NCBI GenBank assembly: GCA_965603825.1 | Contig: CBFDEM010000010.1 | Coordinates: 124,001 to 188,000 of the forward strand | From: Blepharisma stoltei ATCC 30299 | Lineage: Eukaryota; Protista; Ciliophora | Reading direction: 5' to 3' | Length of the DNA stretch: 64,000 bases | In this document: piece after piece, positions 1 through 64,000 of the stretch | How positions within the stretch are numbered: position 1 is the first letter of the stretch | Layout: each line of letters begins with the position of its first letter | The notes under the pieces: model-generated | Database searches by the model: none | What the model saw: only the letters and a program-made list of their open reading frames with translations | Told to the model about the DNA's origin: nothing | Translations under genes and position numbers: made by a program

Positions 1-931
1 AGTCTAAAATGCACTGGGACTCAAATCTTCTTAATGTGTTACATTGGCTACTTGAAGTACTGAAAAGCCAAGATTTGAGAGCTGCTTCATATTCTATTAC
101 AGGCCCATCTCCAGGGATCAAGCTGCAATAAGCAGCTCCAGTAGGATTCAGTCCACATACACAGTCAGGCAAAAAATTAAACTCATGATGAGTAAAGTTA
201 CAGTCTGTAGCTTTAGCATTCAGATCACACGGCCATGGAATTATATGGGTATTTTCAAACTTTTCATAGCATTTAAAACCTCCATCTCTCTCACGGCAAA
301 GATTATATTTGCAAAGATTGCTTTGATGCTCCCCACATATAGCAACAAATTCATCATTTTTTATTGACCAGTATTGAACACAAGCGTTCTCGGAAGAATC
401 AGTAGTTGAAGTAATATTGCAGCCAGCATAAGGCACACAATCAAAATCAGCTCGGCAGCCTTTGCTTCCGGCCTGAATTAAAGGGGCACATTTCATAGAT
501 CCTGGAGTTCCCTGACAAGACAATCCTGGGTTGCAATAATTGCTATCAGTGCATGCTACGCCTGATGAAAGTCCTACGCAGATTCCATTTGTGCATGCGG
601 TTGAATAAATAGGATTGCAGTCTCCAGTTTGAGTACATTTTTCTCCAGGCCAGCTTAGCTTTGTCTGAGCAGTTTGGCAGGTGTGGTTTCCTGGATTTTC
701 ACCTTTCAACATGCATGACTCTGTGGATTGAGCACAAGGATTTACATAATATGTGTAATCTGATTCATCATAATAAGCGCATTGGCTTTGCTCAAAGGTT
801 TGAGAAGATTTTTTGCATGCATATGAAGGGCAAGAGGGAGCAGATGCTTTATTTTCTTCAATATCATAGCGATAGGAGAAAACGGCTTGAGGGAGAATAA
901 GAAGAGCAAAAGCAATTAAGGGAGCAGCCAT
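1..931 (-). CDS. Secreted/surface cysteine-rich protein (3' partial); paralog of 30051..31094
   Basis: ATG at 931, signal peptide MAAPLIAFALLILPQAVFS, open frame to the window edge; motifs CPSYAC, WPGEKC, CNPGLSC, CVCGLNPTGAAYCSLIPGD, CNTLRR. Absent from the ORF track because it has no stop in the window. Confidence 0.85.
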   Translation of the reverse strand, partial: MAAPLIAFALLILPQAVFSYRYDIEENKASAPSCPSYACKKSSQTFEQSQCAYYDESDYTYYVNPCAQSTESCMLKGENPGNHTCQTAQTKLSWPGEKCTQTGDCNPIYSTACTNGICVGLSSGVACTDSNYCNPGLSCQGTPGSMKCAPLIQAGSKGCRADFDCVPYAGCNITSTTDSSENACVQYWSIKNDEFVAICGEHQSNLCKYNLCRERDGGFKCYEKFENTHIIPWPCDLNAKATDCNFTHHEFNFLPDCVCGLNPTGAAYCSLIPGDGPVIEYEAALKSWLFSTSSSQCNTLRRFESQCILD

Positions 932-994
932 TATTGTTTTGAATGTATTTAGCAATTTAATGGAAATAACCTGCAAGTAAAAATTATTTAATTA

Positions 995-1999
995 TTAATC
1001 AATTCTATTAACTTCCATATTAAAGCTATTATCTCTGCTAGTTTGCCCAGCCATAATTGTATTTGTCAATTTTTTCTCTGAGAGCTCTTCATTTTGAAAT
1101 AATTTATTTACAAATTTGACTCCTCTTATCAAAAAATTTGGGCTCTCATCTTCATATTGACTCACAACCCTATGTGGCTTAAACTGGCAGCTTCCTCTTT
1201 CTGATTTCAATCAATATAAAATATTTTTCATACAAGACCCTCTATGATAAGGCCCAAACAGTTTAATCGGCCACAGATTTTTTATTTTTTCATTAGTTGT
1301 CATATTGACAAAAAGTAAATATATATGAAAACTATACAGCCCAAAAACAATCCACATTGCAATAAATGCAAAAATAATAACAATAATTGAAGGAATTATT
1401 TCGTTGCTAAATTCCCCATTTACTTCTTTTTCCAGGATGTGCGCCAGGCTTACTGCGAAAGAAGAAAAGTCTAGGCAAGTCGCAATAGAAAGGTATGTTA
1501 TAAAATATTTGTAGTTTCTCTTACCTATGCAATTTCCGATATAAGGGCAGTGATGATCAAATTTCTCCACGCACAAATTGCATAGTGAGCAGTGGGAAGA
1601 CCTTGGAGGCCTAAAAATCAAGCAAGTGCGACAGAATTTCATCTTAACCATATTCCCATTGTGATGAAAAATAATTGGTTTCGGCATGCCTATAAGCTCG
1701 TTTAATGCTGCATTAGTTTTTGAGATATAAGGAGGAATTTGTTTTGGGATATATCCAGGGTCAGAAGTTGCTACTTTAAATTGAGCACAAATTGTCGAGA
1801 CTAATAATATTATTTGAATTATCATTGGGGCTGGGTTATCGTTTTCAAGAAAAAAGTTGCAAGGGTATATTATGCTGATAATTACCAAAAAAGTGATCAG
1901 GGTCGCTGATAGAACACCTCGATATCAGTCTGGACCTAGCATAAGCTTTCCTTTGCAACAAAATTTGTTTTTTCCTTGTCAGGACTTGTAGAGTTCCAT
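995..1999 (-). CDS. DHHC palmitoyltransferase (ERF2/ZDHHC9-14-18-like), 334 aa
   Basis: CRTCLIFRPPRSSHCSLCNLCVEKFDHHCPYIGNCIGKRNY; N-terminal YKS[TGA]QGKNKFCCKGKLMLGPD matches the family motif with W; three TGA=Trp join ORFs 995..1210 and 1211..1888. Confidence 0.95.
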
Positions 2000-2064
2000 T
2001 GATTTAAATTTTGAATGGAGTTTTATTATTGCTAAGTGATTGCTATTCGCTTAATAATACTAAA

Positions 2065-3736
2065 ATGGAATCAGGGCAAAATGATGTTGTGATCGAGCAC
2101 TGGTAACAGTTACTTAGTAAAAATTGTAAGGCCCATGATTGGTGCACAAAGCATGAAGAAGCAAAATATACTTCATTTTATGAGAAGACCAGAGCGGAGA
2201 TCGAGTCTCAATGTCCAGAAGTTATTGTTCATGAAAACTATGAGCACCCCATGCTACGTCAAATTTTAGAAGCCAGCTCAAAACGAAGCCCTTTTCCAAA
2301 GCCTTCATTTCCAAGGATGGGTTCATTTGAAGTTTATTTTCGCGGACAAGTAATTTCATCGAAGCTCCAGTCTGGTGTTTGGCCACACCCAGGGGCAGTT
2401 GCAAGCAAAATTCGAGAAATTTTAGATGGTGTCCAGCAACCCCGCCAAGCAAAAACTCAAAACGATTTTAATCCTCGAAAAAATAATGCCTCACCACCAA
2501 GAGCTGCTCAAGCAACCCAAAAGCCAAAGCAAGCCCCAGCAAAGCCTGCGCAAGCAAAGCAAACTGCCAGTAGAGGTAATGAAGAAGTGAGGAAAGCAGA
2601 AGAGCCTAAGATAGAGCAGCCTAAAAAAATTCATAGTCCTGAGTATGATTACAATTTTGAAAATGACTCAATGCCAAGGTCTCCTGTCCAGCAACCCTAC
2701 GAAGAGCACGAAGCTCACCCAAAGAAAGAAGAAAAGCATGAAATTATTAAAGAACAGCCTCCACACCATGAAGAGATAAAACATGAAACGAAACCGGCTG
2801 AAGCGGCACATGAAGTTCACCAGTCTTTTCATAGTCAGAATTCAGAAGTGCATGAAAATGTCCATCATGAGCCTCATAACCATACTGAACTTCATCAAAC
2901 CCCCCAAGAAGAGCCTCACTATAGTGAAGCCCAAAGCCGGCAAGACCCATCGTATCAGGAAGAGTCATATCATGAAGAGCACAAGAGTTTCCATGAAAGC
3001 CAGCATGAAGATCCTTCTCATCAGCCTTCATACCAGCAAACTCCAACTAACCAGTCATATCATGAAGCTCCTTCTCAAAAGTCATTTGCGCAAGAAGAAT
3101 CAGCCCATCAGACTCCATCCCACTATAGCCAATCTCATACAGGCTCTGCCCAGCAAACTCCATCACATCATGAAACTCCTGCTAAGGAGCAGGAAGATCC
3201 TTCACGTTCGGAGCACTACACTGAAGAATTCCATGAAAGTGACCGCGGAGAACCCGAAAAGCAGTCTTACTCTGGAGAGTATGAAGAAGGCTCTCAAAAA
3301 GGTGAAGAAGCAGAATCTAACCATGAAGAACATCAAGAAAATCCAGAAAATGCTGAAGAAAATTCTTATGAAGTAATTTATATATTAGAATGAAGCCTAT
3401 GAAGCCGAAAAGCAAGAACCTATCACAGAACCTCCTTATCCTCTAACTAGCAACATTGCTGCAGACATTCTTGTCGGCGAAACCAAGCAGAAGAAAATTT
3501 CTATTTCAAACGACTCTGATGAGGAGCAGCAATACCACATCGAAATTACCAATCCTGAGCTAATTGAAATAAAGGAGCAAGATATCTCCCTTCCTCCAAA
3601 TGGCAAAGGAAAAATCCAATTAGTCTTTAAACCAATTGACGAGCCTTGCCAGAAAACCACCTATTTAATTATCCAGCAGGATGGAGTAGTCAAGGACTGC
3701 TATGAGATCAAAATAGATTATATAACCAATAGCTAG
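2065..3736 (+). CDS. Rdx-family (SelW/SelT/SelH-like) CxxC domain + His/Glu/Gln-rich disordered linker + C-terminal Ig-like beta domain, 546 aa
   Basis: Introns 2103-2117 and 3373-3388; spliced N-terminus VVIEHCKNC...GSFEVYFRGQVISSKLQSGVWP; ends in TAG at 3734-3736. Confidence 0.8.
2103..2117 (+). other. 15-nt spliceosomal intron
   Basis: gtaacagttacttag; removal restores CxxC and removes an in-frame TAA. Confidence 0.9.
3373..3388 (+). other. 16-nt spliceosomal intron
   Basis: gtaatttatatattag; removal puts the frame into a 115-codon terminal exon. Confidence 0.85.
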
Positions 3737-3749
3737 AATAAATTAGCCT

Positions 3750-4655
3750 TTACAGCATGTCGTAATCGTCATCTACACTTTCAACATACTTCGTTACAGG
3801 GCTTAGCAGTGTCGCCAAGTTGTACTCGTCAAGGCACTCTTTAGCCATTTCGTTATTGAAATATCTAAAAAGCTCTTCAAAGTTCATCCGCAAAATTTTC
3901 CCTCGTTTTAAGGTCAGCATATTGAGGAGAAGGGAATATAGCACCTGCTCGCCTTCATATAGGAACATGTCGATCACTCGCATTGCATTCTGAATTGGTG
4001 CCTTGCATCCAAATATTGTAATAAAAAAAGGAGAAAAGCACGTGATTTCCAAGTTTTCTGTCTGCAAGTGGCAGTGCACTTCAGGCAGCAAGGACTGCAG
4101 CTTGTTTGAAAAAGAATCAAGCATCCCTACAAGCTTTGGGGTTCCAGTCTTAAAAACTTCTCGCCAATTTTTGTCCCACATGATTGAGACAAAAGTCCAA
4201 AAAGTTAGCTCTTCTGATTTTATGTGGATTAATAGAAGACCAACTATAAAAGCCATCCCTTGGCAGTAGCCTATCTCGTTATCGAATTGGGCGTAGGCTC
4301 TTAAGATTCTCAGGATCCCAGATTGTCCAATTCCTTTTGTGTCTTTGTACATTTCATGATCGGGAAAAGTCCGAGCAAGGTCTTTTTGAATTAATGGTTC
4401 GAAAATTGTGTCCTTTCTTTGAGAAAGAGTTTTGTAGGTTGAAGAGTCCATATGGGTTGCACGAGCCAAGAAAGGCCATATTTGACCTCTTAAGCTATCT
4501 GGAATCCCAAATAGCAGGCTTTTATGAATTCGTTTGGGGCATGTGTGGTGTAGATCATTTTTCTCAAGTAAAGAGATCCAATCTTCTTTTGTGAACTCAT
4601 TGATTATTGACTCAATTATTACATACTCATCGCTTAAAAGACTTTCTGTTGCCAT
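3750..4655 (-). CDS. TBC-domain Rab GTPase-activating protein, 301 aa
   Basis: GIPDSLRGQIW, IQKDLARTFP (Arg finger), GYCQGM (Gln finger). Confidence 0.95.
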   Translation of the reverse strand: MATESLLSDEYVIIESIINEFTKEDWISLLEKNDLHHTCPKRIHKSLLFGIPDSLRGQIWPFLARATHMDSSTYKTLSQRKDTIFEPLIQKDLARTFPDHEMYKDTKGIGQSGILRILRAYAQFDNEIGYCQGMAFIVGLLLIHIKSEELTFWTFVSIMWDKNWREVFKTGTPKLVGMLDSFSNKLQSLLPEVHCHLQTENLEITCFSPFFITIFGCKAPIQNAMRVIDMFLYEGEQVLYSLLLNMLTLKRGKILRMNFEELFRYFNNEMAKECLDEYNLATLLSPVTKYVESVDDDYDML

Positions 4656-5072
4656 GTCTATGGAATTTTATGAAGCAATAACCAACATATTTTTTAAAAA
4701 CAATTCTATCTAACTTAATAATCAATTGTATCTTTCAAGCTGCAAAATAATGCTGGAAAGGAAGCATAAAATTTTGTGTTGAATTAATTTAATATTATAA
4801 GAATTTATTGCCTAAAATTTAAGTGACAATTTTCTTATGTTTCAGTGTTTTAAGAAAAGTAAAGACCTATTCTTGAGATTGGAATAATTGTATTAATCTA
4901 AGCACAATAGTCTATCATACATGAGAAATATTTTGATCCTTGCATACCGATAATCATCTTCATAAGTATCTAAATTATAATAAAATAGCATTATAGCCAA
5001 TAATTAAATTATTTTAATTAAATCTTAAAAAGAAAATTATTTGTCTTTATACTAATGATTAAAAAGAACAAT

Positions 5073-6632
5073 TTATTTATCTTTCAATATTTTAGCATCT
5101 AGCATTTCTTCAGCTTCTCTATTGCAGTTTGCAATTGAAGCATTAAGCTCATTCATTTTCTCAAGTATTTCAACTCTATCTTTATTAAGATAATCAGCGC
5201 ATTCTTTTGAAATTACACTAGGCACAATTGTATTTGTTACATCTCCTAAAACCGCAATCTCGCTTGCAAGCATAGATTGAGTCGGACTTAATCCATTTTT
5301 CACATCAAAAAGTGAGCTGGTAAGTGTTGATTTATAATACTTGATAAATTTTTCGATTATCCTCAATTGTAAATCAATGAGAGAACAGTTTTCTCTGAAT
5401 TTCATTACTGTTTCTTCTTCAACACTTTTTTGCTTCACACTTTTGGACTCATTATATAAATTAGAAATGATTCCAAGAACTCTGGCATTTTCCTGGGGAA
5501 CTGAAATACTTGTTCTCGATCCTATACAATTCAATTGCATTGTGACGTATAAATGGAGATCTGGCTTCTGAGGAACTGAAATATTTAGAATTTCGCTAAA
5601 ATAAACGACTTCTCTGAGAGTAGAAAACCCAGAAGAAGGCCTGAAAATTAATTTTTCAAAATTTTCTGATACGAAAATAGTTCTATCTTCGTATTCCTTG
5701 TGAAATTTAACTTTGCATTGAACTCCTTGCAAAAGCTCAATATTACGCTGGTTCGTCTCTTTTAACATTTCTAACAAAACTTCTATTTGATAGTTTCTAA
5801 GTTCAACAAAATCACGTTCTGATTTATAAGATGCGCTATCAGCAATAGCTTGATCTCTTTTTCAAGCCTCTTCTTCTAATTTATTTGTTTTTTCTTGAAT
5901 TTCTTTTCTTTCATATTGTAACAGATCTTGGAGATTTTGAATTGTATAAGTTTGTGTGTCAAATTTTTGCTTTTTTGCTTCGAGTTCAACAGCTTTTTCT
6001 TGTAGCATTTCAATCTGATTTATTAATGAAGCAACCTCAGGAGATTCATTTTTTTCAGATTTTTGACCGTGTAGAGCAGAGATCATGAGCTCATCTTGAT
6101 CTAACAGACTTTTTATTTTTTGATATAACTCATTATAAGAATAAATTCCTAACAAATGCGCTAAATTTTCAAGGATTTCTTCAGAGCTCATTGGAGATTT
6201 TCCCCCGAATTTCTGTAAAACATCAGATTTATTTAAGGATATATTTTTATGACAGTTTTTTTGTCCAGTTGAGCCTGCAATTACATCATTAATAATTTGA
6301 GTCCATATGTCTCTGTCTTCTTTAGATTGTGCCCAAAATGAAACGCTATGCTTATTTGTCTCCAGTTGGAATCCATAGTTCTGATCTTCTTGGAGATCTA
6401 TTATTTGGTGTATATGATTTATAGAAATCCTATTATATTTGGATTTTGAGCTGGATTTTTTGTTTATCCATCGTAGCTCTTGAGATTTTGGATCTAACCA
6501 AACATATCGTTTGGAATCTGAAGAAATATTTTCTTTGTAAAGAGATGAGCCTATGTTATTTGTACCAGATTTTACAAATTCTTCATATGCACTTGATATA
6601 ACAGATATATCGTGATTAACTGTACCTAACAT
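5073..6632 (-). CDS. PH-like domain and coiled-coil protein, 519 aa
   Basis: KRYVWLD...ELRW...FWAQSKEDRDIWTQII PH signature; one TGA at 5862 joins two in-frame ORFs; possible second degenerate PH domain. Confidence 0.75.
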
Positions 6633-6869
6633 TTATTTTATGTTCGTTAAATTTCTAAAAACAAATAAAATGGGGATTGAAAGAAAATTTGAGTTTTACT
6701 AAGAGTAAAAAGAGGAGAAATCATTTAATCCAAATACTATGAGTCTAAACAAATCACTAAAACTGATTGAGCATAGCATAATTTTTGTAATTAAAGCCTA
6801 ATTTCAAAGCAATGCTCATGCAATATTTAAATCTAGACAAGAAGATTTAGCATTTAATAAAATCTAAAA

Positions 6870-9125
6870 TTAGATAGACTCATTACTAGAAACTTCCTCT
6901 CCTCTTGCAAGCTGATTATATGCATCAATTGCAGCAGTCTTCTTTGCAAGCCACAATGTTTTTGCTTCCCTTTTAAGATATGGCTTACCATTCACAATTA
7001 CACCGATCCCAAGAGAATTCTTATCTTTATCAACAATTTCTTCAAACTCTATCTTTATTCCGTGATGCTGACCATATTCTATTAGCCTTGAGCATATATT
7101 TTTTTTGCATTTGTCTTTATTTTTCACCAAATACATGATAGCTGGTGAAAAAAGCTCCCCAAATACCTCACATGTGATATTCAGTGATCCGCTATCTATA
7201 AATACAGCTCCAACTAATGCTTCAAAAACATCATTTAAAATTTTTGGTGGGTCATCAGTGTGAACACCAAAATCTAATAGATCGTCGTCCCAACGAGAAC
7301 ATTCTGCAAACCTTGCAATTTCTTCTGTATATTCCCGAGCGGCTTTGATATGTTTATCAAGGCCAATTGAAATAGCTAGTTTTCCTAAGAATGAATTTCC
7401 AACCAAAATGTGCCTAAATGTAGTTAGTTCTTCAGCAGAAAATTGCCCAAAAACAAAAATATTTGAGAGAACTATGAAATCTATGATGGCATCCCCAAGA
7501 AACTCTAATCTCTCATAATTCATTTCTGGGTCGATCGATTTGTGGGTAAGCACTTGAGTCAAGAGATCCTTATTATTGAAAAGGTACTGTATTGCTGCTT
7601 CTAGGCCATTAATTGTTTTAATTGAATTATCATATAGGATTGGCAGCAACTCACGCAGCTTAAATACTTTTTCACTGAAATAGTTGATGTTTCTGGCTTT
7701 CAAAATATTGTAATTATCATTGCTTAAAAGCTTCATGATTTCTCCCGATATTTCTTCATTTGGTAGTATCCCAATTTCATAAATAAATCCAGCAGCATCT
7801 CTTAGACCAACTCCTAGGTAAAACGCTCCAATTAAAGCTTCAACGAAGTCAGCAATCATTTTATCACTTATTTTATGCTCAATCTCACAGCTTTCACATT
7901 CAAGTATTTTCGATGCATAATAAGGTGGTCTAAATTTCGAAAACTTTAATGAATTTGTTTTAAGATATCTTTGCAGCTCGATTTTCTGTCCTATAGTACT
8001 CAGATAGCAGTTGCTGATTTTTCTGCACCTGGCTTTTGTAAGTTGATTTTCATTTGACTTAGGATAACGGTAGAAAATGTGAATGGTTGAAACTACTTTA
8101 AGCACAGTGTCTCCCAGATTTTCTAAGTAATCATAATTGTTTACATTATCCAAACAAGGACTTGTGCACGCATCTTTTAAGTATTTAAAGCAGCCTTCAT
8201 ACCTAAAATGATGAGCGAACTCAAAAATATATGATATAGCTTCTAGCTCTACTAAAGAGTTTAGCAAGCTGGTGCATTGAAACCAAGTTGAAGCTTTAAG
8301 AGGGTAAAGCTCAACATTTTCTGAGTGTAGAATTGGGGTTCCACTTTTATAGACCTTAGGCTTATCTGAATCGCTGCCATTTTCTAAATGTCTTGCTGAT
8401 TTCGTTTGTTTTGCAAAAATTAAAGTGGTGTCAGTTGATATCGGATAAATAAGTCCAGAAAAAAAGTGCTTTCTGAATTCATTAACTGATTCAATATTGA
8501 ATCTGTCGTCAAAAAGCACATCAAGAGCGCTATAAGTATGATAATGATCCTTATATGCTTGCAAGTCAGGATGGTCACTACCAAGGAGTTTTGATAGAAA
8601 TTCCTCAGCAGGCATGCTGTCATCAAAGCAGCAAATGCTCTGCCAAGTCATATTTTTACCTGTCAAAGATTTTACTATAATATCTTTTCTTTGGCTTGGA
8701 GAAAGTTTACGGATTTCGATTGGAGTTTTATTGCTGAGGAGAAAGTCTATAACTTCTCAATCGATTGAATTTTTAAGCAAAGGTACTATTAAGTAGTTTG
8801 TATTTGATATGTTTTCTTCTCTGATCTTTGATGTTCTTATTAAGTCTGTCCAAAATTCATGCTGAAAATTCTGAATATCAGATAAGGTATTGAAGCTGAA
8901 GCGGCACATACCTAAGGGTTCAAGAAGGTGGGATGGAAATGGTAAGGGCATAAAAGGAAGGACGATGCCATAATCAGGGGCTGCACACACTCGATATAAG
9001 AAACCGACATTTCTATCATTATCAATATAAAAATTCTGAGACAAAATACTTGAAAAATTTGGATATATTTGAGAGTCCTGAGGTGGAGTTGGCTTGAGTT
9101 TCTTCAATATTGGGTGTGAGTCCAT
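6870..9125 (-). CDS. Dicer-like protein without helicase (platform remnant, 2x RNase III, dsRBD-like tail), 751 aa
   Basis: YLIVPLLKNSID[TGA=W] platform motif; RNase IIIa YLENLGDTVLK...IADFVEALIGA; RNase IIIb NYERLEFLGDAII...KILNDVFEALVGAVFIDSG; tail AKKTAAIDAY. TGA at 8757 joins ORFs in frame. Confidence 0.93.
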
Positions 9126-9209
9126 AAATTTAATTTAAGGGGGATTTGATTCGAAAAAATATTTTTGCTAAGAGTTAATATTAAAAGTTGATATTTAGTT
9201 ACCAGAAGT

Positions 9210-9779
9210 TTATGCGTTCCCAGAAGAACTGATTAAGCTAGTATGCTTTTGAGATCCATCTTTGCTTGAATAAAATGAGTTCCTCAAAGATTGTCTGATG
9301 CTTGACATCCTTGAATTGAGAGGCTTAGGAGGCTCTAACGCTTTCTTTAATACTGTATTTTCCCATCCTTCCAGGTTTCTCACTTCATTTTCTTCTTCGT
9401 GCTTCAACTTATCAACAGTTTCGTATCAATGCGTTTTGCTTTTATATGTAATCACAGGAGCAGTCGCAGTCCTCCGATTTTTTGTAAAAAATTTCATTCC
9501 TTTTCTAGGGTGAACTGTACAAGGTAGGTCTGTTAATTTTTTTATATTTGCCTCTCTCTGAGGAGGTGGGACGAGCTTGAAGCAAGGTTTCCAATCAGGA
9601 AGCACTTTCCCATACCTTGGAGGAAAGTGTCTCTTACTTTTCAGCAGCTCGATCCCAGTAGAAGTTTCTCCCATTATTCCTTTCCCCCACAAGCTGAAAT
9701 CTGTCTGGTAGCTAGGTTGAAGTGCTTTTATTCCTCCTTTAAACTTTTGTGACCGTTCTCCATCCCATTCTTCAAACAT
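9210..9779 (-). CDS. Hypothetical basic protein, 189 aa
   Basis: ATG at 9779; one TGA at 9426 joins two in-frame ORFs; ends in TAA. Confidence 0.7.
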
Positions 9780-9943
9780 CTTTATATCAGTTATTTTATA
9801 GCAAACCAAAAGTTTTATAATCTAACAATCTGGCGAGCTTCGAAAGCTGGCTTTACTTCAAATAATTTTAAACTGCTAAATTAATATAAAGCAACATCGT
9901 TTAGTGTGCATCCTTATTAAATGAATATTCTTTGCTCGTTACA

Positions 9944-10678
9944 TTAATCCCTATATTTCGCACTGAGATTTTCATCAATATTTCCACTCAACGCATTTTC
10001 CAAATCTTCATAAGCATTTCTTTGCATAAACTGCGTATTTTGTAGTCTTTGAATAAGTTCCAATTCTAACTGTTCCATTCTTTCTATTTCCTGCTCTCTT
10101 TCAATCCTCGCCTGATTTTCTTCTTCAATTTTCTTCGCAATTTCTTTCTTCAATTTGGCTCTTCTTTCTTCCTCTATAAGTCTTCTTCTCTCTTCAGCCT
10201 CTCTTTGCTGTTCCTTTATTTGGTCTCTCAATGACATTTTTTGCATGTTTTCTTCTTTCATCTGAGCTTCTTTTGCTGCTTTTCTTCGTTTATTCACTTC
10301 TTTTAAGCTCAGAGCGTCCTGTTTGGCTCTTAACTGCATTTGGTTTCTAAGGGCACTTCTTTTCTTTTTTTCAAACTCCTTTTGTTTCTTGAATTCCTCT
10401 GCCTTTTTTTTATTTTCTAGCTCTTTTTCTAGCTGAGCTTGCCTTTGCTGCTGCTGATTTTCTTCATTTTTGGCTCGCGCAGCAAGTATTTCTTGAGCAC
10501 GCTTTCTAGTCTCTTCGATCTTTTTTAATGCTTTTGCTTCTTCTTGGCGAAGAAGGGAGATTCGATTAGCGAGAAGTCGAGAATCTTCTTCAGCTTGCTT
10601 TCTTAGTTGCCTGGCTTCAGAGAGGCCTGAGTGGCTGAAACCATTAATTGAGATGTTAGAATTGGAATTACTATCCAT
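9944..10678 (-). CDS. Charged coiled-coil protein, 244 aa
   Basis: Uninterrupted E/K/R/Q-rich helical ORF; LLANRISLLRQEEAKA motif. Confidence 0.85.
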   Translation of the reverse strand: MDSNSNSNISINGFSHSGLSEARQLRKQAEEDSRLLANRISLLRQEEAKALKKIEETRKRAQEILAARAKNEENQQQQRQAQLEKELENKKKAEEFKKQKEFEKKKRSALRNQMQLRAKQDALSLKEVNKRRKAAKEAQMKEENMQKMSLRDQIKEQQREAEERRRLIEEERRAKLKKEIAKKIEEENQARIEREQEIERMEQLELELIQRLQNTQFMQRNAYEDLENALSGNIDENLSAKYRD

Positions 10679-10911
10679 AATTTAAATTTATCCATGAGAT
10701 GGCATTTATTTAAGTAGAGAGAATATTTTTCTTCTAGAATAGCTTCGCTAATTAATAGAAATCATATAGAAAAAAATATCAATTTGCTTTATTTATCCAA
10801 CATAATAATAAAATAATCGTCTTAAAGTCGCCAGATGGTAGAGTTCATATAGACTTAATTAAAATTTCCGTTTTGATATATTTTCTGTGATTTTTTGACT
10901 TACGAATAGAA

Positions 10912-11255
10912 ATGGTAAAAATTAGATGCAGCAAGAAAGCTTTAGCGCACTCAAAAATGATGTCAATTCCAGAGCTCAGCAGACTATTAACGGTCTCTTA
11001 GGCAATAAAGAATACAACCAAGAAGAAGTGCCGCAGTGGACTGCTCATCTTTCTGAGGAGATTGTAAAATCTTTGAAAGAGCTCAGCAGCAATTTCAAGT
11101 ATTGTGTTTCGTGTGTCATTCTTCAAAAAGGAGACGCTGGAATGCACATGAGTTCCACCTGCTTTTGGGATAGCAATCTTGATGGAAGCGTAGCAATCAA
11201 ATGGGAAAATAACTCAATGCATTGCATTGTCAATATTTATGGCATTGCATTCTAA
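10912..11255 (+). CDS. DYNLT1: Dynein light chain, Tctex-1 type
   Basis: FKYCVSCVILQKGDAGMHMSSTCFWDSNLDGS...WEN. Start is either ATG 10912 followed by a 17-nt intron or ATG 10926. Confidence 0.93.
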
Positions 11256-11565
11256 ACTTAACTTTAAGAGGCTCTTAATCAGGATTTGTGATATTAATCT
11301 CTTTTAGTATGGTGAGGCTGTTCTCCTATAAGCAATCTTGACTAGAAAAAGTATAATGCGATATTCTAGAGGGCAGAATATACTTAGTAATAGCTTTATT
11401 GTTTTCAATTTTACTATGACTTAAGCTGAGATGTAAATTTAATACATTTAAATTAAATTAAGTGCAAGTTTTCACTGCTATGGTCTTAATTAATTTCTCT
11501 TAATTTGATTTATTAATTATCAATTAAAATATTTTATTATCGATTAAAGTTTTAATAAGTCTAGC

Positions 11566-12336
11566 TTAACTAGGAATGCTTAAATCAAATATAGCTTGAA
11601 CTGGATAATGATCGCTTGGATAAAACTGTCCATCTTTTATATGTGTGAGAACTCTGCCTTCAACCACATTTAGGTTTTTGAACCAAATGTAATCATAACA
11701 TCCAACTTCCCCAAACCTTTCCCAGTTTTCTCTACTTCCAAGCATTTCTGTTGGCCATGTTACATCAGGCTCTTTTCCATGCACTTCTTTCATTGAGGAT
11801 TTAAAGTGTCTACTGAAGAACTCATAAGTTTCAGATTCAGGGACACAATTGAAATCTCCCATCACAATTATGGCAGAATTCATCATAGGTCTAAGCCAAT
11901 CAATTAGCATCATTGCTTGCTCAAGTCTTTCTTCTTCAGTAATGTGGTCTAAATGTGTGTTGACTACCCATATTTCTCTGCCATTTACCCTTATTTTCAT
12001 TCTTTGAGCCACCCTTGTGTTTGATTTATAGGTCAAGTATCCTTCTGCAAGGATTTTTATATCATTTTTGATTAGGATGCCATTTCCATCGATTTTTAAG
12101 TTTATTGATCCTAGTTCCGTTCACATTAATGGTATTGGTGCTGGGGAGTAAATAAATTTGTAACCTGGATGATTGCAGATATCTTTGTTTCCATTATAAT
12201 CAATTTCTTGAAGTCCAACAATATCACTATCCATTTCATCAATAGTTCTCTTTATAAGCGGACTTCTATGCTCATAATACAAGCAAGAGTTCAAAATATT
12301 AAAAGTGCTGACTTTCAGCATTTTTATTGTAATCAT
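11566..12336 (-). CDS. Endonuclease/exonuclease/phosphatase (EEP) family protein, copy A, about 256 aa
   Basis: TFNI, GLQE, NTHLD, GDFN, YDYIW, PSDHYP; one TGA at 12121. Confidence 0.92.
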
Positions 12337-12520
12337 TTAATACATCAAATAAACTTATATCACTTTAAAATAGAATATTATTGGCTCGATATACTCTATA
12401 ATAAAGTCATAAAAAAAGTTAAAAAATTGAGTTAGTTTATGAATTCTGCTTAGCAAATTTTTAAGCTATTTTTTGATAAAATAACGGAGCATAAATTTTT
12501 AAGTTCTAACTAGAATTTGT

Positions 12521-13270
12521 TTAGTTAAAATTTAATTCGAAAACTGCTTCTAATGGATAGTGGTCGCTAGGACAAATATTACCATCTTTTATATCGGTAA
12601 TTATGTTTGCGGATTTTACATTGATATTCTTAAACCAAATATAATCGTAACAATCAGCCTCTCCATATTGTCCCCAAACTTCCTTTGATCCTAAAAGCTC
12701 TGTTGGCCAGGTCACAGCTGGCTCTTTTCCATGTATTGTTTTCATAGCTGACCTAAAATGCCTTGTCAATAAATTATAAGTTGGTGAATCAGGAATACAA
12801 TTGAAATCTCCCAATAGAATAATAGGAAATCCCAAGTAATTCCTAATTCATTCCAATAACTGAGAAGCTTGGCTAAGTCTTTCATCCTCGGAAATATGGT
12901 CTAAATGAGTGTTCACAATATACATTTCTTTGTTTTCTATGCGAATCTTCATAAGTTGGGCTACACGAATACTTGAGCGGTAGGTGAAATAACTTTCAGA
13001 TATGATCTTGATGTCAGATTTAATCAAAATTCCATTCCCATCAATGCGAAAGGTTGGATCATTCCAAAACATTGGCTCTGGAAGAGGAGAAAAAATAAAA
13101 TTAAAACCGGTTCTTGTGTAGATGTTGCGGTTTCCTTCGAAATTTACCTCTTGAAATCCAACTATAGAGCTGCCCATAGAGTCTAAAGCTTGAGTTATTA
13201 GACGACTTCTAATTGGATAGGTGAGAAAAGTGTTGAATATGTTAAAGGTACTTACTTTTAGCATATTCAT
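12521..13270 (-). CDS. EEP family protein, tandem copy B, 249 aa
   Basis: Same motif set as copy A; one TGA at 12848. Confidence 0.92.
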
Positions 13271-13554
13271 TACTATAAATTAAGAAAAAATTTTCAATTC
13301 TTGCTAGACCTAAAGAAACATCATAATAATTTCATGATTTACAAATTCTTTTACTTTTCGCGGCATAAATATATATGAAAGCATATACATGCACAGATGT
13401 AAAGATTTTGCTTGCAATGAGATCTATAAATATTAAAATTGACAAAATCATCGCCTTTACTTTATGTACTCCATTCATATTTACTGAATTAAGGCTATAA
13501 ACGATTTTAGTAAGGATTTATAGTAAAATAGTTAAGCGGATTCGAATAATCTTT

Positions 13555-13788
13555 TTAAACATCGACAGACTCGAACTCATCAAGCCCAAATCCATGAATT
13601 TTGGGTAAATTTAAACTCCTATTACTGTCACGATTCCTCATTATTGATTGCTTCATTTTTTCAACCTGAGGGGACTCATATTTTGAATTCAGCCAACCTC
13701 TGTAATTGACAGGTAAAGAGTTTATCGAAAATTCTTCATTTCTCGGTGTTTTATGCGGTCTTGAGCAGCAATCGCAGAGTAAATTCAT
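13555..13788 (-). CDS. Small hypothetical protein, 77 aa
   Basis: ATG to TAA ORF in a relatively GC-richer island between AT-rich spacers; no recognisable motif. Confidence 0.55.
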   Translation of the reverse strand: MNLLCDCCSRPHKTPRNEEFSINSLPVNYRGWLNSKYESPQVEKMKQSIMRNRDSNRSLNLPKIHGFGLDEFESVDV

Positions 13789-14064
13789 GATATTTATTTA
13801 ATATTAGTTACATTTTGGTGAGATTTCACAAATTAACATTAGAATGTTGTAGCAATTGAAATCCAAAACTTTTGCATGGATTTCATTAGATTTTATTGCA
13901 GACTAATACTAAATTTTCTATTTAAATATTTAATAAATTATATCAACTTAATTTTTTTTGAGATGATTCTAAATTAATACTTGTTATTTTAAAATCACAA
14001 AACTTTATTAAAGGAGTAATTATAAAAATTTTAGATTAGGAAATAATTAGTGAATCCCCGAAAT

Positions 14065-15120
14065 ATGGAAAACCGGCAATATCTTTATCAACTCTTCACA
14101 GAGCGCGGGTTTTTATCTGTAAGCGGAGCAGCCAAGGCACTCAATATAAGTATTGATATTGCATCAAACTTATTATTAGAAATGCTTCAATTCCCTGAAA
14201 TATCTGCAATTTACTCTATTTACGACCCATCAGGAATAAAATTAGTAAAAAATCCTTCCGTAATCGAAGGTGCCACATTATTTGCTATTTCTCAGCTAAA
14301 TCCTCATCAAAGCTCCTTTAATATAGAATATTCTCAGCAAAGACCCTCAATGAGGTCTCCAAATCTTGTTTATCCGCCCTGCAAAATTGGTCCTTATCTG
14401 CAAACTAGGAGAGAGTTTGAAAAACCAAGCATAAATATAGAGGTTCAATCATCTCCAGCAGTCTTAGCAAAACCTGTAGAAAAAGCATCAGCAGCGGTAA
14501 TTCTGAATTCTGAAAGAAATAAGCCAAGTGATCCAATTAAGCCAAGCATCTTTAAGGGTCCATCTCAAAGCCAAATTTCATTTGCAAAGGCCAGTCAATC
14601 TTTTGAAACCCCAGAAAAAATAGCCAAGCCTCCTCAGCCAGTCCAGAATAAAATTGATTTCCCCAAAGCCCAAGAGAACCAAGAAGTTATTGAGCAAATC
14701 CCTATGAATGTAGAGCCCAAGCCAAAGCCAAAAAAGAAAAGTGGAATTAATGAGATTTTATCAAGCAGTATTTATACAGCTGAAGAAGAAGACCGAATGG
14801 ATATTGTCGAAGAGCCAAAGCTTGAAACAACGCTAAAGAGGAAGCTAAAAATCGAAGAAAAAGACAATAAAAAAGTAAAAATGGAGCTGCAGCAGCCAAC
14901 GCCTCCAATCCCAATGCCAGAAGGTCCAAGAGTAAAGCACGTAAAAACAGTGGTTTCAAAGACTTACATAAATGAAAAAGGATACCTCGTCACCGAAGAT
15001 GTCGTAGAAGATCAAATAGTCACTATAACTGACCCAGAGCCAAGAATAAAGCCAACACAAATACTTGGGTGCAAAAAAGGGACCCAGTCATGTATGCAAG
15101 CCTTTTTGGTGAAATCATAA
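14065..15120 (+). CDS. POLD3: DNA polymerase delta subunit 3 (Cdc27/Pol32/p66)-like, 351 aa
   Basis: KTYINEKGYLVTEDV motif and terminal PIP-box-like QSCMQAFL; N-terminal winged-helix-like segment; disordered middle. Confidence 0.75.
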   Translation: MENRQYLYQLFTERGFLSVSGAAKALNISIDIASNLLLEMLQFPEISAIYSIYDPSGIKLVKNPSVIEGATLFAISQLNPHQSSFNIEYSQQRPSMRSPNLVYPPCKIGPYLQTRREFEKPSINIEVQSSPAVLAKPVEKASAAVILNSERNKPSDPIKPSIFKGPSQSQISFAKASQSFETPEKIAKPPQPVQNKIDFPKAQENQEVIEQIPMNVEPKPKPKKKSGINEILSSSIYTAEEEDRMDIVEEPKLETTLKRKLKIEEKDNKKVKMELQQPTPPIPMPEGPRVKHVKTVVSKTYINEKGYLVTEDVVEDQIVTITDPEPRIKPTQILGCKKGTQSCMQAFLVKS

Positions 15121-15165
15121 ATTTTAATTTATGCTAATTCATTTCCATATTTAAATTACTAACGG

Positions 15166-17472
15166 ATGAGTAGTCCAGCAAGAGATTACCCTCTCTCTCG
15201 GTCAAGAATTGAGACTGAGACATATTCACCGATGATTGTTGATGATTTACTAAGCGGCCTCAATGAGTGAAGAAGCGTTCAAGACATCATAAGACTGACT
15301 TTCAAAGCATTATCAGATGTAGTTAAAAGCCAAGGTGGCAGTATTAAGGATCTTGAACTCCAAATGCCTTCAAAAGCGTCGAAAGCTGAGCTAAATTCAG
15401 GACTGGCTATGAAAGCCAATATTTCTGATATATCTCGCACTTTTTCCGAACTGCGCAGTTCTTTGGACTCAAAAGCAACCATTGATGACGTTTATCCTTT
15501 GGTTGAGGACAAGGTCTCTCGCAGTGATCTTCAATACTTGTTAGGCAATAAAGTAAGCTATGAAGAGCTTAGAACTGCACTTGAAGCCAAGGCTGATTTA
15601 AGAGAAATTCAATCAGAAGTCCGAGCATTGCGTGCTGCAATGGAAGAAATGCATGAAGAAACGTACCGGAAGCTTCAGCAGTGTGCTAATGTAAGAGATA
15701 TCCAAAATATCGAAAAGCAGCTAGAAATCAAAGCAAATATTTCAGATGTAAATGAAGCCTTACAAGAAAAAGCCAATAAAGAGTCAGTTGCTAATGCTCT
15801 TCACAGGAAAGCGAATAGAGTTGATATTGATGCACTGTTAAGTAAAAAGGCAGAGCTCATTGAGCTGAAAAATTTAGAAAGGGTTGTAGATACAAAAGCA
15901 GATATCAGCAACTTTGATTTATTAGCAAGAGAAGTTGAGCTGAAAGGAGATAGAGCTGAAATCACAAAATATATCACCTATGAGCTTTCGAAAAAAGCTG
16001 AAAAAACAGATATAGATGGAGTATTAGGAAGTCTAAACAGCTCGAAAAAAGATACAGAGTCAAAAACAAGCCAGAAGTTTTTAGAGGTTGAGCAATATTT
16101 GAGCAACCTAAAAGTGGAATATGATAAAATGCAGGCAAGCATTTCTGCTGCTTTAGCAAGAAAAAGTGACGTCAGGGATTTTGAAAAGCTGAGTCAACTG
16201 GTTGGGAAAAAATCTGATTCAGAAAATGTTGGAGCAGCATTGGGGAGCCTTAAAGCAGAAGTTTTAGACTTAATAAACGGTCTTCAATCGCAACTTAAGT
16301 ATGAGAGCCGCAGGATTGAAGAATATTTTACCGATAAAACTGAAAAACTTGGAATGAATGGGAAAATTTTGGAAGAAGAAATTGGAAAAGTGAAGGCCAT
16401 TTCTCAAACTTCAAGCAGTCAAGGCAAAGCTGATCTCGACGAAAGCATGAAATATGTACAAAATGTGCTAGCTTCTATTAAAAATGAAGATATCAAAGTC
16501 CTTAGACATGAAATAGCTGCTGTTCAAAGAGATGTGGAAGAATTGCATGCCAGAAAGTCAGACAAAGCAGAGACTTTGAAATATCTTGAGTCCAAGGCTG
16601 ATATAAAACAACTTCAAGAGTCTCTTGATAAGCTGTACAAGGAATCCATTAGAGAAATCAGAGACAACAAAGACGAGGTGACTAACTTAATTCTCCGCAA
16701 GGAAAGAGATCTTGCAGCCTCTATTGACAAAAAGGCTTCTCTAGGTGATGTCAATTCTTTTGTGTATGAAAAATCAGAAAATCTACTCCAAAAAATAAAA
16801 TCTGAAGATTTAGAGTCACTAAAAACTTACTCACGATCCCAAGGAATAGATTTGGATTCCAAAATAAGAGACCTTCAGAAAGTTATAGATCATATCAGCA
16901 AGGAGTTTGTTGCTCGTTCTAACATAAAGGAAATTTATTCTCTATTGGACCTTAAAGCAAACTCGGATGAAGTAAATAAAATTATCCAAGGAATCCATAG
17001 AGAATTAGACCTAAAAGCAGCAAACGATGACCTAAACGTCCATATCAATGAGCAGTCAATTCTTAACGAACTACTATGTGCAGAAAATTGTGTAGCAAGG
17101 TGGATATGGAAATCTGGAGATCTTAGAGCTGGAAATTCAATACCTTGGGAAATCCAAAGTGTCAATACGTGTCCTGATAATTTCTTGTGGGAAAAAGAAA
17201 AGACCAGCGTTTTGACGATAGCGCCAGGACTTTATGAAGTAATTTACGGATTTTTCAGTAGGGTCAGACCAATTGTACAGCTGCTGGTAAACGGTCAGCC
17301 TGTGCTTACCGAATGCCAAAACGAAGGGAAAATCTGGGGAAGACACCCAGACGGCAATATTATTGGATACACGATAAAAGATTTTATAGCCTTGCCAGCG
17401 AGAGCTCGCATATCTATAGTCTATTCAGGAGATTTAGAAGTCGAAGGGTTTTTAGGATTACGAAAATTATAG
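15166..17472 (+). CDS. Long coiled-coil protein with recurring KAD/KAN/KAE units and a C-terminal C1q/TNF-like beta domain, 768 aa
   Basis: ATG 15166, TGA=Trp at 15268 extends ORF 15364..17472; tail IAPGLYEVIYGFF...VQLLVNG...GFLGLRKL. Confidence 0.8.
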
Positions 17473-17473
17473 A

Positions 17474-20458
17474 TTAAAATAAAGCATCTTGATTTGAAAG
17501 CTCTTCTTTCAATTCTTCTACTTCTTTATTTAAACTCTGTATTAATTCATTTTTCTTGTCAATCTTCGCAGACAGCTTTGAACGAGAAGTTATGCGAGAT
17601 TTTAAAGAAGATAAAATTGAGGTCATAGCATCAAGGTCTTCAGAAATATCACACTCTGTAGAAGTGCTAGAAATTCGGTTTATAACCTCTGAAGACTCAT
17701 ATGAAGAACTTGCAAGGGTTCTTTTAGAAGTTCTTCTGGATTCATTGTGAATGTATCCTATACAAATGATAGAATCATTCGGGTTCAATATGGTTGAGGG
17801 AAGGGGGTTGATTAAAATAGCTTCATTTGGCCTGTAATCATGTTGCTGGATCTTTCTTGACATTATTCCAATAGGAATTATTGGAAATTGCAGAGATAAG
17901 AGATCAAAAAAGAGGTTCTCATAAGTAGGGACACTTTCATAAAAATAAATGGATGGTATTTTAATTGTGTGGATTTTTGAATTTTCCAAAATTTCACCTT
18001 CATTTTGATCTATTGCAGTAATTTTGCTCAAAATGTCAATCAAGTCTTGATTGTAGTAGATTTGGCATATCAAGGAATCCAAATAACAGGAAAAAAAGCA
18101 TTTTCCTGATAAATGCTGAGGCCACAGTAGATGTGGCAATTCTTGGCACTTACCTTTGGGCCGGTTCCCTAAGAACCTTATATATGCCTCATCTGAAAGT
18201 TCGACATATACATTTATGTGTGGAAAACTCATTTCAATCAATCTTGATACCAAAATGGCATCAGAATCTGGAGAAAAATCGTTTTTATTAGCGGAGGCTA
18301 AAATTATAACAGCCTTGCACTCACAAACAGCTGATTTGTACATCTCTTGGTAACTTCTTAAGCTCCCCTTAAAGAAGTAAAGATTCTGATATTGTTCGGT
18401 GAGTTTTATTCATTCACTAGAAGGTTCTGCTTCATTTACAAAGCAAATTGGCTGCAGTGAATAAGACCTTAAGGCTCTGATTAGGGTAGAGAGCCCTTCA
18501 ATTTCTCCAAATATAATGATGTGATTCGAAATCTCACCATTCAAATCATCTTTTCATAAATGATAAACTCTTCCTTTTGTAAGGTTACATTGATATGAGT
18601 TATTTATTTGTTGAGCCATAATAAAAGCTTGCTCAATGTGGCTCTGATTTTGTGGAAGGCTGTTTGAATTTTTTTCATTTGAAGCAGAAACATACGTAGT
18701 TAACCTATCAGCTGTTTCTTGATCTTCCGCTATCACAAAAAGCTTGTCTCCAGATTGAACTGTATATTGGCAAGGGTTTATTAAAACCAATTTATTTCCA
18801 GATTTGGTGTTTGAAGCTTTAACTCCGAGCACTAGAACGCCATGCGAATTTAAGTATACTTCTTTAACTATATCAATAAACAGCTTATTCGCAAAGTCTT
18901 TTGGCGCTGCCACACAATAAATTTCTTGGCTGAGTCCTTGAGCTGCAAGTAAAAGCCAGTCATAATTAAAATGGCTGGGGAGCTTAAGATCATTAGTTGT
19001 ATAAAGCGAAGTTATGAGAGTCGAAAATCCTTGGTTATAAACTGAGAGCCCTAAAATACTCATTTTAATATTTTGAATTGATAAAACAGTGTGCCATGGG
19101 GCAAACTTTGCTATTGTATCAGGAAATGGCCTTACTAATTGTAAATAGGTCTGAGTATAAGGTGAAAAATGCTGAGCCATTTTAGTTATCATGATTGCGC
19201 TGATATCTTTGCTTTCAGGGTGCTTATCATGCTGATTTGTTAGAATAAAAATTGAATCCGCCATATAAGCATTAGCTTTTTCTAAGGTTATTGGAAATAT
19301 TGGATCCCCTTCCAGATATTTAACTTTCCCTTTATATTTCCCTTTAAATAATTTCAGTAGTTCTTCATTTGGATAGCCATTTCCAATAACTACACAATTA
19401 CTCTTTGTTTTTCCATGGTCCATATGATAGAATTGGCTTAAGAACCTTGACAAGCCTGCAGGGGTATAGTATCCCATTACAATTATATGGTCAGCCAAAT
19501 TATACTTTGTGTCATATTTCGAATAATTCCCAACCAGCTGTGATAGTTTAGATAGTTGATCACTAATCACATAGAGCATTGTTAAAATCATAAGCACAAC
19601 AATGATCCTTGAGCTAGTTGCGATAGGATAGACATCTCCGTATCCTACTGTTGCAGTAGTCACAATGGTATAGTAAAAAGCTGTCAGGAAATCAAAATCG
19701 CCACTATTCACATAAAATGATTTTTTATCAGTGGCATTTAGAGCATTTAGAAGCCCAGCACCTATAAATAACACGCTAAAAAGCGTGACAACCAGAATTG
19801 ACAACTGCTTTACAACAGCTGAAAACCCAGTGGTCGAAGATAAAACTTCTATTTCGTTATCTTCATAGTCTCCTCGGAGGACTTTAAAAGCTTGGGTAAA
19901 TCTAATAATTCTCAGTACTCTCAAAATTCTGAAAAAATTAAAACTGCTTGATAAAGTTCCAAAAATTAAATCTGCATAAATAGGGACAATCGTTAATGCA
20001 TCAATTAGAGTTGCTGAGGAGACGACGAAATCATATTTTCTTTGTGTATAAAAGAACCTATAAAACCAATCAGCTAAAAAAAAGCTAACTATAATCAAAT
20101 CTAAAATCCGAAAATCTGAGCGATAATTATCATCATAATATGTTTCCAAAATATACAAAATACATGCGAAAATTGTTAAGCAAATATCAAAGCCAGCTCC
20201 AAATAGTCCGAGCACTTTTTTCATGTACTTGTATTTTGCACTTTTTATTGTAAACTCTTTCCTCATGTGCTTTATATGCTTTTTATAAGATTTAATGATT
20301 TTTTCGGGAGCATTACAATTGTTGAGCACTTTGCATGTGTAGGGATCGATAAATGGGCCTTTTAATCGATATTTTTCTATTTCATCTCATACCCTCCTCA
20401 ATCTTTCTTCTGCTTCTTCTTCATTTGCTCGCTTAATCCGCGTGTTGATAATACTCAT
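17474..20458 (-). CDS. BK/Slo-type potassium channel alpha subunit, 994 aa
   Basis: S4 FFRILRVLRIIRF, filter TVGYGD, RCK1 (DHIIVMG, YLEGDP) and RCK2 (NHIIIFG); three TGA=Trp join the ORFs. Confidence 0.93.
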
Positions 20459-20838
20459 TTAAATATAGTAACATTTTTACTGCAATTTAATAATGCAAAT
20501 TATAAGGGTATTCGTTAAAGAAAAATTAATTGATAATCTTCATTTTTGAAGATTGATTGTAAGCTAGTAATAGTGATCCTTTTGTCAAAAAAATAATGCT
20601 AATCTTAATTTTCCAACTAGGAATATAAATTTTAATTATCAGAAAAATAAAGAAAATCTTTTAAATTATTAAAATATATTAATGACTTGGATGTTATGTT
20701 ACTCAATTATATTAAATATAAAGGTAATCAGTTTGTGCATAGTGTTAAATTTTTATTATCAGCTCGGTATTATTTGAATTACTTATAATAAAAAGTTGCT
20801 TCACTAACTTCAAATTCGCTTATTTAGCTGTGTTAAGA

Positions 20839-21135
20839 TTAAACACCTGGAGGTTTTGGCACACTCCACCATGCATTGATGGCTTGAACACCTACATATC
20901 CTGTCATTGCAATTGGAAAAATTGCCACTGACCTTAGTAAAGGCACCATAGCTACGCTTATTCCTGCTGCATATAGCCCATATTCCTTTGATTTTAAATA
21001 TGTGACATATCTCACTTCTTTTCAGTATTCTTTTTTGAGCTGCTTCCTTACCTTCCTATCCTCTTCAGCTATATCTCTCTTAGCTCTTTCCCTTATTTCT
21101 ATTTTTGCTTGCTTATCTAACCTTTCGTCAGACAT
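20839..21135 (-). CDS. Small membrane protein, 98 aa (not in ORF track)
   Basis: MSDERLDKQAKIEIRERAKRDIAEEDRKVRKQLKKEY[W]KEVRY...GLYAAGISVAMVPLLRSVAIFPIAMTGYVGVQAINAWWSVPKPPGV then TAA. Confidence 0.75.
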
Positions 21136-21156
21136 TTATATATCTATTGAATTAAA

Positions 21157-22536
21157 CTAAGCTGTTTTAAATAAAGACTCTGAGTGAATGTTCTTGAATC
21201 TTTCCTCAGCACGGTTTGCATTAGTTTGCAATTTTCTTACTGTATCAACATCCAATGCCTTCAGAGGGAAGCTTCTTCTATTTTTCTCCGCATAAGTTCT
21301 CAAAATGAAGTAATATTTCGCATACTCACTCTTTTTAATCCCTACATCATAATCCACAAGGGTCAAAAAGAGCCTCTCCATTGAGTTGATTTCTTTCAAG
21401 CTGAACTTTGTGAAAACTTTTGCAAAGTGGATGTTTTCATACGACTCGTCATCCCAAACTTTACTTGCAATGATCAGAGAAATTAATATTAATTTTTTCC
21501 AATTTTTCTCATTCACGTAGAGCCCAGACTTATTTATCATTCTTTCAATATATATCAAAGAAATTATTGAGCATTCTTTCTCCATTTTTGATCTAAAAAT
21601 GATGTTCTTGCAGAAGTAGTAAATATCTTTTTCCAGAGGAGCACGTTTGGATTGGGCTTGAGGGTCGTCAAATTCTTGTCTAAACAGGGCAATTACAGCA
21701 CCAGGGACCTTAGGTCCTTCGTCAAATCTGGAATTATCGACTGGGACATTTAATTCCTGAAAGAAATTAGGCAGTGAACTTATTGAAAGCTTCAGTGGGG
21801 AAATATCCTCGCGGCTTTTAGAAATCTCCAAAGAATGTTCTATATGCAGTCTCAATGCTTTTGACAAGCATCTACACATTTCTTCAATATCTAGATGAGC
21901 AAGGGTTGATCTCATACGAAAAGAATCATATGAAACACCTACTTCCTTTCTTCGTATATCAATAGTAGGTAACGGGTCATTTCCCACTGAATCTGCTGCC
22001 TGTGGTTTCTTACTGAGTGCTTCCTTTTGCTGGTTTAGTTCATTTGTGAGCTTGTTTATTTTATTTTTGGCCTCTTCCAATTCTCGTTTGAGCTTTATTT
22101 GCTTTTCTTCCTCTTTTCTTTCTTGGTCAATTTTATCATTATATTGTTCAATCATATTAGTCAGCTTTCCGTAATCTTCGCTTTGATCTTCGCTTTCTTT
22201 TTGCTCAGCAAATGAGTTTCTCCTTTCTCGCTTATGGGATTCTTCAGCACCTTTTATTGTTGAAGTGCTGCGCTTGTGGGTTCTTGTGTTTTCCGGCATC
22301 AGAAAGCGCATAATTTCAATCATGTCATTGAATTTCATGGCATCAGCTGGAGTTAGGTTTAAACGATCAGCGATGCTTTGGATTTGCTCTTTTGTGGAGG
22401 TTGCAAGAATTTTGAGATCATATGCATAGCCAAGCTCCATTAGCTTCTGAGCGTATTGCTGAAGAGAAAAAGATTGAAGGATACGGAAAAGTGGGACTAT
22501 TTGCTGAGGAGAATGCTCTGGACGCAGAAATTCCAT
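21157..22536 (-). CDS. Cyclin Y-like protein with an N-terminal SAM-like domain, 459 aa
   Basis: ECSIISLIYIERM, ASKVWDDESYEN, EYAKYYFILR; N-terminal LQSFSLQQYAQKLMELGY. Confidence 0.9.
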   Translation of the reverse strand: MEFLRPEHSPQQIVPLFRILQSFSLQQYAQKLMELGYAYDLKILATSTKEQIQSIADRLNLTPADAMKFNDMIEIMRFLMPENTRTHKRSTSTIKGAEESHKRERRNSFAEQKESEDQSEDYGKLTNMIEQYNDKIDQERKEEEKQIKLKRELEEAKNKINKLTNELNQQKEALSKKPQAADSVGNDPLPTIDIRRKEVGVSYDSFRMRSTLAHLDIEEMCRCLSKALRLHIEHSLEISKSREDISPLKLSISSLPNFFQELNVPVDNSRFDEGPKVPGAVIALFRQEFDDPQAQSKRAPLEKDIYYFCKNIIFRSKMEKECSIISLIYIERMINKSGLYVNEKNWKKLILISLIIASKVWDDESYENIHFAKVFTKFSLKEINSMERLFLTLVDYDVGIKKSEYAKYYFILRTYAEKNRRSFPLKALDVDTVRKLQTNANRAEERFKNIHSESLFKTA

Positions 22537-22593
22537 TTATATATTATAATATTTTGAATTTAAATTACTCATTAATTCTATTATTAGCTTTCA

Positions 22594-25500
22594 TTATATC
22601 ATAAGCTTGAGCTCCATGTCTGCTGACTCTGTTTTTGTATTATCATACTTTGTTGGATTTGGCATTCCATCACTTTTATCATATAAGTTCAGCATTTCTT
22701 GAATTGCATCACCTCTTTCTGAAATATCCGCTCCAGTCATCTTAGTTTCTCTGGCTGATTTCCAACCTTTATAGTTTTTTTCAACAATCCTCATCACCCC
22801 ACTCACAGCCCCCATGGCTCCAAAAACTGATCCTAAAAGTGCACTTAGCACAGTGAGTCAGCCTTGCTTCTCGAACCTTTGTGTGTAGACGCTATTTAAG
22901 TCTTTATTCAGCATAATCATCAGCTTTAAGTTCGAAGTGAAAGGCAAACTATGATAAATATTACTTTTTAATTGCATATTGAGAGCCAGCTTCAGGCGGA
23001 GTGTTATAGGAGACATGATAGCCTGTAAGTTTGTCTGGCCAGTCAGATACATAAGACCTAAAAAGTGAAGGAATCATCGAAAAATAAAATTTACTTGGAT
23101 TAGCTCCTCTGAATACCTGATTTTTTTGTGGCAGTAGCGATTGAGAAATGCTGCTAAATTGATTCGGAATTGAAGAAGATGAATTCAAGCTGACACTTAT
23201 AGCAGAAGTGTAGCTCTGCTTTTCTTGCAGGTCTAATTCAATATATGCTCCAGTGCTAATAACGCAGCTTGCAAAAGAAAATGAAATGTGGCAATTTCCT
23301 TCAGATCGGCTGCACTTCAGCTCCATCCAAGAATACGAGATCTCATGAAGAGTTTTAAGCAGCGAAGACTCACATTTGCCATTATCCACACAGTTTCCTC
23401 CATATCTATACAAAACAACCTCTATATTCACGGTTGCAGGAAAATCAGTCAGTTCATTTTCCAAAGCAACAAGTGGCACAAGTGACTTATCTTCATATAT
23501 ATTATTTTTGGCGTACACAATCCATGCATCGCAAATTAAAATAATCGCAGCTACCAGGAAGACTATCGTAAATGTCCCTCCAAGTTTGGTGCTGTGTCTT
23601 TTCATGATTTGAAAAAGCTGATAGTTGTGGCCTTCTTTGTAGAGGTCGAGTGCTTTCAGCTTGTCTCTCAAAAAGTTAATTGACACAAATAGAATAAAAA
23701 TGATGAAGAAAAGCACACAAACTGTAGTTATCATGGCGTTAAAAGCGTCATCTGCGTCCGAGTTATAAGAAGAGGTATCAAATAATGATGGTTGGCTTGA
23801 TGAATAAGAATTGATTGAGTCAGTCTCTAGAGGTGATGAACTTCCAACGGGGCAGTATTTATTAACAGGGCAGGCCCTGCAAGTAGCTGAGCCTTCAAAT
23901 GAATTGTAAGAGCTTGAATCGCATGGGTAGCATTGATAAGCTGTATTCGCACCTTTTGTAGGGTTAAATGTCCCTGATGGACAGCTGAAACAAGTTGTGG
24001 CACCATAAGAAGGATTGAATGTGCCTGCAGGACATGGCACACAAGCATTGTTTTGAATATAAGTTCCAGGACTACAAGTCCAATGGCATGAAGTATTTGT
24101 GGACGTATCGCAAGCAAGCTCAATTTTTATGAAACTGCCTTGTGCCAAAAATGCTCGCATTGCTTCCCCAGCAACTGACCCTCCTCCTTGAATGTAAAAG
24201 CTCTTCTTGTAATATAAAGAAGCAGACGAATAAAAATAGTCTTCCATGGAGTTTTGAGAAGTAATTGTATCAGTATCTAAATTAAGAACAAAGATACTAG
24301 GCTTTAAATCTGTTCCTCATGCTTGTCCACCTAGGACACCAACTTCATTATATTTATTAAGCTTGACAGCAGCATTGGCTCTTGCATTTTTGCCACTTTC
24401 TTCAAGATAGAGATTCACTCAGTGCTGCAGAGTCATATTAAAAACGTCAACATTACCTATAGGCTCCTCTCCATCAGTTGATCCTAGCATTGTATAGAAA
24501 AGAATATTCCCATAGGTATCAGCTGCTAACTCACAACTATGCCCATAAACTGGCAATGGATGATTCCCTAAAGCAACTTCATATAAAAGTTTATAAGAGT
24601 TCGTCCCTGTGTTGTACAACCACAAGTCATTTGTAATTCCAGATTCGGTTTTCCCTCCAAAAATGAAAACATAAGGCAAATAAACCTTCATACAAGCTTC
24701 AACACGACCTGCAGGTAAATCTATAGAGCTTGGGATGACTTCTTTCCAGCTATTCGTTATCAGGTTCAAATAATATAAATCATTCAAGTATGAAGTTCCA
24801 TCGTATCCTCCAAATATGACCACTAGATCTCCTTGAGAATCAGAAGCGTGCCCTGATCTAGGTGATGGAATGTCCCCACTTGTGAGAATTGATTGCCAAG
24901 AAGTAGGATTTTCTGGGTCCAGCTCCCATAAGTCATTATAATAGTCATTTCCATTTTGACCTCCGAATAAGTACAGTTTCGCTTCAGAAGAGCACAATGA
25001 ATGGCTTTTCCTAGGACTAGGGCTTTTAAACTCATAGCTTAAAACTGTATATGTGATTTCTGAGCTAGTTAGATCAAGTTTAATTAAATTGTTCATAATC
25101 GTTACATTATAGCTTGAGCTATAGCCTCCAAATATGTACACAGAGCCACTGCTACTGCCAAAAAATGCATAAGAATCTCGACGAATCATGTTTCAATTTT
25201 CGTCTTCTACTATAGTCACATTGGACCAGCTATAGTTTGACCCAGTTAAACTCACTTTCATTATATTTCCTAGATCTGCTCCTATAAGGTCAGATCAGCC
25301 AAAAAGCAAATAAAATTCATCATTATATATAGCGCTCCCAGTAAGATACCTGTAACTATATGGGTTTGAACTGCTAGTTATATCTTCTCACACACTATTG
25401 GCCAAGTCGTACCTGAAAAAATTGTGATTGTACTCAGAAGCTGTTCCATGAATTCCTTGCCCGCCGGCAAGGTAAATATATCCATTTCAATATTGGATTG

Positions 25501-26119
25501 TAGGTGCGTTTAATTTTGGGACTGAAACACCTCCTGAGCTTTTAAGTGACCAAGTTGCGCTTTCCAAGTCAAATCTAATTATCTATTACATGTATAAATT
25601 GTTATCATAGCCAGTTGACAAAGTTCCTCCATAGATAGCAAATTTCAACTTATTATCATTTTTGTCTTTATAATGAACATATGCAAAGCGAGACCTAGGA
25701 GAAGGAATGGCCCCATTCTGAGATACAATCATTCACTGATAACTCACTAGATCAAACTGCCACATGTCATTTTGAGGCCCATTTGCTGAACTTCCACCAA
25801 ACACATAGAGATAGTCGTTATTTGAGTCGACGAAGCCTCCAAGATTATACCTTTGTGCTGCTTAGTGCTTACAAGGAGTCATTTGAGAAGAGGCTTGAAG
25901 TTCATATCAGCGTGATTCTGACAATGAAAATTTCCAAACATCATTATAAAGTCTTGAAACCCCTTGATTGCCTCCAAATGTGATCAAGGAATTGTCTTTT
26001 TCGTATAAATCAAGAATGTGGTATTGTCTTTCACCTGGAGGTGTCCCAGTTGCAGGAATTAGAGTAAATGTTTGAGGAAAAACGGGTCTTAAGAAAAGGA
26101 AAAGTCAGATTCTTATCAT
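22594..26119 (-). CDS. Membrane protein: signal peptide, many Kelch repeats, TNFR/GCC2_GCC3-like Cys repeats, 3 TM helices; 1159 aa
   Basis: Introns 25858-25872, 25575-25589 and 22949-22964 plus about ten TGA=Trp give one continuous frame (3480 nt spliced); repeated LYLFGG...NDLW and CPAGTF/CPSGTF. Confidence 0.88.
22949..22964 (-). other. 16-nt intron
   Basis: gtaatatttatcatag; restores the frame. Confidence 0.85.
25575..25589 (-). other. 15-nt intron
   Basis: gtaatagataattag; removes in-frame TAA TAG inside a Kelch repeat. Confidence 0.9.
25858..25872 (-). other. 15-nt intron
   Basis: gtaagcactaagcag; removes an in-frame TAA. Confidence 0.9.
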
Positions 26120-26780
26120 TAGTTTAAAAATAATAATATTAAATGGATTTTAGTGTTAATAAAAGTACCTTCTCGAACTATTCTCATAAGCTTGTTCAGC
26201 CTTTCATTTAATATCAATTTAAGTGGAGTTTTTCTTGGTTTTAATTGATGTTTATAAATAAAATACTGAAATTTATTTTATAATTTAGGACACTTTATGG
26301 TTGAAGCGTTTTAAATTAGAATATTTATTAATATTTAAATTACTTGCTATTACGTCGTATCTTAATCTCTATTTAAAATGATATATATTTAAAAATAAAC
26401 TTATTAGATTTTTAAAAATTTCAGCATATATCAGATTATATACAGTGATTAATAATCTTCTTATAAATATTCTTGCGTAAGAAATTTAAATGTGTAATAA
26501 ATATAAAAATTTGCCTTTTTAATATCTTCAGAGAGTCCTATTTATATATAAAAAATATATTAGATTTAAAATATCCTTCCCATTTATTTTTCAATCTCTC
26601 TAAATAATTTATTCATAAAATTATTTTTTATAATTCTACTCCGCCATCATATTTTAAAAAATTCCCCAAACAATTATTTACTTACAAATTTGTCGTAATT
26701 GCTAACTCAAGCAGAAAGCCTATTATTATAAATTTGTTTTGAAATTATTTAATTTAAACTTTTTTACACCAAGTCTAAAA

Positions 26781-28004
26781 ATGTCAATTCTCTCTCATCC
26801 AGGTAGCTTGAGATCATTTAAAATAGCGTCTGACCCTGCTTCTAAAACACAAACTCAGCCTGACATCAAAGAACTGAGAGATTTAAAAATCCTTAGCAAG
26901 AAATTTCTTATTCAAAAGCCAACACTTACAAGTCGACTCAATTCAGGGAGGCCAGAAAGTCACAATGTTCCCAGACGCCTTCCAGGAATAATACCTCCAA
27001 GAAGTAACCCATCAGTAAAGAGCACTCGAAACATTTCAGAAAGCCGAAAAAGACTTATGAGTGCTGGGAGAAGAGCTCAAAGTATAGCAGATCAGCCGAC
27101 AATTTTTTCTCGATTAAAAAACTATGTAATTTCATGTACATATAAATCAAGAACTGGAGAAAGAGACGGATCAACTAAATCTCAAAACCAAGACTCTTAC
27201 ATTATAAGGCCGTTTTTGCGAGGCGCCAAAGGCCAATATTTATTTAGTGTATGCGATGGTCATGGTAAAAATGGCCATCTTGTATCAGGATTCATAAAGG
27301 AGAAATTTCCTATGCTTATTGAGTCCAACTTACCTTTTTCATTTCCAGACCAAAATCAGATCTCTTTATGCCTGCAGAAATCTATTATTGAGGTTGCAAA
27401 ATATCTGGAAGAAAGCAAAATTCCAATCGAGTCATCAGGAAGCACTTTGAATTCAATTTTAATAAGTGGTGAAAAGCTCGTCTGTGCCAATTTAGGTGAC
27501 TCAAGAGCGGTTTTGGGTAGCTTCAAAGATGGGTGAAGGTCAAAAGACCTTTCAAGGGACCATAAGCCAAACCTTCCTGATGAAAAAGCAAGGATACTCA
27601 ACTCAAACGGCAGGGTTGAGCCAAAATACAGTGCTCATGGTGAAGAACTAGGCCCAGATCGTGTATGAACTGACGATGTTCATGCTTCTGGATTGGCTAT
27701 GTCGCGATCAATAGGAGATTCTCGAGTGCATAAAGTAGGAGTCATAACCGAACCAGAACTTGTCTACCACCAAATCATGCCTGAAGATAAGTTTGCTATC
27801 ATTGCATCTGATGGTGTTTGGGAATTCATGTCTAGTGAAGAAGCTGTAGAAATTGTAGGCAAAACATGGCAAGCTGGACGGAGTGATATTTGCTGTGATA
27901 ATTTAGTCAGCGAAGCTTTGGAAAGGTGGAGACTGAACGAAGATTCAGTAGATGATATTACTGTCATCATCATTTTCTTTAGCTTCTCACATAAAAAATG
28001 TTAA
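26781..28004 (+). CDS. PP2C/PPM protein phosphatase, 407 aa
   Basis: NQDS, VCDGHG, ANLGDSRAV, DHKP, GLAMSRSIGD, ASDGVWE, DDIT; two TGA=Trp. Confidence 0.95.
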
Positions 28005-28119
28005 TTAACCCTGTTTCTAGTTGAAATCGCTTATATCATTATAAAAATAACCCATGCTATCAATACTTATTTCTTAAAATGGATTTGGCTGAATAATATG
28101 TGTTCTCTTTATAAGTGTA

Positions 28120-29238
28120 ATGTCAACGTTATCGAACTCAGAGCTATTAAGCGAGTCAGACTCAGAATTTTGGCTTGACCTTGATACACTTCCTAAACTT
28201 AAACTTCCTCAATTTCTGACTGACCAAGAAATAACTCCAATGATTTCATCACTTGGCCTTGATGAAGAAGAGAAGAAAATGATTGATGATACGCCGTCAG
28301 CGTATTATAAAGAGAGGTTCCAGATCTTAATAGACCGAGTCCGAGCTGCTGCCAAAGTGTCATATCAAAATCTGCTTGACCAAGTTTTAAAAAAGCTTCA
28401 CAGAGAATATCAAATAAAAATTGAAGAAATCAATCGAAAACAATTGAATGATATCATGGAACTTAAGAAAGAGTTTGATAGGCTTAACCTTGCCCTTATA
28501 GGCAAAGACTTAGAATTAGCAAAACTTAGAGAAATGGTTTCAGAGCAGGAGGTTATCATATCTTCACAACGGATACTCAGGATTCCAGCAACTCCTAAGT
28601 ATGCCCCACAAGATGCACGAGTTCTATCATTAGAAAAAGATTTAAAAGCTGCAAGAGTAAGACACACAGCCCTAAAAGATCTCTCAAAAATGAGCCACCA
28701 GCAGACTGACGAAGCCAAAGAGAAGCTGAAAATTGCTCAAGATCTGCTAAAAGCAGAAGAGATCCGTCACAAAGAAGAGGTAGAAGACTTGAACAAAGAA
28801 TTTGCTGAAAAAGAAAAAGAACTCAACGGCAAGATTAAAGAAATAAAAGAAAAATACTCAGAGTTCAAGAGAGATGTGAACAAAGAACTAGAGATTAGGA
28901 TGGTGATCAACCGCAAACAAAATGATGTAATTAGCTCTCTGCAAAAAGAATTGAAGTCAGTTAAAACTGTAATGACGTCTCCAAGGCTGCATTATAAGTT
29001 TCTCAATAAATCGATGAATGAGGAGAACCTAGCAAAATCAAAGAAAGGAGAAGACGAGCCAAGATTTCTAAAGCAGATACCGAAAAAGCCTAAAAGGCTG
29101 TTCAGAAATAGTGAGCTATCAATGGCTGACTATGGAGATAGCACTCAAGCTTCCCCATCTTTTTCGAAATCATCTGACCTGGACTTCAATTTACCTATAG
29201 TTAGTCTACTGCCTGAATCCCCGAGGAAGAACTATTAA
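28120..29238 (+). CDS. Coiled-coil protein, 372 aa
   Basis: Long uninterrupted heptad-rich ORF. Confidence 0.8.
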   Translation: MSTLSNSELLSESDSEFWLDLDTLPKLKLPQFLTDQEITPMISSLGLDEEEKKMIDDTPSAYYKERFQILIDRVRAAAKVSYQNLLDQVLKKLHREYQIKIEEINRKQLNDIMELKKEFDRLNLALIGKDLELAKLREMVSEQEVIISSQRILRIPATPKYAPQDARVLSLEKDLKAARVRHTALKDLSKMSHQQTDEAKEKLKIAQDLLKAEEIRHKEEVEDLNKEFAEKEKELNGKIKEIKEKYSEFKRDVNKELEIRMVINRKQNDVISSLQKELKSVKTVMTSPRLHYKFLNKSMNEENLAKSKKGEDEPRFLKQIPKKPKRLFRNSELSMADYGDSTQASPSFSKSSDLDFNLPIVSLLPESPRKNY

Positions 29239-29263
29239 ATCCTGCTAATATTATCATTTACAA

Positions 29264-30031
29264 TTAAACCTTTTCTTCTTCTTGTTTGGGAGACTTCAGC
29301 AAGTATCTTTCTTTTTTAGTTCCTTGATTATCTGCGCTTGAAGCAATTTGAGGGCCTTTCTCCAAATATTCTATTCTTTCTGTCAATTTTCTAATGCTTT
29401 CGAAAGTGGTCTGCTGTTCACTTTTCAAATTCTCTAAATCTATTTTCAGCTGATTATTTTCTCCTTGGAGACTTGCCAATTTTTCCTCATATTCAATATG
29501 CCTATGAACTTTTGAATATTTTTTCACACTTTTTAGCGTCTTTTTAATTTGTTCAAACTCTTTTGACCAAAATCCACGAGTTTTGATTTTTTGCTCACTG
29601 CTGCTTTTTTCAATGCGTTTTTCAGTTTTTAGTTTAGTCAGAGTTTCATCTTCGTGCTTCACCCATTGAGGAGATGAGCTTCTATGCCGAGAATTATAAG
29701 TTGAGTGCAGGTATCTAGGCTCAAAATTCTTGACACCAACAGTTGACAGTAATCTGTCTACATTATTCATAATTTGAATATATTCATGCCTTATTCTAGC
29801 CACTTTGTTTTCGTTTTCACTAATTTCTAGATCTTTACCCTTAATTTTGGAAATTTTTACGAGGACTCTCATGATCCCCGCTTTCAAAGAAGTAATGATA
29901 TCAGCTAATTTGTATTTTATTTGTGAAGGGATTTCAGCGTCGTCATTGACTTTGTGCTTGCAAAATTTCAGCCCTTTGAGTTCTTCATTCAATGCTTTTT
30001 CCCACTGCTCAATTTCTTGAATATCTGTCAT
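29264..30031 (-). CDS. Coiled-coil protein, 255 aa
   Basis: Uninterrupted ATG to TAA ORF. Confidence 0.75.
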   Translation of the reverse strand: MTDIQEIEQWEKALNEELKGLKFCKHKVNDDAEIPSQIKYKLADIITSLKAGIMRVLVKISKIKGKDLEISENENKVARIRHEYIQIMNNVDRLLSTVGVKNFEPRYLHSTYNSRHRSSSPQWVKHEDETLTKLKTEKRIEKSSSEQKIKTRGFWSKEFEQIKKTLKSVKKYSKVHRHIEYEEKLASLQGENNQLKIDLENLKSEQQTTFESIRKLTERIEYLEKGPQIASSADNQGTKKERYLLKSPKQEEEKV

Positions 30032-30050
30032 TTTGAATAAATATGGAATA

Positions 30051-31094
30051 ATGATTACATTGATTCTTGCATTTATTCCCCTGATTAGTAGCTATCACAT
30101 AGCTCACAACCTTAGCCCACTTGAAGCTACAGTTAAATGTTCAGCTTATCAATGCGCTCCAAGTTCCTATCCAATGCCTACAAATTATTGCATTCAATCT
30201 AACAGTGGCATATTCTATCTCAAGCCATGCACATCTTCAGGGCAATATTGCAATACTGCAACAGGACAATGCTCTCTGAGTCCTTCTACAAATTCTACCA
30301 AGTCGTACCCAGGAGAAAGTTGCACTAGTTCATCTGACTGCCTATATGGAAATTGTATATCGAAAGTTTGCAAAGGGTTAAGTGCTGGAGGAGCATGCTT
30401 AACAAGTGACCAATGCCAGCCTGGACTTTTTTGCAACACTACAAATATGTGCCAAACCCAGCTCGCAGCTGGGGCTTCAGGATGCAGGAATTCATATGAT
30501 TGCGTTAACTATGCAAGCTGCAATAAAACTTATAGCACAAATAATGGGGTCTGCGTAAAATATGCTTCTCTCGGATATGGATCAGTTGTCACTGATTGTA
30601 CGGGAGGATTTTCACAAATGTGCAGCTCTGCATACTGCTCCAACAATAATTGAATGGGCACTATTGGAATATGTTTAAAGCCTCCTGCCAGTGTAAATTC
30701 TCTTCCTTATAATTGTACGAGTTCTGTACAATGTCAAGGGTTTAATGGAACAAACATATTTTTGAGTCAATGCCAATGTGCCTATGGCACGACTCAAGCA
30801 TCTTATTGCCAGCCTTTCATTGGCGATATACTTGGGACAAAATTGATTAATTGATGGGTTTATGCATCTAAAAAATCAAACGGGAAATGCAACACAGTGA
30901 CAAGAGGATCAGACACCTGCTTGAAAAAGCTGAATTTATACACAGACATCACAGAAGCTACTTGGCAATATTACAACTACTCACAGATTCTCTATAACGA
31001 TGCATGTGTGAAAGAAATTTATACTGCCCAATATTGGGGGCTTTCACACTCCAAGCTGATTGAGTTAACTATGCTGATAATTTTAATTATTTAA
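30051..31094 (+). CDS. Cysteine-rich surface protein, probably GPI-anchored, 347 aa
   Basis: Signal peptide MITLILAFIPLISS, Cys repeats, hydrophobic tail LIELTMLIILII; TGA at 30651 and 30852. Confidence 0.88.
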
Positions 31095-31104
31095 AATACG
31101 TTCT

Positions 31105-31665
31105 TTATATTGCGAATTTCCAGTAGCCGCAGCTGCAACCTACAAGGACTCCTCTTATCATTTCCTGATTTGCAAAGGAAATTTGCGGCATAAACTTGCA
31201 TCCAGTAGAATAGTGCTGCCTTACAGATTCTCCAATGCTTGAGCAGAAGTCTTCTGTTTGGTAATAAATATTTGTGACTAAATTTACCTGGCAGTTTGTT
31301 TCCGTGCAATAATATTGGTGAAGTCCGTTTTCAATGATATGATGCATTATCTTTCCAGTACAAATCAATGTAGGGCATTGCATCATAACATTTTCATATA
31401 CGCTCTCTGGGTCTTCTCCATTATAATAAAGCTCTTCTTCAGGATTTTGCCTCATTTCTGCTTCCCACTCAGGCTCTGGTCTTTCTATTCCTGCAGCCAG
31501 CTGCTTGACTTGGTATTCAGCTTCATTTCTTCTGAGAATTCTTATATAATCTCTTTGACTCTTTGCATTTCTATGCGCTCTTTCAGCTCCTTTCTTTTGC
31601 AAGTCGTGATTTGGCAAGTGGTCAATGGGAACCCGCCTATTAATATTCATATTGGCCCCGTACAT
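31105..31665 (-). CDS. RPA-interacting protein (RIP/RPAIN)-like C-terminal zinc-finger protein, 186 aa
   Basis: Basic N-terminus, acidic middle, CP..IC...YC...C...H...C..P...CSC pattern. Confidence 0.6.
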   Translation of the reverse strand: MYGANMNINRRVPIDHLPNHDLQKKGAERAHRNAKSQRDYIRILRRNEAEYQVKQLAAGIERPEPEWEAEMRQNPEEELYYNGEDPESVYENVMMQCPTLICTGKIMHHIIENGLHQYYCTETNCQVNLVTNIYYQTEDFCSSIGESVRQHYSTGCKFMPQISFANQEMIRGVLVGCSCGYWKFAI

Positions 31666-31697
31666 TTATGTTTACCAAAATTAATTTATAATTGTTA

Positions 31698-32264
31698 TTA
31701 TGGCAAAGTAAACGAAACTTCGTCTTCGAGATCCCTTCCTGATAAAATAGCAGCATGATCTCCCTGCTCAGTTTCTCCCCGCTGAGCTTCTAGATGCTCA
31801 TTTACTTGTGGGATAGGAGGCTGCTCCACAGGAAGGAACGGATTGACTTTACAAAGTGGGCATATCGGGGCTTCCCTCCGTTGAAACCAGTCGTCAATGC
31901 ATTTAACATGAAATAAATGCTTGCATGTAAGTTTCCTCACAGAAGCATCGTCTGCGAAACTGTATAAATTTTACTCTTCAAAGCAAATGCAACACGTGCT
32001 TTCGCTCACTTGCACCATTTGCCTGTTAAAAGGAGCTCGTGGAAATCATCTTTCTAGCTCATCTTCAATAATAACTGAGTTTTCAGGAAGCACAGCATAG
32101 TTTCTGGCTCTCATGTAGCTGACAAAATATTGATCATATACAAGTCGTTGCCGTTGGGCACTTTTGTACATTTTTCGAAATAAAACTAGGCAGCATCCCA
32201 TACAAAAGAGGGATACCAGCACAAGGGCAGAGATTGTTAAGGCTTGTCCCATGTCATCTGTCAT
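31698..32264 (-). CDS. Transmembrane RING-H2 E3 ligase, 183 aa
   Basis: N-terminal TM; CCICFEDF...LTCKHLFHVKCIDDWF...CPLCK after TGA 32046 and intron 31960-31974. Confidence 0.92.
31960..31974 (-). other. 15-nt intron
   Basis: gtaaaatttatacag; restores RING spacing. Confidence 0.92.
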
Positions 32265-32325
32265 TCTTAGGTTTATTACTATTTCATTATAAGCATTTTT
32301 CCTGAGATAAAGTTAATTAAAAATC

Positions 32326-33765
32326 TTAGACTTGGTTGATGATGTTGTGATAAGCCAAACCAGTGGCGGAGATGTTGTCACCGAGAGCGGTAACTTGGAC
32401 AACCTTAGTGCAGGTAGGAACTAGGGCTAAACAGCATCTCATTTCGCCGATTGGGTTTCAGCAGTGAGTTACTTTTCCAGCTCCAAATTCTGCTGTTTGC
32501 TGCTTGTTTTCTGAGTGGATGGAAACTGAGCCTTTGAAGAACTTGACTGTGGAAAGCTGGATGTCTGTTGTGTTGCAGGCATATTGACCTGAAAGAAGAG
32601 CTGATCTTGCTGCAGAAATGAGAGGTTCTGACCAATCTGAAGTTGAGCAAACTACCTGGGAGTAAACGGTGTGCAAGTGAATTCTGTTGGTTTGAAAGCC
32701 TTTTTGCTTTAATACTATAATCAGTCGTTCAAGATCCGGCAAATATACTTCTAAAGTCGCTTTTGATGGGTATCCTCTGAATTTCTCTCCAGTTAAATAG
32801 CTCAGCAGCTTCCCTAGTTCCTGTTCATTTAGTCCAATTGAATCAGCCTTGATGAAGATTTTTTGAAGCTCTTCATAGAACTGGTTGTTATGAAAGTCTC
32901 CCATTTCCACATGTATCTTAACTTTCTGGCTATTAAGTTTATCAATCACTTTTATCATGCTTTTAATGAACTCTTTTTCATGCTCCGAGCCTTGGATTAG
33001 CTGTAGTCCTCCAATTGCCACCAAATTTACCTTTGCTCCTAGATTTTCCAGCCCAGAGAAAGCTTTTGGATGAGTATTTTCAATATCATGGTTTGCATAA
33101 AATCTATTACTGCGTGGGGCTGTAAATTTCCCCCATGTTTCTCCTTCAGCATATTCAAACACAATATGATAATCAGACACTTCAATGAGGTCATTTAGCG
33201 GTATCAGCCTTGAATGGAAATAATTCGTCATTTCTGCAGTCAATGGACTTGATATAAAGGTTTTGCAGCCTTCTTGAGCCAATCTAATAGCCATCATCAT
33301 TGCATTCCCTCCTAAATTCCTATGTGAATGAACTTTGTCGATAATTCCTAGGATTTCATCATAAGTTGCTTTGTCTACTCGGAACTCTGCAGCAGTACCA
33401 TCAGAAAAGCAACTCGCTAATGTCTCCACAAACTCTTGTTTGTTTGCTATTGCAGTGTGATATTTTGCTTGCTGAGGAGGATTTAGAAATTTGACGACTT
33501 CACTTAAGCGAACTCTTAAATCAATCATAGATGCAAAGCTTACAGCTACTTGGCAGTTATTTTCATTTGGAGAGTGGAAAGTTTGGCAGCGAGTGTCACT
33601 ATAACTTAAGAGGTCAGAATCGCATGCTGCCTTGCGGAGGATTTCGAGAGATAGTTGAGAATCTGAGTTGTTTACAATATTTATATTTTCGCTATGAAGT
33701 TTAGAGACAGCAATCCCAACAATTGCTATGACAATTGCACTCAGAAAAGTAATTTTGTTGTTCAT
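32326..33765 (-). CDS. ADPGK: ADP-dependent glucokinase, 479 aa
   Basis: LGGNAMMMA, PRSNRF, DSIGLNEQEL, RIHLHT; TGA at 32458 is read through to the catalytic TALGDNISATGL; N-terminal signal/anchor. Confidence 0.92.
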
Positions 33766-34270
33766 TTAATTTGTATAGTTAAGTTAAAATGAAGATTTCT
33801 ATAAGCAGATTAATTTTATTTGTTAAGTGTTTATTGGCAATAATAAAATATATAGCATTTCCAGCCCCATATATATTTATAATTGCATTTATTATCCTCA
33901 AACAAAAATCCAATAAAAACAGCTTCTTATATCATTTGAAATTATCTTATAAGTTTAAGTTAAAAGAGCTTGTAATTTCGATAAAATTAAGCAAATCAAC
34001 AAAAGCCAGTCTTTTCAAGTTGATATTGATCTTTAGTTCTAAATAGATCACTAATGAAATATCACGAGATCAAAGATAAGAAATTTCAATATTTTAGAAT
34101 TTTTTTAATATTTAATCAAATATTGACTGTATTACTAATAAAATTTTTCAAACTTATAGCAACCTAATTGTATAATTTATCCAAATGCTATCAATTTTCA
34201 ATTTCATCTAATTTAATTATTTTCTAAGTTTTCATTTTGAGTTCTAATTAATATTATAAAAATACAAGCT

Positions 34271-35227
34271 ATGTCATCCTCAGATTCATATCTAAGCAAT
34301 CCAGAAATCTTTATTATGCCACTACATCTTAAAAAAATAAACAAGCTCATGCCAGTAGGATACAAGCTTGATCCAGATATTTTGAAGCCATCTCATTCAG
34401 GCAGTCAAAAGAAAATCAAAAGCAAGCACCATAAAGACTCTCAGGCAGTCAAAAAAAATAAAAATAAAGAAGATGCTTCTTCAGAGTGAACAGACAAGTA
34501 TCCAGGCTTGAAAACTGGAGGGGCTGCCGCCCAAAGATGCTATGAAATTTTGCAGAACATGAAGAAGCAAAATCTCTGTTCTTCATTTCTCCAGCCAGTA
34601 GACCCAGTTGCATTAAACTTGCCTGACTACCTTGAAGTTATCCACGATCCAATCGATTTATCAGCTGTCGAAAGAAATTTAAAAGCAGGGGTTTACGAAA
34701 ATTCGCAGCAATTTGCAGTTGACATTAGGAGAATATGGCTTAACTCGTTCACTTATAACTCCTGCAACAGTGATATGTTCTACATTACTCTTGAAATGGC
34801 TACTTATTTTGAGAAGCAGTTCAAAGATGCTGAAGACCTCCTCTTTGTCCCTGGGGATGAGATCAGAAAAATGAACCGGGATAAATCTATAATCAGAAAC
34901 TATATGGACAGACCTATGACTTTGAATGAAAAAAAGATACTCGCAGCTAATTTGAGAAGACTTGATAAAGATGATACACTTAGAGCGCAACAAATAATTT
35001 CAAAGGGAAAAACTAACACGCCAATAGCTCAATTCAATATTGCAAAATTATCAACAAGAACTCTAAGAGAACTTGAAAAGCTGGTAAAGCTTTCTTATCA
35101 AGCTGAAATTCATAGCAATAGACACTTAAAATATCCAAGAAAGCAAGCTCATTTGGATTCAGAAGACTTGGAAGCCCCTGAAAAGCGAGTTAAAAGAGTC
35201 CATTATAATAATGAGATGGAATACTAA
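34271..35227 (+). CDS. Bromodomain + ET-domain protein (BET/GTE-like), 318 aa
   Basis: FLQPVDPVALNLPDYLEVIHDPIDL...NSFTYN; RPMTLNEKKIL and LSTRTLREL; TGA at 34487. Confidence 0.92.
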
Positions 35228-35233
35228 TAAAAA

Positions 35234-36856
35234 TTAACAATTTGACACATTCATTCTAAAAGTAGAACTTGTAAAGTCTTCACTCAAAAATGACCTTCCT
35301 TTTCTCCTATTAGAAACTGGCCGACTTTTATTTGCCAAGCCATTTTTGTTTGATTGGAGAATTCATGGATGATTTAAAGCTTCTTCAGGAGTCATTCTTA
35401 CCTCAGGATCTCATTGCAGACTTCTTTCTAAAAACTCTAAAAATCCGTTGTCATGAAGCCCAATTCTTGATTGCAGTGGAGTTGCTCCAGGATACCTCAC
35501 TTTTCCTTTTGAGTTAGGAACAATGTATGGATCGCCTTCTTCATCGAAAAATATTCCTTTTCGAGAAGATAGTTCTAAGAGATTTTGAGGTGGGAGCCCT
35601 AAAACTTCCATGATTCTTGCCATTTGTTCGTGCTCACTTTCTCCAGGAAAGAGCGGATGCCCTGTATAAAGCTCAGCTATGATACACCCAAAGCTTCACA
35701 TATCAATTCCATGAGTATATGGAATTCCAAGCATAATTTCAGGCGCTCTGTAGAATCTTGATTGGATATAAGTATAAATTCGTTCATTCGCCAGACATGA
35801 GGAGCCAAAGTCAATCAACTTTATAGCTGACTGAGTTGGACTTTTAAGGAGAATATTTTCTGGTTTTAAATCACAGTGAATTACGGATAATGATTTGATG
35901 TATTTAAGTGACTCCAAAATCTGGATTGCAAATCTTCTCACAAGTGAAGAAGATAGGCCTTCTAAGGAATTTAATTTGAGGAACTCATACAAATTAAGTG
36001 AAAGCAGCTCAAAAGTGAGACACAAATGACTCCTAAATGAAAACGAATCCTTCATCCTCACAATGTTTGCATTGTCTTCCTTGTCATGAATATTCAATAA
36101 ATTCAAAACTTTAACTTCCACTAGTCCTTGTGCTTTGAATCTTTTTTTATTTTTAATTATTTTTAGTGCTATAATTTCTCCAGACTTGTGATCTATGCAT
36201 TTTATTACTTGTCCAAAGGACCCTTTTCCTAGTCTTTCTATAATTTCATATCTATAGGCAATGTGGTCTCCTATAGAGATTTTGTAGTTTCCTTTTTCGT
36301 CATCGTATTTCTTGTTAAAATTTTTCAGCTTGGAAACTTCATCTCCAACATAATAAATTTCTTGATATTCAAGGATCTCTGCCCTTTCTTGATCAGTTAA
36401 GAACTGGCTTAAAAGCTTGAGACATTCATGTGCAGATATTGGAAAATTTATATCTTGCATTGAAATCTTAAAGGCTCTCTGAGTTGAAAACCCATTTTTC
36501 TTCAAAGTACCTGATGAGTTAGTAGGGGTATTGAAAGAAATATTTATTGGTTTGCTCGCACGGTGAGATAGTAAACTTTCAAAAACCCTTTTTGATGAGG
36601 ATGATAAGTTCATAGATTGGTTAGTTAAATCTTTGATTGGAAGTTCTGGAATCTGAGCTAAGGGAGGCTTTCGATTTGATACTTGCTTGAAGTTACGCTT
36701 TGGAGAAAGCTGATTTTTGCTTAAATCCATGTAGATTTTTTGACGGGTATTAAAAGGAACACGTTTTGAGGAGCTTTGAAAAGTAATATTTTGATTGATT
36801 CCATACGCAGCTATTAGCCGTTGAGTCCTTGACGTTGGATAAGAATCAAAAGACAT
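35234..36856 (-). CDS. DYRK2/3/4-class dual-specificity kinase, 540 aa
   Basis: DH box YDDEKGNY, GKGSFGQV, HCDLKPEN, YTYIQSRFYRAPE; IDM[W]S, LQ[W]DP and HP[W] all use TGA. Confidence 0.96.
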
Positions 36857-37237
36857 ATTCTGATTTTTAGTGGAAATTACAAAAATTAAAAGCATGGAAA
36901 TATGTACGATTTTTTTAAAATATCTAAAATGTGAAGTTTTATGAATCCCATATAGCCCGATAATTATGAAATATTTTGTTAAATAAATAATTAATTAATC
37001 TTGCTTATGATTAATTAATTACTTAAGAATGCGCGAATCATAACTATTTATTTATAAAAACATTTCTTAGAGAGTATTAAATTTTAGCTTTAATAATATG
37101 CGACTAGAAAAAACTTTTATATAAAATAATTTTAATTAAATTTCCTGCTATAGTTGTCCATTTTATATTTTCAAGCCTATCCAATGCTCAACTAGGAGGA
37201 TTATTTATTTTCAACTTATAAAAATATCTGATTGCTA

Positions 37238-38773
37238 ATGGTAATAGCATATGCTCTTGATTCTTTTGATACAGAAAAAGTGTCAGTTATTGGAGAAGTT
37301 ACTCGATACGTTGTTCTTGCGCTTTTCACAATCATGTTTTTAGCTTCAGTCGGCACAGTAAACCGAGGAGGGAGCCTTTACAGTCTCTGATATTCTCTTA
37401 CATACGTTCAATTTTTGAGATACATTCCTGTTATCGACCTCAACCAATCTGACGTATTTACTTCATTTTTCAGCGAAATATTCGAAATTTATAATATTTA
37501 TACATTCATTCCAGAATCAACTAACTCAAGTATTTCTCAAAAAAGATTTCTGCAACTTGGGTTTAAAGGAGCAATTTTCTTGAATAATGCTGAAGAAATG
37601 CTGTGAGCGTGAGGCTCCAGCATAATTTCTCTGCTTATTCTTATGGCTTTTGGGCTATGCATGAACTCTCAGGTCATGAGAAGCGTTTTAGGTTACGCGA
37701 AATATTCCTTAGTGATTCGTGTATCTTTGATTGTGTTTTTTGACATTATGACTTGCGCAATACTGCAAGTTTATTATGCAGAATTTCAAGGGACCATACC
37801 ATTTGTAAGTATGTTAACATCACTTATGTTTCTTACTATAAGTGCTGTTTTTGTAATCTTTGTTCCTACAATAATCAAGCTCAGGCTGAAAATGACTAAC
37901 GAGCTGCCACCTGAGAAATGCTTGGAATTGATTATTACTTTGGTTGGCGAATTTTATGGAAATACGGAAATGTCTAAATACTTATTTTATCCTCTTTTGC
38001 TAGCAATGCGCGCACTGGCTGCTCTAACTTTGGTGATATTATGACAATACCCTCTTGCTCAAGTAGGCGCACTCAGCTCTTTTCAAATTGTTATTTTGGT
38101 GTATATAGTATGAGTCAAGCCTTTTAAATATAATTTGGATAATTGGTTTGTGTTTGCAGCTGAAATCTTCACTTTACTATTAATTGGAGTTCCTGCAATT
38201 TATTTGCTCACTGATAAATACTTTGATTATTCTCCTTATTTGGATATTGCTTGTATTTGTATAGCGTGAATTGGTATCTTAATCTGCTTAACAAGATACA
38301 TATTTGCTGCTGCTGTAAATGGCTCCTGGAATGAGCTGAGAACAGTTATCAAAGTTAAAAATTTAGTTTCTGAGCCTACTCTTGATACAACTGTGGATTT
38401 TAAAGATCAGGAATTTAAAAGCAGTGGAAAGCCTAAGAAAAAGGTCTTAAACACAATAGAAACTGAAATAAGATCACAGCTGCCAAATGAGCCGTATGAA
38501 AATCTCTATAGAGAAACAGGCGTTGAGCAGGGCAATCCTGTAGAAAAGAACATAAGCTACTTTAAAGAAACCAATGGAGAAAGCTGAAAAATAGTAGAGC
38601 TAAAAGACCCGAGAGAAGTACGAGCAAACCGAAGGGATGACAATGGAATACGCACAAATTACCAAACTCCAACTGTTGCAAGGAATAGTTCATATGGAGA
38701 AGGCATAACATTTTATCCGCGAATAGCTGCAAAGTACCAGAAGTACAATTTGGATAATCGTAAGGAGGAATAA
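37238..38773 (+). CDS. Multi-pass membrane protein (TRP/PKD-associated C-terminal TM-like), about 511 aa
   Basis: Seven TGA=Trp join three ORFs; many hydrophobic helices; L[W]YSLTYVQFLRYIPVIDL motif; start codon uncertain. Confidence 0.75.
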
Positions 38774-38840
38774 TGAATCTATATAATTTATCCTAGTTAT
38801 TTTTTATAGTTTAAATCAGTATTCGTTTTTCATAATTTTA

Positions 38841-40604
38841 ATGTCCATATCTGAAATAAAAGAATACCTGAGTAGAGGAGAAGATTCTGAAGAACTAGGT
38901 TCCAAAATAAACGATTTAGTCTTCCAAATTACAGAACACACCGCAACCACAATAGCTCCAGAGGCGGCCAACGAACTTTTAAATACAATATCAGAATGGA
39001 TTTTGCAGCATTCCAGCTCCAAACGGCTCGAAAACCTCCTCAAATTGATTTTTGTAATTTACCAAAACCAAGGCCTTTCTGAAGAATTCAATTTTCTAGG
39101 GATGGACGAAGCTGAGGTGAAAATTGCAGCTTGTCCAAATTTAGTGTCCTGCATTCTCTCACTTTTAAACTCTGTATTAAAAAGTAACCAAGCCGAAAAG
39201 TATATGAGGATCCTGACATTATTGCTGAGAATTTCTGCCATGATTGTGCAGCAGAAGACAGTCCCGAATTTCTTTCGAAGGAAAGGAAGTCTAAAAATGC
39301 TAATCGCTCTATATAGAAACCTTGTAAAGGCATCTGCAAGAAGTGAAGGGTCAATCAAAATTCTTACGTTGATTTGTGAAGTAATGGCTAACATGGCTGT
39401 CAAAAATGAAAAAGCAAGAGAGTATTTGACGAGAAAAGCAGTGATTCAAGCCTCATGTGCATTGATAACCAACCCAAACTATACAAGCGATAATAAACTT
39501 ATGAGCAAAGCTTTATATCTTTTAGGAAGCACTGCTGGGAGCAGCGATCAACAGTTATTGATATGGGTTTCTGGAGGAATTTCTCAAGCTCTACAGTGCG
39601 TCCAAAACCCGAAACTTTCTCCGTCAGCTTCATTTTTGTTGTGAAGGGCATGTATTGATAATGAAGAAATCCAGCAAGAAATATTTTCCTCAAATTTTCA
39701 TTTGCAAGCTTTGGAGGCAATAAGAAATGGAGGCGATATTGAAAAAATCACTTATTTGATAGGAATCATAAGAAGAATTGTGGTTAATGCAAAATTCAGA
39801 GACCAACTGGCAGGTTTGGTTGCAGAGCCACTTTTATTGGAGCTTAAGCAGCTTACCAGAGGCGAGTTTTCTTTACCTTTAAAAGAAATTTCAGCAGCTC
39901 TTGGAACAATATCAACTGATCCAGCGATTGCACAAATAATTGTCCAAGCAGCTGGCATTGAAATCATAACAGAAGTCGCTTTAAGAAACCTTACAAAATC
40001 AAAGCTTGTGAAGACTTGTATTGGAGCGCTCGTAAATTTATCATTGCAAGAAGGAATGGTGGACAGGATAGGCAACAACTTACGATTTTATGAATTAATT
40101 AGAGCTATCATAGCTTCTTACCCAAGCTCTTCTTATATGATGGAATATACGCTTAGACTCATTTTAAATGCCTTGCAAAGCAACAACTGTTTGTACCATC
40201 TTTCTGAAGTTTCCTTTGTGACTGATCTGAGAAATCTTTTTGAGAGGTGGCAAAATGAAGAAGATCTCCTGCTGTATGTGCTCTATATTTTTAGAAGCCT
40301 TGTTTCGCATAAAAAAGGGATCGAAGCCTTTTCAGAGGCAATTCCAGAAGGGTTTATAGATCAGCTTCTTGGAGTTTTTCAGCATTATATTTCAAATGTC
40401 AAAGTTCTTACTGAAATTATTCTGCTGATTTCAGCATTGAGCCAGCAAGAAGGAATTTTCCTGGATACGTTGAAAAGGTCAGATATGCTTTCAACAAGAA
40501 TAAAAGAATGCTTAGAAATTCATTCGAAGGACCAGAATAAAACAATGCTACTGACAGAATGTATTGCAAACTTACCCGTTGAGGAGTTGAACATTATTAT
40601 ATAA
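38841..40604 (+). CDS. Armadillo/HEAT-repeat protein, 587 aa
   Basis: Leu-rich helical repeats (CIGALVNLS, IVQAAGIEII); TGA at 39642. Confidence 0.85.
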
Positions 40605-40740
40605 AATTAACAAAGTTAACAAATAAATATCTTTTTCAATATCTGTATAAAGATTAGTAATTATAACTTTATTTTAAGGAAATTTAGCATTGCTAAAAGA
40701 GGTTAAGATTAAATTAAAAATATAAACTAATTACTTCCCT

Positions 40741-41664
40741 TTAGTTAAATTGCTTAATATTTCTATTATGAGATCTTGAAAAATCAATGAAAGGTCCCTT
40801 TGGATAGATTCTTGATGGATTCAAATTGTTGAATGAATAGTAATATCCTTTCTTTATGATATCAATATTAGTTAATTCTGCCATTTCTGGCATTTGATAC
40901 AGCTCCCTCACAAAATTGGAGAGATTTTCATAGGATTCCAGCGTTCTCAAATTGCATTTCATCAAGCCATAATGCACTGCATCAAATCTGACTAAGGTCA
41001 CGTATAATCTTCAGTCCGCAATCGTAATTTGATCACCTAAAAGGTATCTTTGCCTTTCCAAAATTGCCTCAGCCCTATCAAGAGCTTCAAAAAGCGCGTC
41101 CACTTGGCTTTCATAATCCTGTTGAGTCTTGGCTCCACCAGTTCTGTATACTCCAAAGTTAATTTTCAGCAGAAATTGATTCATTTCATCAATGCTAGAC
41201 CTTAAATGAGCAGGATAAAAGTCAGCATTATTCCCCTGCTCAAAGGAATCATTAAGCATTATCATAATATCTCCAGAGTCATTACTTACTATAGTATTTG
41301 TTTGGCTGTCCCATAAACAAGGGACTGAGACTGCCCCTGTAAAGCGAGGACTTGACATCTGGTATAATTGATAAAGGTGCTCGAAATGATGAAGAGTGTC
41401 AGGATATTCTTCGGAAAAGCCCCAGCCTTGATCACCTTTTAATGGGCTTGCGAATACAACTCCTATCACATTATCAAGGTCTTTAAGCTTGCGCATGATC
41501 AAAGTTCTATGAGAGAAAGGACATACTAATGAAAGATAAAGATAATATCGCCCAGGCTCGGCTTTGTACCCACTGCTACCGTCTTTTGTGATGGTTCCTT
41601 TAAATCCACTTGCATCAGGATGGCTGTCTGCTTCATGCCACTCACCGTTTACTAGCATGCCCAT
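40741..41664 (-). CDS. Glutathionyl-hydroquinone reductase (YqjG/ECM4, Xi-class GST), 307 aa
   Basis: MGMLVNGEW, AEPGRYYLYLS..CPFSHR, VPCLWD...IVSNDS, AD[W]RLYVTLVRFDAVH. Confidence 0.93.
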
Positions 41665-42151
41665 GATTTTATTATAACAAAAAGCTAGTAGAACATGGAA
41701 CTGGAAACTTAATAATTATGCCACATATTTTTTTTGCACAAAAGAACTCAAAGGAGATCCTTAAAAATGCAAAGAAATAATATTATCTTGGCTGAAAGGA
41801 ATCATTTTTGCAATTTTTAATCCTTAATCACAATCATTTAAATTTATCTTTACCCAGTGTGCATAATTTTAATATTATATGAGGGGTGAATTTATACTAA
41901 ATTATAATGGATAATCTTAAGGATACTTTCTACGCTTTAATTTTGTTCGTGATTGATAAACTTTAGAATAAATTAATTTTTATCACCATGAGAATCTTTT
42001 GCTGCTTGAAGGTAGCATTCTTCATTAGCAATGATTTTTTTTATCAGTATTTCTTTAAAGTTTGTTTTATAGAAATTAATTGTACTAATTCTTGAAATAA
42101 AATTTAAAATAAATAACGATTTATCAATAATAAATCAACACTCATTTCTCC

Positions 42152-43540
42152 ATGGGATCATATCTGTCATCTGGAGGAAGTGCAATTTTGAATTTCCGAA
42201 GGCCAGTAGACTTTTTGGCCAGCATGCTAACTAAATGTAAACTCTACTCAGGAACCAAAGAAGAAATCCTCCAAGCTTTTCACAAATTTACTAGCATTCA
42301 AAAACCTGGAGACTTCATCACAAATATCGGTGGACTTCGAATTATTTTCAGATCAACAAACGCTGAAGGAATGGAGTTTGAAATTTTGAGACTATTCAGC
42401 AATAAAGGAAAAATCAATGTCATGGAAGTTATGGCTGTCATTGTCATCTATGCAGCTATCTCATGGAAGGAAAAAGTCAAAATAGCCCTTTTTATGTTTG
42501 ACTTCGATGGTAATAAAGTTATTTCAAGGGATGAAATGGATGTGCTGTGTCGATCCTTCCTAAGGGGTGTAGCTTGTGTAACTAAAAGTCCATATGCAAC
42601 TAATCAAGAAATTGAGGATATTTCAGCTCATGTTTTTACATGGGCAGACAGGTTTTCCAACAATAAAATTTCTTGTGAAGATCTTATAGCTTGAGTTGGG
42701 ATGAACCAAGAAATCCAAGAGTTATTGCAAACGAATGAGCCTCCTCACTCATTAAGGAGCAACACTATGAAGCCAATGTCTAATATTTCAAAAAACCCAA
42801 AGACTGAAAGTCATAAATCACCTCACAGGCCAAGACAAAGTGCATCATTTGACATTTCAGAAAAAATAAGACTGAAAAGTATCAATACAATGAAAGCCCA
42901 TGGTAATTCCAACAGCCCAAGGAAAAGAAAGTTCTTTGTACGAGCTAATCAAACCACTCTTTATACTCGAGACTATATTGAGAGTTTGCATTCAGCTTTT
43001 CAGAGAGTTGAACAGTCAGGAAAAGTTGCATTTGACAGTAATTTTTACATAGAGCTCATAGAAGAATTATCCCATCATGAAGTATACAAAGAATTAGTAG
43101 AAGACCTAAAATCAGATGCACTCGCAGAAATAAAAAGCGAGCTTACTTTCAGAGATCTACTGAGCATTGCTTGCAGATCTTCTGATGAAAATCAAATAAA
43201 AAGGATGCTCAGATGAATAACTAAAGATCACACGCCATTACCAAATATAAGAACAAATACCAATCGAGGTAAGAAAAAAGTCTCTTATGAAACAGCTAAT
43301 ACTTATAGGCGTCTCTTTGAAAAAATTGATAAAAATCGTGACGGAACAATAGATTTCCAGGAGTTGAGATCGGAATTTCGAGATTATATGGGAAGCTCGA
43401 CTATAGAGCAATTATTTAAAGAATATGACTCAGATAATAACAATAAGATAGATCTACCTGAATTCATGAAGCTGCTGGCTCCTCATGATTCTTTTATCCC
43501 TGATGAAATTCTTGAGGCCTTTACATCATCTCCAAAATAA
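42152..43540 (+). CDS. EF-hand calcium-binding protein, about 457 aa
   Basis: DFDGNKVISRDE, DKNRDGTIDFQE, DSDNNNKIDLPE; N-terminal MGSYLS myristoylation-like motif; TGA at 42692 and 43214; probable intron 43038-43052. Confidence 0.88.
43038..43052 (+). other. Probable 15-nt intron without an in-frame stop
   Basis: gtaatttttacatag matches the consensus exactly; frame is preserved with or without splicing. Confidence 0.7.
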
Positions 43541-43776
43541 TTTTGTGTACATGCTAACATTATCTAATCTATAATCATTAATAATATATGGCCTTTTGCC
43601 AATTGTTTTTCCATTTTCTCTACTAAATAAGTAGAATTTTATAAATTTCCTATATTTAGCCGATCCATTATAATCTTGTCGATTTTTTTATTATTCTTCT
43701 AATTCTTTGCCAAATGTTTTAAAATTAAATAATAGAACCCCTTTAAGTGCAAAAAATAATTATAAAATTTCTTTTT

Positions 43777-45954
43777 ATGTCCAATTTGCCGTCAGAATCA
43801 GACCCATCAAAACCTCGAAATTCCCCAGCACAGTCCAAAAATCCTGATCAATTTAGTGCACCTTCCCGCCCAGGAAACCAGCACCCAAACCAAGCCGGTC
43901 AAAATATTTCGCCAGCCCCAGTACCAAGCCATTCCCAAAGCATGGCCGATATGATCCAAATAACAATAGCAAGTGTCCGAGAGTTAGGCTTTCAGAGATA
44001 CCGCACAAATCATAGCGAAAAGAAATTTAGCATTATGTTCGCAATAACAAACCAAGGTCAAAGCACTGGTGAAAGATGACGCACTTTCCCCCTTGTAATT
44101 GAAATTTCTGAAAAAATTTTTTGTGTGAGAGTTATTTTTACAATAAATAACGAAAGCTTCAGGTTCACAGATGAAAATTTGATGGTATATGCATTGGAAT
44201 TTATTACAATATCAAATTATGGAATGCAGATTGGCTGCTTTAATATAAGTCAGGAAAAAAAGTACTTAGTCTTTGAAAGCAAAGCCTATTACTACTCTTT
44301 GGAGCCTCAGTGCTTAGGAAATCTGGTAAAAGAGCATTTAATGAAATCAATTGCTTCATATAAAACTTACGCTTTTGGACTGGTGTCAATAATTGACTGC
44401 TATCAAAAAGGGGTACCAGTGGAGCCCAGACAGTTCGTAATACAAAGCGAACGAAGAGGCAAGATACCTAACGCCAACCCTGCCCAAGAAAGAGAACAAA
44501 AGCGTGAAAACGATAAAGACTCTAAACGAGAAGAAGGCTCAGACTCAGAATCTGACTCATCTGGACAAGCTGAAGATAACAGCAGTGTGATTTCTTCAGA
44601 CTCAAGCTCGAGCAGACGAGACAATGACACCCTTGAAAAAGAAAGAGAACTATTAGAATTCATAAGAACCAACGAAATCCTAAGAAACAGCTTTGACTTC
44701 CAAAACTTGAGCAGGAATGAAAAAGGATATGTTTATGAAGGCTACCAATCTTCAACTCTTAGAAAGTTTTTAGAAATCGCAGAGTTTGATAGAGGGCTTC
44801 TGGATAAAATCAAGTATACATTAAAAGAAATGTATGAGCAGAACTTGGAATTTATCAGTTTTCCTAGTAACTACATTTCAGTTCAGGAAATCGAGCCTGG
44901 GAAGATAAAATTCCAGTTTATCCCGAAAGATATATCTAAAATAGCTAATAAGCGAACAGAAAACTCTCCAAGTGTGAAGGAGTATGATATTAAGATGTCA
45001 AAAGAGCTAAATTCGCTGCTCTGTCAAGTGATTTCAGACAGATGCCATGTGAAATACCAAATAAATACCCAGGACATGATCCCTCCCCAAAATTTCAAAA
45101 ATAAAGAACTGCTGGCAGATGAAAATATCATTGGCCATGGGGGCTTTGGAGACGTCTATAAAAATGAATTGCATGGACAAGAAGTCGCTATAAAATTCCC
45201 AAGAGAAGTAAAAGAATCAGAATCCAAAGCAAAGCGAAGAATTGCGAAAGAGCTCCAAATGATGAAATGCCTTCCACATGAAAATATTGTAAAAGTATTC
45301 GGTGTCGTTGAGTATGATAAAAAATTAGGCCTAGTCCTTGAATACTGTAAAAATGGTGGTCTTAACACTTATGTTAAAAAGAGCCCTACAATAAGTATGA
45401 AAGAGCGCATTGAAATGCTATTTGGAGCAAGCTTAGGCTTGGAGTTCATGCATTCTAAGCAGATTTGCCACTTCGATATCAAACCTCATAATATGTTTCT
45501 GAACGAAGAAAACGTAGTAAAACTTGCTGATTTTGGGATGAGTGAGCATCTTGAAGAAGGAAAATCATTTAAACCTGGATTCACGCTACTTTACTGCTCT
45601 CCTGAACAAATTAAAGGGGAAAATCCAGGTATGAAAGCTGATGTTTGGTCGTTTGGCATGAGCATGTATTTTGTTAGTCATGGAAAAGCACCATTTGATT
45701 ATTTAGAAAAAATGAAAGGACACAAGCTTGAGAAAAAAGAATTTTATCAAGAATTAAAAAAAAAATTAAGAAAACCAAGGGTGTTAGAAGAAGTTGAAAG
45801 AAACTTTCCAAGATTCGTGTCTCTTATGAGAGAAACATGGAGTGAAGCACCTGATAGAAGACCAACAATGAGAGATGTTAAAATAGGCTTGAAAAATGCC
45901 TTAGCAACAATCCTTAATAGAATTGGCGATAAAGAAGAGGATCTTTTGAGATAA
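43777..45954 (+). CDS. TKL-like protein kinase with an N-terminal YbjN-like domain, 725 aa
   Basis: GHGGFGDVY, VAIK, HFDIKPHN, DFG, SPE, DVWSFG, W...PDRRP; TGA at 44077 joins the N-terminal ORF. Confidence 0.9.
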
Positions 45955-46000
45955 CCTATTAATTATTTGTGATATAGCCATGAATTAATAATTTTTAATT

Positions 46001-46237
46001 ATGAGTGCAATCCCAGAAACTCTGAACCCAAAACCATTTTTGGCTGAGTGCATAGGACATCCTGTTGTCGTGAAGCTGAAATGGGGAACCGAATACAGGG
46101 GGATTTTACTAGCCTATGACAAGTACCTCAATTTGCAATTACAAAATGCCTTTGAGTGGATTGCAGGAGAAAACAAAGGACTTCTAGGGGAAATTTTAGT
46201 CAGATGCAATAATGTCCTTTATGTGAAGCAAGATTAA
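46001..46237 (+). CDS. SNRPF: Small nuclear ribonucleoprotein SmF
   Basis: [31 protein letters not shown]. Confidence 0.95.
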
Positions 46238-46301
46238 TCTAATTATTGATAAGGAATCTTTTCATTTTCATAGGGATCTAATAGACTCAAAATTAATATT
46301 T

Positions 46302-48308
46302 ATGGAAGATTTGAATCTGAAGAAGCCACCAAAGATCCAAGTTCTGAATACAGAAGTCCCTGAAATTTCCCAGCCAGTCTGCAAAATAAGAAAACTAACG
46401 GATATAGCTGAAGACCCTCTTGAAGTTATGGATGATGACGAGATCCCATATATGACATCAAGAAAATCAAGACTTCATAACAAAACACAACTAATTGGAA
46501 AGCACTATAATCCCTTAATTTCTCCTCGAGATTCTTTAACCCTCCCTCCGATTGACAAGACTTTATTGTTCTATCAGAAGTTTTTATTAGGTCTGCTAAA
46601 GCATCCTGAGATATATAGACAATTTAAGGAGCAAGCTATTAAGCAAGACATTTTAGCAAAGATAAACACTCCTATAAATACCTGCAGAATGTCTTTTAAT
46701 TTAAAAGAGCCAAATAGGCTGAAAAATATTGAAGTTCACTCTGTTAACGCTTATAAAAAGTTGCATGAAAGTGATAAGAAAAATAATGTGCTAGATATGA
46801 TACTGAAGACTCCTCAAGCGAAGCAGGATAATGATAAAAGTCAAATCTCTTTGAAAAGCATAAAGCATAGCCGAAGAGGGTCAGCATCAAGGGCAAGCTC
46901 CAATTCACGACGCTCTTCAACCCGGAGAATAAAAATATATAAGTGCCAATTGGACAAAACCAGTAAAGAGCTATATGAGATTTTTTTAAAAATATCAAAA
47001 ACACAAGAAAACTCTCATCGAGACCAAAGAGTTACTAGTGAAGCTTTAAAGGAGTGGCTATTGAAGCGATATCCTCAAGAAATGGTTGAAGTGATGGCAA
47101 AGGCAATTGTCATCGAAGGAAACCAAAATTTTGATTCATGGTCTTCGATTATAGAAAAGTTCATAAATTCCAATGACACCAAAATATTGAAGTTTTGCTT
47201 TGAGCTTTTTGATTTCAATAAAGACAAATATATATGCACTCATGACGCCTATTATGCAATTTCTTTAGATTGCAGCAATCTATATGACCAGGATATTGTT
47301 AGGATAAGAGAATCAATGGTCAGCAAGCAATCAAAAAAAGGTCACAACCAAAAAATGCCTAAGACACATATAAGAAGGCATAGTACTGCTTCGAGTGGGG
47401 ATGAAGAAGCTAAAAGGGTGCCTTATATCCATCCAACAAAGCCTGAAGCCCTTACGGTTGAAGATTTTTTAAAAATAAGCTTCATTGGAAAGCCTCAGAT
47501 TTTCCAAGATATCATTTCTTATCTGACAGGCTATAATATTAATTCTTCCTTATTGAAGCCTGAATCTTCATGCCATACACGAAGACTAAGCCAAGACATT
47601 GTATATGATATTCGCTGCCAAGAAGAGTTGAAAGATTCTTATAAATCAGACCCAAGATATCAATATTATTTAGATCTAGATGAGATGATGCACAAATTTG
47701 ATCTGGCAGAGAGCGAAATGGTGCTGGAAAAATTCGAAATGCTGAAATGTCCTTCATTTCGCAAAGAAAAAATGATTTCTTTGAAATCAACGATCGAAGT
47801 GTGGCCCACAATTTTTGGCTTTAAATGCGATTACGTATCAAAGCTATTCTATGGGATTCTGGCAGGTAAAAATCGAACCGATATTACGAAAATGAGCTTT
47901 TTAAAAAAAATCAATGAAATTTTCAAGGGAAGTAGTGTAGATCAAAATAAATTTGCTTTTGATTTGTATGATAGAAATATGGATGGGATACTTACATGTG
48001 ATGAGATTAATGATATGTATGAGTCTCTGCCTCAAAACACTCCAATTTATGATGAGTGCCAAATGTAAGATATATGCAGACTAGTTAATGAATTTCTTTC
48101 AAGTATTTTTGGTAAAAGGCATAAGCCATTAGACAACATAGATTTTGCTCTCTTTTCTGAATTAATTCCAAAGTCATTATTTATTGATGTAAGATTCACA
48201 TAGGAATTCATTGGAGCATTAATGACTCCTAAGACTGAGCTTCCACGAAAGTGTATTTCTTTTCTTGAAAAAATACCGGAAAATCCTAACAAAATTATAA
48301 ATATATAG
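46302..48308 (+). CDS. EF-hand protein, 658 aa
   Basis: DFNKDKYICTHD and DRNMDGILTCDE loops; introns 48065-48079 and 48189-48203. Confidence 0.82.
48065..48079 (+). other. 15-nt intron
   Basis: gtaagatatatgcag. Confidence 0.85.
48189..48203 (+). other. 15-nt intron
   Basis: gtaagattcacatag. Confidence 0.75.
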
Positions 48309-48388
48309 ATTTTCGTAAGCTATTATGACATCATAAATCGTAAATATCTGGTGAAAGCTATTATATAGGCTTAATAAATTTCACTAAA

Positions 48389-50461
48389 ATGGAGTGCGTC
48401 CTTTGCTTTGAAAGGTCACTCTATGTCGGTGTGCCCGAATGCAACCATAAGTCTGTATGCTCTCTCTGCTGATTTCGAATGAGATCTCTACTAAGTGACA
48501 CAAGATGCCCTGTGTGCCGTCATTCATCTGATAAAATTTTTGTCGTCTCTGACCCGAGTATTGACTATGAAAATTTATCCAAACAAATGTGAGGAGATGT
48601 AGGCCCAAAAGGCTTTGAACAGGATTTCAAAACTGGTATGTTCGTTCAAGACGCAACAGAAATGATTAGGCTCACAAATTTCAGAAAATTGATTTGCCGA
48701 TTTTGCTTTTGCGAAATCAAATCAATTGAGAAGTTCAGGCATCACATGATCCAATCCCATGGCGTATTTTTTTGTGAGCTCTGTATGAATCATAATAAAA
48801 TGTTTCCTGCAGAGCAAACTCTATACAATGACACAGCACTAATCCAACACAAAGAAAGCGCCCATATAAAGTGTCAGCTTTGCCCACAGTTTTTGTATGA
48901 CGACCGAGAGTTATTGAAGCACATCAGAGAAAAGCATTATTTTTGCGAGCTTTGTCCTATAGAAGTTCGACCAGCATTTGGTGATTATGAAACTATTGAA
49001 AAGCATTATAGGCAAGCTCATTATTTATGTGAGGTAGAAATGTGTAGAGAAACTAGAAATATAGTTTTTATGACATATGAGGATTTAAGGGATCACTATA
49101 GAGAATTGCATCCTTCACTTCAGCCAGCGATTTCTGTTGGCTTTAGATTCAATGATGAGCCTGATAAGTTTGTCCCTGCAATAAATGATACTAGTGAGAA
49201 AACCTTTTCTGTGCCAGCTATGAACCGAGAAGAAAGAGATTCAAATTTTCCTGCCTTAGCCCCTGCAGCCCCAGAGCCAACTGCTCCTTCATATAATAAA
49301 AAGCAAAAGCCAAAGCCAAGCAATAGCGATTTTCCTGCACTCTCTTTAGCAAAGTCCTCAAATGATGTGCAAAGAGTTGATTATTCAAATTCAAGCTTAA
49401 GCAAGCAAAAGGCTCCAAAGGCAAAAGTTTATGTAGCTAACCCTGTGCCAAATCCTTTGCTACCAGCTCCAAAAGTTAATCCAAATCAGCCTGTCCATCC
49501 AATTAGTTTAAAGCCAATTGAAGAGCAGAAGCAAAGCCCTCCAAAGAAAAAAGTTAAAGAAGATTCCAAGCAGTCAAATAGACTTCTAGAAGAAATCACA
49601 AAACTAAACAAAAGGGAAGCCACTCCTGAAGACTTTTTGACATTCTGCAACGAAGAAAGCATTAATGTTGACTCCCAGTTCATTTCATTACTTAGAGCTA
49701 ACATTGTATCAAACTCGCTATGCGAAAAACTAATCCATATTCTACAAAATACTGGATACAGGCCAAAAGCAAGGAAAGAGCCTGAGGAAACAAAAGTTAT
49801 ACCATCAAAAACTAATCAAAAAAACAGCGAAAAAGCAAAAAACAACGGCTCTTCTTTAATAGAGTTTCCATCATTAGTTAATGAACAAAAAACAAAAGCT
49901 GCAGAGGATCATTACTCAAAGACTTTGACTGCAAATGTTGTGATCCTTAACAATAATCTCATTAATACCAAACTCTTCGTTAAAAGCATGCTTGAATTTG
50001 TCCCAAGAAATGAAATAAATGATGCGAAAAACATTATAAGAGAAAAAGTAAAAAACCAAGCAAAGCTTCAAGAAATTTTCCAGCTTCTGGAAACTGAATT
50101 GCAATCACTGCATTACGAATCTGAATATCCTTCTTTGTTAACTCCAAAGCCTCCACCTCCAAAGCCCACTTCACAAAATTCTATTGCAGAAATCAAAGAG
50201 AAGCTGAAGCTTTATAATGAAGGAACAATTTCTGAAAAAGAGTTTGTAAATGCATGCTATGAAATTATCCCAAGAAACCAATTAAATCAAGCTGTAATAG
50301 AGATAAGAAATGCTATTGAGGATGAAGTAAAAAGAGAGAAAATTATTAAGGGAATCGAGCGTAAAGTTAGCACAAAATCATATGACGAAGATTTTCCAAC
50401 ATTAAAAGTAGTCAGACTTCCCCCTCAAAAGCAGCCTAAGAATAAGAAAAAAAATAACTAA
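48389..50461 (+). CDS. ZNF598: ZNF598/Hel2 RING + C2H2 E3 ligase (ribosome-collision sensor family), 690 aa
   Basis: CVLC...ECNHKSVCSLC[W]FRMR...CPVCR, several C2H2 fingers (HYFCELC, HYLCE), repeated FPxL motifs; two TGA=Trp. Confidence 0.88.
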
Positions 50462-50630
50462 TATATTCATTAATACCTATATCACATTTATTGATATAAC
50501 TCTATTGCTAAAATAATTCAAAATATATAGTCTTTGAAGCATGTCAATAAATTTCTTGCGTAATAATTCTTCCCATTCTACATTTCACAGATTTTCCTAT
50601 CATTTAAATGCTAAATTATAAAAACCTAAA

Positions 50631-52142
50631 ATGTCAGAACCATCTGATTCAAGTGACTGGGATATGGAAGTTGACGAAGAAGATGACTTGCCACAGCCTG
50701 CACTGCTACGTCAAAGATCATATACAATTATGCATATTTCTGAAATCGAGCAGAGAGTAAATGAACTAGTTTCAGAGTACTCAGAACTTTTAGGAATCTC
50801 CAAAGATGAAGCTTTAATTTTGCTTTCTCATTTCCGCTGGAAACTCCACAAGCTGCAAGACGCCTGACTTGATAACGAACTTAAAGTTCGTATTGAAGCA
50901 GGAATTTCTTTGCCGCCAGCAGGCTATAAAGTAGCCCAAAGCAGGGGAAAAAAATTAGGCTCAATCAAATTGGTAAGAGGAACTGAAGGCTGCTGCCAAA
51001 TTTGCTATGAAAACAATGTGGACAGAGATGCCCTGCAGTGCGGGCATTCTTATTGTAAGAGCTGTTGGAGACAATATCTTGAACATCTTTTATATGAGCG
51101 AATTATAACAGGAACAAAGTGCCCTATGCATAGCTGTCCACTAAAAGTGCCTGAAAGCATGATTTTGGGATATTTAAAAGGAGAAAAAGCTGAGAATTAT
51201 AAAAGGCTAAAATGCGAAGAATTTATTAATCAAAACCAGGCTTATCATTGATGCCCAGCGCCAGGCTGCAATTTTGTTGTTGAATATGAAAATCTAGGTG
51301 TCCATGAAATCGGCTGCAAATGTGGGTACGTTTTTTGCTTTGCTTGCGGAGAAGAAGCTCATAGGCCAGTTACGTGCAGCTTGGTAAAAGATTGGGTTGT
51401 GAAGAATTCGGCTGAAAGCGAAAATATCACTTGGATTATTGCAAACACAAAACAATGCCCTAGGTGCAGGAATCCGATAGAAAAAAACCAAGGCTGCAAC
51501 CATATGACTTGTAGGAGAGAAGTAAATGGCTGCGGCCATGAATTTTGTTGGCTGTGCTTAGGACCTTGGACAGATCATAATTCAGCAACTGGAGGCTTTT
51601 ATAAATGCAATAAATATGACGAACTGATGTCAGGAACCAACAACGCATTTAAGCAAGAAGAGCACAAGAGAGAAAAAGCGAAGACCGAGCTAGACAAATA
51701 TATTTGGTATTTTGAAAGATATAATAACCATCATAAAGCACAGAAAATAGCTTCAGAGAAACAAGTGCCAGCAATGGAAGAAAAAATGCAAGAATTACAC
51801 GACTTAAAGCAGTATCCAATAGGGGAGTTGGAGTTCTTAAAGCAGGCAGCAGAGCAAGTAGTTAAATGTAGGAGAGTGCTGAAATGGACTTATTGCTTTG
51901 GATATTATTTGAAGTCTGGAGCAGAAAAAGATCTATTTGAACACCTACAAGAAAAACTAGAAGAAAATACTGAGCATCTCCATGAACTTATTGAGAAACC
52001 TTTAGATATGTACATGTCTCCGGATACTATTGACAGGTCTCCGTTTTATCAATACAAAAGTGAGCTTACTAACTACTTTCAAGTAACCAAAACTTTCATG
52101 GAACATTTATTAGATGGAATCGAAAGCGGCTTAACCGCATAA
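50631..52142 (+). CDS. ARIH1: Ariadne-family RBR E3 ubiquitin ligase, 503 aa
   Basis: RING1, IBR [W]CPAPGC, RING2 NTKQCPRC..PIEKNQGCNHMTC, Ariadne domain CRRVLKWTY. Confidence 0.93.
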
Positions 52143-52299
52143 TTGAATTAATAACTCATTTCCTAACTTTATAATGATTTACGATTTTTCTATGAGTGAA
52201 CAATTGTGAAAAATCGTTTTGTATTTTAGGAATTAAACATCTACATAGCGAAATTATTTTATATTTCAAACATTTGAAGGAAATAGTGCAAGCCCTTAA

Positions 52300-53304
52300 T
52301 TAATTAGCGGGTAGGAGCTGCTTGATAAGGTTTTGCTGCTCAGTCGTTAACTGTTCTGGATAATCTACCACAAATTTAACTATCAATTTCCCTCTGTGTG
52401 AATTCATCTCCGTCGTGGGCATTCCTTCATCTTCTATGATTTTCTCTGATTGTGGCTGTGTGATTCCTTCGTTCTCAATCTTCACAATATGTCCATCTAA
52501 GTGAGTGATCTCCTTGCTGTATCCTAATAAAGACTCTCTCAGTGTAAGTCTGACTGTAGCATGCAAGTCGTTCCCTTGTCTTTCAAATCTGTAATGATTT
52601 TTTACTCTAAGGGAAAAAACAATGTCGCCTGGAAATCATTCTGGATTTTGCTCTCCTTGACCATCAAATTTTATTTCACTTCCACTGTCCATACCTGGCT
52701 CAACTTCTACAGTAAAAGTTTTCATCCCTGATACTACTTTCTGGCCTTTACAAGCTTGGCATTTTTCAGAAATAAACTATATAAAAGTTACATATCCACG
52801 CATTCCACACCTCTCGCATGGAATTCGCATCCCTCCATTTGGCTGGGTAGTCCTTGTTCCTCTTCCACCACAAACGCTGCATAAGGCGATTTTCTTGTCT
52901 TTGGCTCCAGTCCCTTTGCATTTTTTGCAGATTTCGTTTCTTTTTATAGTGATTTCTTTGGTAGCTCCACTATAAACATCTGCCAAATCGACTTCTATGT
53001 TGAATCTAGAAGTATTTCCACGCTTCTTGTTGAATCGCTCTGGGTCGTTTATTCCCATTTCTCCGTAAATATCATAGATTTGCCTTTTGTCTGGGTCTGA
53101 TAAAACCTCGTATGCTTTTGTGATCTCGATGTATTTCGCATGGGTTTCTTTGTCCCCAGGATTTCTATCCGGGTGGTACTTGCTGAGTTTCCTGAATGCC
53201 TTTTGGATTTCTTTATCATCTGCATCTTCTGGAACTCCTAAGACGGCATAATAGTCACTACTTGCCTTAGAAAGAGCGAAAAGTAGCAAATAAATTAGAA
53301 TCAT
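52300..53304 (-). CDS. ER-luminal type DnaJ (ERdj3/Scj1-like), 329 aa
   Basis: Signal peptide, HPD, four CxxCxGx-type motifs, C-terminal substrate-binding domain; intron 52777-52791 and one TGA. Confidence 0.92.
52777..52791 (-). other. 15-nt intron
   Basis: gtaacttttatatag. Confidence 0.92.
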
Positions 53305-53313
53305 ATTAATTTT

Positions 53314-53871
53314 TTAATTATAAGGGTCATAACTATTGATTCGAAAAACCAGTCTTTTTAACTTTTCATTTTCTATAGAAAGTGAATTATTTTCCTTTAC
53401 TAAGTAATTAAATTTGCTCCTTAGTTCGAATTTCTGCTCGTTCTCTTCGTTGTTCAAAAATTCCAAAAGCAAAAGTTTGTGAGACTTCATCATTTCTGAG
53501 AACTATATTAAAGATACCTTGGATTCAAGCAAATTTTTATATAGTGATAAATTGTTCTGCGAAACTTCGCTATGTGACATTTTTATATCATTTCCGCATA
53601 TTTTATCCTTTTTGTCAGAAAATATTTTCATCTCTCCAACAAAGACCACTCTAGTGGAAACAAGTTTTTTTAAAGGAAGATTAGAAGTGGGATTAACAGA
53701 AGTCTCTTGAAAACACTTTTTTGAAGAATAAGCACCTATATCAGATTTTGACTTGTTAATTCTCGGCAACGGAAGCTTATTTGTGACTAAAGAATTGTAT
53801 TTTCTCTTAGAGATAGAGCAATCAGAACCTTCTTTAATCAAGTTGAAATTTTTTGAAGGATTGGTCATCAT
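53314..53871 (-). CDS. Hypothetical protein with a C-terminal leucine-zipper-like coiled coil, about 180 aa (alternative start 53913)
   Basis: Intron 53503-53517 joins the ORF to a 62-codon terminal exon. Confidence 0.65.
53503..53517 (-). other. 15-nt intron
   Basis: gtatctttaatatag. Confidence 0.75.
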
Positions 53872-54197
53872 ATATATAATTGTTAAATCTGATGAATTTA
53901 TCCATTTTTTCATTTGAACGATCAATCAAATGATGGAGCAATTTTGCGAAAGAAAGGGTAGAAACTTTTTGCAGAAAAAGTTCGATTAAAGGAAAAGTCT
54001 TATGAAAATGGACGGTTAAATGGAATTAAATATCTATCTTCTAATTATCCTGCAAATTTATTTTATTTAAATTTCTTTATTTACATTTTTCTAGCAAAAT
54101 TCATTGAGGTTATTTTATTATTTTTTATTGCTCTTCCCTTCATGCCATATCATCAATACTATTATTTGTAATAAATTATCCGTTATCGGCAACTAAA

Positions 54198-54944
54198 ATG
54201 TCTGACAACAAATGGGGAATAGTTAAGCACGGTCGCTGGAGTCCCGATGAAGATGAAGCTTTAAAATCTGCCATCAATCACTATGGTGAAAAACAATGAC
54301 GTCAGATTGCTGATCACGTTTCTGGTCGTACTCCAATCCAATGTCTGCACAGATGATCTAAAATTTTGAAACCAGGACTTGTTAAAGGTCCATGGTCAGC
54401 ACAAGAAGACAAATGTTTAAAGGAATGGGTTGAGCACGAAGGGCCTTGTAGATGGTCACATTGTTCAAAATTCATAAAAGGCCGTAGTGGAAAACAGTGC
54501 AGAGAAAGATGATTTAATATTTTAAATCCGGATGTTAAAAAGGGGGAATGGAAGCCTGAGGAGGATTCTCTAATTTTCCAAATGTATCAAACATATGGCC
54601 CAAAATGAACAATGATTGCTAAGTCACTCCCTGGCAGAACAGAAAATTCTATAAAAAATCGGTTCTATTCTGCTATCAGAAAAATAAAATCCCATAGCAT
54701 GATGAAATGTGAAGAAAAAATGGAAAAAGCCGATCCTGGAAACTCAGAAAATAATGGAAAAGTGCTTACAATAATTTCACAGATGCAACAACTGGAGAAT
54801 TTATTAACAAACACTAAAAAAGAAATTTCGAATTTGGAGAGTTCTGGAGATAAAGAAGAGTTTTATGGATTCGAAGGGGCGGAGATAGAGTTTTTTTCTC
54901 AAGGATTGCCACCTATATACGATTTTGATATGAACACATATTAG
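54198..54944 (+). CDS. R1R2R3 (3R) Myb transcription factor, 248 aa
   Basis: Three Myb repeats; four invariant Trp are encoded by TGA (KQ[W]R, HR[W]S, ER[W]F, PK[W]T). Confidence 0.96.
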
Positions 54945-55232
54945 GTTGTAACATCATTAATAAAATTACTAGGAAGATTAATGAAAAACCGTAGTTTTAT
55001 AAAGATAAAATTAGATATTTAAATCTTAGTCACTAAAAGAAAGAGATTCCAAATTCGCGAAATATTAATAGCTTATATGCTTATTCAAAGAAAAAGGATT
55101 TCTTAAAAAATTAATTAGTTTTAATAAAATAAACTGGACTATAGATAATCACTAAATGCGAAATTTAATAAGCATAAGTAAGGTTCTTTTTTACAAGAAT
55201 GAAATCTCATTACTAGTTAACTCTCGCGTAAA

Positions 55233-58200
55233 ATGGTAATTAATATCTATGCAGGAGCGGGAAAACACATTTGATAGAAATGCTTCTTTAAAGCGTCAAC
55301 GAGACTTAGACGGCTCTCAAATGCCACCTAAAAAATTTGCTCCGAGCTTCACATCAGACTATTTAATGCTCCCTAAGGACAAAAGTTCAGAAGAGTTCCA
55401 TACATTTCTGTCGCAATCTGGAAATGTTAAAGCTTTTTGGTACTTCCCAAATATAAAAAATCTAATTCGGAGCCAGAAAGAGCCTAAGTTTTCTGAGTGG
55501 TTCTCTACAGGAAATGGAATAAGGTGGCGTGTGCTAATTTTTTTTAATCGGAATGCTTGTGTTTCGTGCTTTGTTGAGATGGACTTTGAGCCGAATATGT
55601 GGACTTTGACGCGATCAGCGTATGTATGAATGGAAGCCCACATGTCTAACGGCATTAAAACTGAAAAGAAAGTGAGTTTGAATTTTCATAAAACTTTTAC
55701 TTTCTCGAAGAGAGATTGGGGCTATGATGATTTTATAGAGCATGATAAGTTTATGAGCTATCTAAGCCATCCTATAATTTTTGAAATCACAGTTAACCCT
55801 GTTTCTCCTCATGATGATTCTAAAGAGTTAACAGGCTATGTCGGGCTAATTAATGAAGGGACAACATGCTATATGAATAGTCTGCTTCAGACTTTATTTT
55901 TCTTATCGCCATTCAGAAGAGCTGTATATTCAATGAAAACAGGGGAAGAAGACCAGGACCAAATACCATTAGCACTCCAGCAGGTTTTCTACAGTCTCCA
56001 GTTTTATTCAGAGGCAGCATCCACAAAAGACTTAATTGCCAGCTTTGGCTGGGGATTAGACGAGAGAAACACGCAGCATGATGTGCAAGAATTTAATTGT
56101 GTGCTGAGCGATACATTAGAACGAAAAATGAAAGGAACTCCAGCTGAAGGGACTTATTCAAGACTTTTTGAGGGGAAGATGATAAATTACATTGCTTGCA
56201 CAAATGTTGATTTTAAGTCTGAAAGAATCGAAACTTTCACAGATATTCAGCTAAACGTAAAAGGCTGCAAAGATATTTATGAAAGTTTCGAAAAATATGT
56301 AGAAATCGAGGATTTAACAGGGGATAATCAATATGAGGCAGAGAACCTCGGCAAACAAGATGCCCGAAAGGGCGTGATTTTTGATCATTTTCCTCCAGTT
56401 TTGCTCATCCAACTAAAAAGATTTGACTATAATTCATTCATGGATAACACAATGAAAATTAATGACAGATACGAGTTTTTCGAAGAAATTGACCTTGATA
56501 AATATGTAAGTCTAAAATCCCGAGGCAACAATAAATATCGGTTATTTTCAATTCTCGTTCATTCTGGAAATCTCGCTGCTGGACATTATTATTCATATAT
56601 TTCTCCAAAGCTTAATCAAAATTGATATAAATTCAATGATGATTCTGTAGATTTCGCATTGCCTACCCAAGCGATTGAAGCAAACTTTGGCGGAGAAATC
56701 CCTACTGCAGAAGTAACAGAAAAAGGAGAAATCAGGCAGCTTGCGAATAAAAATGAGTCAAGTGCTTATATGCTTGTTTATATTAATGAAAATCTAAAAG
56801 ACGAAGTTTTGAGAGAAGTGAACAGGGAAGATATTCCTGAACCACTTCATGAAATAATTCACAGAAAAACTGAAGCAAAAAGACTGGCTGAAGAGCAAAA
56901 AAAATTAAAAAATGCAAAATTCGACATTTTTGTCGTCACTTTCGAAATGATTTTTGGGTGGGATAAGCCTGGCATATCTCCATCAAGTTCATTTTTGCAT
57001 GGCGAAACTATATTTGCAACTGAGAAAAGCAGAAGGTATAGGCTTAGCATTGATAAAAAGGACAATGGAAAAGCTCTAAAAGATTTTTTGCAAAAATATA
57101 CTGAGAAACAAATTAGATTGTGGGTATTCGCACCAGGATATAAAAATTGGGAGTTTAAAGAGTTAAAACCAGACGATATCGTAGAAAAAGAATTAGGTTC
57201 AACTGGAGAAAAAGCCATATATATTCAAGCCGAAGACAATGCTCCTCTATTTGTGCAAAGTGAAGAAATGGATACTGAAGATAGCCAAGTCTGAAAATTC
57301 GCCAGAGAAATTGAAGATACAGGCTATCAAACAGCAGATTCAGAAGGGACCGAGATTATGGAAGATACACTCTATGTCAACGCTTCTAACAACGAAAAAG
57401 TAACAGTTTTCTATAAGTGGTACTCCTATGAGAATGGAATCCCTACACTACAGTTAATTGACTGTGTCGTTTTGAGAAACTCTTGCACATTAGCTGACAT
57501 TCGGGCATCTCTTTATACCAAAATTTATGGATCAGACCCAGAACAGTTAAAAAACATGTATTTGCATCAGGAAAGATGCAAAACCCAAGAACCAAAAAAT
57601 AAAGAATTTATAATGGCAATCCACAGCTTCGAGCCAGAAAAAAACTTTGAAATTCCTATAGGCAAAAAAGCGTCTTTTGGTGTGAAATTTGTGACAATTG
57701 ACAATGGGGATGCTTGGATCGGGGAAATGGTCCCAAACCCTTTGCCTCCAAATTATATTGATGCGAAACGGTTTATTTCTGAGATGTGCAATGAAATATA
57801 TGTTATTGCAAAATATAACGATAAATATGAAAAGTATGGATACAAGAGCTACTCTAGGCAACTGATGGAACATATTGAATATAGCAATGAATTTCCTCTG
57901 AAAACCAAGTTTTCTTATTTTCAAAAAGATTTGATGCAACAATTAGCAGACATTTTTCGACCTCTTGAGCCATCAATAACTCCAGCCAACATCCAAATTT
58001 ATACGAAAAAGTCACATATGAGGTTTCCTCAACAACTGCCCTATCCTTACAGCGAAGAAGAAAATCCTCTGAGATTCAAAAAATCAAGCACCAATCCATC
58101 ATTGGCTTCAATTATAGAAAATTCTAATATTTTGTACTTTGATATCATGCCATTCCCGATCCCACAGCTGGAGCATAAAATAATTGTTTACTGCTATTAC

Positions 58201-58821
58201 CTGACTCAGAACTACGAAATGAATTATGAATTTTTAAGAACTCTCCCTGAAACAGCTACTGTAAAAGACTTTGATCAGGAAATCAAAAACGAAGTGATGA
58301 GCGTCATGAACACTGATAAAACGATAGACCTAGGGAGTTTAGAAGAGGTGAAGTATCTGCTTTTAACTCACCCGCAAAAAGCAATCCTTCAAGAGCTTGA
58401 GTATTCTAGCAATTTGTCAGTACACTCTAAAAATTCAAACGTCATGATTTGTATTCGAGCAGTTTTAAATAAAGAAAGTGAGCTCCGTCAAAACCCTGAT
58501 TACAAGAAAATTAATGTTTTTACATATGTCAAGGGTACTGAAATTTATTGTAACCCTCTTGCGGTGTATATAAAAAAATCTTGGACTTGTAAAGAAGTGA
58601 TACATTTTCTGCTTGATAATAGAGAGCCGAAGTCAAGGGTGATGATAACGAATTATTATAATTATGGAGAATCCCATGAATATAAGCCTCAAAGACCTTT
58701 AGAAGACTCTGAGGAATGCTTTTGTCCTAAGTATGAGGATAAAACTCTTGCGATAGAGCTTCCGAATCCAGAGGTGAAGAAAAGTGAATTAAGGTTTAAA
58801 ACTAATGAGACTTTAAGTTAA
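55233..58821 (+). CDS. USP7: USP7/Ubp15-like deubiquitinase (MATH + UCH), about 1189 aa
   Basis: MATH DWGY, Cys box GLINEGTTCYMNSLLQ, QHDVQE, His box LVHSG...GHYY, N[W]YKFNDD; three TGA. Start is ATG 55233 plus a 19-nt intron, or ATG 55249. Confidence 0.92.
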
Positions 58822-59382
58822 ATTAGCTTATTATGGAAATAGATATTTTAGTAAAGCTTGCTTAAAATTATTAATTTTTTAATGGAAATTCAAGTAAAAG
58901 AAGCTTTAAAAGCGCATTGAAGTCTTTTCAAAGGCATCATTTGCGAAAGCGCTGAATTGATATTAAATCTGTATAAAATAAAATACCATAATACGGTTTG
59001 GGTGTTTAATTTATTTATTAAAAGCAGTGGGAAGAAGAATTGCAGAGACCTAAGCTTAGGAGCTATTTCTGGGTTATGGTATACTTTGAAGATACGATTT
59101 CTTAAACTGGCTTAATATAATACTAATGAAACACCTATTAAAAGATAATTTTATTAATGTTGAGTAGCTCTAAGAAAAAGGATAAAAATAATAATTTTTC
59201 GTTAATAACAAAAAAATAAATTTTTTGGCGTTAAATTGCTATTGAGATTCATTATATATATAATAATCATCGTGCTATACTTTAGTTAAACGCTGATGCT
59301 TAATTTATGTATTTGTAAAAGTTGCATTTCTTAAATTTGCAAACAAAAGTTGAATAATTTCTTAATTTGGCCTAATAATCAA

Positions 59383-60022
59383 ATGGGAACCAGGAAAGTC
59401 CAAGGATTATATAATTCAGATTTTGATAGAAATGTCACGAATGGTGTCAATATCCCGCTAAATTACAATTTTGACGCGAATTCTTTCAATGAAGATAGAA
59501 GATATTCAATGGCTTTGCCATTGCATCAACAAATCCATATCCCAGAAACCCACTCTTTTTGTAAGCCTAGAAATGAAGTTATAGAAGATAAGTACACACC
59601 AAAACCAAGCAAATCAATTAACATTGATGACCCGCTAATATCGACAACGCCGATAATGGTATAAATATAAGCAGCACCCAAAAGATTCCAGGACCCGAGC
59701 AATTCCTTCAATCAATTTAGAAGAGCAATCACAAATAGCAGATTTCCAAGAAGGTGAATGCAAAATTGAACCATGGAAGCGTATGATTGGCAATGCTAGT
59801 GAACTTATGCTTCTTAAGGTAAATTCAACATAGTTTCAGGAAACTCTGATGGTAGAAAGAACAATAATGCTTGAAATTATAAATAAAGACTCAAAACGAG
59901 ACCAATTGTTGTTGGAGCTAACCAAAAAATTGGAAACTCTGAATAGAGAAAATGCCATTTTGGCCTTGGAAAATAAGGGATTGCATGATATGATACACAC
60001 ATGAAATTCACAGATCATTTAA
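59383..60022 (+). CDS. Hypothetical protein with a C-terminal leucine-zipper-like coiled coil, 202 aa
   Basis: Introns 59659-59674 and 59819-59833 give one continuous frame to TAA. Confidence 0.72.
59659..59674 (+). other. 16-nt intron
   Basis: gtataaatataagcag. Confidence 0.75.
59819..59833 (+). other. 15-nt intron
   Basis: gtaaattcaacatag. Confidence 0.85.
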
Positions 60023-60142
60023 ATATAAATATCTGGGATTAAGAATAATTTAATAGATTTTTAAGTGTTTTTAGCAAATAATATTTATTTGATAAGATAA
60101 ATTCTATTAGCAATTTTTATAATGATTTTTTTCTTTTAAAAG

Positions 60143-60267
60143 AGCTATTAATTGACTCGACCAATCCGTATATGGAATGTCAAGGTTTTGCTATATTATC
60201 GAATTAAAACTGCTGGGCAAGCTCCATAGCACCTTTATATGGAAGCTCAAAGCAAGCAAAAACATAT
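60143..60267 (+). ncRNA. Candidate H/ACA-like small RNA
   Basis: Two hand-folded hairpins, ANANNA (ATATTA, 60193-60198) and ACA (60262-60264). Confidence 0.3.
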
Positions 60268-60291
60268 TTTTAATTAAAGTGCTCGTTTCTA

Positions 60292-61597
60292 TTATTTATT
60301 ATCTAGCCCACTCTCAATTTCTTTGATTTGATTTATCATATTTTCAAATTCACTTACAGAGCTTCCAGCAAATGTCCTCAAAATCACTTCATATTTCTGA
60401 GCTTTTAACTGCTTAAACTTAGGTAAGTCTAAATTTGCTAACTTTGCTGCTGAAATTGAGCTGATTTTTGATAACGCAATAACTTCTTTTTGCATTTCAT
60501 CTATATGGCTTTCAATAATCTGCGAGTTTTTTTCTCTAGAATTCGTCGAAAATATTTGCGATAAAAGCTTTTTTCCAGTCTGCAGCTTTAAAATGTGGGT
60601 CTTCTCAGCCTCCAATTTTTTCTCGGTCTCTAATTGATATTTATCAATTTCTTTTTTTGTATCAACTGCTTCGATCATTGCTTTTAAATCAATAATTTCT
60701 CATCTGACCCAATCAAGCAATACAAAAAAAGGATTTGAATAAACTTCACGTGAGGAAATCTCCAGATTAGCGCTGCAAAATTGCTCCTCATAAATTTTAC
60801 TTAAATGGTTGATTCCATGCATGAGCTGTGTGAGTTGTGCTTCAAAGCTTTCAAAATAATCAACATTTATTTTGCATATACTTTCAAATTTCCCTAAAGC
60901 CTCAATGCCAATTTTAAAAAAAGTCTTGCCTTCGTTTAAGATTTTTTCATTTCCTTCATTGCGAGTTTCATTTGAGTAATCACGGAAAATTTCATTGAAT
61001 TTTTTGGAAATATCTAAGTAAGGTTGTTTTCTAAGTAATAACTTTCGATAAGCTCCTGGACTTCTAATAAATTGCTGAAATTCATCGGACTCATAAAGAT
61101 AGGTATAAGAAGCGATTCTACTGATGAATAAATTGTAAAGCTTCATCATTTTCTCAATAGATCTTGGGCTAAAATTACTCTATGTAGTGTTTTACAATAT
61201 TTTGCTTATGAGGGACTGGAGGAATATAGCATCCAGGCCAATTGTGAACTAAAACTTTTCTTAATATACGAAAGTCTTTATAATTCCTATGTGCTTCATA
61301 AGCGCCTGAGGAGTCATGGCCTTGAATTATATAAAACACTTGCTTTTTCATCAAAGTTGATTTTGTAGTGAAGCTGCAAACAGAAACTCCTATTTTATTA
61401 TCTAGCTCTGGCTCAGCAAGATAAAGAACGCTTTCGGAATTTTTATTAGAAATTTCAGTAATATAGTCTTCAGATAAATTTGCATCTGTATAAGCTGTTG
61501 AGTTGCTAATTGGTCTAAAGTCTGAAGAAGATAACGGATTGCTAATGGCTATGGATTTTCTTTGGGTATTTTCTTGACTTGTTTTTATCTCTTCCAT
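60292..61597 (-). CDS. Sorting nexin (PX + BAR-like coiled coil), 429 aa
   Basis: RNYKDFRILRKVL..NWPGCYIPPVP, YESDEFQQF; intron 61180-61195 and TGA at 60700. Confidence 0.88.
61180..61195 (-). other. 16-nt intron
   Basis: gtaaaacactacatag; restores the PX-domain frame. Confidence 0.88.
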
Positions 61598-61843
61598 ATG
61601 GTTATGTGCTATTTAAAATTTTCAACATAATTTTCATTAAGGTGCATAAAATATAAATATTGGTCATCATTACAGCTAGACCATTCAGCCAAGTTATAAA
61701 AAATTTACATTAAATTTCGGAGAAGTATTAATAAATATTTCATAAATTAATTCAAGTGAGCTACATTTCAAAATGATCTATTACCAATCTCATCTTTATC
61801 AATAAATTTTAAAGAATAATAAATTTAACAGTCAAAATTATAA

Positions 61844-64000
61844 ATGGAATCTACTCACTTAACGACAAGTTTAAGCTCAAATCTTTTGCATTTCTCAAGC
61901 GATTTTCCTTTAAATAATCGTTCACATACCAAACAAAAATTACTTGAAAATGCAATGAATAAAGAAAGCTTTTTATGGTCAAATCAAGAAGATTCTTCAC
62001 GCTCATTAACAAACCATTCTCGGAGTAAAAGCCTTAACCATAACTTCAATAAAATACAAATAAGTCTAAGTAAAGCACAAAAAAACTATTATCAGGAAAA
62101 AGAAAAAACCCCTAAAAAAATTAATCAATCTCCGGATTTAAATAAAAAGAAAACTCATTATAAAGTAAATTCTGTCGAAATTCAGCAAGAAAGAAAAGTT
62201 AATAAAAGTGTTGAAGGGATAAGAAGCTCAGCCGATAATTTTAACAGACGAAAAGCAAGCTTGATATGACCAAATGAAGAAAAAGTAGGTTTCTTATCAA
62301 AAAATTATTCTATGGCTCAAAATGAAAACCAACAACGCCAAAAAACTGTATCTTCCATCAAATCAAAAAATATTATTGTAAAATTTATTTAGGATCTAAA
62401 TAAATCCAAAAATAATCATGATTGAAATGAAATTTCAGGTTGCATTGCTTATTTGCTATGTGAAGTGGATCCAAAAATAAAAATAACAAACGAAAAACAT
62501 ATGAAAAAAGAAATGATGCTTTATTTCAATGATTTGAATCATGTCATACAGATGCTGAAGAAATTACCATGATTTCTTAAAGAAAAAAGAATTTCAAAAA
62601 GTAAAAATTACATAGCAAACATCACAAAATCTCACCAGAATTTCTTAAAAGCTGATTTATCGAAATTGCCTTCGAATTCAAAAACGCCAAAAATAATAAA
62701 ATTATTAAAAAGTATTTTCAGTTCTCTTAAAATTGAAGACCATGATAAAAAGGAGCTTAAAGGCAATGGAAATAATGCACTTCAAAGCAAGTGCGATGAA
62801 GATATCAAAATTATTACGGATCCTGAGAAAAGTTTAATAGAAAGCATAGAGCAAAAAAAGGAAGTAGAGAATATTGTTGAAATTGAGGTAGAATGCATAA
62901 ATAAACAGGATGCTCTAATAAGCGCACAAACATCAGAACTTATTGATGAGAAGTTATTTACACTTAAAGTCTCAAACCAAGCAGAAGAAAATAATGAACA
63001 TATCGAAACTGATAGTTCTAACTTCGTTCCAATACAAGATTCTTTATCTGGGGATAATCCTATAAAATACCTTGATGAATGCAATGAGACCAAGGCTTCG
63101 AATCAAGCAGAAGAAATTGGTGAACACATAAAAACTGATAGTTCAAACTTTCTTCCAATACAGGATTCTTTATGTGGAGATAATCTTTTAAAATGTCCTT
63201 ATACTTACGATGAAATCAAAACTTCGAATCAAACAGAAGAAATTTATGAGCACATAGAAACTGATAGTTCAAACTTTCTTTCAATGCAAGATTCTTCGAA
63301 TGGAGATAATCCTCTAAAATGCCCTTATATCTACTATGATGAATCCTCATTTTCATCTTTTGAATGGTCAGAAAATTTTCGCTCTTTATCTCGATTATCA
63401 AGCGATTCTGGGGCATCAAAATCTTCACTTTTGCAAAGATTTTACCAAAAATCAGGCTATATTGCTAAGGAGCCACAGATTTTATCTGAAATTTTAATTA
63501 ATCCTGGAATCCCTCCATTAATCAGCGATAATGATACTCCAAATTTTTCTTCTAAGTCTAAAGCTGAGCAGAGTCCAATAAGAAAAATCCTCATACCATC
63601 AAATAAAGTGTCGTCCGCATCTCCAATTCCATATAAATCTCCAGCTATAAAGCCTAAAAGTGTACAAATTACTCCAAGAAAAAATGAAAATTGTCTAGAT
63701 TCTGCCAGAAAATCAAATGAATTTAATAAAAGAGTTGAAGAGAAAAATAAATTTAACTCTGAAGCAAAATGCAATAAAATTCTCGAAGAAAAATTTCAAG
63801 TCTTTTTAGAGAGAAAGCTAAAGGAAGACAAAAGTCAGAAAAATTCTCAATTTCAAAAAAAGCATAATTGGATGTCAGAGTTCAAAAACTGTATAGAAAT
63901 GATAGAAATTGGCAAAGAATTTGAAAAAGAAATAATACACAAAGCTAAACGTTTTTTTATTTCTCATCTTTCTGACAGATTATATAATCGAATTTTAGTA
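61844..64000 (+). CDS. Large low-complexity hypothetical protein (3' partial)
   Basis: Frame stays open to the window edge with three TGA=Trp and introns 62378-62392 and (probably) 62601-62615. Confidence 0.75.
62378..62392 (+). other. 15-nt intron
   Basis: gtaaaatttatttag. Confidence 0.85.
62601..62615 (+). other. Probable 15-nt intron without an in-frame stop
   Basis: gtaaaaattacatag. Confidence 0.65.
62972..63340 (+). repeat. Intragenic 126-bp (42-aa) tandem repeat, about 3 copies
   Basis: Units start at 62972, 63098 and 63224; shared core aaactgatagttc...caagattct...ggagataatc. Confidence 0.92.

Follow-up and report, generated by a model that had tools for sequence, protein, structure and literature searches.

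A YbjN/type III secretion chaperone-fold domain and a non-RD protein kinase in a single gene of the heterotrich ciliate Blepharisma stoltei

The window analysed here is a 64-kb stretch (64,000 nucleotides) of the Blepharisma stoltei ATCC 30299 genome, and the gene of interest occupies positions 43777..45954 of its forward strand, as do all of the features described below within the gene. A single frame of 725 codons runs from the ATG at 43777 to the TAA at 45952-45954 with one internal TGA, giving a protein of 725 amino acids when UGA is read as tryptophan and requiring no intron. B. stoltei ATCC 30299 translates UGA as tryptophan and has introns of 15-16 nt (PMC9942806), and the window as a whole is best read with UGA as a sense codon. 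The in-frame TGA (44077..44079) corresponds to Trp101; the homologous column holds tryptophan in 41 of 55 aligned sequences, the paralogue L016 has TGG at this position, and the TGA is kept in L010, a JGI contig that aligns to the gene without gaps over 2200 nt (92.5% identity). L010 starts just 5' of the ATG and finishes in an A-run, suggesting a transcript from a related Blepharisma; the only intron-like 15-mer in the gene, at 44867, is present in this contig and is therefore unspliced there. The gene is preceded by a gene for an EF-hand protein (42134-43537) and followed by genes for an Sm/LSm protein (46001-46237) and a second EF-hand protein (46302-48065); its surroundings are ordinary eukaryotic genes, including a GST, and the GC content is even across the locus. 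Under the standard code the TGA would break the frame, as might be seen if there were two genes, if the assembly were chimeric or if bacterial DNA had contaminated it. However, this organism reads UGA as tryptophan, the fusion is seen again in nine paralogues and in dozens of proteins from relatives that use the standard code, the neighbours are eukaryotic, and L010 spans the gene ungapped, so that an artefact is exceedingly improbable and effectively refuted. The reading of the locus as one gene, on which the original prediction depended, is thus upheld. No transmembrane segment or signal peptide is evident in the whole protein (peak 19-residue hydropathy 1.5).

The protein begins with a Pro/Gln/Ser-rich tail that is likely disordered (residues 1-54; 43777..43938), a position taken in other family members by a second, divergent chaperone-like domain. 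[quoted passage not shown] A YbjN profile scores this domain at about 49 bits (48.8-49.0), compared with at most 10.0 for 2000 shuffled sequences and -0.3 for the reversed sequence, a similarity that at the sequence level is beyond chance. A profile built from ciliate sequences only retrieves bacterial YbjN proteins with an E of about 1e-4 among 1.8e9 proteins, and hhalign gives 97% for the domain against YbjN and 98.6% for the ciliate against the bacterial profile, placing the domain as a profile-level homologue of the YbjN/TY-chaperone superfamily. In a single-domain fold test, done on L016 (25% identical; alignment of 74 rows, 9 of them bacterial), the alpha-beta3-alpha-beta2-alpha fold of this superfamily was recovered, and the domain model shares its fold with class I T3SS chaperones. 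Other searches gave less: the Pfam YbjN model (PF10722; gathering cut-off 22 bits) had no match above its cut-off in pieces of the window or in the whole B. stoltei genome (41.46 Mb, 64 contigs), the best score of any copy being 15.7 bits for L016; domain profiles had no match in sequence searches of the PDB; word-based searches for homologues returned a near-identical protein or no match; and a phage collection had no match. The predicted fold is accordingly borne out by profile homology and the fold test, with the strict Pfam cut-off not reached.

The most conserved stretch of the domain (residues 141-155; 44197..44241) comprises the end of helix 2 and the next strand, and includes Asn147 (conserved in 96% of homologues), Gly153 (77%) and Phe155 (74%). 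This region is the dimer interface of YbjN structures (PMC5398634, PMC3575483). The conserved interface residues fit both the dimerisation role initially proposed and, more broadly, a domain that would dimerise through helix 2 and bind an extended peptide. The YbjN family (PF10722) includes DR1245 (4h5b), AmyR (5fr7), E. coli YbjN (6vu7) and T110839 (2plg), from which the ciliate copies differ in being eukaryotic and fused to a kinase, in their longer loops, and in falling below the Pfam cut-off. Class I T3SS chaperones, such as SicP, CesT, ExsC, SycN and VecA (Pfam clan CL0097; TY-chaperone superfamily, PMC9503650), are encoded with a secretion system, whereas the present gene has a eukaryotic setting, in which neither a secretion system nor a cognate effector gene is present, and its sequence link is to YbjN rather than CesT.

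The C-terminal part of the protein is an intact Ser/Thr kinase domain (residues 440-712; 45094..45912; Pfam Pkinase, 176.7 bits, E 7.7e-52). The Gly loop, Lys473, the helix C Glu492, Asp567, the DFG at 585-587 and an APE-like motif are all present, which is the motif set predicted for an active eukaryotic protein kinase. In its catalytic loop (His565-Phe-Asp567; 45469..45492), Phe566 precedes the catalytic aspartate where RD kinases carry arginine, confirming the intact non-RD kinase of the original prediction; the 11 intact homologues counted are likewise all non-RD, with Phe or Leu before the aspartate. Assignment to the TKL group is less clear-cut. Structural neighbours are mostly TK/TKL kinases (IRAK4, CTR1, Lck, FES, BRAF, Roco4) but sequence neighbours are mixed (BRSK2, a Src/Abl ancestor, MARK, ULK1, DLK; 94-101 bits), and TKL-like is therefore the label that can be supported. 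Among matches to a catalytic-loop pattern in the B. stoltei genome, 478 of 591 are RD (control patterns gave 1 and 20 matches), which makes about one kinase in six non-RD (about 16-19%).

Between the two domains lie a flexible linker, charged and then acidic/Ser-rich (residues 213-278; 44413..44610; low pLDDT), and a middle domain that, like the wider family, had been overlooked when the kinase and the chaperone-fold domain were correctly recognized. The middle domain (residues 279-426; 44611..45054) is modelled with mostly high confidence (pLDDT 83-97), is found family-wide, and lacks a Gly loop, VAIK lysine, catalytic Asp and DFG. Kinases match it along the stretch between helix C and the DFG position. 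With TYK2, the alignment of the entire model spans 376 residues (starting at model residue 178 and TYK2 residue 645), and the EGFR kinase-domain duplication (EGFR-KDD) aligns in the same manner, compared with about 260 residues for single kinases. The top PDB match of the middle-domain profile is a CDPK in kinase register, albeit weak (E 0.18); hhalign of the middle domain against the protein's own kinase gives P 0.008; and, outside the family, the genome's closest match to it is an ordinary kinase. Although the sequence evidence alone is below significance, four weak signals concur in one register, and we consider it quite probable that residues 279-426 are a truncated pseudokinase, reaching from helix C to strand 8 and followed by a closing helix. 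With its pTM of 0.55, the model gives no dependable contact between middle domain and kinase.

The probable layout has two parallels. As in Janus kinases, a cytoplasmic protein would place a peptide-binding module before a pseudokinase and an active TK/TKL-type kinase, and the model aligns with both TYK2 domains; the input here, however, is a YbjN fold instead of FERM-SH2, the kinase is Ser/Thr-type and non-RD, and the pseudokinase, at about 145 residues, lacks the ATP-binding N-terminal strands of JH2; the likeness is structural and does not demonstrate a common ancestry. Plant tandem kinase proteins with integrated domains (Rpg1, WTK1/Yr15, RWT4, WTK4) are also soluble kinase-pseudokinase tandems with a non-RD active domain and an additional N-terminal domain, but they belong to another lineage and carry a different domain; the present family gives no sign of diversifying rapidly, and an immune role here is putative.

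The family comprises 12 genes in B. stoltei, nine with the YbjN-fold domain and three without. Four of the nine encode an intact kinase, four a pseudokinase, and one ends with the middle domain. An extra upstream domain occurs in four of them; its alignment with the main domain falls short of significance and that with bacterial YbjN is weak, so that its labelling as a second YbjN copy is tentative. In one paralogue (L017:3004-5466; G000:C10, about 455000-457500) there are two chaperone-like domains, all kinase folds are dead, and an AT-hook-like basic motif lies near the N-terminus. The three relatives without the YbjN fold (L049, L075 and L076, on contigs C5, C18 and C11 of G000) combine the middle domain with a non-RD kinase, indicating that the YbjN-fold domain is dispensable for some members. 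B. stoltei also has three short stand-alone YbjN-like genes (about 155 amino acids; L042, G000:C45:114125-114592; L043, C43:346836-347255; L068, C40:359583-360002), which form their own branch. L042 lies about 5 kb from the fused paralogue L013.

Family members were also found in other heterotrichs: SteCoe_36953 of Stentor coeruleus is a family member, as are proteins on heterotrich-like contigs. Homologue contigs range from 35% to 50% GC, and the three inspected show intron-like gaps of the heterotrich-typical 15-16 nt. No other ciliate class occurs among the named matches, though most matches are nameless. The catalytic loop is absent from 31 of 42 long homologues. A GC-rich heterotrich-like contig from another species (L032:814-11689) carries four family genes in tandem, apparently every one a pseudokinase, and in a subfamily formed by P0044, P0061, P0069 and P0078 (L156:861-3194) a long low-complexity insertion splits the YbjN-fold domain after its fourth strand.

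A second set of fusions occurs on intron-containing eukaryotic contigs that are not heterotrich-like, L029 and L056, in which tandem YbjN domains are fused to a kinase. P0081 (L029:402-3041) joins a probable PH domain to two YbjN domains and a non-RD kinase, lacks the middle domain, and passes the PF10722 cut-off at 40 bits; its contig has longer introns, and VPS4-like and fused IGPS-PRAI genes adjoin. In L056 (647-2156), two YbjN-like exons lead into a kinase N-terminus. Metagenome scans found no relatives of this second fusion. The P0081 kinase sits on a long branch and could not be placed in the kinase tree, which is compatible with either a shared or a separate fusion.

In the domain tree, the fused heterotrich, stand-alone and second eukaryotic sets form three branches (support 95, 98 and 92), the fused ciliate domains grouping together (SH-aLRT 95-96) apart from the bacteria sampled. 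That bacterial sample is narrow, mostly gut Bacillota and Synergistota, and resolves no donor. The AU test does not reject a tree uniting all eukaryotic copies (p-AU 0.69), consistent with one old acquisition or several separate ones. The fold being mainly bacterial, the domain is a candidate for horizontal acquisition in this lineage, as first proposed. The clan is predominantly prokaryotic, the sole eukaryotic member named in a 2026 review being an ATG10-type domain (PMC13466201). Of 88 bacterial YbjN copies read, 87 are short stand-alone frames; none is fused to a kinase, and a kinase is nearby at one locus. A bacterial tandem-YbjN gene in L055 (3597-10999), adjoined by another YbjN gene, an AAA ATPase and an LRR/ADP-ribosylglycohydrolase gene, recalls ARG-linked TY-chaperone systems (PMC9503650).

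The YbjN-fold domain and the kinase are under strong purifying selection in one protein. Relative to L010, the domain has a dN/dS of 0.027, the middle domain 0.035, the kinase 0.028, the linker 0.03 and the N-terminal tail 0.14. When near-identical homologues are compared within five clusters, the domain shows no consistent excess of variation over the kinase. These two indirect tests give no sign of diversifying selection. Across paralogues, the linkers and tails are not conserved, and domains other than that of the nearest paralogue are 17-27% identical.

The domain may pair via helix 2 and clamp an extended peptide of a client protein, by analogy with the YbjN proteins of bacteria and with class I chaperones. 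As the protein has a single copy, pairing would occur between chains, with itself, a pseudokinase paralogue or one of the three stand-alone YbjN-like proteins as candidate partners; in members with two tandem copies, the pair could form within one chain. The half-pseudokinase would restrain or dock the kinase, and pairing or client binding might bring kinase domains together or lift the restraint, as in JAKs. Because the kinase is non-RD, phosphorylation of its activation loop is likely unneeded, leaving control to the domain and the middle module. The client would most likely be a conserved ciliate protein or a generic unfolded segment. This soluble three-module heterotrich kinase, controlled by a domain that pairs and clamps a client peptide, is our preferred reading, which we consider about evenly balanced between right and wrong.

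Conservation limited to core and interface residues, the predominance of pseudokinases among members and the strong purifying selection would also suit a pure scaffold, in which the domain has no sensing role and serves only to dimerise the kinase or to tether it within a constitutive (e.g., cortical or ciliary) complex. Bacterial YbjN proteins that bind partners show the same pattern, though (PMC5398634, PMC3575483), and the wide divergence of paralogue surfaces is expected with different clients; we regard a scaffold as unlikely, if a serious competitor. It is far less probable still that the domain acts as an intramolecular chaperone or inhibitor by binding its own disordered tail or acidic linker: disordered segments do flank it and the linker is under purifying selection, but conservation among paralogues does not extend to linkers and tails, and the model contains no such contact.

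Heterotrichs feed on bacteria, and the domain could instead serve as a decoy chaperone, capturing the chaperone-binding segments of effectors injected by bacteria, whether ingested or endosymbiotic, and so activating a defence kinase. Its fold is common to class I T3SS chaperones, none of the 11 intact family kinases counted is an RD kinase, the paralogue domains have diverged, and a four-gene tandem array exists in L032. Rapid evolution, the usual mark of immune sensors, is not seen here; dN/dS of the domain equals that of the kinase, and the family is small, at 12 genes. The kinase-pseudokinase layout and non-RD loop do resemble plant tandem kinase immune receptors (PMC8761531), but non-RD kinases are common in this genome and the 11 cases represent one inherited trait. 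Moreover, the sequence kin of the domain is YbjN, which is T3SS-independent (PMC5398634), and not the effector chaperones. The response to bacterial proteins originally proposed is thus weakly supported, and we judge it improbable; it survives in that recognition of a conserved structural feature would evade the test for rapid evolution. Its broadest form, that bacteria-eating protists of at least two lineages combined a secretion-chaperone fold with a non-RD kinase as a detector of injected effectors, recognised via their shared chaperone-binding segments, is a long shot; if true, it would define a class of intracellular immune receptors of single-celled eukaryotes, convergent with plant tandem kinases.

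The architecture is real, assembled from known parts and, as first surmised, apparently undescribed. The literature consulted, mostly outside subscription journals, contains no description of YbjN fused to a eukaryotic kinase, while domain lists in databases may show the pairing for some proteins. A survey of the Stentor coeruleus kinome (bioRxiv 10.1101/168187), whose genome includes SteCoe_36953, reports 46 TKL kinases and mentions neither YbjN nor the YbjN-kinase architecture; the domain escapes Pfam scans.

The YbjN fold is the putative input module of a conserved heterotrich kinase family, found beside stand-alone copies and with a second kinase fusion in other eukaryotes. The half-pseudokinase, if confirmed, would be an unusually small remnant of the kinase fold retained family-wide. 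As YbjN function is obscure even in bacteria, a version wired to a kinase could offer a direct read-out of binding, and since Stentor has both family members and RNAi, the question is testable. Should the client prove to be bacterial, the family would provide a rare molecular handle on protist immunity.
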